The position numbers and the translations under genes are program-made. This document shows positions 1 through 57,802 of a stretch of DNA of 57,802 bases, one piece after another. The stretch spans positions 126,776-184,577 of the forward strand of contig MU005989.1 of NCBI GenBank assembly GCA_010093745.1, written 5' to 3'. The DNA comes from Piedraia hortae CBS 480.64 (taxonomy: Eukaryota). The number at the start of each line of letters is the position of its first letter. Within the stretch, counting starts at the first letter, position 1. The notes below the pieces were generated by a model. The model was given only the letters and a program-made list of their open reading frames with translations. It searched no databases and had not been told where the DNA came from.

Positions 1-809
1 GTTTCCTTCAAGGACAAGGGCCCTGTGTGTTCGGCCAGCCCATATACGTGTTCGTAGCCGGGAAAGTCGATATCTAAGGCTACCGATTCTGGCCCCCGCG
101 GCTTCGTGTCGGTATTGCCACCAAAAGACTCTTCCCACCAAGTACTCTCGTCTCCGCCCTCTGAAGCAGGCTCCTCATCTTCCTTGCCTTTCGGCTTATC
201 TACTTTGGGCCTCCAATGCTCGACATTCAACAAGCCACGCCCGTTGAACCGGATCTGCGTCTGGCCGTTCCTCCGAAAGTCGATTGCGAACGGCTCATGT
301 CTGATGAATGCTTCAAAAGAGTTCCCTGGACCATAGACGAGTCTCGTGGTGCCCCGTTCCGTCCCTTCACTCGTTGTTGCACTCTTGCTGACCGTCGTGC
401 CGCCAACAATGGCCCATTTCTCTGCCTCATTATACCTCTCCTTCCTTGCCTTACTGCCATGGCGTAGCGTGATTTCACCCTTCTGTCGCTCTTCTTCGTC
501 AATCGTCACGCGCGCCGAGCCTGAGTCGTAAAAAGTAACCGTCAGCGGTAACCGTTTAGCCCCGTCTTTTCCGATCTTCTTGATCACTGTACCGGTCAAG
601 ATTCCGCGACCGAATGAGATGCTCTGCGCGTCCAACGTGTAGGGCGACTCCCAGCTGGCGGTTCCGTGGGCGGTATCGGCATACGCACGGTTGCGTCTGC
701 AGAAGCCGCTCTGGCTACACACTTTGAAATTTTCATACTTGACGCCCAAGACCGAGATGGCCAGGGCCAACAGCAATAGCAGGACGGGCCAAACGTGACG
801 GTGCGTCAT
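1..809 (-). CDS. ROT2: Glucosidase II alpha subunit (GH31), 5' part; runs off the window
   Basis: Manual translation from ATG 809: signal peptide MTHRHVWPVLLLLLALAISVLG, then VKYENFKVCSQSGFCRRNRAYAD, ITLRHGSKARKERYNEAEKWA and WWEESFGGNTDTKPRGPESVALDIDFPGYEHVYGLAEH. Absent from the ORF track because there is no stop in the window. Confidence 0.93.
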   Translation of the reverse strand, partial: MTHRHVWPVLLLLLALAISVLGVKYENFKVCSQSGFCRRNRAYADTAHGTASWESPYTLDAQSISFGRGILTGTVIKKIGKDGAKRLPLTVTFYDSGSARVTIDEEERQKGEITLRHGSKARKERYNEAEKWAIVGGTTVSKSATTSEGTERGTTRLVYGPGNSFEAFIRHEPFAIDFRRNGQTQIRFNGRGLLNVEHWRPKVDKPKGKEDEEPASEGGDESTWWEESFGGNTDTKPRGPESVALDIDFPGYEHVYGLAEHTGPLSLKE

Positions 810-987
810 GCCTTGAACGAGGTGACGTCTGGTCTTGGCGCACGCAACAGGCAGCCCCACTTCCTCCCTGACTTGCAAAATGTCTTCCCCTTTAGAGAAT
901 CCCCCCCCAATTCTTGACAAAGTCGGTCCGAAAGATCGTGCTCGCCTGACCCAGATAATCAAAGAGGCTCGCAAGGAAGAAGCTGCC

Positions 988-1570
988 ATGGCCGAACAGA
1001 CCTTTATTGCCGTCAAGCCCGACGGAGTACAGGTAGGGTCGTCTGCTACTCGCAGCTGTCATGCTGACTCGAACAGCGTGGGATCGTTGGCGACATCATC
1101 AGCCGCTTTGAGAAGAAGGGCTACAAGCTCGTTGCCATCAAGATGGTTGTCCCCACCAAGGAGCACTTGGAGAAGCACTACGCCGATCTCAGTGACAAGC
1201 CCTTTTTCAAGGGTCTTGTTGAATGTACGCTTTGTGACCTTACTGGAAGATATAGCTAACACGATAAGATATGTCCAGCGGACCAGTTTGCGCCATGGTC
1301 TGGGAGGGCCGCGAGGTTGTCAAGGTTGGCCGTCTCATCCTTGGTGCTACCAACCCGCTGCAGTCTGCCCCGGGAACCATCCGATTTGACTATGCCATTG
1401 TAAGTCACTGATGGCCTCCAAGATGCATCTAACAGTTACAGGATGTTGGTCGCAATGTCTGCCACGGCTCGGATGGGGTTGAGTCGGCCAAGAAGGAGAT
1501 TGACCTCTGGTTTGACAAGGAGGTGCAGAGCTGGAAGCAGGCCGACCACGAGTGGATCTACGAGAAATAG
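988..1570 (+). CDS. NDK1: Nucleoside diphosphate kinase, 4 exons (988-1032, 1077-1224, 1269-1399, 1442-1570); possible upstream in-frame ATG at 880
   Basis: Spliced translation [28 protein letters not shown]...[14 protein letters not shown]...[11 protein letters not shown] with the catalytic His. GT-AG introns with CTGAC/CTAAC branch sites. Confidence 0.96.
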
Positions 1571-2332
1571 ATTCGCCGTTGGAGTACATAACGTAGACGA
1601 ATGTTGACCCAGCTTGCAAAATTTGCTCCACCATAAGTTTCCAGCGTATCCTAGCCTCGAATGGGAGGACAAGGACAATGCCCTCTACGGCATAACCCGT
1701 TTGGACGCACCCTTAGATCCGCATCCACTCATCAACTATGTTTGCATGTAGTACGCACCACATTGATTGGCGAACATGAGAACAAACATTATCTATCTTG
1801 GTACGAGTGTTTGAACCAAACGTAAAATAAGTAATAACAGACAATCATACTTCTGCGCGAGCTTGTTAGAACCGGTTACTCGAAAGGCATCTGTGGAGCA
1901 AGAATGGAACTGGTGTACACAGGCACAAGGCGATAACTGCGATAACGTACCTACGTCCATCGCGAAACAACTGGTGCGACAAGTCTTTAATTTTGGATTG
2001 ATATTGATATCATTCACGTCCAATTTGTCATCCCAATGCTGGAACACAGCCTTGCTGTATGACAGGCTCTACGTATATCGCATGATTCAAGTCATGTTTT
2101 CGCCGTCTTTTTCCAACCCTGAAACAACAGAGGATCACATCTTCTGCCATATGCCATCATCTCCCAAATAAGAGCTGCACTTTCGACTGTCAAGTCCTGC
2201 AGCACGCACGAGCCCGTACGGCCCGACCCGAAACTGAATCAAAACCAAAACCAGGCTGGCTGAAGATCCTGCCCAACGAGCTGAGCCAACAAGCAAATAT
2301 ATCTTCCATCACCCTATCTCCTACGGGCAGAT

Positions 2333-2707
2333 ATGTACTTCACCGAAATTTTCTCACCCCACATGGAAGCGTACCAACGAGACGCAGGACAGCGGGATGA
2401 AGACGCGAGGAAGTGTGAAGCGGGGGCTATCCAGCCACAGAAGAAGTCCTGCGAGCCTCCGCCGTTCACGCAATTCAATCAGTCCAACACTTCGGCAATT
2501 TTTGAGCGGCTGTTTCGAGGGTTTGAGAATAACAATAAGATCGCGGGCGCGATCGATACCACTATCAGCGAGCAGAGAAAGAGGGACTATGAAGCCGCGG
2601 AGAAAATGAAGGATGCTGATATTGTGGGTCTTTCCTGATTCAACTTCTGTGGTGAGAATACTAATTCGTGCTTCCTGCAGTATTCACACTGGGTACGACC
2701 GTTCTAA
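2333..2707 (+). CDS. Hypothetical small protein, possible intron 2624-2680
   Basis: 101-aa ORF with ordinary protein composition. A GTGGGT...CTAAT...CAG intron would add YSHWVRPF*. No recognised domain. Confidence 0.35.
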
Positions 2708-2850
2708 GATTGAGGAGTTGATCTATCGCCTAGTTTGATAGTTTTAGCGTGGAGTGGATCTGGAATGGAGTAATGCATTGGGTTATGACATCGCTAGAGG
2801 GGACAAGCCTGCAGGAAAGATACCTATGTACATAAAATCTGGGAATTGTA

Positions 2851-4215
2851 TGTTAACTTTTTCCCGCGCGCTCGTTGCGTTCTATGCAAGGGGTGCATGC
2901 ATGCGTCGCCGATCAACTCTTTATTCACTTGCAGGTTCTTTGGCTATTCTCGTCCCAGCATCGGCAGTGCCGATACTCTGGGCTGGCCAATCAGCATACG
3001 AATTGACTGGTATTCGGAAATAGAAAGCTTCGGTTGCAGAACACACACAGAATGACAGAATACAAATTTCAGTTGCAATCATCAATCCACGCCAGGACCG
3101 TCCGTTCCGCTCAACGACTTCTCCAACCAAAGCAGTCCAGGCGGGATACCCGATATACGTTTCCCCCCCCCTCCCCAAACGAATCTCTCCCTACATACGC
3201 CTCACGAACAGAAGATAAATGCAGCGAGCAATAGCGCGACTCTCTTCGCGACACCGCCTTGCCGCCATAAGTCTCTACCGCGCCCTCCTCTCTCAAAGTA
3301 AAGTCCTCCCACCAGACCTCACCGCACCAGCGAAGCGGATCGTACAGAACAAATTCCGCGATGCGCGTTTCTGGAACGGCTCACAAAGACTGCACCTACA
3401 TTTCGCTGCGGGCTATGAGGCGCTCGATCTTCTCGACAACTACCCTCGTGGGGAAGAAAGAGTGAGGAAGTTGATTGACAATGCGGTGGACTTTATCAAG
3501 GAGCCTAGACGGAGGCCAACACGGCAGATCAAGCGAGGGAGGAAGCCCCTGGCGAGGGAACATCTTCAAGCAAACGATACGCCTAGACAACCCTCGCTTG
3601 GCGATGAGCCGACAGATACGGCGAGACCGCGCGCCAAATGCGACGGCCGTTCTGGTTCTTCAAACGTGTCCATATTCGCCCGTCCACTGCCCTTAAGCCA
3701 CCTTTCCGGCCGCCGACGCGTACCGGTTCTCTACTCCGCACAACGCATCCCCGTGCTCCGGTTGAGTCCCCATCAGCCTGCCGCCATATCAAAGATGATA
3801 CGGGACCGTCTTGCGAAACGACAACGCTCGATCGATACGCGGGATAAATTGGCCGAAGAGGAGTATGTAGCAAGACTGGAAGATCAGTGGGATAAGCTCT
3901 TGATGCGGGTTGGGGCTACGAGGGAGGGCGGTCCCAAGGTGAGTTGGGCTGATGCCATTGTTGATGCGAGAAAGGAGAACATGGAGAAACATAGGCTAGA
4001 TGCCGAGGACAGGAGGGAGGTTGCTGGGCGGATGGAAGATGTTGTTAGGAGGGAGCGGGAGTTGTATGAATGGGAGGAGAAGAGAAAGAGGCTAAGAATT
4101 GAGAGCAGGAAAGGATTCAGTATGGATAAGGAAGGATGGGGGATTTTTGGTTGAGGTACTAGGGACTTTGTTGGGTGCTATATACGGATTGCTAGGTTGG
4201 GAAAGATGGGATCTA
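2851..4215 (+). repeat. Left arm of ~1.37 kb inverted duplication (partner 23977-25342)
   Basis: Reverse complement of 23977-25342 aligns from TGTTAACTTTTT to GGGATCTA. The ORF track shows identical translations in several frames. Confidence 0.98.
3219..4154 (+). CDS. LYR-motif (Complex1_LYR-like) protein, copy 1, probably mitochondrial
   Basis: 311 aa; N-terminal RHRLAAISLYRALL...KFR...AGYEAL LYR signature, basic N-terminus, C-terminal coiled coil. Confidence 0.8.
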   Translation: MQRAIARLSSRHRLAAISLYRALLSQSKVLPPDLTAPAKRIVQNKFRDARFWNGSQRLHLHFAAGYEALDLLDNYPRGEERVRKLIDNAVDFIKEPRRRPTRQIKRGRKPLAREHLQANDTPRQPSLGDEPTDTARPRAKCDGRSGSSNVSIFARPLPLSHLSGRRRVPVLYSAQRIPVLRLSPHQPAAISKMIRDRLAKRQRSIDTRDKLAEEEYVARLEDQWDKLLMRVGATREGGPKVSWADAIVDARKENMEKHRLDAEDRREVAGRMEDVVRRERELYEWEEKRKRLRIESRKGFSMDKEGWGIFG

Positions 4216-5458
4216 CAGTCAAAGCAGGATGTAGCGGACACTAATTATAGCGGGCACTGAATATAGCGGGTACTGGATTCAGCGAATTCCTTCTTATAGC
4301 AGGTTTCAGTAAACCCAATTTTCTCTTGTCTGAAGTCTGCCGCTTGCGAAAGGGTTGTTGAGACCGGGTCCGTCTCCGAGTAAAGGGGATGATGGTATGA
4401 CAGGATTTGAGGACAAAGTCCTCTTATGTATTTAGTCAGAAGGGTTTCCTCCCAGAACATCATTAATCTAGAAATGTTCACTTTGCACTCTACCGGGGTA
4501 TGAGTTCTTTCCTCCCCCTCTGACATCTCTCTACAGACCTGTAGATATCTGGATACAGCGGATCCTTGACACAGCGGACAGAATTCCCACGCCAGACCAA
4601 TCCGCTACCACCAGGTTTGACTGTGGCCACGGAAATAAGATATGTGTCTTGCTTGCACCACAACGTCGCCGTTATGACCAGACTCCACAGCGAGATGGGG
4701 AGAGAAAGAGGCGAGGCGACGATCGACGATGGGCTTAGAGTTTGATTGGAAGAAGGATCACAGCTTACTGATGACGTGGTGATCAACCATGTAGTATAAC
4801 GCCCGCCAATCTGACACATACTATAACGTTGCGTTCTAGATCTGCCAAGACCTACACCGAAGCATCGGTGACGGTCGAGGGGCCCAGGCATGCATGTTCG
4901 GTAGGGATGTGGTTTTAAGGACTCTGACACACTGGGAATCATACAGGAGAGCGGACAAGGATCGGAAGAGTGGAGGATCTGGGCTGTCCGAGGACTCCCA
5001 AGAACATGTCGTTCAACCAATTACGAAACAACTATCATAAGATATCAATGTAGGACCGGTAGTATCGGTCTCACATTGGACGTCACTTTCAAGCTTCCTG
5101 AGGAGCAGCCGGGGGTCGCAGATGCTCCAGGCTCTCCAGTGAATAGTCAAGAAGTTGTACAGTCCTTCGAGATCGCATACAATGAATCAACAGCTATCTG
5201 CCTTGTGTGTGACGAGCCAATCAACACGCAAGGCAGCTAATTGGTGGGGCGGGTTAGTGGCCAATCACGGCGCAAAGCGGCCATGCCGGGACCAAGCCGC
5301 ACTTCAGGCTGGCCAAAAAGCTATGAATACCCCTCATAAAGAGGTGCATTTGTACGCAAAAATTATACGAGAGCCATCTCATTCCAGTGTAAATTCTGCA
5401 GGTAAATTCATTCCGTCATGCACAATCGACAGCCTCCCGTAGCTAAGCTAGTGTAATG

Positions 5459-7108
5459 CTAACAGAGGACTTTTCTCCCGCCCTTCGGTTCCTTAAAGAC
5501 ACTATGTTCCACAGTTATGCCCTGAGATCTTGCCCAATCGACCGCATCCCGCCTCACATGGGTACACTCTCGCAGAATTATGTGCCTGACGTGACCTGAC
5601 CGGACCAAAGCTCTTACAGACACACCTGTGATGGCCGAGCGACTAAAGTCGACTATACGGAGATTTGTAAGTCTGCTCAATATCACTCCTACACTGTCAT
5701 CGTCGGCTCGTGGGATGCTTTCATAAGAAAGATGGCATAGGCTTCGTAGTCGATGGTGCGAGAATACGCGATCCTCGTCGACCCGGAATGTACGGAGAAC
5801 CAGAGAGGATAGTGGTGTTGAAGAAATTTGGTTATTTGGCAAATCCAGAAAAAGCGGCAGAGAAGCATTGGCTGGTACGGGCGAGTCTAGATCCAGTTCC
5901 TCGAGGTGCGGCAAATGCAATTCGTTACTATCCGTGAAATTCGGGAAAGCATTGGTCATGGTCAACTTTTTGATGGTAGTAGGCAACTTAAGACGCTTTC
6001 CACAGCCTGTAAGGTTCTTCAGTTCAAGGGTCTTCAGATTGGCTAGTCCTGATAGATCGACATCGCGTGCCAGAAGCCTGGATTGGAATGTACAATTTTG
6101 ATGGATCACAGACAAGTGCTCTAAGGCAGGAAGGCTTCCCACGGTCTCAAGGAAAAGGGCTTCGTTAGGGCAATCGAGCAGCGTTAGACTAAGGGCTCGA
6201 AGATTTGGAAACCAAGCTGCGAAACCGGGACCAGCACTTCGAAAACCCAATCCAAGCGTACATTCCAAAACCTCCAGCTTTGACAATAGGCTGACCATTT
6301 TTCCAAGGTCAGAGCAGCCGACTTCAATTGATGAGGCGATTCGAAAAGATCGGAGAGCGGTTGCCTGGTTGAGCGATTGAGCTACTGTGGCCGTCAGCCG
6401 ATCACTGAACATGCCGAGCAAGGTGATCGACCGCAGCGAGGGCAGTCTAGTCAGTGCTTGAAGTGCTTTCTCGGGGTCGTACAAGTTGCCCAGCGTTGCC
6501 TCGATCATGGTACCGCGCGCTGAGTTGATGGCACGACTGATGAAGCTGCTACGAACCTTTCGCTTTGCTTCGGAAAGATCCAAGTGCCTCCAGAGCATTG
6601 GAGTGCCATGTATGAAGTTCGCCCACTGCTTGGAAACGAAGCGTACCTTTACTACTTGTTTGAAGCTTAGACGTGCGAAGATGGACGCAACCAGCTCGAC
6701 AGGGAGAACAGATAGAGGATCGATTTTTTTGGCGTGTACGAGCACCGACTCCAACCCGTCATGAGCGTTACGTAGACGTTCATATCCCTGGCCGACGAGT
6801 TTGATGCTGCGCAGGCCATGAGTATAGACTTCGAGCGCCACCTTTGGCTTTCCCATTTTATGAAGGACATGGCCAGCACGAATGTAGCCAGTTGCATCAT
6901 CACGACGGAGCTGAATTGCTGCTTTGGCATCCTTTAGCGAGGCCGCAAGATTGTTCAGTTTCTCATGGCAGGCGGCGCGCTGGTCTAATAGCCGCACGGT
7001 TGCACCTCGATCAATTGCTCGGTCGAAATGATGCAATGCCTTTCGGAAATCTTTGCTCTTGTAGTATGCACGGCCATTGCGTTCATGGTGATCCTGAATG
7101 CTGCTCAT
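5459..7108 (-). CDS. DIA2: TPR + F-box + LRR protein (Dia2/Pof3 family SCF substrate adaptor)
   Basis: N-terminal TPRs (KALHHFDRAI...DATGYIRAG), F-box (DPLSVLPVELVASIFARLSFKQVVKVRFVSKQW), C-terminal LRRs. Confidence 0.85.
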   Translation of the reverse strand: MSSIQDHHERNGRAYYKSKDFRKALHHFDRAIDRGATVRLLDQRAACHEKLNNLAASLKDAKAAIQLRRDDATGYIRAGHVLHKMGKPKVALEVYTHGLRSIKLVGQGYERLRNAHDGLESVLVHAKKIDPLSVLPVELVASIFARLSFKQVVKVRFVSKQWANFIHGTPMLWRHLDLSEAKRKVRSSFISRAINSARGTMIEATLGNLYDPEKALQALTRLPSLRSITLLGMFSDRLTATVAQSLNQATALRSFRIASSIEVGCSDLGKMVSLLSKLEVLECTLGLGFRSAGPGFAAWFPNLRALSLTLLDCPNEALFLETVGSLPALEHLSVIHQNCTFQSRLLARDVDLSGLANLKTLELKNLTGCGKRLKLPTTIKKLTMTNAFPNFTDSNELHLPHLEELDLDSPVPANASLPLFLDLPNNQISSTPLSSLVLRTFRVDEDRVFSHHRLRSLCHLSYESIPRADDDSVGVILSRLTNLRIVDFSRSAITGVSVRALVRSGHVRHIILRECTHVRRDAVDWARSQGITVEHSVFKEPKGGRKVLC

Positions 7109-7162
7109 GGTGGAAGAAGTGCGAGGTTGCGACCTACTTCAAATGCGAGATTGCGCATTAAT

Positions 7163-7250
7163 GCGACGCGTCGACGCCGTTAGAGAGGCTAGCGCGACGC
7201 GGGGTAAAGTGGGCCTCTACCTTGATGGTAGCTCTAACCCTAAAGGGTTA
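7163..7250. promoter_or_regulatory. Divergent DIA2/TAF6 promoter with MCB-like (ACGCGT/ACGCG) sites and a TAACCCT-AA-AGGGTTA palindrome
   Basis: GCGACGCGTCG near 7163, GCGCGACGCG near 7192, telobox-like inverted pair at 7235-7250, all in a ~190 bp intergenic gap. Confidence 0.45.
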
Positions 7251-7295
7251 CCGTTCTCCGCACCAGCGGAACCCAGAACAACCGCAATCAACACC

Positions 7296-8627
7296 ATGTC
7301 AGTCTGGAACCCCGAAAACGTGATCGATGCCGCGGAAACCATTGGAATTTCGTCGCTAGACTCTAACGTGCAAGACCATCTCGCGCGCGATGTGGAATTT
7401 CGCATCAGCCAGGTGCTCATTGCCGCCATCAAGTTCATGCGCCATGCCAAGCGAACGACATTGACCACTCAGGATGTATCTCAGGCATTGAGGCTGTTGG
7501 GCGTCGAGCCGCTGTATGGGTACGAGTCGACGCGGCCGCTGAAGTTTGGCGAGGCGTCGATTGGCCCGGGCCAACCGCTGTTCTACATTGAGGACGAAGA
7601 GATGGACTTTGAGAAACTCATCAACGCACCGCTGCCCAAGGTTCCGAGGGAAATTGGCTTTACGGGACATTGGCTGGCGCTGGAAGGAGTGCAGCCCAGC
7701 ATTCCGCAAAACCCAACACGGGATCCGGGACAGGAGACTGTGTCCAAAGGTCACGGCACAAAGGCGACGCTGGCAGCTCTCAGCGGACAGGACAACGTTG
7801 CCGTCAAGCCACTGGTCAAGCATGTGCTGTCTAAAGAACTACAGCTCTACTTTGAGCGCGTGTGCACGGCTCTGTTGGACGAGAGTAACGACGAATTCCG
7901 CCTCGCCGCGCTGTCGTCGTTGCAGACCGACCCGGGAATCCACCAACTGGTGCCGTATTTTGTGCAGTTTATCGCTGACAAAGTCACGCACAACCTCAAG
8001 AACATCCAGACGCTGATAAAGTGCATGCAGATGGTGTATGCACTGCTGAAAAACGAGCACATGATGCTCTCGCCCTACGCGCCTGCCATCGTGCCGTCCG
8101 TTCTGACCTGTGCGATTGGCAAGCGGCTGGGCGGGCCCAACGACCACATTATGCAGGAGCTGGAGCTGCGAAAGTACGCGGCCGACCTACTGGGCTGCAT
8201 TGCGCAAAAGTACGGTACCGGCTCCTCTACATTGAAGCCGCGCATCGCCCGTTCGTGTATGAAGAACCTGCTGGACCGCACAAAGCCGTTGGGCACACAC
8301 TACGGCGCCATTCTCGGCCTGCAGGCGATGGCGGGCGCCACGGGTGTGCGGATGATCATCTTGCCGAGTCTTCCCACATATGATCTTCATCTCGGTGAAG
8401 CTCTACAAGACGAAGCAAGGAGCGAACAGGCAGGGTACGTAGTAGACGCGCTGCTGGAAGCGCTACAGAAGCTGGAGAAGGAGGCAATGGGCCTCGGCGT
8501 CAACGGATACACCGAGGAACAAGTGGCTGAACGTTTAAATGCACGCGTGGGCAGAGTGCTGGCCAGCCGCATTCAGGCGCTGGAGCGGCCACGACTGGTA
8601 GAGGCGGTGCTGGAGGAGCCCATGTAA
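7296..8627 (+). CDS. TAF6: TFIID/SAGA subunit TAF6
   Basis: MSVWNPENV start, histone fold (LARDVEFRI...KFMRHAKRTTLTTQDV), VEPLYGY, HWLALEGVQPSIPQNP, KHVLSKELQLYF, DPGIHQLVPYF. Confidence 0.96.
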   Translation: MSVWNPENVIDAAETIGISSLDSNVQDHLARDVEFRISQVLIAAIKFMRHAKRTTLTTQDVSQALRLLGVEPLYGYESTRPLKFGEASIGPGQPLFYIEDEEMDFEKLINAPLPKVPREIGFTGHWLALEGVQPSIPQNPTRDPGQETVSKGHGTKATLAALSGQDNVAVKPLVKHVLSKELQLYFERVCTALLDESNDEFRLAALSSLQTDPGIHQLVPYFVQFIADKVTHNLKNIQTLIKCMQMVYALLKNEHMMLSPYAPAIVPSVLTCAIGKRLGGPNDHIMQELELRKYAADLLGCIAQKYGTGSSTLKPRIARSCMKNLLDRTKPLGTHYGAILGLQAMAGATGVRMIILPSLPTYDLHLGEALQDEARSEQAGYVVDALLEALQKLEKEAMGLGVNGYTEEQVAERLNARVGRVLASRIQALERPRLVEAVLEEPM

Positions 8628-8651
8628 AGTCATCCGTGCGTTGTGTTCCTT

Positions 8652-8686
8652 CCCCCCCCCCCCCCCCCCCTCCCCCCAAAAAAAAA
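8652..8686. repeat. C19-T-C6-A9 homopolymer tract
   Basis: Directly visible in the 88-bp gap between TAF6 and the next gene. Confidence 0.9.
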
Positions 8687-8715
8687 CAACACCGTCAAGC
8701 GCAAACACGCGCACA

Positions 8716-10350
8716 ATGGCCACGCCGCAGCGCTATCGGTCGCAGCGGCGCGCACAAGAGGCCGAAGACGCGCTGTCTAGGTCGCGTTCGCGATCGCGCT
8801 ACCACCGCGCCGAGGCGCGTCCTTCCACCGCGCCTTCCCCGTCCCCGTCGCGCCCCGTCGCGCTGCCTGGCCCACAGCCCACCGGTGATCTGTTTCCGCC
8901 TCCGCGACCGCCGCCGCCGCGCGACGGCCCGCCGACGTCAGACCAAATACGCGCCACCGCCAGCGTTGTGCAGCTCGTGCCCGAAGACGAGCACCGCGGC
9001 TGCTTTGGCCTGTTCAGGCGCAGGCGTGGCCGGCCGACAGCCCAAGAAAAGGACAGCCGGCGCTCACCGGTACAGACACGGACGGTTCTGAGCGATGCGC
9101 CGCACTCGGCGGTCAATGGCGGAGAGCGCGTGATTAGCGTCGAGTACGGTCGCGAGAGCGTCCTTCTTCCCGTCACGGCAACGACGACTCCGACCGACCT
9201 CATCCGGCTAGCGGCAGAGCGGCTTCAAGCCGTCAACATCCGCTCTGCCGTTCTACTCGAGCATTTTCGCAGCGTTGGCGTGCAGCGACCGTTGCGACGC
9301 TACGAACGGATCCGTGACGTGATGAACAGCTGGGACGGCGACTCGTCCAATGCGCTGATTCTCGTCGACCCCGGCGTCGGACGGTCTGAGGCGGAGCTGG
9401 GCCTGGCCGGTGTTCCCCGTCTCCGGCCGTCCCAGGATCTGACTTGGGTACTGTCGTACTCGCAGCAGGTTGGCAAGTGGGACAAGCGAGTTGTAACGCT
9501 GAAATCAGACGGCCAGATCACGGTTGGTCGAGACGGCGGAGCTGCGCAGAACGTGTGCCATCTCAGCGACTTCGACATTTACTCTCCTACAGCCGACAAG
9601 GTGAAGCGCAAGATCCGGCCGCCGAAGCGCATCTGCTACGCCATCAAGTCGCAGGAACGTGCAAGCGTCTTTGAAAGCACGCGGCTGTTTGTGCACTTTT
9701 TCTGCACCAACGATCGCCTCGTTGGTGATGAGTTTTATGCCGCCGTGCAGGGCTGGAGGTCGTGGTATCTCGCACAGCAGGTCAAGACGTCACGGCCTCC
9801 AGCTCCGGCAGCTCCTGTAATCCCAACGGTCGCTGGAGGATTCACCAAAAGTGCCAGTCAGTTCGACACTACGGCTTCACCTGAGCGGCGACTTGGGTCC
9901 ACGAGGAACCATCAGGCCGCCGTTCTGACCGAGGACGAGCCACTGGGCAATTTCCAGCGAAGCCTCTCTGTGCGGGCGCAGTCTCTCAAAGGATCGGTGT
10001 CCGAAAGCGAGCGTCAGCGATCACAATCCACGCCGCGGCGGACGAATAACACAACATCCCTCTCACGCACGTCGTCTCAACGTGCAAATACCCTCACTCA
10101 GACCGTCTCCAACACAACGTCCCGTCGGGGCGCCAGCCGAACCGATCCAACCCGGACGGCTTCGACGCGTTCGACCAGACCCCCGTCGCCGCTGGTAGAT
10201 CTAACTCCTACATACCGCGAGCCACCGCAACACGTTAAAAAGGGACGACCCGTAGCTCCCGCAAAGAACGGCGCAGCTCTGATTCTGTCCGCCACATCTC
10301 CTGATGACCCGATTGGCGTTCCGGGGCTGGATGTTAGAGGAAGGAGGTGA
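8716..10350 (+). CDS. Fungal protein with RA/ubiquitin-like plus PH-like domains and low-complexity ends
   Basis: ATG 8716 in the 569-aa ORF; VLLPVTATTTPTDLI...LLEHF...VQRPLRRYERIRDVMNSW (RA-like), then KWDKRVVTL...CHLSDFDIY...HFFCTND...VQGWRSWYL (PH-like). Confidence 0.75.
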   Translation: MATPQRYRSQRRAQEAEDALSRSRSRSRYHRAEARPSTAPSPSPSRPVALPGPQPTGDLFPPPRPPPPRDGPPTSDQIRATASVVQLVPEDEHRGCFGLFRRRRGRPTAQEKDSRRSPVQTRTVLSDAPHSAVNGGERVISVEYGRESVLLPVTATTTPTDLIRLAAERLQAVNIRSAVLLEHFRSVGVQRPLRRYERIRDVMNSWDGDSSNALILVDPGVGRSEAELGLAGVPRLRPSQDLTWVLSYSQQVGKWDKRVVTLKSDGQITVGRDGGAAQNVCHLSDFDIYSPTADKVKRKIRPPKRICYAIKSQERASVFESTRLFVHFFCTNDRLVGDEFYAAVQGWRSWYLAQQVKTSRPPAPAAPVIPTVAGGFTKSASQFDTTASPERRLGSTRNHQAAVLTEDEPLGNFQRSLSVRAQSLKGSVSESERQRSQSTPRRTNNTTSLSRTSSQRANTLTQTVSNTTSRRGASRTDPTRTASTRSTRPPSPLVDLTPTYREPPQHVKKGRPVAPAKNGAALILSATSPDDPIGVPGLDVRGRR

Positions 10351-10448
10351 TTCGATGTATTCCATCATGTCTTCAACATGCCTTTCATAGAAAAAAATCT
10401 TTCCACACTGTTCCTTCCCAATCAGGTTTGCCGAAAGGCACAACAACA

Positions 10449-11177
10449 TCACAAAAATAATGGACCCATCGCACCGCGTTCAAATTCCCTCAACGCTTCC
10501 ACCGAGGTCGTCTCTGCGAGGAAAACACTAACCACAATGCCTCTCCGATCAACCCATCCAGCCCCACGGCAGACTAAATGTTTTAAATTAGCGGAAAGAT
10601 ACCTCTTAACACAGCTGGGGAGGATATCATTCATTTGCTGATCGGGAATCGCCAACGCGAGTAGCGCCAGCAACAGCGCCAGCTCACCAATTAGACCCTC
10701 CGTCTCATGAGATTCCAACGAGGCCTGGTACGCATCTGTAAGCAAGAATTTGGTCCATTTCTGGTCGGGTCTACGCAGCGGTAGGCGCCGGTGTTCGAGA
10801 AACTGGCCCACCTGGATGTATGGGGGCACGATGCGAAAGCTCAGTGTCGACCACTGCGCTGCGTCGTCCTCACCGACGGGCGAGTCTTCCGAGTCCGATC
10901 CAGATCCCATAGCCGCGCTGTTCTCTTTGCCGTCTCCAACCTTGGACATTGTCGCATCGTGCGCGACGGTGAAGAAGTGACCATGGTCGTGGTAGATGGA
11001 GAAGGAGCTGTATAGGTGGGAGTCAGGCGGGATACCGCTGACCTGGCAGTTTGAGCCATCAAAGTAGTAGCTCCACGTCTGCTGCCGCTGGTTGCCGCCC
11101 ACGGCCTTTGGAGGGAGCCACCGGCCTCCAGTCTCAGGTGTGCTTATGCGTGGGGCACGGTGTCGGTCGGGGGTCAT
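10449..11177 (-). CDS. Hypothetical protein
   Basis: 242-aa ATG ORF with globular-like composition that fills the gap between neighbouring genes; no family recognised. Confidence 0.6.
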   Translation of the reverse strand: MTPDRHRAPRISTPETGGRWLPPKAVGGNQRQQTWSYYFDGSNCQVSGIPPDSHLYSSFSIYHDHGHFFTVAHDATMSKVGDGKENSAAMGSGSDSEDSPVGEDDAAQWSTLSFRIVPPYIQVGQFLEHRRLPLRRPDQKWTKFLLTDAYQASLESHETEGLIGELALLLALLALAIPDQQMNDILPSCVKRYLSANLKHLVCRGAGWVDRRGIVVSVFLAETTSVEALREFERGAMGPLFL

Positions 11178-11748
11178 GCGCGAGACGGTGAAGAAATAGC
11201 TTGGCTGTTTTTCTAACTATCAGTTTTTGGCCTAGGCGAGGGTCGATAACGCACTGCTGGGTTATGGGCGATAAAGTGATTCGGGTCGAAGGGGTATATC
11301 TGCATCCAGGTCTGGGGGTCCATTTACAGCTTTTTCTTCCCCGGCGAGGGAGGACCATGGTGTCATGTAGGGCCGATGGATGCGGGGTACAGAATGCATG
11401 CCTGCGGTAGTGTCGGGAGTGACAAATACTTTGCTTTCGGTGGAAATTGGGCATTCTGGATTAACTTCTCTGGCATAGGTATACGTGTGTGGAGTACTGT
11501 AATTTACTGCGAAAGTGGGGAGTGATAAGCCCTCTTGGGGGGAGGATTTCCTTCTCAAGAGGCGCTCGGTGGAAGTACATGATAGCTGATCCCATAGGGC
11601 TGATTATGCATGTTCATCCTTCGGAGAATTCAAACCCCCGGCACGAGCATTTGACATCTGACACCTGTCTGCCAAGCCTTGATACCCCCACCACCCCACC
11701 ATCAATCTTTTTTTTTTTTTTTTCATAAAATTCCCGCTCACCCTCAGA

Positions 11749-13239
11749 ATGTCAGACCAGAAGCCAATCCACACAGCAGTCCTTGATACAGGGCCTATCA
11801 TCCAAAACACGCCCTCCATCTCCACCCTCTTAGCCCAAACATCAAGCCTCGTCACCGTCCCTGCAATCGTTTCCGAAATTCGTGATGCAGCAACACGCGC
11901 GCGGGTAGAAACTACCCTGTTTCCGTTCCTGACACTGAGGACACCGAAACGGGAGAGCGTGAATGTCATCAGAGCGTTTGCGCGGAAGACAGGCGATTTG
12001 CCGGTGCTAAGTAACGTCGATGTACAGGTCCTGGCCCTAGCATATGAGTTAGAATGTGAGAGGAATGGGGGCCCTTGGAGACTTAGGATGACGCCTAATT
12101 TGGGGAGGATGAAACAGGCCAACGAGGGGCATGAAGAGAAGAAGGAGTCTGATGAGGAGGGGTGGGAAGTAGCTGGGAAGCCGAGGAGGAAGGTGGAGGG
12201 AACGGAGAGAAAAGTGGCAGCCGGTGGTACTGACCATGACCAGCTGAGGCAAGGAATAGACGGCCTCCGACTTACTCAACCGGGACAGGAGGAAGTTGTA
12301 GTTGATAAAGCGCCACAACAGGAACGGTCTGGCAATGTAGAAGGCGAAACTGCACATGAACCGAGATCGGAGCAAGGTTCAACAGCACTGCAGCAGGAAC
12401 AATCTATCGACCCAGAGAAGTCGGAACACACCGTGGCAGACGACAACAACGTTCATGCCGTGCCAGAGCAGCACCCGTCCGGTAGTATACCGGAAAAGGA
12501 CTTGGGAGAGTCCGAAGACAAGGCAGACGGCATTGGCGAGGTTTCCCAACAGGAGAAGCCCATTACTACAGAGGCAGAACAGTCCAATAAAGTGGAAGAC
12601 TCCGATTCAGATTCGGAAGAATGGATCACGCCGTCTAACCTCTCACAACACCAAGCCCTCCACTCTGGCGTCTCAACCCAAAAAAAAGGAACAAGCGTCA
12701 TTCAGGTCGGAGTTCTGACGACCGACTTCGCCATGCAAAACGTACTGATGCAAATGAACCTAAACCTGCTATCCTCATCACTGAGCAAGGTGAAGCAGCT
12801 CAAGACACATGTGCTCCGGTGCCACGCCTGCTTCCAGGTGACGAAGGACATGGACAAGCAGTTCTGTCCCCGCTGTGGCCAGCCGGCGCTGACACGCGTA
12901 ACATGTTCGACAAATTCCAAAGGCGAGTTTCAGCTGCATCTGAAAAAGAACATGACATGGAACACGCGCGGGAACAGATACAGCGTCCCCAAGCCTACCC
13001 ACGGTTCGGCCGGGGGAAAGCCAAGAGGCGGGGGCAAAGGCGGCTGGGGCCATGATCTCATCCTGGCCGAAGACCAAAAAGAATACGATAGGGCTGTCAA
13101 GACAAACCAGAGGCTGAAAAACAGGGATTTGATGGACACTGATTATCTGCCCAGCATCCTCACCGGTGACCGGAACAAACATGCCGGTGGGAGAATAAAG
13201 GTTGGAGCGGGAAAAAACGTCAATTCGAGGAAGAGGTAA
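11749..13239 (+). CDS. NOB1: 20S pre-rRNA D-site endonuclease NOB1
   Basis: PIN domain (VLDTGP...EIRD...KTGDLPVLSNVD), EWITPSN, TTDFAMQNVLMQM, Zn ribbon RCHAC...FCPRCG. Confidence 0.97.
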   Translation: MSDQKPIHTAVLDTGPIIQNTPSISTLLAQTSSLVTVPAIVSEIRDAATRARVETTLFPFLTLRTPKRESVNVIRAFARKTGDLPVLSNVDVQVLALAYELECERNGGPWRLRMTPNLGRMKQANEGHEEKKESDEEGWEVAGKPRRKVEGTERKVAAGGTDHDQLRQGIDGLRLTQPGQEEVVVDKAPQQERSGNVEGETAHEPRSEQGSTALQQEQSIDPEKSEHTVADDNNVHAVPEQHPSGSIPEKDLGESEDKADGIGEVSQQEKPITTEAEQSNKVEDSDSDSEEWITPSNLSQHQALHSGVSTQKKGTSVIQVGVLTTDFAMQNVLMQMNLNLLSSSLSKVKQLKTHVLRCHACFQVTKDMDKQFCPRCGQPALTRVTCSTNSKGEFQLHLKKNMTWNTRGNRYSVPKPTHGSAGGKPRGGGKGGWGHDLILAEDQKEYDRAVKTNQRLKNRDLMDTDYLPSILTGDRNKHAGGRIKVGAGKNVNSRKR

Positions 13240-13895
13240 TTATTTCCTGGCTTTTGTCTTCTTCTGTTTTACATGGTGTTCGTGTCGCTGGCCCATGGCC
13301 TGGCCTATCTGGTAATTGGCCTGGCGGTACTGGTTGCTGGGACTGAGACGGAGTCTTGGCTTTTCGCTCCTGGCCGCCACTGTTCGAGAGCTGTTTGAGT
13401 CATCGCACAGCTTTGTGGATGCGTCTCCAACTGCGAGATCCCCTGCGACTTGTGACGTGGCCGTTGACGGCATCTTGTAGGCCAACATGCCTAACCTCCG
13501 ACGCCTTGCAGCATTCTGCGGCCGCGGTAGAGTGTGGTCCTTCTCGATAACAACGCCAATGTACTTTTTGTCTGGATGGCGGGCAGGATCCCGGTAGTAT
13601 CGAACGAACCCGGCAGTGCCGGCCATAATGGTGTGATCTCGACCCTATCTTCATTTAGCCGCATTCGTTTCACGAGCACTCTGCCTACCATAAAGCAATT
13701 GTCTCCTGGCATCCACAGTGTTCCCCGCTGTCTAAACAGGATCGTTCCGTTGACAACGTAGTCGCCGGCCGCCTTCTTCGCGCCGAGACGCTTGCCAGGC
13801 CCATCTTTTGCACCGTTTGCAACGCCCTGGGCTTGATGGGAGGCCCAACGGACAATCCGAAGCGGGCCAATGGCGTGCGAGGCCAGTCGCGGCAT
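13240..13895 (-). CDS. MRP7: Mitochondrial ribosomal protein bL27m, intron 13645-13688
   Basis: VRWASHQAQG..NGAKDGPGKRLGAKK...ILFRQRGTLW.PGDNCFM|GRDHTI...GFVRYYRDP; GTAGGC...TAG intron joins the two ORF-track pieces. Confidence 0.93.
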
Positions 13896-14045
13896 GGCAG
13901 TGGTCGTTGGTCTGGTTATGGATGGATTCGAATGATGGGCGGAGTAGTTCCGCGTCCATCAATGTGACTTTTTTGACTTCCACTCCGCCGCGGGGTCCAC
14001 CGCCGCCAACTCACGCAACATAAACGGAACAACAACTCGCACAAC

Positions 14046-15502
14046 ATGGCGTCGGCCATTTTTTTCCTCGATCTCAAGGGCAAGACGCTATTGGCGCGCA
14101 ACTACCGCGGCGACATTCCGATGAGCGCCGTAGAAAAATTTCCGGCGCTGCTGTTCGAGGCAGAGGAGGAGTCATCTTCGGCGCCGCCTTGCATGTCCAG
14201 TGAAGGCATCAACTACCTATACATTCGCCACAACAACCTCTACCTACTGGCCATGACGAAGCGTAACGGCAACGCGGCCGAAATCCTACTGTTCTTGCAC
14301 CGCATCGTCGATGTCTTCACCGAATACTTCAAGGTGCTAGAGGAGGAGAGCATCCGCGACAACTTTGTAGTCATCTACGAACTGCTGGACGAGATGATGG
14401 ATTTTGGCCATCCACAGACAACGGAGCCCAAGATTCTGCAAGAGTACATCACGCAGGAGAGCCACATGCTTGAGGTCCAGGCCCGGCCGCCCATTGCCGT
14501 TACCAACGCCGTCAGCTGGCGCAGTGACGGAATCCGCTACCGCAAAAACGAGGTGTTCTTGGACGTGGTTGAGTCGCTGAATCTGCTGGTCAGCAGCACC
14601 GGTAGCGTACTCCGGTCAGAGATTCTGGGGGCCATCAAGATGAAATGTTACCTGTCAGGTATGCCAGAGCTGCGGCTAGGGCTCAACGATAAGGTCATGT
14701 TTGAGACGACGGGGCGCGCGAGCAGAGGCAAGAGCGTGGAGATGGAGGACGTCAAGTTTCACCAGTGCGTGCGACTCTCGCGGTTTGAGAACGACCGCAC
14801 CATCAGCTTCATTCCCCCAGACGGCGAGTTTGAGCTCATGTCATACCGGCTAAATACGCAGGTGAAGCCGCTCATCTGGGTCGAGTGCATGGTTGAGAGC
14901 CATTCGGGCAGCCGTATAGAGTACATGCTGAAGGCCAGGGCGCAGTTTAAGCGCCGATCTACTGCCAACAACGTCGAGATTCACATCCCCGTGCCTGACG
15001 ATGCAGATTCGCCACGCTTCCGCACAAATATCGGCTCCGTGCACTATGCGCCAGAGAGCAGCGAGATTGTGTGGAAAATCAAGCAATTCGGAGGTGGCAA
15101 GGAGTTTTTGATGCGGGCCGAACTCGGCCTGCCTTCCGTGCGGTAAGTGTGCAGTGAACAGCGGAGTATATGGACTGTCGGGCTAACAGCACAAGCGGCG
15201 ACGAAGAACGGGGGGGCGGCATGATGGGTGGCTTTGGCGGCTCCATGGGCGGCGTCGCAGGCAACACCAAAGCACGAAGACCGATTCAGGTCAAATTCGA
15301 GATTCCCTACTTTACCACCTCTGGCATACAGGTGCGATATCTCAAGATTATCGAGCCAAAGGTAGGTTTCAGGCAACAACATAATGAGCACACTAATGAT
15401 ATCTAGTTGCAATACCCTTCCCTCCCCTGGGTGAGATACATCACGCAATCGGGCGACATTGCGGTCCGACTGCCCGACATTCAACAAACAAACCAGAGAT
15501 GA
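14046..15502 (+). CDS. APM1: AP-1 adaptor complex mu subunit, introns 15143-15195 and 15362-15406
   Basis: MASAIFFLDLKGKTLLARNYRGDI, SIRDNFVVIYELLDEMMDFG, KNEVFLDV, SFIPPDGEFELM; spliced C-terminus FEIPYFTTSGIQVRYLKIIEPK|LQYPSLPWVRYITQSG. Confidence 0.97.
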
Positions 15503-15646
15503 CGCGTAATGATCTGTTGGTTTAGCGGTTCGGTGAACAGACACGAGCCCCACATACGTTCAGGTAGCCGCAAACTTGTCCCATATGTAATACCTAGCTA
15601 GATCCACCCGTGGGAACCAAAACTCCCACGGGTTACGTCACACGCA

Positions 15647-16960
15647 ATGATCCTCTTCCTCGTCGCCGCAATCTGCCTGATATGGTATCTCTCCGTCGTG
15701 ACCGTATCTCTTCTAGGGATCATCCAACTGCGACGGCACTACACCCGCCCACCCTGTACAAAACCCCTCTCCCACCACCCAGACATAACCCTCATCCGCC
15801 CGATCAAAGGCCACGAACCGCATCTACAAACGTGTCTACTCTCGACCTTTACCCAAACCTACCCGCGGGAAAAGCTGCATATACGGTTCTGCCTCTCCCA
15901 CCCCTCGGAGCCAGCCTATCACCTCGTGACCCGTCTCGCAAAAGAATACTCTCTCCTCGGCTTCGACGTCCAAGTGTCAATATCCTCAGATGAGGAGACC
16001 CAAGGCCCGAACCCGAAGATCAGAAACATGGCCTCCGCGTACCGCAACGCGGGTCGGGACCATATTGTCTGGATCCTGGACTGTAATGTCTGGGTTGCAC
16101 CACCGACGGCTGAGAGGATGGTAGATACCCTTCTCGGAAACGTCAAGTTTGTCCATCTGCTCCCGCTCGTGGTTGCCACCATGGACTGGGAGAGCAGAAA
16201 CGCCGACAGGAGAAGAGGGAAATATCTAGAAGAGATGTTCACCTGCACCTCACACGCAAAATTCTATACGGCGATCAATACGGTTCTCATAGCGCCGTGT
16301 GTCGTGGGGAAGAGTAGCATGTTCCGGAGGAAACATTTGGATCTTCTTACGGACGGCAAGGGGATCGAGTTTTTCGCGTGGAACATCTGCGAGGATCATT
16401 TGATTGGGGATTTGCTCTGGAAGGGGCGACTGCCGCCACCGCCGGAGGAGGGAGGTACGTGGAGAAATCATGAGATTTGTTGGGGCACGCTTGCTGTGCA
16501 GCCGCTGGGGAGTATGAGTGTGCTGGATTATTGGAAGAGACGGGTGAGGTGGTTGAGGGTTAGAAAGTATACTGTTACCCTCGCCACGCTCGTGGAGCCG
16601 GGAACTGAGTGTTTCCTTTGCTCCGTCTATGGAGCTTTTGCGGTGGGGGTTTACTTTGGGTGGACGAGTGCCGCGGTTTTTTGGTTCCTGTCGGTTGCGA
16701 CTTGGTGTGTTGGGGACTTTTTCCTGTACCGCCATTTGCTGTCGTGTAAAGCTGTTGAGAGGGAGGGAGCAGTGCCTGGTTTCATTGCCGAGGGGAGGAG
16801 GGTGGGCTTTGGGCAATGGCTGAGGATGTGGTTAGGGCGAGAAACCCTTGCATTGCCCATATGGATGGTTGCTTTTTGGGGTGGTGATACGGTTGAGTGG
16901 AGGGGGAGCAAGTTTAGAGTTGGACGTGACATGAGGGTCACGGAACTAAAAACGGATTAA
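15647..16960 (+). CDS. GCS1: Ceramide glucosyltransferase (glucosylceramide synthase, GT21)
   Basis: N-terminal TM, IRPIKG, GPNPKIRNM, WILDCN, HAKFYTAIN..APCVVGKS, ICEDHLIG, RRVRWLRVRK, C-terminal WRG..F. Confidence 0.93.
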   Translation: MILFLVAAICLIWYLSVVTVSLLGIIQLRRHYTRPPCTKPLSHHPDITLIRPIKGHEPHLQTCLLSTFTQTYPREKLHIRFCLSHPSEPAYHLVTRLAKEYSLLGFDVQVSISSDEETQGPNPKIRNMASAYRNAGRDHIVWILDCNVWVAPPTAERMVDTLLGNVKFVHLLPLVVATMDWESRNADRRRGKYLEEMFTCTSHAKFYTAINTVLIAPCVVGKSSMFRRKHLDLLTDGKGIEFFAWNICEDHLIGDLLWKGRLPPPPEEGGTWRNHEICWGTLAVQPLGSMSVLDYWKRRVRWLRVRKYTVTLATLVEPGTECFLCSVYGAFAVGVYFGWTSAAVFWFLSVATWCVGDFFLYRHLLSCKAVEREGAVPGFIAEGRRVGFGQWLRMWLGRETLALPIWMVAFWGGDTVEWRGSKFRVGRDMRVTELKTD

Positions 16961-16962
16961 TC

Positions 16963-17476
16963 TCATTCATCGTCACTTGTCTCTTCATGATTTGCTTTCT
17001 CGACAGGTTTCGAGTGTCCGTTTGTGGGTTCCTGTGCAGCATCGGCCGGGCCGTCGTACTGCGGCCTGGCGACAGTCTCGCCTTTTTCTTTCAGCACCTT
17101 TTCGAGCTTCGGTAAGAGCGTGACGAATGCATTCAATTGATCGATTGTGAGAGAGATGCCCTTTCTACCGTCAGCACTACAAGCTTTCTATTAGATACTC
17201 GTGATACCTTTTTTCCAGGAAACATCTTTCCGTCCTTTTCGTAAAACTCGCGGATCCCAACAAGATTCGATCCCTTGAACGAACTCAGATGCACCCGACG
17301 CTTGTCGTTGAGCTATGCAGCTTGTTAACGCTGCGTTGGACGAAAGTAGACAGCCAAACCTCAAAGTATTCGTTCCCCTCCTCATCTTTTTGGATGTTGC
17401 CTCCAACCTTTACTTTTTTGGATGACTCGCCCTGCTCCTCACCTCGGCTGGACGGCTGCTTCCTCTTAGGTGGCAT
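16963..17476 (-). CDS. SUB1: PC4/Sub1 transcriptional coactivator, introns 17313-17359 and 17161-17207
   Basis: Spliced: [56 protein letters not shown] (PC4 ssDNA-binding domain). Confidence 0.92.
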
Positions 17477-17635
17477 TGTTTGACGTCACAATTGCGTTTG
17501 CCTTGACGCGACTTTAGCGCATTTGCCTTGGCGCGCTGTGGCCAATGGCGCGACGCGTCGGTCGCACCTCACGACGGAACTTGTCAACACGTTCCAAACA
17601 CTGGCTCGGCCTGACACTCTGCAATTGTTACCAAC

Positions 17636-19144
17636 ATGGACAACAGCGTCATGCCTTCCAGCCCGCCGTCGTCGTCGCGCTACGAACTGGACCTCGACGC
17701 GCTTCAAGGCGCCAGCGAGACCTTCAATCCGGCCATGATGCCTCGGATCGAATGCGTGCAGAGCGACGATATTGAAGGACCGACCAACTTTACCATTGAT
17801 ATGATGCGCCTGATGCATTCCCGTCGCCCGGCCCATGGCGAACATGATGGCAATCATCACCAGAACGGCAATCATCACCAGCGCGATGCCGATCATGACG
17901 ACCATGGGGACAATACCGAACATGAGCAAGAGCTGAGAGTGCCATCGTCCCCCCAGGAACGTCTCTGTCCGTCTGCGTCCAGCCGTCACACTCCCGACGA
18001 AAGCCCGCCAAAGGAGTCCGCCAATCAGCAGCGTCACGAAGACTCCGTCTGGCCCACGCTCCACGTGAACACGCCGCCGCCCAAACCCAAAAACATCGCC
18101 ATGGGAGAAGAAGAATTTCATTCCGACTTTACGCCCGCCAAGCCCTCTAGCCCTACGTTGTCTCCTAACATTGCCCGCCGCGCCGTTCCGTCTGCACAGT
18201 TCGTTGACCAGGATCTGATCCTGCAGCTGGAAACGGCGCGCTCGCGTTGCAACGCTCTGGAGAAGCATAACGCCATGATGGAAGAAGGTATTGAGCGCGA
18301 GAAGCGCGCGCACGCCGCCGAAGTGCAGCGTCTCCGCCAGGAAATTTTGTCTGCTCAGCGCGCCAAGAAGGCCGAAACCACGCGCCGTACTGAGGTAGAG
18401 GCTCAGCTTGCCTCCACCCGCGACGAGCTCCGCCGCCAGACCGAGGATCGCGATATTCTCTTGGCGGAAGTCGACCGTCAGCGCAAAATTGCCAAGGTCT
18501 TCCGTGAGGCGAGTGAGGAGAGTGCTACGGAGCTCGCTAAGAGCCGTGTCAAGGAGAGTGCTGCCGAGCGTGCTGCCGAGCGCACTGTTGAGCGTGCTGC
18601 TGACCGTCCCTCTTCTCCTCGCGAAAAGACGGAGGCCGGTGAGCGTTCTTCCACGCGCAAGATGTCCCAGCCCAACAGCGAGGCCTCAAGCTCGTCGGAC
18701 CTCCAGCGCGCCCTGACCCTAGCGGAGAAGCTGGACGCACAGCTTAAGAAAGCGCAGGCTCTCCTTCAGTCGCAGCAGGTAAAGTACGAAAAAGCTCTAG
18801 CCACCACCGAAAGCGCTCACACCGCTCGTCTCAACGCCGCCATCCTCGACCGCGATCAGGTCGCTGATAAGCACACTGAGGAGATCAAAAAGCTGAAGGA
18901 TATCATCAAGGCCAAGGATGAGGTTAATGAGGAGGTCGATCGTCGCGTTGATAATGCTATGCGCAAGCGTGAGAGTGCCTGGAAGCAGAAAGAGAAGGAC
19001 TGGCTTGAGGAGCGCAAACTCATGGTCGATACGCTGTTCACGTTGTGGGGTGAGAAAGAATGCGGCGTGGAGAACAACAAGGACGGGAAGCAGCAGTACC
19101 GCTACAAGTACGTCAAGCGTTCGGGTGTGGGAAATGCTGATTAA
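17636..19144 (+). CDS. Long coiled-coil protein with a short C-terminal motif; possibly spindle-pole-body associated
   Basis: 502-aa ORF; disordered N-terminus with SDDIEGPTNFTID, ~280 aa of coiled coil, LWGEKECG...QQYRYKYVK end. The function is inference only. Confidence 0.75.
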   Translation: MDNSVMPSSPPSSSRYELDLDALQGASETFNPAMMPRIECVQSDDIEGPTNFTIDMMRLMHSRRPAHGEHDGNHHQNGNHHQRDADHDDHGDNTEHEQELRVPSSPQERLCPSASSRHTPDESPPKESANQQRHEDSVWPTLHVNTPPPKPKNIAMGEEEFHSDFTPAKPSSPTLSPNIARRAVPSAQFVDQDLILQLETARSRCNALEKHNAMMEEGIEREKRAHAAEVQRLRQEILSAQRAKKAETTRRTEVEAQLASTRDELRRQTEDRDILLAEVDRQRKIAKVFREASEESATELAKSRVKESAAERAAERTVERAADRPSSPREKTEAGERSSTRKMSQPNSEASSSSDLQRALTLAEKLDAQLKKAQALLQSQQVKYEKALATTESAHTARLNAAILDRDQVADKHTEEIKKLKDIIKAKDEVNEEVDRRVDNAMRKRESAWKQKEKDWLEERKLMVDTLFTLWGEKECGVENNKDGKQQYRYKYVKRSGVGNAD

Positions 19145-19304
19145 CTGTCGTTTGCTTCCTTGCTCGCGTCCAATGCAGAGCTAGTAAAAACGAATTATGA
19201 CTGAATTATCTTATCGCGTGCCACAATACTATGAATTAATCGTGCATTGTAGTGATTATGTTTGAACGTTCATGTCGCACCTACAAGAACGCTGCATGCT
19301 TAAG

Positions 19305-19618
19305 CTAGTAGTCACGGCCCATGACTTTCTTGTCCTCTACTTCTATTAACCCTCATCAAAGACTCGGACGAGAAGAAACTTACTGTCTTGCTGCGTAATA
19401 AGTAGTCCGTAGCGCCTCTTTAGCGTCACCCTCTGTCTATTTCCAATTAGCTTGGCCTTTCGGGTATTAGATTTTCGAACGATTATTACATACCTCGAAA
19501 ACTGATCATCGGGCGAGAAGCGCGCGGGATGCGCAGACTTAGTCATTTCCTCCCCGACATTCTTCTTTAGCGTGTAGACTCGGTTTCCCGAAGCGTCGAG
19601 CGTGTACATTAGATGCAT
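19305..19618 (-). CDS. NOP10: H/ACA snoRNP protein Nop10, introns 19437-19493 and 19343-19383
   Basis: [19 protein letters not shown]...[29 protein letters not shown]. Confidence 0.95.
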
Positions 19619-19766
19619 CTTTGTGTTCTGTTGGTGGGCGCGTGGGTTTGATATCGCTGTTAGCGTTTCGATCACGCACAACTTTTCCGTAGGTGCGGAT
19701 CTTCCCGCTGATCCGTCCGATAAAGCCATTGAGATTAGCGACAGCTGTTCGCTCACTACCAAGAAG

Positions 19767-20190
19767 ATGAATTGCCTACTCCCGCTCACGCTCCTGCTAG
19801 CCGTAGTGAACGCCCAGTTTCCGTTTTTCGGACACATGTTTGGCGGCGGTGGGAACGCGGCCGACCATGCGCAGAATTTTCCATCCGATTCCGCTTGGTA
19901 TAGATCTCAGCATGACAATGGTATATTCCTGCTCAAGACGTCTACTCATCTAGAAAAGAAAGGGGAGCCGATACTGATAATGAGTCTACGTAGCCCACTG
20001 CGACAGGTATCTCTGTCCCGGCACGCTGTCGTGCGTACATTTTCCTCACCATTGCCCTTGCGCATGGCCCGAATACGAGGATAAAGTAGAACTGGGTGAG
20101 GGAAGCATGGTCTGTGTCAGTAAAGTACCCAGGTCAGATTCTAAGGGCGGGCTGAAGAAAATCGAGTTGGCAAGAAAAGGGCTTGTCTAA
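19767..20190 (+). CDS. LCL2: Long chronological lifespan protein 2, intron 19921-19993
   Basis: Signal peptide, [11 protein letters not shown]...PSDSAWY, then [37 protein letters not shown]...KIELARKGL. Confidence 0.9.
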
Positions 20191-20510
20191 TGGGATAGAG
20201 CTGGCGTTGTGGCATATGTAATTAGATGATATCCACATGGGGAGAGCAGCTTATCTGTTGTCGTGATATTTACGTCAGAGGGGCTGAGCAGTGGGGCAAT
20301 AGGGTTAGGTCGTCTTGACCACACTTCGCCGGAGTTTTCTTTCCTCTCGACAACGCTACCCATTGACAGTACAGCCTCACCTTTGCACTAGTGAACGCTG
20401 CGATTCCGGTCAGCGGAGACTGAAAACGGTACATTAAGAGCTGCCCTGGGACTATAACCCATCCTAGCGTGCAGTGTCAGAAGTATCATACATCCCACCA
20501 TCAGCCTTGT

Positions 20511-20885
20511 TTAACTGGAAGCAACTTCATTCGTTCCATTCCCAAGCTCCTCTTCAAAATACCAGACAATCTTGTTAAACTCTTCGGATTCTTTGATGCG
20601 TCCGTATCGTTTCAGAACATTCGCCGTTGCTTGGCACACATTCATTGCGTCGGTAAGGCACCAGTACAGCTTTCGTCCGTTGAGCTCTGGCGCATTTGGG
20701 TCGTACTTCTTTGTCGTTAACGAGGCAAGTTCTGGCTTGCTCATGTCTAAAATTTGGGCAAAGTAATCAAGCATTGCCTCCTGTTCCTCCAGCCATTTTG
20801 CTTGAAGCAAAAGATTGTTCAGATTCTGCCAAAGCGAGAAGAGGCGTGTTTCTTGCCACGTTGTGCGCTCCGAAGACGACGGCAT
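20511..20885 (-). CDS. Small helical hypothetical protein
   Basis: 124-aa ATG ORF in AAGATG context with amphipathic helical composition; no family recognised. Confidence 0.55.
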   Translation of the reverse strand: MPSSSERTTWQETRLFSLWQNLNNLLLQAKWLEEQEAMLDYFAQILDMSKPELASLTTKKYDPNAPELNGRKLYWCLTDAMNVCQATANVLKRYGRIKESEEFNKIVWYFEEELGNGTNEVASS

Positions 20886-21781
20886 CTTGATTGGTTGTTT
20901 TCTGTTGTGTAACTCTAATGTATGTGTGGTCGAAGAGGGTGAGAAAATGACACCAGATGGCGGATTGCATGCCGCGCGTCGTGCTCCTTCCCAAATTGTT
21001 TCTGTTTATTGATATTGCTGACTGTGAAAGCCAACAGGGCAATTTGATGTGCAATCTCATGCCCCGCCCAGGTAACAAAGCGCTTGACTCGCATGGTGAA
21101 AGGCTGATAAGGTTAACGCCGAAGCGCGCAGAGTGAAAGCAAGCGTGCTTGATCCGTGGTCAGCTTGCCCACGCAATTCACTGCTGATAGTCCTGCTATA
21201 AGCTCATATTTTGCTGACAATAGTCACCCAAAGCAAGGGATAATTGGCCGTAGGGCAGCAAACGAGGCGAGGTACAAGTCACCTTGCTGCAGTCTCAAAC
21301 CGTCTAGATGGTTTTGCACGATCAATCTCGGATGGTTGCTTCTTGATGGCGTACACACTGAACCTCAAACGCCATCAAGCAGATAAAGGCCTTTTGAGGT
21401 CAGTCGTTGTCTTATCAGCTATAGTAAGTTCCTCCTTTGAACCAAAAACATTCCTCACGCAAGGATCTGCGAAACACTGAAAAGTGGACAGTAATCGCCT
21501 CTGCACCGACAATCGCATGCTGACAGTGCTGGCAATCAGGGGTGCTACTCCGGAAGATGTCCGTTTGATCCCTGCCACGGCTCTCGCTCGGTTGACCTGG
21601 CAGTTGAGTACATTCCAGATGGAGGCGGGGACCATCCACACACTTTACCAACCCTTCCTTACTCTACATGTCTCGGCGTCATAAGGAAATCATAGTATGC
21701 GTTCCTCTAGTGATTGGCTTTCCAGCCTTGAATCAAGACATCTAAAACCCTCCCTTTCCCTTCTCTTCGTCAACTCCCAGA

Positions 21782-22788
21782 ATGACTCACACTGTAATTA
21801 GAGCCGTCCTGTTTTCACTCACCTTCGCAGCGACATTCTACGTCCTTGCCAGCTCAGTCTATCTTCTCACCTTCGAAGGGGCCAGGATTGCAATTCATGC
21901 GGTGTGTCTGATTGCCAGCGTAAGTAACCTGATTGCGGAGAAAACTGCACATGCTTACATTCCCAGGCCGGTCTTACAATTCTCTTCATTCTTGTCACGG
22001 GGGTGGCCAACCACAGTGGCGCTCAAAGGAGCAATGAGAGTCTCGTTCGAGGAACTCGATCACCTTTCCTACGTCTTCTCGCGCAAATCTTGCACTGTGT
22101 GAGCATAGTCGCCTGGCTTGCCACGCTCGCCTATGCTGTAATACGACCACTTTTAATTTTGCACGGAGAGCAGCACGGAATGTACTTGGTTGCTCTGGGA
22201 TGTGGATTATTCTGCCTGTAAGCCCTCCTCCCACTAAAAACCTCCTGCTCTAATTCCCTTAGTATGTCAACCAGCTATCTTCTCTCCCTAAGCCAATGTA
22301 ACCGTACAGAACCCATCAAACAAAATTCGTCCAGTCGTTTCCTCACATGCAACAACAACCCTTCGGAAATGAGCTTCAAATGTCTAGAATCCACCCACAC
22401 AGACCGCGGCAGCACGTATCGCGACATGCCCTCCCCCCACATCGTGTCCGCACCTACATACAGGGAGTCTGATTTTGGCGACGAAGTGAACCTCCTTCCT
22501 CCGCCTCCGGTGCGGGCCATATTCCCACCTCCTATCCCCAAACGCTATCGAAGCTTGCGCATTCCATCCCCAGTCTCCAGCACGACATTGGAAGAGAAAA
22601 GGTACACCGGCATGTCCACCGTCTCTGTTGGGCGAACAGTTGGAGTGTACACGAACTTGCATGACGGGTTGGGGATTGAACAGCCGGTCCGTCAGCCATG
22701 CATGAGGAAGTGGTTGTTGATGCCCCCTCAGCCTGCAAGGATCTCGCGCTCTTCGAGCGTCTACAGTTGTAGTACCAGTGGGGAGTAG
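21782..22788 (+). CDS. Hypothetical membrane protein (~4 TM, Pro/Ser-rich C-tail), introns 21920-21966 and 22218-22262
   Basis: GTAAGT..CAG and GTAAGC..CTAAT..TAG introns join three ORF-track ORFs (21782, 22003, 22264) in frame; four hydrophobic segments. Confidence 0.7.
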
Positions 22789-23976
22789 TTCCCTGGTGAT
22801 GAAAGGTCGTTGTTGCTGTATGGTAGATGTGTGGTCTAGCCGGGATGAAGTTGTGTCATGATGTTATGTGTTAGGTTATGGTTTGTACTTGTATGAGTTG
22901 TACGTATACTGCTAGGTGTTGTCCGGTTGTGTAAATCAGCTCAGAGACTTACCTGGAGATGTAGAAGCAGACTTTAGCTGACGATTTCAGACCATCTTTC
23001 CTTGAACAAACCCCTTGATCAAAATCTCGACACCAATCCAACCCTCCGCCACGGTGGGCGCTTAATTCAATTACCGATACCCAGCTGGCAAAACTTGCCC
23101 AGTGGAAGCAACCAGTGTCTAGTGGTTGTGTGGCAGGCAAGGGGACTGGAATTTACCTCAGACGACAACGCTTTTACCTATGTTGACATGACTAAATCGT
23201 TAAATGTAAGGAACAAAACCTATGATTACTATAGCTGTGCCATTACCGAATCGAAAATCGCATGATCCATATGTATAAAGGCTGCATTGGTTTCTTCGCT
23301 TTCAACCCAAGCACACTGCACCAAAGTCAAGAAAACATTGGACACCCCAGAAATAATTACAACAGTCCCCACAGCAGTTTTTACCGGCCTAACGCATAGC
23401 ATGAGTTTATTGAAACTGCGCGGAAGGGTTCTTTCTAGCCACCGTCATTGAGATGCGCAGATGGGTTCATGAACACCGATGTGATGCATAAAGTATATCT
23501 CCTTTCCGAGATCCCCTTAACGCCCCAACAAGAGATTCTCATTGAATTATTACATAATTTCATTCGAAAGATGCCTGATCTAATCGAGGCCACTATCTCT
23601 TCGAAAATCCTTGTGCATCTATTATAGTGCGGTGCAACCCTGACGGCCTCGCACACATGCTCAAACTTATACATAATTGCGATTGCCACGTCCAGTACAG
23701 AACATATATCTCGGTCCCTTGACTCCACAAGAAAATTGCTCTTGGCGGTCGGCTACGCTATTGAAATTATGAAACGCGACCCTCTCGGGGCTGATATGTC
23801 TTGGAGCTTGTTGACCGGGTATCTTCATTGATCGTGTACGTGGGCTACGCCTCGGTACTTGAAAATCGATACGTCTTGTGGAATGCTGTAGTGAGTTTTA
23901 AACACCTTTATTACGTGGGTAGCGTGTGGACCACATGGCAGTGCACTCTTGACGAGTGGTATTAATGGGTCTATCA

Positions 23977-25342
23977 TAGATCCCATCTTTCCCAACCTAG
24001 CAATCCGTATATAGCACCCAACAAAGTCCCTAGTACCTCAGCCAAAAATCCCCCATCCTTCCTTATCCATACTGAATCCTTTCCTGCTCTCAAGTCTTAG
24101 CCTCTTTCTCTTCTCCTCCCATTCATACAACTCCGTCTCCCTCCTAACAACATCTTCCATCCGCCCAGCAACCTCCCTCCTGTCCTCGGCATCTAGCCTA
24201 TGTTTCTCCATGTTCTCCTTTCTCGCATCAACAATGGCATCAGCCCAACTCACCTTGGGACCGCCCTCCCTCGTAGCCCCAACCCGCATCAAGAGCTTAT
24301 CCCACTGATCTTCCAGTCTTGCTACATACTCCTCTTCGGCCAATTTATCCCGCGTATCGATCGAGCGTTGTCGTTTCGCAAGACGGTCCCGTATCATCTT
24401 TGATATGGCGGCAGGCTGATGGGGACTCAACCGGAGCACGGGGATGCGTTGTGCGGAGTAGAGAACCGGTACGCGTCGGCGGCCGGAAAGGTGGCTTAAG
24501 GGCAGTGGACGGGCGAATATGGACACGTTTGAAGAACCAGAACGGCCGTCGCATTTGGCGCGCGGTCTCGCCGTATCTGTCGGCTCATCGCCAAGCGAGG
24601 GTTGTCTAGGCGTATCGTTTGCTTGAAGATGTTCCCTCGCCAGGGGCTTCCTCCCTCGCTTGATCTGCCGTGTTGGCCTCCGTCTAGGCTCCTTGATAAA
24701 GTCCACCGCATTGTCAATCAACTTCCTCACTCTTTCTTCCCCACGAGGGTAGTTGTCGAGAAGATCGAGCGCCTCATAGCCCGCAGCGAAATGTAGGTGC
24801 AGTCTTTGTGAGCCGTTCCAGAAACGCGCATCGCGGAATTTGTTCTGTACGATCCGCTTCGCTGGTGCGGTGAGGTCTGGTGGGAGGACTTTACTTTGAG
24901 AGAGGAGGGCGCGGTAGAGACTTATGGCGGCAAGGCGGTGTCGCGAAGAGAGTCGCGCTATTGCTCGCTGCATTTATCTTCTGTTCGTGAGGCGTATGTA
25001 GGGAGAGATTCGTTTGGGGAGGGGGGGGGGGGAAACGTATATCGGGTATCCCGCCTGGACTGCTTTGGTTGGAGAAGTCGTTGAGCGGAACGGACGGTCC
25101 TGGCGTGGATTGATGATTGCAACTGAAATTTGTATTCTGTCATTCTGTGTGTGTTCTGCAACCGAAGCTTTCTATTTCCGAATACCAGTCAGCTCGTATG
25201 CTGATTGGCCAGCCCAGAGTATCGGCACTACCAATGCTGGAACGAGAATAGCCAAAGAACCTGTAAGTAGATAAAGAGTTGATCGGCGACGCATGCATGC
25301 ACACCACGCATAGACGCAACGCGCGCGGGGAAAAAGTTAACA
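23977..25342 (-). repeat. Right arm of ~1.37 kb inverted duplication (partner 2851-4215)
   Basis: Reverse-complement match to 2851-4215. Confidence 0.98.
24038..24973 (-). CDS. LYR-motif protein, copy 2 (309/311 aa identical to copy 1)
   Basis: Differs only at RERE->RETE and RIES->RLES near the C-terminus. Confidence 0.8.
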   Translation of the reverse strand: MQRAIARLSSRHRLAAISLYRALLSQSKVLPPDLTAPAKRIVQNKFRDARFWNGSQRLHLHFAAGYEALDLLDNYPRGEERVRKLIDNAVDFIKEPRRRPTRQIKRGRKPLAREHLQANDTPRQPSLGDEPTDTARPRAKCDGRSGSSNVSIFARPLPLSHLSGRRRVPVLYSAQRIPVLRLSPHQPAAISKMIRDRLAKRQRSIDTRDKLAEEEYVARLEDQWDKLLMRVGATREGGPKVSWADAIVDARKENMEKHRLDAEDRREVAGRMEDVVRRETELYEWEEKRKRLRLESRKGFSMDKEGWGIFG

Positions 25343-27105
25343 CACGATGGTAGGTGCCTAGCCACGGAAGGGGGTCATATAGCGCTGTATATGTACTGCG
25401 GTTCTTCCGCTAGAATGATATAGCTGATCAGACCCTCAATTGTAAAGTAGCCGCCATATGCTGTAGCAACGAAGAAGCACCTAACCGCTGAGCGACAGTT
25501 TAGCGGTTCATAATCACGGCAGCTTAAATTCTGCTACATACGAGGGCGCAGAGGTTAATACTTGAGTACTGGTTATATATTAGTGCTCAGTTTTGAAAAT
25601 GGCCGCCACGCCCCTTCTTCCCCAGCCTGTAAGCCAGATGTCATTTCGACATGGAGAGTAAAGGGTCGATACGTGCTACCCACGGTCTTCTGGCACGAGT
25701 ACCTTTATGGTGATGCACCGTCGCGAGAGCCCCCACGACAGCACCCGTTTCCAAAAGTGTCTTATTAGAAAGGCGAACTCCTCTGGCCAAATGACACCAT
25801 TCTCAAAACCTTTCAGCTAGGAAGCCGTGAAGAGTTGATTTGTCGTCACGTTGAATGGGCGTGGAAGTTCACCCGTTCCACCGCGCTCTGCGAGCTTTCA
25901 CCTTCACCTAAAACCTATGATAGGTATTATGGAGCCTCATGCAGGATCATATCTCCCATTGTGGCAATGCCAGTCTCCATACGGGCCCTGGTCTGCGAAC
26001 CTCACCCATGAGGATTTCAAATAGGCAGTTTCAAAGAGCGATCCTGATCGTGGCTTCGGTCGACATTAGATCATGAAGGCATGCAGAAGCACGATTCGTG
26101 GCTCATACGTACAGATTGCTTGCCTTGCCCCTATTTGCTTGAACTTTTCGTGTCCGATTGAACTGCAAAGGCCCTTCGATGTTCTCTACCCAATTTAAAT
26201 GCATACTGCCGCGTACAAAACTATAGCAGGAATGAAAATATAACCTTCTCCAGTACCCAGCAACTTACGCTGGGTAAACTGATGAAGGAGGTTCACGTCA
26301 GCTGGAGGTAGTGCGATATCATCGATACGGTGCCCCCGGATATGAGCAAGCTCAGCGGTCGCGGGAGCGTGTTCCAAAAATGAGCATGACCAGAGAAGGC
26401 TCCGTGGAGGCGTTCCAGGGATTAGCCTGATTAAGAACAGATACTGCACTGGATCTAAGCCAAAAGACAAAGAGAGCTGTACATGAAAGAATCTGGGGCG
26501 GAGGAAATTATCCTAAAATGCGGGGGTTAACGCTAGCGAGTCATGTATGTTACGTCACATTTCTAGGCGACAAGCTAAACTATGTCAGGCTAGATCTTTC
26601 AGCTATGTATACGCTAATGACTCACGACAACCTGACTCCATTGATGGATTACGGCTCTCACCAACCAACCAGGTCAAAGGTCTACGAGCAGACGGAGAGT
26701 CCCAAAAAGGGACTTTGAAGAGTCGTAGCGTGATCAAGCGTTCCATGCTCTTTCCGGATGGTATTGGCTCGTGCCATTGTCATGCTATTGTTGTGCGTTT
26801 GTTGATGAAACGTTGTTATGGAGATTTCTATAAAAGGGCGTGCCAGTGTCATCTTCACAGAATGGGAAAGGCAGGGAGATTGTATTCGGGACGTGATGGG
26901 ATGGATTTCACAACTAGGTAGCAATGATAGCTTGCCCTACCATACTCCTGTAAAGATGCGAGACAACCACATAGTTCTGAAACACATACACCCATCCAAC
27001 CAATCCCTCTCACCCTCTCCTCAAGCCCGTACCTCAAACCTGCCCCCATTCCGCAGTCCACCCTAAACGAAACTCCCCACACACCACACACCACCCACCC
27101 CAACC

Positions 27106-27980
27106 ATGACGACAGTAACATACGAAGACCTCGCCGCACTTGAAGAAGAATTCACAAACCACGACACCGCTACACGTTTGCCCCCCCACCTTCCCCCCAA
27201 TTAACTCCCCCAAAACCCCAACTAACCCCAATAGTCAAATACCACCACAACCTCACCCTTGAAACCTACGCCCGGCGCACCGCCCTCCTCTCCCGCATCC
27301 CCCACTTCTGGGCATTGGTATTCGAACAAGCACCACCCGAAATCGACACGTACATCCAACCCCAAGACTCCTTCCTCTTCGCGGAGCATCTTACCTCTCT
27401 AACACTTACCCGCGAAAATGTGGAGCGTGAACCGCGCGACTTTGCGCTGGAGTTCCATTTCTCTAAGAATCCTTTCTTCGAGGATGGTGTTCTGGTGAAA
27501 AGGTTTTGGTATAGGAAGGCGAGAGATGGGTGGGCGGGAGTTGTATCCCAGCCGGTTAGGATTAGGTGGAAGGAGGGGAGGGATTTAACTAGGGGGTTGA
27601 CGGAGGGGGTTTGGATGCTTTGGGAACGGAGGGGGAGGGATGGGTGGAGGGTGTGTAGGGAGTATGAGGAGTTGAAGAAAAAAGTAGTGCATTGGAATGG
27701 GGGGAATACTAGCTTTTTTACTTGGTTTGGGTGGGTTTCCGGGAGGAGGTATGTTACTGCTGAGGAGGATGAAGAGGTTAGGAAGGGGGGAAAGGTTGAT
27801 GAAGAGTTAGAAGAGGGGGATGAGCAGGAGGTTGAGGTTCATCCGGCCGGGGAGGAGATCGCAATGTCGATTGCAGAGGATGTTTGGCCTCATGCGATTA
27901 AATTGTTTACGCAAGCGCAGGAGGGGAGTGAAGAGGAGAATGGTGGTGATGATGATGATTCAGGGGAGGATGTAGAGTAG
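27106..27980 (+). CDS. NAP-family histone chaperone (Vps75/SET-like), intron 27176-27234
   Basis: Spliced MTTVTYEDLAALEEEF...RRTALLSRIPHFWALVF; F.FSKNPFFED..LVKRFWY, VRIRWKEGRDLT, SFFTWF, IAEDVWPHAIKLF, acidic tail. Confidence 0.88.
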
Positions 27981-28046
27981 TTTTACAGACAACAGATCAA
28001 CAGAAGGTGTAAAACAAGAAGATACTTTCGTATTAACACATAATGG

Positions 28047-30626
28047 TCATGAGATTGAGAAATTATCGATCCACCACTTTCGCAAATCCTTTACTCGGGC
28101 CCTTTCTTCGTCGCCATATTCGACTGCCGCTGCGTTGAGCTCTTCCCACGACCTGTCTTTTTCATAACGCCAGACGCACCATGAACTGACGTCCAACGAC
28201 CGCAGAACCGGCGCTCCCCTGACCGATTTGACGGAAAATGACCTGAGCAGGATCACGTCCCCGGTGTTGGCTACCGGCAGGATTGTCTGGAACAGTCTGT
28301 AGATTTCCACCGGCACTGGCGACCTCGTGCCTAGTTCTGGGTCCATGACTTTGAGAAAGGTAAAGTAATCCACGCCCTTGTTTCGTTGAGGCGTCGTTGT
28401 GCCATCTTCAACGACAGCGAGGACATCGACCTGGCCGGCGCCGTATGTCATGAATGTTTTACGGTTAACCAGCGGATATAGATCTGCTAGTCGAGAGTAA
28501 TAGGCCTTACTTGTTGTGAACCCACGACGGGGAGTTGGAGGTTGCAAAGACCGTGATTCTGAGGGCGTCAAAGACATGGCACCATCACGGCCTGCCGCTG
28601 CTGAGACTGCGCGTAATGTGGCACGAGTATTTGGAGTGGTCTTTGGCGTTCCCGGCGTGTTGCGCTTGGTTATCTGGTTTTGAGATGATTCGCGGGCCAT
28701 GTTGGTGACTCTGCGAGCTGCGCTTCTCGTTACCCGGACATCTTGCACTTCGGGCCGGATGATTTCTACGTAATCCGAGAGCTCACCGGGAGAAAGGGAT
28801 TTATGTCGTGTCTGCTCTGGCGGAGTTGCTTCTCTGTTCGCTTTAGCCTTTTCTGGTTCACGCTCTGACGCAGGCCGCTTTTTCGCAGCCTGGCTCAGCA
28901 TAGGCGATTCTTTGGATGCCGTCAAAACACGCTGGTTGTCTCTGCTATGTGATGCAGTTTGAGAGAGTGTCTGCTCTTTCACCTCATCACTTTTATTTGG
29001 CTGAACAGAAACTCTAGTATCAGCATACTCTGAGCGACGCTTGATGGGCTGTTTCAACTCACGCCGGCTCATATGAGGGGTATCAATATCCATTGGAGTA
29101 GAGCTCGCGCTTAGCCTTGACGGGCCGAACTGGGCAATTGGTGTAAAAGTCTGACCGGTGAGCGATCCGACCCATGGTGGCACGGCCGGTGAGAACCATT
29201 TAGAAAGAACAGCCGGGACCCTTCCGGAGCTGCTTATTGACGTTGACAAACTTCGATTTACCGCCATCGGAGTCTGCACAGGATCAACGGAGAATTTTGG
29301 GAGAGCTGGATGTCTTGTCGATGATCCAATTGATGGTGATAGTGCACTCTCGCCCAAACGGCCGAGCTCAATACCCTCCATCTGATCAGCGGGGAGTGGC
29401 GATCCGGGAGGTGTTTCTGGAAGCTCTGAATTTGGGTCGCGAACCAATTCCTCTGCATTGTTTTCTGGACTAAATGTCTCGGATGATAGAGGCGATTTGC
29501 TGAGGTCTATGACTTCAATAGGTGAGGATGGAATCTCAATGATATTGGGGTGATCAGTCTTGGCTTGCTGAACTTCGGGAGTTTCAACGTCAAGGCTTTT
29601 GGTACTTGCCAAGGGGTCAAACATTGTCGGCCAATACCTCTTAGGATCCAAGACACTCTGATGCGCCGCACCTTCCTGTGATGTATGGCCCACAGACTTG
29701 GAAAGTCGTTCCACAGTGACGGTAAACGAAGTTGGCTTTGATTGAGCATGTGAGGCCGTGTTTAGAGAAGCCATCATACTGCGACTCCAGGCTGACTGCC
29801 CGTCATACTGTGACTTGTTGCCATTTTGGACGTCAGCATCATACTGGGTGGGTTTTTCTGACAATATGATCTGGCTCGTGTCCATAACGGCACTACTAGC
29901 AGATGCACCAACAAAAGGCTCAGGCCGCGTGGGTACACTCTGAGGAATAATCTCTGGAAGCGAGAAATCTGTGAATTCAAACGGCGACTGCCGAGAAGGT
30001 TGATTGTTCTTCTCCGTGATATTTACAGCCCGATTCTTAAATTGTGTCGCGAGTTGCAGTTCTGGAGAAGAACTTCCAGAGTGACTAGTGGTTTGGGCCT
30101 GGGGTACCGTCAATTGCATGGATGCAACTTTCGTGGCTCTCCGAGTCTGCACTGAGAGCGGCATTTCTGGTGAAAAGTCAGGTCTACGCAGCCTTGCTCT
30201 AAGGAACCGAGGTGCCAAAGGTTCGTTTGACGAGAGTGAAGACCCTCCAGAGGACGGTCTCCACTCTTGTGTATTGTCGTCTTCGTAGCTAGTGTCCACC
30301 GCACCAGGTAAGTCTTCGTCGGGCTCTTCCTCATCGCCACCTGCTTTGGTAGACGACGCTTCACTATCAGTTAAGTCTTCACTAGAAGACGATGCAGCTT
30401 CGACAGCATTGAGAATACCGTTCACTGCTGAAAAAAGATGATCTGGAGATGACGGCACAACGGACTTACGCTGGTCAAGAGGTGGCGTGGTCCTGTCATC
30501 CAAAGACTCTTCAATTTCTGGAGAGGCTGAGCGCTTCACAAGCTCCACATCCTCGCCGTGCCCTGCAGATATTCGATGTTCAGATTTGACAAGGTTGAGA
30601 TCGTCCCCCTCAGCCATCGGTTTGAT

Positions 30627-30659
<33 letters not shown>

Positions 30660-32915
30660 GTCAAATATTAAGGAAACTTGGAATGGAGAGAGAGTTGGGC
30701 TGCGTGACTTCTTCGACGTGACCGACCCAGCGTCAGTCGCTTCCGAGACTGTCTCGTCAGGGAATGGAGTGCCACTGCCCGATCTTGACCGATCATGCAT
30801 TTCTGCATCCACGGAGTCCTCATCGTTGCTTTCTGAAGTAGCGTTACTGGGAGTCTCAGCCACTTCTAGCATCTCCAGGGCATGTGCATTAAGCGATATG
30901 TGTGGCATTGAGATGTGTACAGGATCTTCAGTTTCCGTGGACAGTCGTACTTCGCTCCCAAAACTCGCCGCGGCTGAGGCATCAGGTCGCGAAAGGTCCA
31001 TAGGAGATGCACTGCGCAATCCCAGAGCATTATCAGTTGCCTCGATTTGTGCCTCATGGGCCTGACCGTGGATTTGAACGTCCCCGAAGCTCTCTATAGC
31101 ACCAGCCAATCGAGAAGAGTCCAGATGCTCGTTAGCATCCGAGATCGGGAATGCAAATAAGGTTGGTATTTCTTCCATTGCTTTTGGAGACGAACGCGGT
31201 TCACTATCCCGTCCTATAATGTCCGACAGATAGGGGCTCTCTGGTCGGCCAGGTGTGGGATGATCAAAGGAATTGACAGTCATCTGGGGCGTACTCATGC
31301 CTTCGATCGCAAGGTAGGGCGAGTGTGGCTGGCCTTGTAGCAGCGACTCGGCATTATTAGTCTCGTCTCCGTCTGTGGACTCATACGAGACTTTCGTATT
31401 AACAATAAGTGAGGGTTCTGGTACTGGCAAATCTTGGACGTCTTTTCGTGGCGTTTCTGCAGAGCCCTCGACAATGGGAGCTAATGTGGGTGGAGTTAAT
31501 GGCGGGTGAAGCATGTCCTTGGGTAATGCCAATGGATCAGGAGTTAGAAGGGCACCCCATTGCATCTGCTCTGAAGCGACACTGCCCGTGGGTGAATTGG
31601 CACGCGGTGAGATGGATATTGAGACGGAAGATGAACGCTTGCCCGTATTAATGTGTAGCGTTGGATGCGATCGAGCCTGAGCAAGACCCGGCGGAAAGCT
31701 CATCATCTTGGACGTGGAGGATGACTGCATAGAAGCTCCTTCGCCCTGTGAGGTTTTTGTCGATATGGGCAGCGGAATTTCACCTTCCGTCGGGGCTTCC
31801 GGTACCGTTCGTCCCGAAGCAATCACATTATGGCGAACAGCCTCCCAAGCCTGCACCTCTCCGCCAGAAGCCTGCGGTGGGGATGGAGAATGTCTGCCTG
31901 TAGATGCATCTGCCACCGAGGCTGTAATTGAAGCAGAAGCAGCCGACTGACTTGCACCAATAGTGTTTAGTTTCAGCGGCAAAAGGCCACTCTGGGTAGA
32001 TTCGTCCACTGCCGATTCTGCTTCAGGAAGTTCGACAGCTGACTGAAATATGTCTCTGGCGACCGGTGAAGATGCGATGAACTCGGGATACGAAACTTCA
32101 CCGGAGCTCGGGCATGGCATGGAATTGTTGTTTCCAGCCTTTTCACCAGCTTCACCGAGTTCATCACCTTCTGCTTTCACTGAGCGGAAGTCGACTGCTG
32201 GAAACATGGAAACTTCATTTATAGCCGTCTCCTCCGTCTGCTTAGCTCCGGGTAGCTGGGGCATAGGGGACGCTCCATTCCGTTCCCAGCACTTGAGGTC
32301 TGGATAACGGGGTAGCTCGCTGTTATCATCACCCGCGAGCATATCATGAGACACGCCCACAAAAGACGAGTTCCCGGACAGCTTCCGCCGCTTGGTGAAG
32401 ATTGGGCTGTGTCCGTCCACAGCCAAGTTTGGTGTGCTACGAGGAGACTTTTGCTGTGGATTATCATCCGTAGATGCCACTGCCTCCGGGAGCTGGACAC
32501 TGATCTTCTGGGGCCCTTCGGCACGCTGTACTGTAACCTCAAGACGGTGGTTATACTCTAGTTCTCCGGACACTGACTGTCCCGGGGTGTCTGGTGACGC
32601 AGCAGGAAGAACCCAGGAAGCTCCATCAAGACACAAATCCAGCTCATCTCCGATGCGAATCGGGCTTCTAGCAACGGCCTCCAGGCATGCGCCACGAAGT
32701 CTGATGCGCACCTGGCCATTTCGATTGCGGAGGCGAAAGTCGGGATCTGCCAGCAACAGTGCAGAGTAGCGTGTGGAGGACGAATATGGCCATGTTAGCG
32801 TGACTACTGCGCGGATCGATGCGCGTCGTGGCAACGGGTTCTCGGGCTTCAGGTCCTGGATGGGGACCAAGAGCTGTGAATTTGCCGTGGAAGTCGTGGC
32901 CTGCCGATTAGCCAT
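28047..32915 (-). CDS. Large protein with N-terminal OB-like fold, ~1300 aa disordered linker and C-terminal POT1/Cdc13-type OB fold
   Basis: 1622-aa ORF; N-term IRAVVTLTWPYSSS..LLLADPDFRLR..GQVRI; C-term VDVLAVV...DYF...DP...VEIYR...LPV..GDVILLRSF.V resembles a telomere ssDNA-binding OB fold. Confidence 0.8.
30627..30663. repeat. (TCA)n microsatellite encoding poly-Asp
   Basis: ATCATCATC... run inside the CDS. Confidence 0.9.
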
Positions 32916-33677
32916 GTCTGCAGGTTACATGGCGTCACACGCATCCTTCTCGAGAGCTCAATCCGTTGCGCCACGGCCCAGGCGTGGCGGGGAGGCGCTA
33001 GTTTGGTTTGGGAAATCAAACATCACCTCTTCCTCGGTGCGCTACAAGGCTCTGACAGGCCCTCTTCTATAGAGGTCTTCCCTATAACTCACGAGTGCAG
33101 GGCGCATGATAAGTACTGTCCCGATCGTAGCTGCCAAGCAGCTATCACCCAGTCCATAGGAAACGAGTCAGAAGGACATTTCTGCCAGGACAAAAAGCTA
33201 CCTCGCTTTAGGAAGCCCCACCAGGAAAGAGTATCTACATATTTCACAACTATAGGCATGCTCGGAAAATTGCACCGGAGACGCAACACACAACGCTTGG
33301 TAGCAGTGCTTCCGAAAATTCCCAGCTTTCGCCATTGGGAGCACATAAACGGGCAGGATCGACCTTGCTTCATGTCGTGTATTCGGACGTGGTTGGTGGG
33401 GAGTTTTCAACCCAAGAACTCTTTTCCACTCAACCAGGTAACGTGAACAGCTCTAGCGCCTAGCCCCACGTGATTGTTCGTTCGACCAAGCGAAACGGGA
33501 AGCTACCTGAGCCTCTCTGTTTGTGAACAACTCAGGACGGGTAAGCGGAACATCCCCGAAGTTGCGCACTGCATCTTCACAAGGCTGTAAACGACTCAAG
33601 GCTCTAACCACATGATGGCCCAAAGCGTGATGATCGATTGCGCATGGTTTCTTAGCAGGTTGAATGCGTAAAGTTCA

Positions 33678-34169
33678 ATCCCATTGCCTGATGGCCGTGG
33701 AATTTGGCGCGGGGCCTGGGTGGAGACGCTAGTCTGTACAAATTACAGCTCCCACTCTCTCCCGGAAAACTGAAGTTGCCTCTTTGAGAAGGTCGATTCC
33801 ACGGCGGTAAAAAACCCTGAGAGGAAGACGGAAGAACTACCGCCGCGCCCGGAAAGGCCACCGCCCCCACGGAGAAAGCCCACCCAACCATGAATACCAC
33901 AAATCAAACATCCCAAAACGGAATGAAACAAAGCAAACCATAAAGAACACCAAAAAACACAAAATCGCAACCATCAGTACAAGAGAAAAAATCTCACAGC
34001 AAGAAAGAACCGCCACCCTCGCCACAAAAAAAGGGAACAACACCATGGAATCGACCCTCTCAAAGAGGCAACTTCAGTTTTCCGGGAGAGAGTGGGAGCT
34101 GTAATTTGTACAGACTAGCGTCTCCACCCAGGCCCCGCGCCAAATTCCACGGCCATCAGGCAATGGGAT
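33678..34169. repeat. Inverted repeat: 127-bp arms (33678-33804 and 34043-34169, 2 mismatches) around a 238-bp A/C-rich spacer; hairpin RNA or MITE-like
   Basis: ATCCCATTGCCTGATGGCC...GTCGATTCCACGG versus CCATGGAATCGAC...GGCCATCAGGCAATGGGAT. Confidence 0.95.
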
Positions 34170-34443
34170 GTGAGCCATCAATTCCAGGGGTGTTTATCAC
34201 GTGGTTGGAAATCGTCATGACGAGAGGGACTAACCTCGTCATGACCGTGCCAAGACGGCCGTCATGACAACCATGACGTGCCACTCCCAACCATCTTCCT
34301 CGCGGTGAATACACAAAGCGACATGAGTGAACCAACTTGCCGACTACTAGACATACCGGTATAGCCTTCTCCAGAAGATATGGGTTCAAGAATTGTTGGA
34401 TTCGCATCCGTTATTTACATCTATAAGTATACCACAAAGAGCC

Positions 34444-36126
34444 TCAAGCTTCCGGTCCGAGAACCTGAAGCCGAAGGGCCTTTTTGATGACTTTGCCCGC
34501 CGTGCTCCTTGGAATGTTGTTCACAAACCGAATATCGCACCGGCTGACTTTGTAGCCTGTTAAAAGCTTCCGCAAGTGAGCCTTGAGTTGTTCTGCGCTG
34601 ACTTCAGGGTTTGATACAACAACACATGCAACAGGATACTCGTCAATATCGTGCCCGGCACCGAATACGGAGGCATCAACGACTGCCGGGAATTGTCTCA
34701 ATGCTTCCTCCAGCTCTGCCGGGGCTACCTGAAAGCCGCTGACTTTTATAAGGTCCTTGACCCGATCCACGAGGAATATGTGATTATTTTGAATGTAGCC
34801 AAAGTCTCCCGTCTTGAGCCAACCATTTTCAAAGGCTGTCGCAGTGGCTGCACTGTTGTTGAGATACTCTTGCATGACCTGGGGGCCACGCACCATGATC
34901 TCACCGGCCATCGTGCCATCTGCAAGTGTGGTGTTTTTGACCACTTTGATGGTGTACCCTGGAATTGGTCGTCCGACTGATCCCGCTTCGGCACCCTCAT
35001 CGTCTTCTGGGCCAAACAATGTTGTGAACCAACCACCCTCTGTCATGCCGTATACAGGTACAATACGTGGTGGCTCTTTGAATATGGCAAGCGTCTGACG
35101 ACGGAGCTCCGGGACCAAAATCGCGCCACCAAATGTGATGCGACGCAGCGACTGCAGCAGATGATGACGGCCGACATCGTTGACCATCCGTAGCATCAGC
35201 GGAGGAGCACCACTGGTCTCGGTTATCTTAAAGTCATGCACTTTCTGGACAAAGCTATCGTCGAACCGATGCATAAAGTAGCTTCGATGTCCGTGGCGAA
35301 GTGCGTTGAAAATCATTTCCGGCGCGGCAAAAGCATGGAAAATAGGCACACAGTAGAGGCGTCGAACTTCATACGCCTTGGGTGCGCCGGCCGCCATAGC
35401 CAGCTGTTCGACCCAAAGAGACTTGTGGGAGCGGGCAGCCATTTTCGGTAAGCCTGTGGTCCCGCTTGTGTTCATTAAAGCAGCGGTATCATCCAGATCA
35501 ATGGCACGCAGCGAATCCGCCAAATCATCACCAGAAGTGGGCTGAAGCAGATCAAGTATGGTTCGGCAAGAATCAGCTGCATTGACGTCTGTAGATGGGT
35601 CGAGCAAGTCTGCAAAAAGGATAATCTCAACCTTTTGTCCGCAGTGATCAACAGCCTTGCGAACATTTTCCAGGTGGTCTGGCGCTGTCACAACATAGCG
35701 AGTCTCCGAGATCCGAAAGTGATGCTTTAGTTCCGCCACAGTGTATGCTACGTTGGTACCGGTCCAGCGAGCACGAGAACCCAGAATGGCCAGAACCAGG
35801 AGGGGGTACAGAACATCGTTGGGAAGGTGCAGGCAGACTGTGGAACCTGGATCAAAAGCACCGGCCAGTGACGCCACCAAGCGGCGAGCGGTGCCAAGTG
35901 ACACAAACCGATTGGTGTTGCCGGCATCTACAAGGACCTGATCCTGTTAGTTCAATCACAAATACCTACCATTGGATGGAATATTCCGCACCGGCTTATT
36001 AACGTCGTAGTCACCAGAGAGCGTCCATAACACAATGTTTCCATTGTGTTTCATGGGGTCTGTCTTCAGCTCATGGCCGCGAGCGTACACCTCGCCGCCG
36101 AGAACCGGTAGCGGCTCCCTGCGCAT
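34444..36126 (-). CDS. 4-coumarate-CoA-ligase-like adenylate-forming enzyme (AfeA-like), intron 35938-35991; start at 36126 or 36054
   Basis: AMP-binding motifs NTSGTTGLPK, PIFHAF, VYGMTE, GWLKTGD, DRVKDLIKVSGFQVAPAELE, IPRSTAGKV; no C-terminal PTS1. Confidence 0.88.
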
Positions 36127-36334
36127 TGTGTCAATGAGTTACAGACGGATGATGTGCACCAACTGTCGTGGCATCATGGCAAGTGCAGACTTACCGGATT
36201 GTGCTTGCATCTTCCGCAAGCTCACATGTTGGCACGTGTTGGTAGTTTTTCAAACGTAGAGCATCAGTTGAATTAGAGCGTAGACGGAGCAGACGAAGCA
36301 GGCGGAGTAAGCGGCAAATGATTGACACAATGGG

Positions 36335-36640
36335 GTGCCACAGGGTTTTCCATATTGTCGACGGTACACTTACCGGCCAAACGGTTGCACAGGGACCTGC
36401 CATGATTTTGGCCATGTGGTGTTCCAGAGACCCCTGAAAAACAGGGGCGACGTGTGTTCCAACTGCGGGTATACAATGTGGAGGGACAAGACGCAAGGAG
36501 ACTTCTTGAAAAGCTTGGAAATACCAGGATGGCAGAGATATAGAGGAAAGCTTGACAGATTAGATACCATCTTACCAATCTATGTAATGGTGGCAAGACA
36601 TAGAATCCTAGTGGCTGAGTCGTTCAGTCGTGACGTCTGA
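36335..36640 (+). CDS. Possible exon of a small Cys-containing protein
   Basis: CTGTC...CSNC motifs in a 101-codon frame; no ATG, so it would need an upstream exon (GTAAGC at 36307 ... CAG at 36343). Confidence 0.25.
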   Translation: MPQGFPYCRRYTYRPNGCTGTCHDFGHVVFQRPLKNRGDVCSNCGYTMWRDKTQGDFLKSLEIPGWQRYRGKLDRLDTILPIYVMVARHRILVAESFSRDV

Positions 36641-37563
36641 ACGCGACCGGTTGTAGAGCCGCGTGGCAAAGGAAGACTGACAACAACGACCAGCACATGC
36701 CTCGGTCCCGTTCCCTGTATCCCTAGAGGAACAAGGGTGTCAGTTAGAGGATAATGGGTGTGGTAGCAAGCCCGCGCGGTTGTGGTGCCTGCCACGTGCG
36801 TCCCAAAAAGGGCAATGAGGGATCCCAGCAGCGGCACAAGAGCGCCGAGGTCGATTACAGGGCTTACTGGGCACGATTTGGTGGTGGAAGAGTGGTAAGA
36901 GTGGTGGCGCGGCTCTCGGACTTGTTCGATCAGTAGAGGTGAAGTTACCGTCGTTAGCGCTCCACGTGACCTTGTCCAATCGTGGCGCTCCACCTCGCAG
37001 CGGCGACGGCGTCCGATTGCCCCCTCCCGTCGCGGGCCCCTCGCCACAGAAAAGTGAGACATTAAGACAAGCGAAGAAATTTTTGCTGCTCGGGACGCAC
37101 CATGGCCCCGTCATGGAAAGCGTTGGCGGTGGTGCGCATCTGCTGCAATGCCAGACGTCTGACGCATTGCTCCGTCGGCGCCTGCTTTCCTTGGACGGCT
37201 TCAGCCAAAGGATTTTGGTAGCCGTCTTATGATGTCGCCTCAATATTCGTTCCCAATGTTTATAGCTGGTGCACTGTCGCAACGGGGGCACCAACGGCAC
37301 TAACAGTTGCAAAGTCTGTGCCCGTTGGATGAACATACTCAAGAATTTGCTCTCTATTCTTCAAGAACTTTCTCTCTATTCCTCAAGAACAGCACTGAGC
37401 CGAATTCTGCATTGAATTTAGCTGGTGAGTAAGGAACTGAACAGGTGGTCAGCTTCGAGTCACCATTCAATCTGTCAACGCTTACCAAGGTTTGAGCCCA
37501 CCAACCTGGTAATTTTGCGTCGTAACTTCGGTTGCACGGGAGTACATCGTTTTCACCACCGAC

Positions 37564-39264
37564 ATGGACATGCACCACGCTACAGTTCCTGCAACTCCGG
37601 CCCAGCCTGCCTCAGTCTACCTACCCAGCAACGGATACTCGAGGAGGATCAGCACTCGCTCAGAGAACCAGACGCTGAGCTTCCGGGACTCTGTCCTGAC
37701 CACGGCGAAGTGGAGCAGCACCAACTCATCCACTGCTTCCCTGATTTCGATCACACACGTCGATGCTCGAGACAAAGCCGATGTGATAGATGATAAGGAA
37801 GACACAGATGTGAAGGATGAAAAGTACAACGAAAAAGACTCGAGCTTTGCTTATGCCGTCCCCAGACGTGGCGTTGATCAGGATGGCTTTGCGACGGCGC
37901 AACGGCTCGATGACTTGCTCAGACGTTTCCCCATGCCAGCTTTCACCGGCAACAAGTGGTGGAAACGACAAAGATATCATGTCTGGAGCGTCTACCGAAG
38001 ACTAATGGTGCTAGTGATTGCGGCCAACTTTGGTGCAATTGTGGCCATGATTGTGCGTTGCGTCCGTTACCCGGGAACTTTCACCTCTGCTGAGGCCTCG
38101 ACCGCTGTGGGTGCCAATTTGGTTGCAGGAATTCTCATGCGGCAAGAGCATGTCATCAACACGTTCTTCCATATTGCTATCTTGCAGCCTCGTTGGTTTC
38201 CTGCTTGGTTACGGCGAACGATTGCCAAATTCGCCTTTCACTATGGCGGTGTGCACTCATCAGCCGGCATAAGTGCCATTGCTTGGTATATCTTTTTCCT
38301 TGTCCTTTTGCCTCTCACCTTTCCAGGCACGAGAACAGAAAGCATACTGATGGTGGCGCTTTCCGCAATTGTGCTGGTGCTATTACTGGTCATTGCCGGT
38401 ATGTCACATCCACGTGTGCGCAACGCCCACCACGACTTGTGGGAACTGTCACATCGTTTTGGCGGTTGGAGCGCCGTTGCTGTGTTCTGGATACAGACTA
38501 TGTTTTCAGCAGTCGTCGCTGCCCGTGTTGCCGACCTTCCACTAGGGCGGGTCCTCATCAAAACCCCAAGCTTTTGGTTCCTCATCATCATTACCTGGTG
38601 CCTAATCTACCCCTGGCTATGGCTACGCAAAGTCCCTCTCGAGGCAGTAAAACTCTCTAACCATGCCGCGGAGCTACGCTTTACACACAGCAACATTGGA
38701 ACCTGTCGCGGTGTCCGCCTATCCCACAACCCACTGATAGAAACGCACGCATTCGCCGGTATCCCGCACTGTCCTCTCGAAGGCGACCTCGAGAAAGGCT
38801 ATTCCGTTATCGTCAGTAATGCCGGAAACTGGACAACAGACATGATCCAGAACCCCCCCAAACACATCTGGTGCCGCGGCGTGCCAACCCTGGGCGTCAT
38901 GCGACTCTCATCCCTCCTCTCACCCATCATCATTGTCGCAACCGGCTCTGGCATAGGACCTTGCACATCATTCCTTAATGTCTTTCCCCACCACCGCGCA
39001 CGGATTCTCTGGGTTGCCCGCGATCCTTTGAAAACATACCAAAGCGGACTCATCAACCGTGTCCGACGCATCGATCCAAATGCCGTAATCGTCGACTCTA
39101 CCCGTACAGGCAAGAAATCCGTCCCCGCACTGACCTACGCGCTCGTGAAGGAAACCAAAGCGGAGGGAGTAATGATCATCTCGAACCCAAAGGCTACTTC
39201 TGAAACCGTCGAGGCAATGGAGTCGAGGGGAATAACAGCGTTTGGAGCGATTTTTGATTCATAA
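37564..39264 (+). CDS. tmpA: TmpA-like integral membrane flavoprotein (ferric-reductase-like TM + FAD/NAD-binding)
   Basis: SVYRRL, ILMRQEHVIN, HYGGVHS, HDLWELSHRFGGW, LSNHA, ETHAFA, VSNAGNWT, VATGSGIGPC, IISNP, GAIFDS end. Confidence 0.85.
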   Translation: MDMHHATVPATPAQPASVYLPSNGYSRRISTRSENQTLSFRDSVLTTAKWSSTNSSTASLISITHVDARDKADVIDDKEDTDVKDEKYNEKDSSFAYAVPRRGVDQDGFATAQRLDDLLRRFPMPAFTGNKWWKRQRYHVWSVYRRLMVLVIAANFGAIVAMIVRCVRYPGTFTSAEASTAVGANLVAGILMRQEHVINTFFHIAILQPRWFPAWLRRTIAKFAFHYGGVHSSAGISAIAWYIFFLVLLPLTFPGTRTESILMVALSAIVLVLLLVIAGMSHPRVRNAHHDLWELSHRFGGWSAVAVFWIQTMFSAVVAARVADLPLGRVLIKTPSFWFLIIITWCLIYPWLWLRKVPLEAVKLSNHAAELRFTHSNIGTCRGVRLSHNPLIETHAFAGIPHCPLEGDLEKGYSVIVSNAGNWTTDMIQNPPKHIWCRGVPTLGVMRLSSLLSPIIIVATGSGIGPCTSFLNVFPHHRARILWVARDPLKTYQSGLINRVRRIDPNAVIVDSTRTGKKSVPALTYALVKETKAEGVMIISNPKATSETVEAMESRGITAFGAIFDS

Positions 39265-40173
39265 TCATTTGGGCAGAACATCTAGCGATGTTGTCTACCT
39301 TATTCTGGATAGGCAGAAGCACTATAAAAAAAGTCTAAAAGCTTTATTCAAGTTTCCTTCATGCCAATTGTGAGAATCGTAAGTCCTGCAGAAAATTCCG
39401 GAAGAGCGTCTACCCTATGTATCACGATAACATGGTGGAGTCCAGGATATGCACGCCATTTGTCATCAGAATCTACATACAAACCTACACCTTCGATTTT
39501 CTTTTTTACCCCACACCGGGGTTTCTCTCCAGGGCTTTTCTTGGTGGTGGCTAGTGGTGGCTTGTCCCTTGAGCTAGATCTCGTGGTGGCTAGTGCCACT
39601 TTGCCCTATTCCAGTATCGGGGTTCGGAGGTTTATGGACCGTATTACCTATACCATCTATGAAAGTTTAGTACAGTTCGTGGGTTCATCCAATCGTCATT
39701 GGAGATTCTGCAAGCGAACGAGGGGAATACGGTATACCACCGTGTTGGTGAATGGCTATGGGAGCGTGGTGTAGTGTGGTCTTGGATATGCATAACCGTT
39801 TAGGCGGCATTGCCAAGCGCGGCGTAACTTTCGCCCCGCTCGGGAATTCGTTTCGATATGATGGATTACTGTGGCTGGATTGACCCGAAGAGTGACAAGT
39901 CTACCCGCCCGACCGATTTGTGAAAATAGATAGTAGGGTGATTGTGGCGCGGCACAAGTTCACCTACAATGGATGATTTCTATTCCTGGGTTGGATCTCG
40001 ATTGGGAGACGAACACCTGCTGACTTTTTTCCTCCTTCTCAGTACGTATTTTTTTTTCCATTCACATGGAGTTTGGAAGGATCGGAATTCGTGATGGAAT
40101 GGGAGTTTGGTGGGGGGTCTTGTGATGGGTTGTCTTTGGCAAGGTCAAGGATTGGGAATGGTCATGGATACAA

Positions 40174-42479
40174 TCATATGCCGGATCTATGAACCAGAGC
40201 CCCACCGCGACGGAACTGGATAGATTCCCGACGAAAGAGAACCTGTAGGGCACGGTGCAGAGACTGCTCCGCGTAGCCTTTGCGGTCGACGAATTCCCTC
40301 CGAAGCGTTGCGAGGGACGAGGTGTAGCCAATGGGCAGACGGCGTCGTAATTCCTCTTCCACCTTGTGCACCTCCTCCACAAGCTCCCGGTTGCTGCCCG
40401 GCTGACCGAGCTGACCCATATCACCACCAGCGTTAAGCACGGCGTCCATGGTAGAACCGAGAAACAGGCGGATGGCCTCATCCACATGCTTCTCCCTCGC
40501 CACCGGCTGCAGCTCCAGCTTGGCCAGAGCCTCGCTTAGACGGATCAGTGACTCCAGCTGACGCACCGTAATGGGGATGCTGCTGCGGACATTGGCATCT
40601 GCCTCTGCCCGCGCAATTTGTCGTCTGATACTGACAAAGTGGCTGCTCAATTTTTCTGCCGCCTCAGCAGACAGTCGCGGCGCACATCGCGACTTGGCAT
40701 ACGAAATATACCGCTTCATCTTCTCCACTGGAATCTCTGCCGCTGGTCCGTCCTGTCGTCTTGCTCCCGCGCCTCCCATATGGATACCCATAACGTGCTT
40801 GGCAATCGTCTCATCCCGGTTTCGGTCATGCTCATCTCGCACGATGAAGATCAGGTCAAAACGTGACAAAATGGTGGTTTGGAAGTCAATGTTCTCGCCT
40901 GGAGACTTGAGATCGTCGTACCGTCCAAATATGGGGTTGGCTGCGGCAAGAACAGATGTCCGCGCATTCAAAATTGTAGTGATGCCAGCCTTGGCAATTG
41001 AAATCGTCTGCTGCTCCATGGCCTCATGAATAGCCACCCTGTCCTCATCCCGCATCTTGTCAAACTCGTCAATACAGACCACACCACCGTCAGCAAGCAC
41101 CATTGCACCTCCTTCCAGGTAAAACTCGCGCGTATGCGTGTCTCGCTGCACTGAAGCTGTAAGACCCGCCGCTGAAGACCCTTTACCCGACGTATAGATG
41201 GCAATGGGCGCTGCCTTTTCGACAAACTTTAGCAGTTGCGACTTGGCCGTACCCGGATCTCCTAGGAGCAAGACGTTGATGTCTCCTCGGAGCCTCATTC
41301 CGTCTGGCAGGATTTTCTTTGACCCTCCCATGAGCAAGCATGCAATGGCCTTTTTGATGTCCGTGTTGCCATAGATGGACGGTGCTATACAAGACGCGAA
41401 CAGATCATACAAATCAGGCCGTCTCGACATCTCCAAAAACTCTTCTTCTTCCTCTTCGGTGAAGTGCTGTCTCTCGCCGGCATTGTGACTGCCATCCGTT
41501 TGGATACCCACTGCCCGCAGATAAGGATTGCGAATGGCCACTGCGCCCGACGTCTTTCCGCTTTTTTGACTGTTGTATATGCTGAATACCCCCATAACGA
41601 CGCAGCGAGATCCTGGCACAGCGCGGTTTGCCAGGTACCGATCTGCGCTGACCAAGATATGCCGTGGTAACTCACCCACCGGGACATCATCTGGAGCTTC
41701 TTGCAGCTTCAGCACCTGTTGGTCAATAAACTGGCTCTTTTCATGCACGACAAAGTAAGGGTCTAGGGGACATTTATCACTCCCGTCTTCGGGCCCTTTT
41801 GGCCGTCCACAAGTACGTGGAAGTGAGATGCCCGTGAAGCCGCTCGGAACAGATAGGTTAGTGGTGTATTCACAATTGCGGCATTGGATATGCAGAAATG
41901 TGGCTTTGGACGAAAGTGTGCTGGCACCGATAACGATGCCAGGAATGCGCACCAAGCGTGAGACATTAGTGGCGGTCAGACCGCGAATTGACATTGTTGC
42001 CACCGAAGAGTGTAGCAACAATTGATGTTCAGGCAGAGAGCTTGCCGCATCCTTATCTGCTTGTGAGTTGGAAGGGTATAGGATCTTTTGCGTGCAAGTC
42101 TTGAGAGCTTGCTCAAACTGAATTTGCGGTTAGAGCTGCAACAGTCTCGTATGGGTGTACCAACAATTGGGATAAGATCAGCTGGCTCATTGCTCAACCG
42201 ATGGGCCAGATTCTCGTTGAAAGCGATCAAATGCGCAATGTCCACGTCGCAAAAGAACTGTCGGCATAGCACATTCTCCCGGATCTGGTCGCTACAGCTT
42301 CCTTAGCACCATGTACCAGTTATATCAGTACAGCCCTACCGATATGTAAAAACATTGTCCAAACGAAAGTCCAGAATAAAATCGATAAACTCTTGTTGCA
42401 ATTGTCGTACTGTTTCCTGGCCGTTCTGACTAATGTTATCCTGGAACAAGCTGAGCGAGTACACGGATTGCCTGTCCAT
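40174..42479 (-). CDS. MCM5: DNA replication licensing factor MCM5, introns 42292-42339 and 42118-42164
   Basis: MDRQSVYS start; [45 protein letters not shown]. Confidence 0.97.
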
Positions 42480-42536
42480 CTTGGTGTTCGCAGTTGGTGG
42501 TTTGGCGTAGACTGATTTTGGTGGTTTGGGAGCTTG

Positions 42537-42567
42537 AGGCGCGTCAAGCGCGTCGCGTCGCGCGTCT
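42537..42567. promoter_or_regulatory. Cluster of CGCGTC (MCB-like) sites in the MCM5/VPS54 divergent promoter
   Basis: GAGGCGCGTCAAGCGCGTCGCGTCGCGCGTC about 60 bp upstream of the MCM5 ATG. Confidence 0.6.
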
Positions 42568-42726
42568 AAAGTGGTCGCATAGTACCCCGGGGGTCAGAAT
42601 GTCTGACAGCTGCCAAAAGTCGCCTTCCCGGGCCGGGCCGATCCACTGGAAACGTCAGGCCTTCAGCAGCTGCTGGGAAAGGTATGAGCATCGGAAAGCC
42701 ACGAGGCGAGGTTGTCGCCTATTGCC

Positions 42727-45700
42727 ATGTCAGTGCCGACGTCGCCAACCCCGAATCAGCCCGGTTTTCCTCCGTTTCCCCGTAGCCAGCGGCGGACAAG
42801 GCAAGGGAGCACAGCTAGCAGCGCGTCTTATGGGTCCATAGGCGGCGGACTCGACCCTGCAAGTCACTCACGACGAAACTCGACTGTTCGTGAACACAGC
42901 CATAATGCTATATCCACGTTGCTACAACCTTCGATAGTCCGCACTGGGCTGGTACCTCGAGCCCAAGCACCTGCTGGATTCAAAGCGCCAACGACCAAAG
43001 ACATACCCCCCGTAACCCTCACCAATATCCCCCATGTACCTACCGAAGAATTCCAAGACTATCTCACCCGGATTGGGCCGCTCTTTGAGAGTATTCAACG
43101 TAAAAGAGCACCTGAGCATGGACCTTCGGCACCCGCAGATCAACAGACGGCCAACGATAGATCAGCCACCCCTACGTCGCCTACTGTAGAATCTCCAGTA
43201 AATCAAAAGTTGCAAAGAACATCTTCGAGCCGAAGTCGACGCAGGACCGATGTCACTCCGTTATCGATAATTCCCCCTGTTTATTTTGATGAAATTTTCC
43301 ATCTGGAAAACCCTCGCACATTCGATGTCGTGTCAGAAAATGCCGAAATTGTGCGGCCCCCAACTGGTACAGCGCCAACAGAATCCAATAGCACTACGCC
43401 AAGGAAAGCATTGGCAACGAACGCCATATTGCAGGAAAAACTGAGTTGGTATATGGACACGGTTGAGGTGCATTTGATTAAGAGTATTAGTGCTGCCAGC
43501 TCGAGCTTTTTCGCCGCCTTGGGCAGTTTAAAAGAGCTGCAGATAGAAGCAGAGGCCAGCGTGGCCAAGATACAATCCCTAAGAGGAGATTTACGCAGAT
43601 TAGACCGAGAGGTTGCTATTGGGGGTCTTGAAGTGGCGGCGAAACGAAGACGGAGAGCCAATGTAGCCAAGCTGGCCAGGGCGTCGGGGCAGGTGGAAAG
43701 AGTTGTGCACAATGTGCGGCGGGCAGATGAGCTGGTAGACGAGGGCGATTTCGATGAAGCTGCAAACCATATTGATCGAGTTACGCGGCTGGTGTGTGGA
43801 CAGCCCGAGCCTGGAGAGTCCTCAACCAATCTGATAGATCTACGGGCTTTGAAAGTGCTCCAGGGCCTAGACAGCGGGCTGCAAGACATTCAATCCCGCA
43901 TAGCAGCCGGTTTGGCCCAACGATTTACATCAATATTAATGTCAGATTTGCGGGAGCACGTTCAAAGGGTGCCGCATGCGGAGACGCTCAAGCGGTGGCT
44001 AAAGCAGCGGGGGATATCGTTGACATACATGGAGAGCACAGATACCTTTCGGAACAATCTCCGGTCAGCTCTCAGTGGATTGACTCGAGCCGGCCATATC
44101 ACGGTAGCCACTGCCAGTTACCGTGACTCGGTCATTCGGGAGATGAAGGCGCTGTTGAAGAAGAATCTTCCAAGTAGTACTGACGACGACGCCGAGTCGA
44201 CACTATCCATCAGCACTCGTGGAGGTGGCGGAAGGATGACACCGCAGGAGAAGAGTGGCTATCTGGCCCGAAACCTGCGCGCCATGGATGCTGCCGACGC
44301 GGAGAACATGTTAGTCAACGTCTATACCGCAGTTGGCGAGGCATTACGGCGAGTCAGTACACAAGTCAAGTTATTGTTGGATGTAGCAAGCAGCATGGAG
44401 GCTACGGCTTTGCCCAAGTCACCTGGACTGACACCTCGTTCGCCTGGCTTAATTGCACAGGCTACCAGTGGAGGGCCTAGACCTCGAGCCCAGTCCAATG
44501 TACAGCAAGAGCTGCTTCAGACTTTGGACATGTCAAGTCTGCTCGGCCAGGCTGTTGACACGGCTCAGACACAGATTACAAAGGTGCTAAGGGTTCGAAA
44601 CGAGCAGACTCTGCAGCTTCCGCGAGAACGTTTCATGCGTTACTTTAGCTTGAATCGCGCTTTTGCTGACGAGTGTGAGGCCATTAGTGGTCGAAGTGGC
44701 GATGTGCTAAAGGGGTTAATCAATGCCCAGATAACTGCGTTCATCCAGGCTCAGGCCGAGGGAGAGTCGCAACGACTTGCAGCCTTGCTTGTCAATGATG
44801 ACTGGAATGCCAAAGACCTTGATTCGCGTGGCGAGGATTTGCTGAATCGGATCGTCAACAGCATGACCTCTGATCCATTAGAATGGTCGAATGACAAGCC
44901 CATTTGGGAAAATGTGGGAGAGAGTACGCAACTAACAGTACAGGTCAATGGTGAGAATGGTGCTTCCAATGGAACAGGTGCCAAGTCAGCCTCCAAACCA
45001 GCTTACATTGACGGCAACAAATACATACTTGTTGGGCCGACCATTGCACTTCTAAGCACGATCGATACCTTGCTCTCTCTCACTTCCAGCATGCCCTCCA
45101 TGACGCCAGCAATTTCCACCGCACTCTTGGATAGCTTGCGGGTCTTTAATTCCCGCTGCCAGCAACTGATTCTCGGCGCAGGCGCCACTAAGACGTCTGG
45201 GCTGAAAAACATTACCACCAAACACCTCGCCTTATCATCTCAATCCCTAAGCTTCGTCATTGCACTCATTCCCTATATGCGCGAATGCGTTCGAAGGCAC
45301 CTCCCGGGAGGCGGACAAGGTCAGCCAAACATCCTTGCAGACTTTGACAAGACCAAACGCCTCTACCAAGAGCACCAGTCTGGTATCAACGAGAAACTAA
45401 TCGAAATCATCATCTCACGCGCCCAGACACACATCAAGACAATGAAGAGCCTGCCTTGGGATAGCCCCGAAGACGATGGCAAGGTCAGTGCGTACATGGA
45501 GGGCATGATAAAGGAGACTACAACCTTCTATCGCGTCCTCAGCAGACACTTGTCGGAATACGATATCAAGTATATTATGAGGCGCATCTTTGAGACATTC
45601 GAACAACACTGGACCGCTGCGTTTGCAAGCATCACGCCAGAGAGCGAGGCAGCCAAGGCGAGATTCGTGCGTGATGCTGAGGCGTTCAATTCTAGGTTAG

Positions 45701-45783
45701 GAAAAGTTGCGGAAATGGGCGATGCGGGACAGAGAGTTGTTGATGCAGCAAAGGAGAGGGTGAAGGGAGAGGAGAAGAGTTAG
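42727..45783 (+). CDS. VPS54: GARP complex subunit Vps54
   Basis: PTTKDIPPVTLTNIP, FHLENPRTFDVV, KALATNAILQEKLSWYMDTVEVHL, FNSRCQQLILGAGA...GLKNITTKHLAL. Confidence 0.95.
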   Translation: MSVPTSPTPNQPGFPPFPRSQRRTRQGSTASSASYGSIGGGLDPASHSRRNSTVREHSHNAISTLLQPSIVRTGLVPRAQAPAGFKAPTTKDIPPVTLTNIPHVPTEEFQDYLTRIGPLFESIQRKRAPEHGPSAPADQQTANDRSATPTSPTVESPVNQKLQRTSSSRSRRRTDVTPLSIIPPVYFDEIFHLENPRTFDVVSENAEIVRPPTGTAPTESNSTTPRKALATNAILQEKLSWYMDTVEVHLIKSISAASSSFFAALGSLKELQIEAEASVAKIQSLRGDLRRLDREVAIGGLEVAAKRRRRANVAKLARASGQVERVVHNVRRADELVDEGDFDEAANHIDRVTRLVCGQPEPGESSTNLIDLRALKVLQGLDSGLQDIQSRIAAGLAQRFTSILMSDLREHVQRVPHAETLKRWLKQRGISLTYMESTDTFRNNLRSALSGLTRAGHITVATASYRDSVIREMKALLKKNLPSSTDDDAESTLSISTRGGGGRMTPQEKSGYLARNLRAMDAADAENMLVNVYTAVGEALRRVSTQVKLLLDVASSMEATALPKSPGLTPRSPGLIAQATSGGPRPRAQSNVQQELLQTLDMSSLLGQAVDTAQTQITKVLRVRNEQTLQLPRERFMRYFSLNRAFADECEAISGRSGDVLKGLINAQITAFIQAQAEGESQRLAALLVNDDWNAKDLDSRGEDLLNRIVNSMTSDPLEWSNDKPIWENVGESTQLTVQVNGENGASNGTGAKSASKPAYIDGNKYILVGPTIALLSTIDTLLSLTSSMPSMTPAISTALLDSLRVFNSRCQQLILGAGATKTSGLKNITTKHLALSSQSLSFVIALIPYMRECVRRHLPGGGQGQPNILADFDKTKRLYQEHQSGINEKLIEIIISRAQTHIKTMKSLPWDSPEDDGKVSAYMEGMIKETTTFYRVLSRHLSEYDIKYIMRRIFETFEQHWTAAFASITPESEAAKARFVRDAEAFNSRLGKVAEMGDAGQRVVDAAKERVKGEEKS

Positions 45784-46076
45784 TATTCTGTGTTCTAGAA
45801 AGTTTTCACTGCATGTTTGCTGAGAGCTCCGGTGGCATCAGCATGGATTAGAGTTTCCAAATATACATTTCAGTATTCCAGTCTAGAGGTTTTATCATTC
45901 AATGTACATATCCTAGGTAGTCTACCAATTGCTCTTGTTTTCCTCTCACCGCCCAAAAAGAATACTAACATTTGATATCGACGTTGTGGCCCCGCTTGCA
46001 ATTGCATCCCTGGAATAGGGTTAGGACTTCCGGCAACCCCGTACCTCACTCGACCAGATCGACAAGAGCAGGCAAC

Positions 46077-47921
46077 ATGGCAGGAAAAGGAACGGTGTTC
46101 TCGGTCTCAGGCCCGGTGGTCGTGGCCGAGCACATGATTGGATGTGCTATGTACGAGCTGTGCAAAGTCGGCCACGATCAGCTGGTGGCGGAGGTGATTC
46201 GGATTGACGGCGACAAGGCCACGATGCAGTGTTACGAAGAGACGGCGGGTGTGACCGTTGGCGATCCAGTGCTGCGGACGGGGAAGCCGCTTTCAGTAGA
46301 GTTGGGCCCCGGTCTGATGGAGACCATCTATGACGGTATTCAGAGACCGCTCAAGGGCATCAGCGACGTCAGCAACAGCATCTACATTCCCCGAGGCATC
46401 GACGTGCCCTCGCTGGATCGCAAGAAGAAATGGGACTTTACGCCGTCCAGCCAATTCAAGGAAGGAGACCACATAACCGGCGGCGACTGCTTCGGCACCG
46501 TGTTCGAGAACAGTCTACTTAACGAACACAGGATCCTACTACCGCCTCGTGCTCGCGGGACCATTACACGCATGCCCCAGAAAGGTAGCTATACGGTTGA
46601 CGAGAAGATTCTGGAAGTCGAATTTGAAGGAAAGAAGACCGAGTATAGCATGATGCATGAGTGGCCGGTGCGAGTACCCCGGCCTTCGGCCGACAAGCTC
46701 AGCTCCGGAGAGCCGTTTATCGTCGGTCAACGCGTGCTGGATGCCCTCTTTCCCAGCGTCATGGGTGGCACTGTGTGCATTCCTGGTGCCTTCGGTTGTG
46801 GAAAGACTGTCATTTCCCAGTCTGTTTCAAAGTTTTCCAATAGTGACATTATTGTATACGTAGGGTATGTGCAGTCTGTGTGCCATGGAGTATAGCAGCT
46901 AACGTTGGACAGGTGTGGTGAGCGCGGTAATGAGATGGCAGAAGTGCTAATGGACTTTCCCGAACTCACCATCGACGTGGAAGGCCGCAAAGAGCCCATT
47001 ATGAAGCGAACTTGCCTCATCGCGAACACATCAAACATGCCTGTTGCCGCTCGTGAAGCCTCAATCTACACGGGTATCACGGTGGCTGAGTATTTCCGTG
47101 ATCAGGGCAAGGCAGTGGCCATGATGGCCGACTCTTCCTCGCGCTGGGCTGAGGCTCTCCGTGAAATTTCTGGTCGTTTGGGTGAAATGCCTGCTGACCA
47201 GGGTTTCCCTGCCTATCTTGGAGCTAAGTTGGCCTCGTTTTACGAACGTGCCGGCCGCGTAACGGCTTTGGGCTCACCTGAACGACATGGCTCAGTCTCC
47301 ATCGTAGGCGCTGTCAGCCCTCCCGGTGGTGACTTTTCCGATCCCGTCACCAGTGCAACACTGGGTATCGTACAGGTGTTTTGGGGTTTGGACAAGAAGC
47401 TTGCACAACGCAAGCACTTTCCTTCAATCAACACTTCTGTTTCCTACTCAAAGTACACCAACACTCTGGAAGCTCATTACCAAAAGGCGATGCCCGAATT
47501 TCCTCGGTTACGCGAGCGTATCAAAGAACTGCTATCCACGTCTGAAGAACTGGATCAAGTGGTGCAGCTGGTTGGCAAGTCTGCGCTGGGCGACTCTGAC
47601 AAAATCACTCTCGACATTGCCACGCTCATCAAGGAAGACTTTTTGCAACAAAACGGCTATTCCAACTACGACCAGTTTTGTCCTCTGTGGAAGACGTTGT
47701 GGATGATGAAGGCAATGATGGCCTTTCACGATGAAAGTCAGAAAGCCATCTCCCAGGGTCATCAATGGAGCAAAGTGCGTGAGAGCTGTTCGGAAATCCT
47801 GTCTCGGCTGCGGAGCATGAAATTCGAAGATCCAAACGATGGAGAAGAAGTAGTATGCAAGAGATACGAGGAGCTGATGCAGGCCATGCAAGAGAAGTTT
47901 GCGAGCGTGCTGGATGAGTAG
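46077..47921 (+). CDS. VMA1: V-ATPase catalytic subunit A, single intron 46865-46912, no intein
   Basis: [17 protein letters not shown]-loop, [39 protein letters not shown]. Confidence 0.98.
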
Positions 47922-48081
47922 TGTAGATGATAGAAGTTGGGGTGTTCTTGTGACTTTTTGGCTTGGCATGTCACTAGCGGGCCGGTCCGAACCCTGTTCA
48001 ACGTCAGGGACGCTGCGCCCTGTAATCTGTCATAGATAGAGACTATCGCATAGAGCCAGAGAGGGATTTAACAGCATCACG

Positions 48082-50326
48082 ATGGCCCACACGAATCCCA
48101 ATGCGTAAGTCTGTGCGTTTCTGCGCTGGCTGATACTGACAAAATCAAGGATCAACGTCAACGACCCAGGCTTGATTACCCTGGTGAACAAGCTGCAGGA
48201 TGTCTTTACGACTGTCGGAGTACGTGGCAGACAGAGCGCTGAGGGGCGACACTGACGGCTTAGGTGCAAAACCCCATAGATCTCCCGCAAATCGCAGTCG
48301 TTGGTTCACAGTCGTCAGGGAAGAGTTCGGTACTGGAAAACATTGTCGGTAGAGACTTCTTACCACGAGGGACGGGTATCGTCACCCGACGGCCGCTCAT
48401 CTTGCAGCTCATCAACCGGCCAGCGAAGCCCCAGACCAATGGGACTGCAGATGGCGACAATGCGGTCCAAACAACAGACGCCGCCAGCAACACGGACGAG
48501 TGGGGGGAGTTCTTGCACATTCCCGGCCAAAAGTTTTATGATTTCAACAAGATTCGTGAGGAGATTGTGCGCGAGACAGAGTCGAAAACGGGACGTAATG
48601 CGGGAATCTCGTCGGCGCCCATCAATCTCCGTATATTCTCCCCCAATGTGCTGACATTGACCTTGGTGGACCTTCCCGGGCTTACCAAGGTGCCTGTCGG
48701 TGATCAGCCGCGTGATATCGAGCGGCAGATCAAAGAAATGGTGCTTAAGCAGATTGGCAAGCCCAATGCCATTATCTTGGCTGTGACGGCGGCGAATACG
48801 GATTTGGCCAATAGCGATGGGCTCAAACTCGCCCGAGAGGTGGACCCTGAGGGACAGCGAACAATTGGCGTGCTTACGAAGGTGGATCTGATGGACGAAG
48901 GCACTGATGTTGTGGATATCTTGGCGGGGCGGATCATCCCGCTAAGGCTTGGCTATGTTCCCGTCGTCAACCGTGGACAGAGGGATATTGAGTCCAAGAA
49001 GCAAATCTCGGCTGCTTTGGAACATGAGCGAAACTTTTTCGAAAACCACAAGGCCTACCGTAATAAGTCGTCCTACTGTGGAACGCCGTACTTGGCGAGA
49101 AAACTTAATCTTATCTTGATGATGCACATCAAGCAGACGCTTCCGGATATCAAAGCACGCATCAATGCTTCGCTGTCAAAGTATAGCGCTGAACTTGCGA
49201 GTCTGGGAGATAGTATGCTCGGAAATTCTTCCAATATTGTGCTCAACATCATCACCGAGTTTTGCAACGAATACCGCACAATATTGGAAGGCCACAGCCA
49301 GGAGCTCTCATCGATTGAGCTGAGCGGCGGTGCGCGTATATCGTTTGTCTACCATGAGCTGTACAGTAACGGAATCAAGGCGGTTGATCCGTTCGACCAA
49401 GTCAAGGACATTGACATTCGCACCATCCTATACAACTCGTCAGGTTCCTCACCAGCGCTGTTTGTTGGCACAACCGCGTTTGAGTTGATTGTCAAGCAGC
49501 AAATTAAGCGGCTGGAAGACCCGTCTCTCAAATGTGTCAGCCTCGTGTACGATGAACTGGTGCGCATTCTCGGCCAACTCCTTAACAAGGCCTTGTTCAA
49601 GCGGTATCCGCAACTGAAGGAGCGGTTCCATGCCGTTGTGATTGCGTTTTTCAAAAAGGCCATTGAGCCGACCAACACGCTGGTGCGAGATCTCGTGGCC
49701 ATGGAATCCTGTTATATCAACACGGGACATCCAGACTTTATCAACGGCCACCGAGCCATGGCCATTGTGAACGAGCGACACATGGCATCGCGACCTGTTC
49801 AAGTCGACCCCAAGACGGGCAAGCCACTGCCACAATCCCAGGTACCCCCTCGTAGTCAGAGTCCTAGCCTGGACCTTAGCGGAGACAACAGCTCGGGCTT
49901 CTTTGGCAGCTTCTTTGCCAGCAAAAATAAGAAGCGTATGGCGGCTATGGAGCCTCCGCCACCGACACTCAAAGCGAGCGGCACGCTGAGCGAAAAGGAA
50001 ACGCAGGAAGTGGAAGTCATCAAGCTGCTTATCTCCAGCTACTATAACATTGTCCGACGGACGATGATTGACATGGTGCCGAAGGCAATCATGCTGAAGC
50101 TTGTGGAGTGAGTTTTAGTTCTTGATGAAAATGTGGTTACAAAGCTAAATGTGACAGATTGACAAAGGAGGAAATGCAGCGCGAACTGCTTGAGAAGCTG
50201 TATCGCGCACAGGAACTAGATGATTTGATGAAAGAGTCAGATTCTACAGTAAGGCGGAGAAAGGAGTGTCAGCAGATGGTGGAGTCGCTTTCCAAGGCGT
50301 CGGAAATTGTGGCGCAGGTGCAGTAG
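48082..50326 (+). CDS. VPS1: Dynamin-like GTPase Vps1, introns 48105-48149, 48220-48263, 50108-50157
   Basis: LVNKLQDVF|..[34 protein letters not shown], and GED ending EIVAQVQ*. Confidence 0.96.
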
Positions 50327-50777
50327 TTTTTGCAGTCTTTGTTTGCTGGCGTATGTAACAGATTTTGTCATTCAGCTATTATGGTTATTATACTGTGGAG
50401 GTGTTGTCGATTATAGTTTTGTACTGTGGAACTCTTCTCGATTATCCTTGGGCGAAATTGATTCGGTGATTAATCAGCTAAATCATACGACAGTTTCTAT
50501 TCGAACCGTCAACCTGCAATAGAGCAGCTCGAACACCCTCTATTTGAATAGCCGTCGAGGAGCTGTCTCGGCAACTCCCGACTCCACTCCGCCCGCCAAC
50601 CAACCAACCAACCAATCAATGAACCACCCAAACCAACTAATCGAGAGCACACAGTAGAAGAAAACCAATAACGAAGACTTGGGCGAAATCCACCTCGCTG
50701 TTCTCCCTAACTCGAAGTCCCCGATAAACTCAGCCACCACCTCAAAACTCAGCTCCCATCTCCTGTTAGGTAATATC

Positions 50778-51401
50778 ATGTCCCGCCACCTCCAAACACT
50801 GACCCACCGCCTCCCCCCTCGCCTCCAACGATACACCAAGCCCCTCCTCACCGCCCCAAAATCACACATCACCGCCTTTCTCGTCCTACACGAAGTCACG
50901 GCTATCATTCCCCTTTTCGCGCTCGCGGGGACGTTTCATTATTCGGGTTGGGTGCCTGATGTGGGTGGGGAATGGGTTGAGCAGGGGATTAGGAAGTGGA
51001 GGAGGGTGTTGGGGAGGAAAGGGTGGATTAGTGAGAATGAGGAGGGAGGGGGTGCCGGAGTAGGAGGAGAAATTGGTGGGGGGACATCTCCTGTGCTCGA
51101 GGGGATGACTGTGGACGGAGGTGGTACGTCCCAAGGAAATGGCCCTACGACCCTAAGTTCAACTCCCACGGGAGGGGATGTAGACGGTGGCGGTATACCT
51201 CCTGCGGACGGAGGGGAAGCTGGTGGTGGGAGTTCGACACTTGAATTAGCACCCAAACTCGTCCTCGAATTCGCAACCGCGTGGGCGATTACTAAAGTCC
51301 TCCTTCCCGTTAGGCTCGCGGCGAGTTTGTATGCTACGCCTGGGCTGGTTAGGGCTGTTGGGGTTGTTAGGGGGCGGGTAAGAAAGAGAATGGGGAGGTG
51401 A
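50778..51401 (+). CDS. MRX11: FLILHELTA-family (Mrx11-like) mitochondrial protein with Gly-rich insertion
   Basis: LPPRLQRYTKPL..AP.SHITAFLVLHEVTAIIPL; EFATAWAITKVLLPVRL..SL.ATP. Confidence 0.8.
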   Translation: MSRHLQTLTHRLPPRLQRYTKPLLTAPKSHITAFLVLHEVTAIIPLFALAGTFHYSGWVPDVGGEWVEQGIRKWRRVLGRKGWISENEEGGGAGVGGEIGGGTSPVLEGMTVDGGGTSQGNGPTTLSSTPTGGDVDGGGIPPADGGEAGGGSSTLELAPKLVLEFATAWAITKVLLPVRLAASLYATPGLVRAVGVVRGRVRKRMGR

Positions 51402-51648
51402 TCCTCCTATTACGTTTTTGGGGTATTTCTACGGTTATGGTGGGAGGTCGCTGTGCTCCATGATGATAGATTATGGGTATCTCGAACTACGAACTCGGAC
51501 CTCTGTCCGAAGACATTTATTAATCATTAGGAATTGTAAAAAGGTATTTGTATAATCTCCAGCCTTGCGGCTCGGTGTCAACGTCTCGAGTATGCTCCCA
51601 TCCCTTTCATGGCTCTATATACATCTCCATGCTCGTGTTCGTGGACAA

Positions 51649-52464
51649 TCACAGATATCGAGTGCGTTTCTTCCTCTCGCGAAGTGGGTTTCTCCATGCT
51701 GGTTGATGCAGTGCGACTGGTTCTGGTGCTGCCGTTTGCGGTGCAGGTTGAGCATCCGCCGCTGTCGCTGTTTCTGGAGCGGTGACTTGCTCAGCTGCAG
51801 GTTCCTGTTGCTGGCTTTCCGCCTGTTTCGTGTCCCGCTTTTGCGTTTTTGTTGCTTGTTTCGTGGACTTTGCACGCTTTTCCGTGGGTTGGTTTACTTC
51901 TAAATCGGGCAGTTTTGTCGTCTTTTTTGTTGGTTTGGGGACTGCTTGGATTGGTGCGTTTTGGGGAGGGTTTGTAGCTTCCTGATCTGTTTCTTTTGCT
52001 TTCCGCTTTGCTGGATTTTTTGCTGGATTGGGAGTTGCCTGCTCTGTGGCGTTTTTGGGTTGGTTTGGGGCTGGTTTGAATTGTGTGGTCGCTAGGGCCT
52101 CTTGATCTTTTGCCTTAGGTTGTCGCTTTGCTGTCTTTTTAACTGGTTTGGGGGTCGCTTGGATTGCCGCATTCTCGGGTTACTCTACGGCTAGATTGGG
52201 TTGATTTGAGGCCGGCTTTGCAGTCTCTTCATCTGCTACCTTTACTCTTCGTTTTGCTGTCTTTTCGGTTTGTTTTGGGGCTGCCGGCTCTGTGGCGTTA
52301 ACCTGTTGTTCTGCGGTCTGTTCGAATTGTTTTGTGGTTGGCCCTGCAGGCTCTTCGCTTGTTGCATTTGCTTTCTGTTTTGCTGCCTTTTTTGCCGGCT
52401 TGGGGGCTGCTTGCCCTGTGGCGTTTGCCGTTTGTTTCGGGGCTTGTCGTTTTGTGACGTTTTT
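51649..52464 (-). pseudogene. Disconnected original K/A/P-rich repetitive C-terminal tail of SET paralog A
   Basis: The alternative frame from the A5 run (52460-52464) reads repeats QAAPKPAKKAAKQKA / QATPKPVKKTAKRQ / QATPNPAKNPAKRKA to TGA at 51649, with one internal TAA at 52180-52182. Confidence 0.7.
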
Positions 52465-53708
52465 GCCGGTTCGGAGGTCCCGTGAGGTATTTCCATTCCA
52501 AATGCCGCTTCTGATTCTACTTGCTTTGGAATCTCCTGGATTGGGATACCTGGCTGCTTTGCAACCTCTGCTTTCTCTTCTGGCGGCTTGGTCCCCATAT
52601 TTGCAGCTTCCATTCGCTTTCTACGCTCCTCCAACCGCTTTGCCCTGTTCGACTGCTGTTCGGCCGTTCTTTTCTCTGCTTTCTCTTTCACTAGGTTTGC
52701 TAGAACCTCTGGATCATTGAGGGAAACCCAGCCCGCTATCTTCTTCGCAGGACGCTGATCGACAACATCTGCATCAGCCTTTCGCTTGGCGTCCTTGGTC
52801 TTTTCCTTAATATTGGCCGGTTTCTCTGACTCGGCCCTGTTCGTCTTTTTCACGAGCCATCCACGGCAACTTGGTGTGCCACAATGACACTGCTGCGAAG
52901 GCCCATTGTAGGCGTCCAAGTTATAATCAATAGTCAACTCCTCTCCGGCAGAAACACCATTTTTACCCACGGAAACCCCAATACGAGGCTTCTCATGCAC
53001 AACAATCTTCAATATCTCACAATTCGGCTCGCACGAGTGGTTAAGGAAGCGAGCCTCACCTCCCCTTTCGGTCGCGTCAATCACCAAACCCCCAACAAGA
53101 TCCATTGAATAGGCGCAGTGTTTATCCTTATATCGCTTCACATTCTCCTCCTCCGTAATGAGTTCACCGGTATATTCCAAAACAATCTCCTTAGGTTCAA
53201 ACGCCCTTTGTGCCCGCACACCATATCCTCGATCGACCGTCTGGATTAGTTCAATCCCCAAGTCTTTCTCCTTCCTTCGTCTAGCAAGCTCGGCAAACGG
53301 TCGGTTTCCGCATTTAGCTGGCGTGAAGCTGCAGAGCTTCTCCGTGCACTCGTACTGCATGCACCTCGTCTCACAGGACTCGCCACAGTCGAGCTCGTCA
53401 TCATCTTTGCACCTGCATGGATCGCTGAGGGGGTTCTCAACACGCCAGAAATCTTTGGCGTCGCCGCTGGGGAGGAGTCGATGGAGTTTTCTCCAGTCTT
53501 TGGGTCCTTTGGCTGCTGGCAAGGGTTCGGGAGTTGTTTGGGCTGGTTCGAGGACGGTTACATCCTGGCATTCGAGTATCGATAGTTCGTCCAAAATGCC
53601 CTTCTTGCAAGTGTCTAGCTCGCTGTTGAGTTTGGCTAGTCGTTTTTCCTTTCTAATAGTCCTATCGGACTCGGCAGGCTTGGTGATCTTGTTCATTTTG
53701 AGTGGCAT
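52242..53708 (-). CDS. Divergent ASH1-like AWS-SET-postSET histone methyltransferase, paralog A (first ATG 53708; frameshifted tail)
   Basis: AWS Cys cluster, CGNRPFAEL, DRGYGVRA, EYTGE, ARFLNHSCEPNC, GEELTIDYN, CHCGTPSCRG. Confidence 0.85.
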   Translation of the reverse strand: MPLKMNKITKPAESDRTIRKEKRLAKLNSELDTCKKGILDELSILECQDVTVLEPAQTTPEPLPAAKGPKDWRKLHRLLPSGDAKDFWRVENPLSDPCRCKDDDELDCGESCETRCMQYECTEKLCSFTPAKCGNRPFAELARRRKEKDLGIELIQTVDRGYGVRAQRAFEPKEIVLEYTGELITEEENVKRYKDKHCAYSMDLVGGLVIDATERGGEARFLNHSCEPNCEILKIVVHEKPRIGVSVGKNGVSAGEELTIDYNLDAYNGPSQQCHCGTPSCRGWLVKKTNRAESEKPANIKEKTKDAKRKADADVVDQRPAKKIAGWVSLNDPEVLANLVKEKAEKRTAEQQSNRAKRLEERRKRMEAANMGTKPPEEKAEVAKQPGIPIQEIPKQVESEAAFGMEIPHGTSEPAKTSQNDKPRNKRQTPQGKQPPSRQKRQQNRKQMQQAKSLQGQPQNNSNRPQNNRLTPQSRQPQNKPKRQQNEE

Positions 53709-54561
53709 TTTTTCTATCTTCTGGACCTTCTTAATAGCCTTGACTAGTCTCCACAGAGCCTTTTCAATCGACAATGTGCCCACACCATTGTATGATACCC
53801 GTAGACTCTTCTGCGATACAAAGGGCTTTGGGCTTGACTCAAAGAGAATTTCTCCGCTTCGGGATAATATGGCTTTGAGCAATCAAGAGTGTCAAGGAGA
53901 CAAAGAAAATGGGCATCACTTGGGAGCATTCGGTGTATTGCTGTAGTGCCCTGATACAGTGCCATCGTGTGTGAGAGCTGTTTTGTGTGGTAAGAATCAT
54001 CTTCTAGAACAAAAGTTGACGGTGGGGAATTGTGTTGGCCCAGCAGTGATATCGTTTTGCAAATGCGGTAACCAGATGCTACCAACAAGTATATTGTGGC
54101 GATTCAGTCACCATGTTCATTGCTGGATTTACTCGGTTTGATCGCTGAGCCTCGGTGACATAGTTATTCCGTGCAGGTTTATAGAAGAAGCAGCACTGAC
54201 GCGGCTGGACCTCATAGTATAATTGTTTACGCTTTTCCGACGCCAACGCAGATAGAAAATATATAGAGCATGATCTTGTTAGACATTCGGGACTGAGGAT
54301 TTTTTTCGTAACAGGATAGTGGCAGTATAACTTTGATCTTGACGCAGAGTCCAAGTTTTTTGTAGCGCAGAGCCTGTTCAGTGGAGTGAGATCATCACAA
54401 GGCAAGGATGTCGTAACTTAAGGAATTGGTACCTCGACTTGATCACATGCATCTACGAAGACTTGCACTGAGCCAAGCGCTTTCGCTAGTCACGAGTGTT
54501 TCCCATCCCCGTGGAGCAAATGATGTACAGAGTTTGGGTGCGTGCCGATAAGACACCCATA

Positions 54562-54576
54562 ATATATATATATATA
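54562..54576. repeat. (AT)n microsatellite
   Basis: Directly visible. Confidence 0.8.
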
Positions 54577-55156
54577 GCAAGATCCATTGTATCAGCACGC
54601 CCTAAGAATGGAGTTATACAACGCAATTCACTATACTGGGCCGTAGTCGTAAATGCTACCATCAGTTGAGCATTGATGAAAACTTTGATCGACCAGTACT
54701 TCTTGCATACAGTAAGCCCAATGGAACTTGGTTAAACATCCCCAACCCCATCAATACAGACTTTAAAAATGGAACACATTCGCGAGGTGCGCCAAGCCCG
54801 GGGTTAACATCCAACCCTTGCCTCGGCGCCCAAATTCAACAAGTCTTAAGTTCACATTTCACGGAAACATTAACCCACGTCTTTCTTCTCCGCACAATTC
54901 AGCATGCTTCGACGTAGTTGTCGCACAGACTTATGTTCGAGGCCATCAGGCCCTGGTGTGCATTGTGATCGTCAACTCCGTAGCAGCATGCTCAAAAACC
55001 TCATCGTGGCCGCTGAGACGTCGCGTTGTCCAAAGGAGACAGTAGCCGCTAATAACGACGCTCTACATCCGCTTGAGATGGCTGAACTCCCGGGCATGAC
55101 CTTGCGCTCTAGAAAGGCGCAGAAGCCCGCGGTCAGCGAGGTACAGCAGCAAGTAC

Positions 55157-55220
55157 TGTTGTGAATATGCGGTATATTACGCGCATTATTAGTAACCGTC
55201 GCTCGGCTCTCGACTTCACG
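55157..55220 (+). repeat. LTR-like direct repeat, left copy (runs into the N gap)
   Basis: Starts TGTTG; first 40 bp identical to 57763-57802; the assembly gap begins inside it. Confidence 0.7.
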
Positions 55221-55660
55221 NNNNNNNNNNNNNNNNNNNNNNNNNNNNNNNNNNNNNNNNNNNNNNNNNNNNNNNNNNNNNNNNNNNNNNNNNNNNNNNN
55301 NNNNNNNNNNNNNNNNNNNNNNNNNNNNNNNNNNNNNNNNNNNNNNNNNNNNNNNNNNNNNNNNNNNNNNNNNNNNNNNNNNNNNNNNNNNNNNNNNNNN
55401 NNNNNNNNNNNNNNNNNNNNNNNNNNNNNNNNNNNNNNNNNNNNNNNNNNNNNNNNNNNNNNNNNNNNNNNNNNNNNNNNNNNNNNNNNNNNNNNNNNNN
55501 NNNNNNNNNNNNNNNNNNNNNNNNNNNNNNNNNNNNNNNNNNNNNNNNNNNNNNNNNNNNNNNNNNNNNNNNNNNNNNNNNNNNNNNNNNNNNNNNNNNN
55601 NNNNNNNNNNNNNNNNNNNNNNNNNNNNNNNNNNNNNNNNNNNNNNNNNNNNNNNNNNNN
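55221..55660. other. Assembly gap (440 N)
   Basis: Run of N. Confidence 1.
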
Positions 55661-55661
55661 C

Positions 55662-56051
55662 CGCTTCACTACCACCGCCGAAGGGTATTGCACTACATTT
55701 GCCAGAAACTTACAAACCTACCGCAGCGCGTCCAAAAGCTATACTATGGCGAACAGCACCCACGGGAAGAGTGAGACAAACCCATACTATATCACGGACG
55801 AGCTTGCATCGTGGTTCTTTTACCTCGGGACTGCACACATCCCTTGGTTGGAAACGTGGCGAGCGACCGGGGCGATGGCAGATAATCGACGGTTTGATGA
55901 TCTCGAACACATGATGTCCACATTGCGGACAGCTGCGGGGACCAGGGCGCTGATCACGCCGTCACAGCAGCCATCGGTAAACATGCCGCGGGTCGTCGCA
56001 GCAGCCGCAACAGGCTTCAGATGGTGTAATCATGGAGAGCAAGCCATCTGA
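55662..56051 (+). pseudogene. Truncated Ty1/copia gag-like fragment
   Basis: Open frame F..TAEGYCTTF..NLQ...ITDELASWFFYLGT..PWLETWR...DLEHMMSTLR resembles a helical gag region. It ends at WCNH, like the start of a Zn knuckle, and follows an LTR-like repeat. Confidence 0.5.
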
Positions 56052-57618
56052 AACTACGAAAATGACCAAAAATTGGCTCCAAGAGGGGCTTTACGTCGGT
56101 AAAGACAACGGTGCCCGCAAAAGGCAGCACAACAGAAAATACCCATCTTCAAGACGTCGGACTAACAATAACCGTTTCAAACTGAATCTTCCAATGTTCA
56201 AATACATGGAAAAGCAACGAGACTTCACCATACCGTACGAAATCTTCTCCATCTCAGCCACGAAAGCAAAACCTAAGGGCTGGCATCGCGTGAGCCGGAA
56301 CCGACTAATCGGTGATGCCAAGTCAGAATGGGCCAACGAAGAGCAGTACGTTTCCTCAGCCTGCAATTGCAAAGCCCCGGAGGGTTCAGAACAGCAGCCC
56401 GGGTGCGGCGATCTCTGCATCAACCGTGTAATGCAGTACGAGTGCTCGCCAAAAAATTGCAAGCTCTCTCCGGAGGCATGCGGCAATCGGCCCTTTGCCG
56501 AACTCGCGGCCCGGCTTAAGAAAGGCGGAGCCTATGACATCGGGGTTGAGATTATCCAAACGGCTGACCGCGGGTTTGGCGTGCGGGCATGTCGCTCTTT
56601 TGCCCCGGGACAGATTATAATGGAGTATACCGGGGAGGTTATAACCGAGGACGAGTGCCAGAGACGCATCAGAGAGGATTACAAGGACGTCAAGTGCTAC
56701 TATCTTATGGAGCTTGCGCATGGGCTGATTATCGATGGGATGAAGGGCAACATGGCCCGGTTTATTAACCACTCATGTGAACCTAACTGCGAGATCCGCA
56801 TGGTGACGGTTAACGGCATGCTGCGGTTGGGTGTGTTTGCAGGCGATGACGGGGTTTCGACTGGAGACGAACTGACCTATGACTACAACTTTGAGACTTG
56901 CGCAGATTCTCGGCTCGAGTGCTACTGCGGCACGCCTAGCTGCCGCGGATTTCTTACTAAAAGGCGTAACTTGACCGAGTTGAGGCTGCTGAAGAAGGAG
57001 GCTGCGTTGAAGCGTAAGGCGGAAGAGGATGCAGTTGTCAAAACACCGACGAGCATCAAGGAGAAGGTTACCGTCGCCGCAGCGAGGACTATCAAAACCC
57101 CAATCAGCAACCGACGCATCATTAAAGAAAACATCGCAAAGGGACAGATGCTAACGCCAGATAGCCTCGACCGCAACGCGAAGGACCCCTTCCCCAGGAA
57201 CCTCGAACGGAAAGCCGACTCCGAGAACGGCCCTCCTACCAAGTTAGTTAAAGCCTCCATCCAATGGTTCAGCTGGGTCCCCGAAGCACAGCTTCAGAGC
57301 GAAAAGGCTGCAAAAGATGAAGCCGCGAAGCAAACCGCACGAGCTCTGCGTCTTGCCGCTCGGGAGAAGAACCAGGCTGTGACCGTTCAGGTGAGCCAAA
57401 CTACCAAAACGAACCAGAAGGTGGAAATCGAGAGGAAAATGGTGGAGTTTCGGATGGGTGAGAACACGAAGAAGATAGAGCGCGTGCAAAAGGCAGGGAA
57501 AACCCGCACCAAGGCACGCGAGAAAGTCACTACGTCGACTCCGGAAGTTTTAGTGATGCAACGACCCACTCGCGTGCGAAAGATGCCGCCGCGTATGATG
57601 ATGTTGTTGGGCGAGTGA
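56032..57618 (+). CDS. ash1: ASH1-like AWS-SET-postSET H3K36 methyltransferase, paralog B (intronless, short N-terminus)
   Basis: Fungal ASH1 motifs KNWLQEGLYVG and RDFTIPYEIF, AWS Cys cluster, CGNRPFAEL..GG.YDIGVE, DRGFGVR, ARFINHSCEPNC, GDELTYDYNF, CYCGTPSCRG. Confidence 0.9.
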   Translation: MESKPSETTKMTKNWLQEGLYVGKDNGARKRQHNRKYPSSRRRTNNNRFKLNLPMFKYMEKQRDFTIPYEIFSISATKAKPKGWHRVSRNRLIGDAKSEWANEEQYVSSACNCKAPEGSEQQPGCGDLCINRVMQYECSPKNCKLSPEACGNRPFAELAARLKKGGAYDIGVEIIQTADRGFGVRACRSFAPGQIIMEYTGEVITEDECQRRIREDYKDVKCYYLMELAHGLIIDGMKGNMARFINHSCEPNCEIRMVTVNGMLRLGVFAGDDGVSTGDELTYDYNFETCADSRLECYCGTPSCRGFLTKRRNLTELRLLKKEAALKRKAEEDAVVKTPTSIKEKVTVAAARTIKTPISNRRIIKENIAKGQMLTPDSLDRNAKDPFPRNLERKADSENGPPTKLVKASIQWFSWVPEAQLQSEKAAKDEAAKQTARALRLAAREKNQAVTVQVSQTTKTNQKVEIERKMVEFRMGENTKKIERVQKAGKTRTKAREKVTTSTPEVLVMQRPTRVRKMPPRMMMLLGE

Positions 57619-57762
57619 TGTTTCGGGTAGTTGAAAAGAGCGTGAGCCACGTTGATGGTCACGATCCAGTAAGATGCAGTTGAGATGTACGTTAACGGGT
57701 TGGTCGAGTGTATGTAGTTAGAAAGATCGTTTCCCTTGGAAATGTTCGCTACGATACCTATT

Positions 57763-57802
57763 TGTTGTGAATATGCGGTATATTACGCGCATTATTAGTA
57801 AC
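57763..57802 (+). repeat. LTR-like direct repeat, right copy (truncated by window end)
   Basis: TGTTGTGAATATGCGGTATATTACGCGCATTATTAGTAAC, 40/40 identical to 55157-55196. Confidence 0.7.

Follow-up and report, generated by a model that had tools for sequence, protein, structure and literature searches.

ASH1-type methyltransferases methylate lysine 36 of histone H3 (H3K36) independently of RNA polymerase II, and elsewhere ASH1 marks chromatin that is poorly transcribed and facultatively silent. Gene-transducing long terminal repeat (LTR) elements are exemplified by maize Bs1 and the acutely transforming retroviruses, and a gag region and a host gene that are cut at a single joint resemble the initial step by which retroviruses transduce genes. 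Chimeric loci assembled from transposons and genes, along with host genes whose leader or promoter derives from an LTR, are a general phenomenon.

In fungi, the enzymes described as ASH1 (KMT2H) H3K36 methyltransferases include Neurospora crassa ASH1 and Zymoseptoria tritici Ash1 (PMC6251624; PMC10553808), and one survey of 1038 fungal genomes reports that 35 have at least two Ash1 copies (PMC12581908). LTR elements with extra open reading frames (ORFs) have also been reported (PMC5408684).

Piedraia hortae is a hair-colonising fungus, and its genome assembly is described as comprising 16.95 Mb and 7,572 genes (PMC7082219). Here we analyze a stretch of 57,802 nt from strain CBS 480.64 (the window), at one end of which an ASH1-type gene that we call SET-B lies between two LTR copies and directly behind a gag fragment. 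The original prediction for this locus had proposed a retroelement whose pol region was replaced by a captured chromatin writer. The features used below, in window coordinates, are:

52242-53882, minus strand: SET-A, an ASH1-like gene of greater divergence that faces SET-B head-to-head; its annotated product, P0171, has 484 aa and starts at 53696
55152-55156, plus strand: AGTAC, candidate target site of the upstream insertion, the 5 bases 5' of the left LTR start
55157-55220, plus strand: initial 64 nt of the left copia LTR copy, beginning TGTTG
55221-55660: assembly gap of 440 N
55661-56015, plus strand: high-copy fragment of Ty1/copia gag that spans 118 codons in the frame of 55662 and stops at a non-LTR breakpoint
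56016-56031, plus strand: unique leader of 16 nt, from the element breakpoint to the first in-frame ATG
56032-57618, plus strand: SET-B, intact ORF of 528 aa, an ASH1-type paralogue with AWS, SET and post-SET regions
57619-57762, plus strand: 3' flank of SET-B, 144 nt, without a polypurine tract
Final 5 bases of 57619-57762, plus strand: CTATT, candidate target site of the downstream insertion
57763-57802, plus strand: initial 40 nt of the other LTR copy, oriented like the left one and truncated where the window ends

SET-A thus lies 2 kb upstream of SET-B. An MCM5 ORF is also present in the window.

Two incomplete copies of a probable copia LTR

The two LTR starts are 2606 nt apart in the same orientation and share an exact direct repeat of 40 nt (55157-55196 and 57763-57802), for which two matches were found and none was expected from 100 shuffles. 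Both copies begin with TG and are identical over these 40 nt, and each is incomplete, the left one being cut by the N run at 55221-55660 and the right one by the window end at 57802; in these respects the locus is as the original prediction had described it. Fifteen X1 contigs (9 + 6) have differing flanks ahead of 55157/55155, which places the element terminus at 55155/55157. Together with the TG start and the gag homology described below, these flanks support the proposal that the repeat behaves like the 5' terminus of a Ty1/copia LTR.

The right junction, at 57763, is precisely the first base of the LTR, and no polypurine tract precedes it (6 of the 15 preceding bases are purines), an absence that had been noted from the start. 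A junction placed exactly at the first base of an LTR, without a polypurine tract, is what separate integration gives. No other copia piece, degenerate LTR or element remnant was found within the 57.8-kb window, and RIP-type composition indices were without signal in the element piece, the spacer and both SET genes.

A gag fragment that ends ahead of its knuckle

When the gag-like frame was compared directly with Pfam, no family was found at E<=1, but a phmmer search against 1.84 billion representatives gave 49 matches at E<=1e-3 (12 of them at E<=1e-10, the best at 1.4e-16), and copia-type domains, among them RVT_2, rve, gag_pre-integrs and Retrotran_gag_2, were present in 8 of the 9 matches scanned. 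Thus the gag assignment held, with the anticipated Retrotran_gag_2 family found among the domains of homologues and not by the direct profile search, and by homology the frame at 55662-56015 is a genuine Ty1/copia gag. The fragment aligns from residue ~126-137 of full-length homologues, and to residues ~128-231 of polyproteins of 1506 and 1573 aa. The gap at 55221-55660 should contain the remainder of the LTR, the primer binding site and ~125-137 N-terminal gag codons.

Full-length copia polyproteins match the window only at 55662-56012, and by this comparison the upstream element copy is without the gag knuckle, protease, integrase, reverse transcriptase (RT) or RNase H. The locus therefore resembles Ty1/copia elements in the homology of its gag to polyproteins of the Retrotran_gag_2/gag_pre-integrs/rve/RVT_2 type, in its TG terminus, in the many copies of the family and in the presence of a knuckle at the expected place in other copies, whereas the copy beside SET-B differs from them in lacking the knuckle, protease, integrase and RT and in being ended by an internal breakpoint.

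The original prediction had the gag frame break off within a knuckle, at W-C-N-H, which proved incorrect. Element-derived sequence ends at 56015 (codon G118), five codons ahead of W-C-N-H, and past this position other copies continue differently, which both X3 and the loose ends of 38 X2 contigs show. P0127, the nearest copy at the protein level, has an 81% match as far as the codon that ends at 56015 and continues beyond the breakpoint as 'TPDPEYRCIKCWHKNKNREC', into the knuckle; the true knuckle of other copies lies 7 residues beyond the break. Therefore, W-C-N-H is not the remains of a knuckle but read-through into the leader of the gene itself. Across the joint, the gag frame continues to a TGA at 56049-56051, out of frame with SET-B, and the SET-B ATG overlaps the His codon of this upstream frame, as had been pointed out.

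Bridging and contig depth of the joint

The joint between gag and SET-B (56015/56016) is bridged by an X1 contig (55986-57789, which stops at 57789 on its SET-B side) and by an X2 contig from another study (55987-57738), which has 29 nt on the element side. Because X1 may be the source data of the assembly itself, only X2 supports the joint independently. The joint-bridging contig has a depth of 13.3, compared with 12.5 for a unique contig of 21,043 nt to the left, and contigs made of element sequence only have depths of 2083.5 and 1751.8, although contig depth is an imperfect proxy and not a copy number. Judged by contig depth, copia is a high-copy family here and SET-B and the joint are unamplified, at the depth of the flanking unique DNA. 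A single-copy junction had been named in advance as evidence against a captured gene, and this is what contig depth indicates. In X2, which is guessed to be RNA and whose depths cannot rank genes, the depth is 1760 for SET-B, 107 to the left of the LTR and 233 towards SET-A, and coverage is missing from part of 54503-54692.

SET-B as a diverged ASH1 paralogue

SET-B contains an AWS domain (PF17907, E 9.5e-09, residues 121-156) and a SET domain (PF00856, E 1.8e-21, residues 181-286), followed by the post-SET CxCx4C cysteines C297, C299 and C304. Residues of the catalytic motifs NHSC (N246, H247, C249) and ELTYDY (Y283, D284, Y285) fall in invariant columns, as do the post-SET cysteines, and 90 of the 108 columns that are at least 95% conserved in 103 orthologues are kept. 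No SRI domain was found in SET-B with Pfam, and database matches that bear one score far lower; the best database matches are proteins labelled ASH1 or ASH1L, the best solved relatives are NSD3, ASH1L, NSD1 and SETD2, and a tree built without a SET2 outgroup places SET-B within a Capnodiales-type ASH1 clade. From its sequence, then, SET-B is an ASH1-type gene encoding a putative H3K36 methyltransferase, and the earlier description of an intact AWS-SET-postSET gene is borne out.

An ASH1 gene elsewhere in the genome, a possibility that had also been raised, was found in P0002, a fuller protein of 676 aa that keeps the N-terminal motifs and is encoded on another scaffold; source names suggest that it belongs to the same genome, that of P. 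hortae CBS 480.64. P0002 is the closest protein to SET-B, at 58% identity, and its sister in the tree (SH-aLRT 97). This low identity indicates that the duplication is old and that no recent parent is visible. SET-A follows P0002 in similarity to SET-B, at 48% identity. Both genes of the SET-A/SET-B pair are old and fast-evolving (branch lengths 1.3 and 3.71), and an AU test did not reject their grouping as one clade (p 0.38). With these, the genome has three ASH1-like genes.

SET-B is without the N-terminal 184 residues of P0002, which correspond to ~250 profile positions conserved in Dothideomycete orthologues. The ASH1 profile match begins at nt 56026, 10 nt past the joint, at position 250 of 833, and the BLASTP alignment with P0002 begins at nt 56056, which corresponds to P0002 residue 185. 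No remnant of the missing region (profile positions 1-249, from the 103 orthologues) was found on the plus strand in 51.5-57.8 kb, so the truncation may predate the element. SET-A is also short at its N-terminus, where the sole match, to profile positions 185-224, is weak (iE 0.089).

An ORF at 54904-55164 was considered as a lost N-terminal exon of SET-B and set aside, as it has only a weak colinear tblastn match (E 7.8) and no profile match. An intron joining the gag-like frame to the SET frame was also rejected, since the sole GT..AG candidate (55977-56020) leads to the wrong frame and a stop.

The original prediction had described SET-B as intronless. Orthologues are uninterrupted single ORFs of 926-959 codons (L001, for example, has 937 codons with AWS and SET), so intronlessness is ancestral and says nothing about retroposition. 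Gene order gives a further comparison: among 24 related loci, no window gene besides the SET genes has a match, and a DHHC palmitoyltransferase gene precedes ASH1 in six of the eight related loci with enough flank. No DHHC gene was found in the window (best E 1.2), and SET-B is not adjacent to one.

Overall, SET-B is like fungal ASH1 in its AWS-SET-postSET core, its ASH1/ASH1L-labelled nearest relatives and its place in a Capnodiales-type clade, and unlike it in being one of three copies, in lacking the N-terminal region and the DHHC neighbour, and in having a 48-residue insert after the post-SET region.

Origin of the locus

We consider it probable (about 0.68) that SET-B is a resident, old ASH1 paralogue, that copia inserted on both sides of it and that a deletion fused a 5' LTR and partial gag to the truncated gene. 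In the order of events that we infer, SET-B would already have been resident as a single-copy paralogue, old and diverged, of the ASH1 H3K36 methyltransferase when members of a high-copy Ty1/copia family integrated on both of its sides in the same orientation. Deletion or illegitimate recombination would then have removed most of the upstream element, leaving just its 5' LTR and the first ~245-255 gag codons, together with whatever preceded nt 56016 of the gene, and gag would thereby have been joined out of frame to the ASH1 coding region, 16 nt ahead of the first usable ATG. The insertions may be recent, a claim that is based on uniform high-depth family contigs and on three junctions, each with just ~26-30 locus-specific bases. 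The mRNA leader of SET-B, and perhaps its promoter, would be element-derived, and the truncated protein would still be an active catalytic core. The locus is like chimeric loci of transposons and genes in that contigs bridge element sequence into the gene, and many gag-frame AUGs would precede the AUG of SET-B if transcripts start in the LTR.

One rival is the captured gene itself, as one chimeric copia derivative (LTR, partial gag, SET-B and LTR) in which ASH1 replaced pol, which was inserted whole at AGTAC and which can be mobilised in trans. A single unit would look as this locus does, with two LTR starts of the same orientation 2606 nt apart and no other element piece in the window; the right LTR could be its 3' LTR, a single joint cuts both gag and the host gene, SET-B is an extra copy and not the sole ASH1, and there are many potential helper copies. 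The likeness to gene-transducing LTR elements extends to a host coding region that is truncated at its 5' end, joined in the same orientation to a 5' LTR and partial gag, and followed by another LTR, but the locus differs from them in lacking a polypurine tract and any sign of a second copy, in a host segment that is old relative to its nearest paralogue and in a right junction placed exactly at the LTR end. A chimeric derivative that spreads with its captured gene is therefore very unlikely: the joint and the gene are at unique-DNA depth (13.3 versus 12.5), the right junction is exactly the first base of an LTR without a polypurine tract, the fuller ASH1 of the same genome is only 58% identical, intronlessness is ancestral, and the presence of SET-A (48% identity) 2 kb away points to a long local history. 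The related proposal of a true non-autonomous copia derivative, transcribed from its LTR, with a transduced ASH1 that consists of the catalytic core only and with the second LTR as its 3' LTR, which is either mobilised in trans by autonomous copies or caught at the first, pre-mobile step of capture, is less probable still.

It is rather unlikely that SET-B lost its N-terminus long before the element arrived, with copia an incidental insertion that was later internally deleted and that contributes nothing functional to a gene using its own signals. The absence of any N-terminal remnant in 51.5-57.8 kb, the short N-terminus of SET-A and the age and fast evolution of both genes fit such a history, yet the breakpoint is only 16 nt from the ATG, ASH1 homology begins 10 nt past the joint, which leaves no room for a promoter of the gene's own, and X2 contigs, which are guessed to be RNA, cross the joint and reach 29 nt into the element. 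An error of scaffolding is distinctly unlikely. In that case contigs ending at 55220 and starting at 55661 would have been wrongly joined through a collapsed high-copy repeat, so that the left LTR comes from a different copy than gag; the join does pass through a repeat whose contigs exceed a depth of 1700, both assembly contigs stop inside this repeat, and no organism A contig bridges 55220-55661. Against this, an X3 contig has 524 nt between the same two sides of the gap, and the estimate of 440 N is near this length in an intact copy, which fits a correct scaffold join; in addition, at ~943 nt the element piece is short enough for ordinary read pairs to span it from unique DNA on both sides, and the joint between gag and SET-B is independent of the scaffold join.

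Under the preferred history of resident gene, flanking insertions and deletion, the unit would be a scar left by transposon activity instead of a gene-carrying retroelement. One part of the alternative in the original prediction is retained, in that the two direct LTRs could recombine and delete SET-B; a retroelement that spreads together with a captured gene is not supported by the depth of the joint.

Implications

The locus gives no evidence of a new kind of mobile element; if a transduced ASH1 in a copia derivative were nonetheless the true explanation, a retroelement would carry a chromatin writer along or drive it. A warning from the locus is that the assembly collapses a large repeat family, with gaps and scaffold ends that fall in LTRs. 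What the locus does show is an abundant copia family reshaping the gene for a chromatin writer in a very small fungal genome, one in which the presence of three ASH1-like genes is itself uncommon. A paralogue that consists of the catalytic core only, with a leader that would be derived from the element, provides a natural test of the role of the ASH1 N-terminal region.

The SET-B locus and its element

The 40-nt string starting TGTTG has exactly two exact copies in the window, on the same strand, where none is expected by chance. The original prediction of two same-orientation repeats, with the assembly gap in one and the window end in the other, is thus confirmed, as is that of an intact AWS-SET-postSET gene whose ATG overlaps a gag-like frame.

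Features of the SET-B locus
55157-55196 (+): left repeat copy, exact match; 64 nt long up to the N run
55221-55660: assembly gap, 440 N
From 55662, stop at 56049-56051 (+): gag open frame, overlapped by the SET-B ATG
56032-57618 (+): SET-B ORF, 528 codons; AWS and SET domains, post-SET cysteines
Between ORF and right repeat: SET-B 3' flank, 144 nt
57763-57802 (+): right repeat copy, exact match; ends with the window

Contigs of three public runs (X1, from organism A; X2, from another study and guessed to be RNA; X3, labelled organism B) were mapped onto 53500-57802. The gap is crossed by no contig of organism A; in another element copy the same two sides are separated by 524 nt, close to the 440 N estimated, which fits a correct scaffold join.

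Pfam assigned no family to the 129-residue upstream frame, and phmmer, run exhaustively against 1.84 billion representatives, returned 49 matches at E<=1e-3, 12 of them at E<=1e-10. Eight of nine scanned matches carry retroelement domains (RVT_2, rve, gag_pre-integrs, Pol_BBD, SH3_retrovirus or Retrotran_gag_2) and one carries none, which bears out the proposed copia gag homology. Alignment with residues ~128-231 of 1506-aa and 1573-aa polyproteins indicates that the frame belongs to the rear of a Ty1/copia capsid region. Some 125-137 further gag residues should lie upstream of 55662; taking these codons from the 524 nt leaves ~180-210 nt to be shared by LTR, PBS and leader, which would make the LTR short.

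Both 55157-55220 and 55661-56015 were found in very many contigs of the three runs. Sequence before 55155/55157 is unrelated among 15 X1 contigs, which fixes an element terminus there. Past 56015, other copies (38 X2 contigs, also X3) have different sequence, continuing the gag frame as N-P-D-P-E-D-R-C-I-K, and P0127, the closest protein copy, matches at 81% identity as far as the codon that ends at 56015 and then reads TPDPEYRCIKCWHKNKNREC. These continuations indicate that the window's element ends at 56015, 7 residues short of its knuckle; W-C-N-H, initially taken as the point where gag breaks off, is read-through into non-element DNA.

The X3 contig with the 524-nt spacing is 4951 nt long and shows 0 differences from the window's copia stretch over 64 + 355 nt. 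Possible explanations are that organism B is closely related, that the runs share a contaminant or that the element has spread horizontally. SET-B is absent from X3. A 493-nt X2 contig at 54693-55184 spans the unique sequence on the left side of the LTR plus the first 28 nt of the LTR, so that transcription would cross the left element boundary if X2 is RNA; the ORF at 54904-55164, left of the LTR, matched no family.

SET-B as a truncated ASH1 paralogue

The closest relatives of SET-B are Capnodiales/Mycosphaerellales-type proteins labelled ASH1/ASH1L (54-58% identity over ~63% of its length), and its solved relatives are NSD3, ASH1L, NSD1 and SETD2, in agreement with the proposed ASH1-like identity. 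The Capnodiales/Mycosphaerellales-type proteins are 800-900 aa long, and their conserved N-terminal region is missing from SET-B. A profile of 103 of the 119 non-self matches (those of at least 780 aa) matches SET-B from position 250, at nt 56026, 10 nt past the joint at 56015/56016, and detected no trace of the N-terminal region in the rest of 51.5-57.8 kb. SET-B retains 90 of the 108 columns at least 95% conserved in these orthologues, the others being 6 gaps and 12 mostly conservative changes.

The best match of SET-B is P0002, a 676-aa ASH1 with N-terminal motifs on a separate 295,976-nt contig that bears the same organism name (58% identity, from P0002 residue 185 onward). The Piedraia hortae CBS 480.64 genome would therefore hold a fuller ASH1 elsewhere, and we infer that SET-B is a paralogue, not the sole ASH1. 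A further ASH1-like gene, SET-A (52242-53882, minus strand), lies 2.1 kb upstream, head-to-head with SET-B. Over the core, SET-A and SET-B share 48% identity; the identity of SET-A to orthologues is 40-45%, and the protein collection contains nothing closer to it. SET-A retains 74 of the 108 columns, matches the 'KGVLDE' N-terminal motif weakly and has a tail rich in Q/N/K.

In a tree of 36 rows (SET-A, SET-B and 34 of the 119 non-self matches, with each named genus represented once and eight unnamed matches added), SET-B groups with P0002 as its sister (SH-aLRT 97) on a long end branch (1.3 vs 0.75), and SET-A, with a very long branch (3.71), falls at the base of the group. A SET-A + SET-B clade is not rejected by the AU test (p-AU 0.38). 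One survey gives Ash1 in at least 2 copies in 35 of 1038 fungal genomes (PMC12581908), and the assembly of this species (16.95 Mb, 7,572 genes) is described as the smallest reported for a Dothideomycete (PMC7082219).

The comparison set for gene neighbourhoods comprised 24 metagenome loci encoding relatives, with one ASH1 per locus. In L001, L005 and L007, ASH1 is a single uninterrupted ORF of 926-959 codons, and intronlessness is therefore ancestral; SET-B is indeed a single ORF, as originally described, which says nothing about capture. A DHHC palmitoyltransferase gene lies upstream of ASH1 in 6 of the 8 loci with at least 3.6 kb of upstream flank (L001, L003, L007, L016, L018 and L019; absent from L005 and L014), a count that leaves out 15 other loci with too little flank; L002 has a partial DHHC gene at its edge. 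The gene lies at 6157-8433 in L001 and at matching places in the other five, a neighbourhood kept across divergent Dothideomycete-like contigs. Two AWS + SET proteins, P0117 and P0198, are named 'palmitoyltransferase ZDHHC9/14/18', probably because two genes were fused in the models. The window itself lacks both a DHHC gene and any neighbour seen in the 24 loci; the SET-A/SET-B pair sits amid housekeeping genes (TAF6, NOB1, AP mu, MCM5, Vps54, V-ATPase A and a dynamin).

Capture or resident gene

The joint at 56015/56016 is spanned by an X1 contig (55986-57789) and, in a separate study, by an X2 contig (55987-57738).

X1 word depth per contig (depth does not equal copy number)
21,043-nt unique contig, left side: 12.5
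Contig with joint and SET-B: 13.3
Element-only contig 1: 2083.5
Element-only contig 2: 1751.8

Contig depth in X1 points to a very abundant copia family and gives no indication that SET-B is amplified, counter to the expectation of a capture unit with multiple copies of the joint. Summed X1 depth over the first 64 nt is ~4270, roughly 2x the internal part, a weak hint of two LTRs per element.

At 56851-56895 an extra X1 contig lifts the summed bin depth to 90 vs 13.3 elsewhere. Its match is confined to the ELTYDYNF stretch, with coding P-R-M-A-L-F-A-G-D-R before and GTGAGT after; among the SET-B matches, non-Capnodiales ASH1 proteins have this motif and this intron position, and the contig probably derives from a different fungus present in the run. 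In X2, one contig (depth 459) omits 333 nt within the SET-B ORF (56286-56620) with ends CG..TA; this is no canonical intron and may represent an artefact or a rare deletion variant.

The original prediction, a copia element whose pol was replaced by a captured ASH1-type gene, requires a moved chimeric unit, cis signals before the 3' LTR, a right junction inside the element and a host segment of about the element's age. Against it, SET-B is without sign of amplification, no polypurine tract precedes the right LTR, the right junction is exactly the first base of the LTR, an integration signature, and the SET-B protein differs by 42% from that of the nearest paralogue. In contrast to this old gene, the parts of the element that are specific to this locus (~26-30 nt per junction, three junctions) have 0 mismatches to abundant copies. 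No paper on an ASH1-copia fusion was among those listed by searches for LTR gene capture and for LTR chimeric transcripts in fungi. The simplest history is that of a resident gene, in which an old, probably local ASH1 expansion would have been followed later by two copia integrations in the same orientation, and then by a single deletion from within gag to within or just before the SET-B coding region.

Other repeats in the window

A 1053-nt perfect inverted repeat (3163-4215 / 23977-25029, arms 19.8 kb apart) contains a 311-codon ORF per arm with no Pfam family, and has a 294-nt extension (2881-3174 / 25021-25314) that is 96% complementary; a recent duplication in inverted orientation, a mobile element and a duplication made by the assembly are all possible origins. 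A 127-nt inverted repeat (33678-33804 / 34043-34169; 98% complementary, 238 nt between arms) lies immediately downstream of an AMP-binding enzyme gene.

Expected consequences for SET-B

M1 (56032), with A at -3 and G at +4, would be the only possible SET-B start. If X2 is RNA, the SET-B leader would be element-derived for at least 29 nt. Transcripts started in the LTR would place several gag-frame AUGs before the SET-B AUG, and SET-B would then be translated inefficiently, except from transcripts begun near the joint. The direct LTR pair could also recombine, deleting SET-B.
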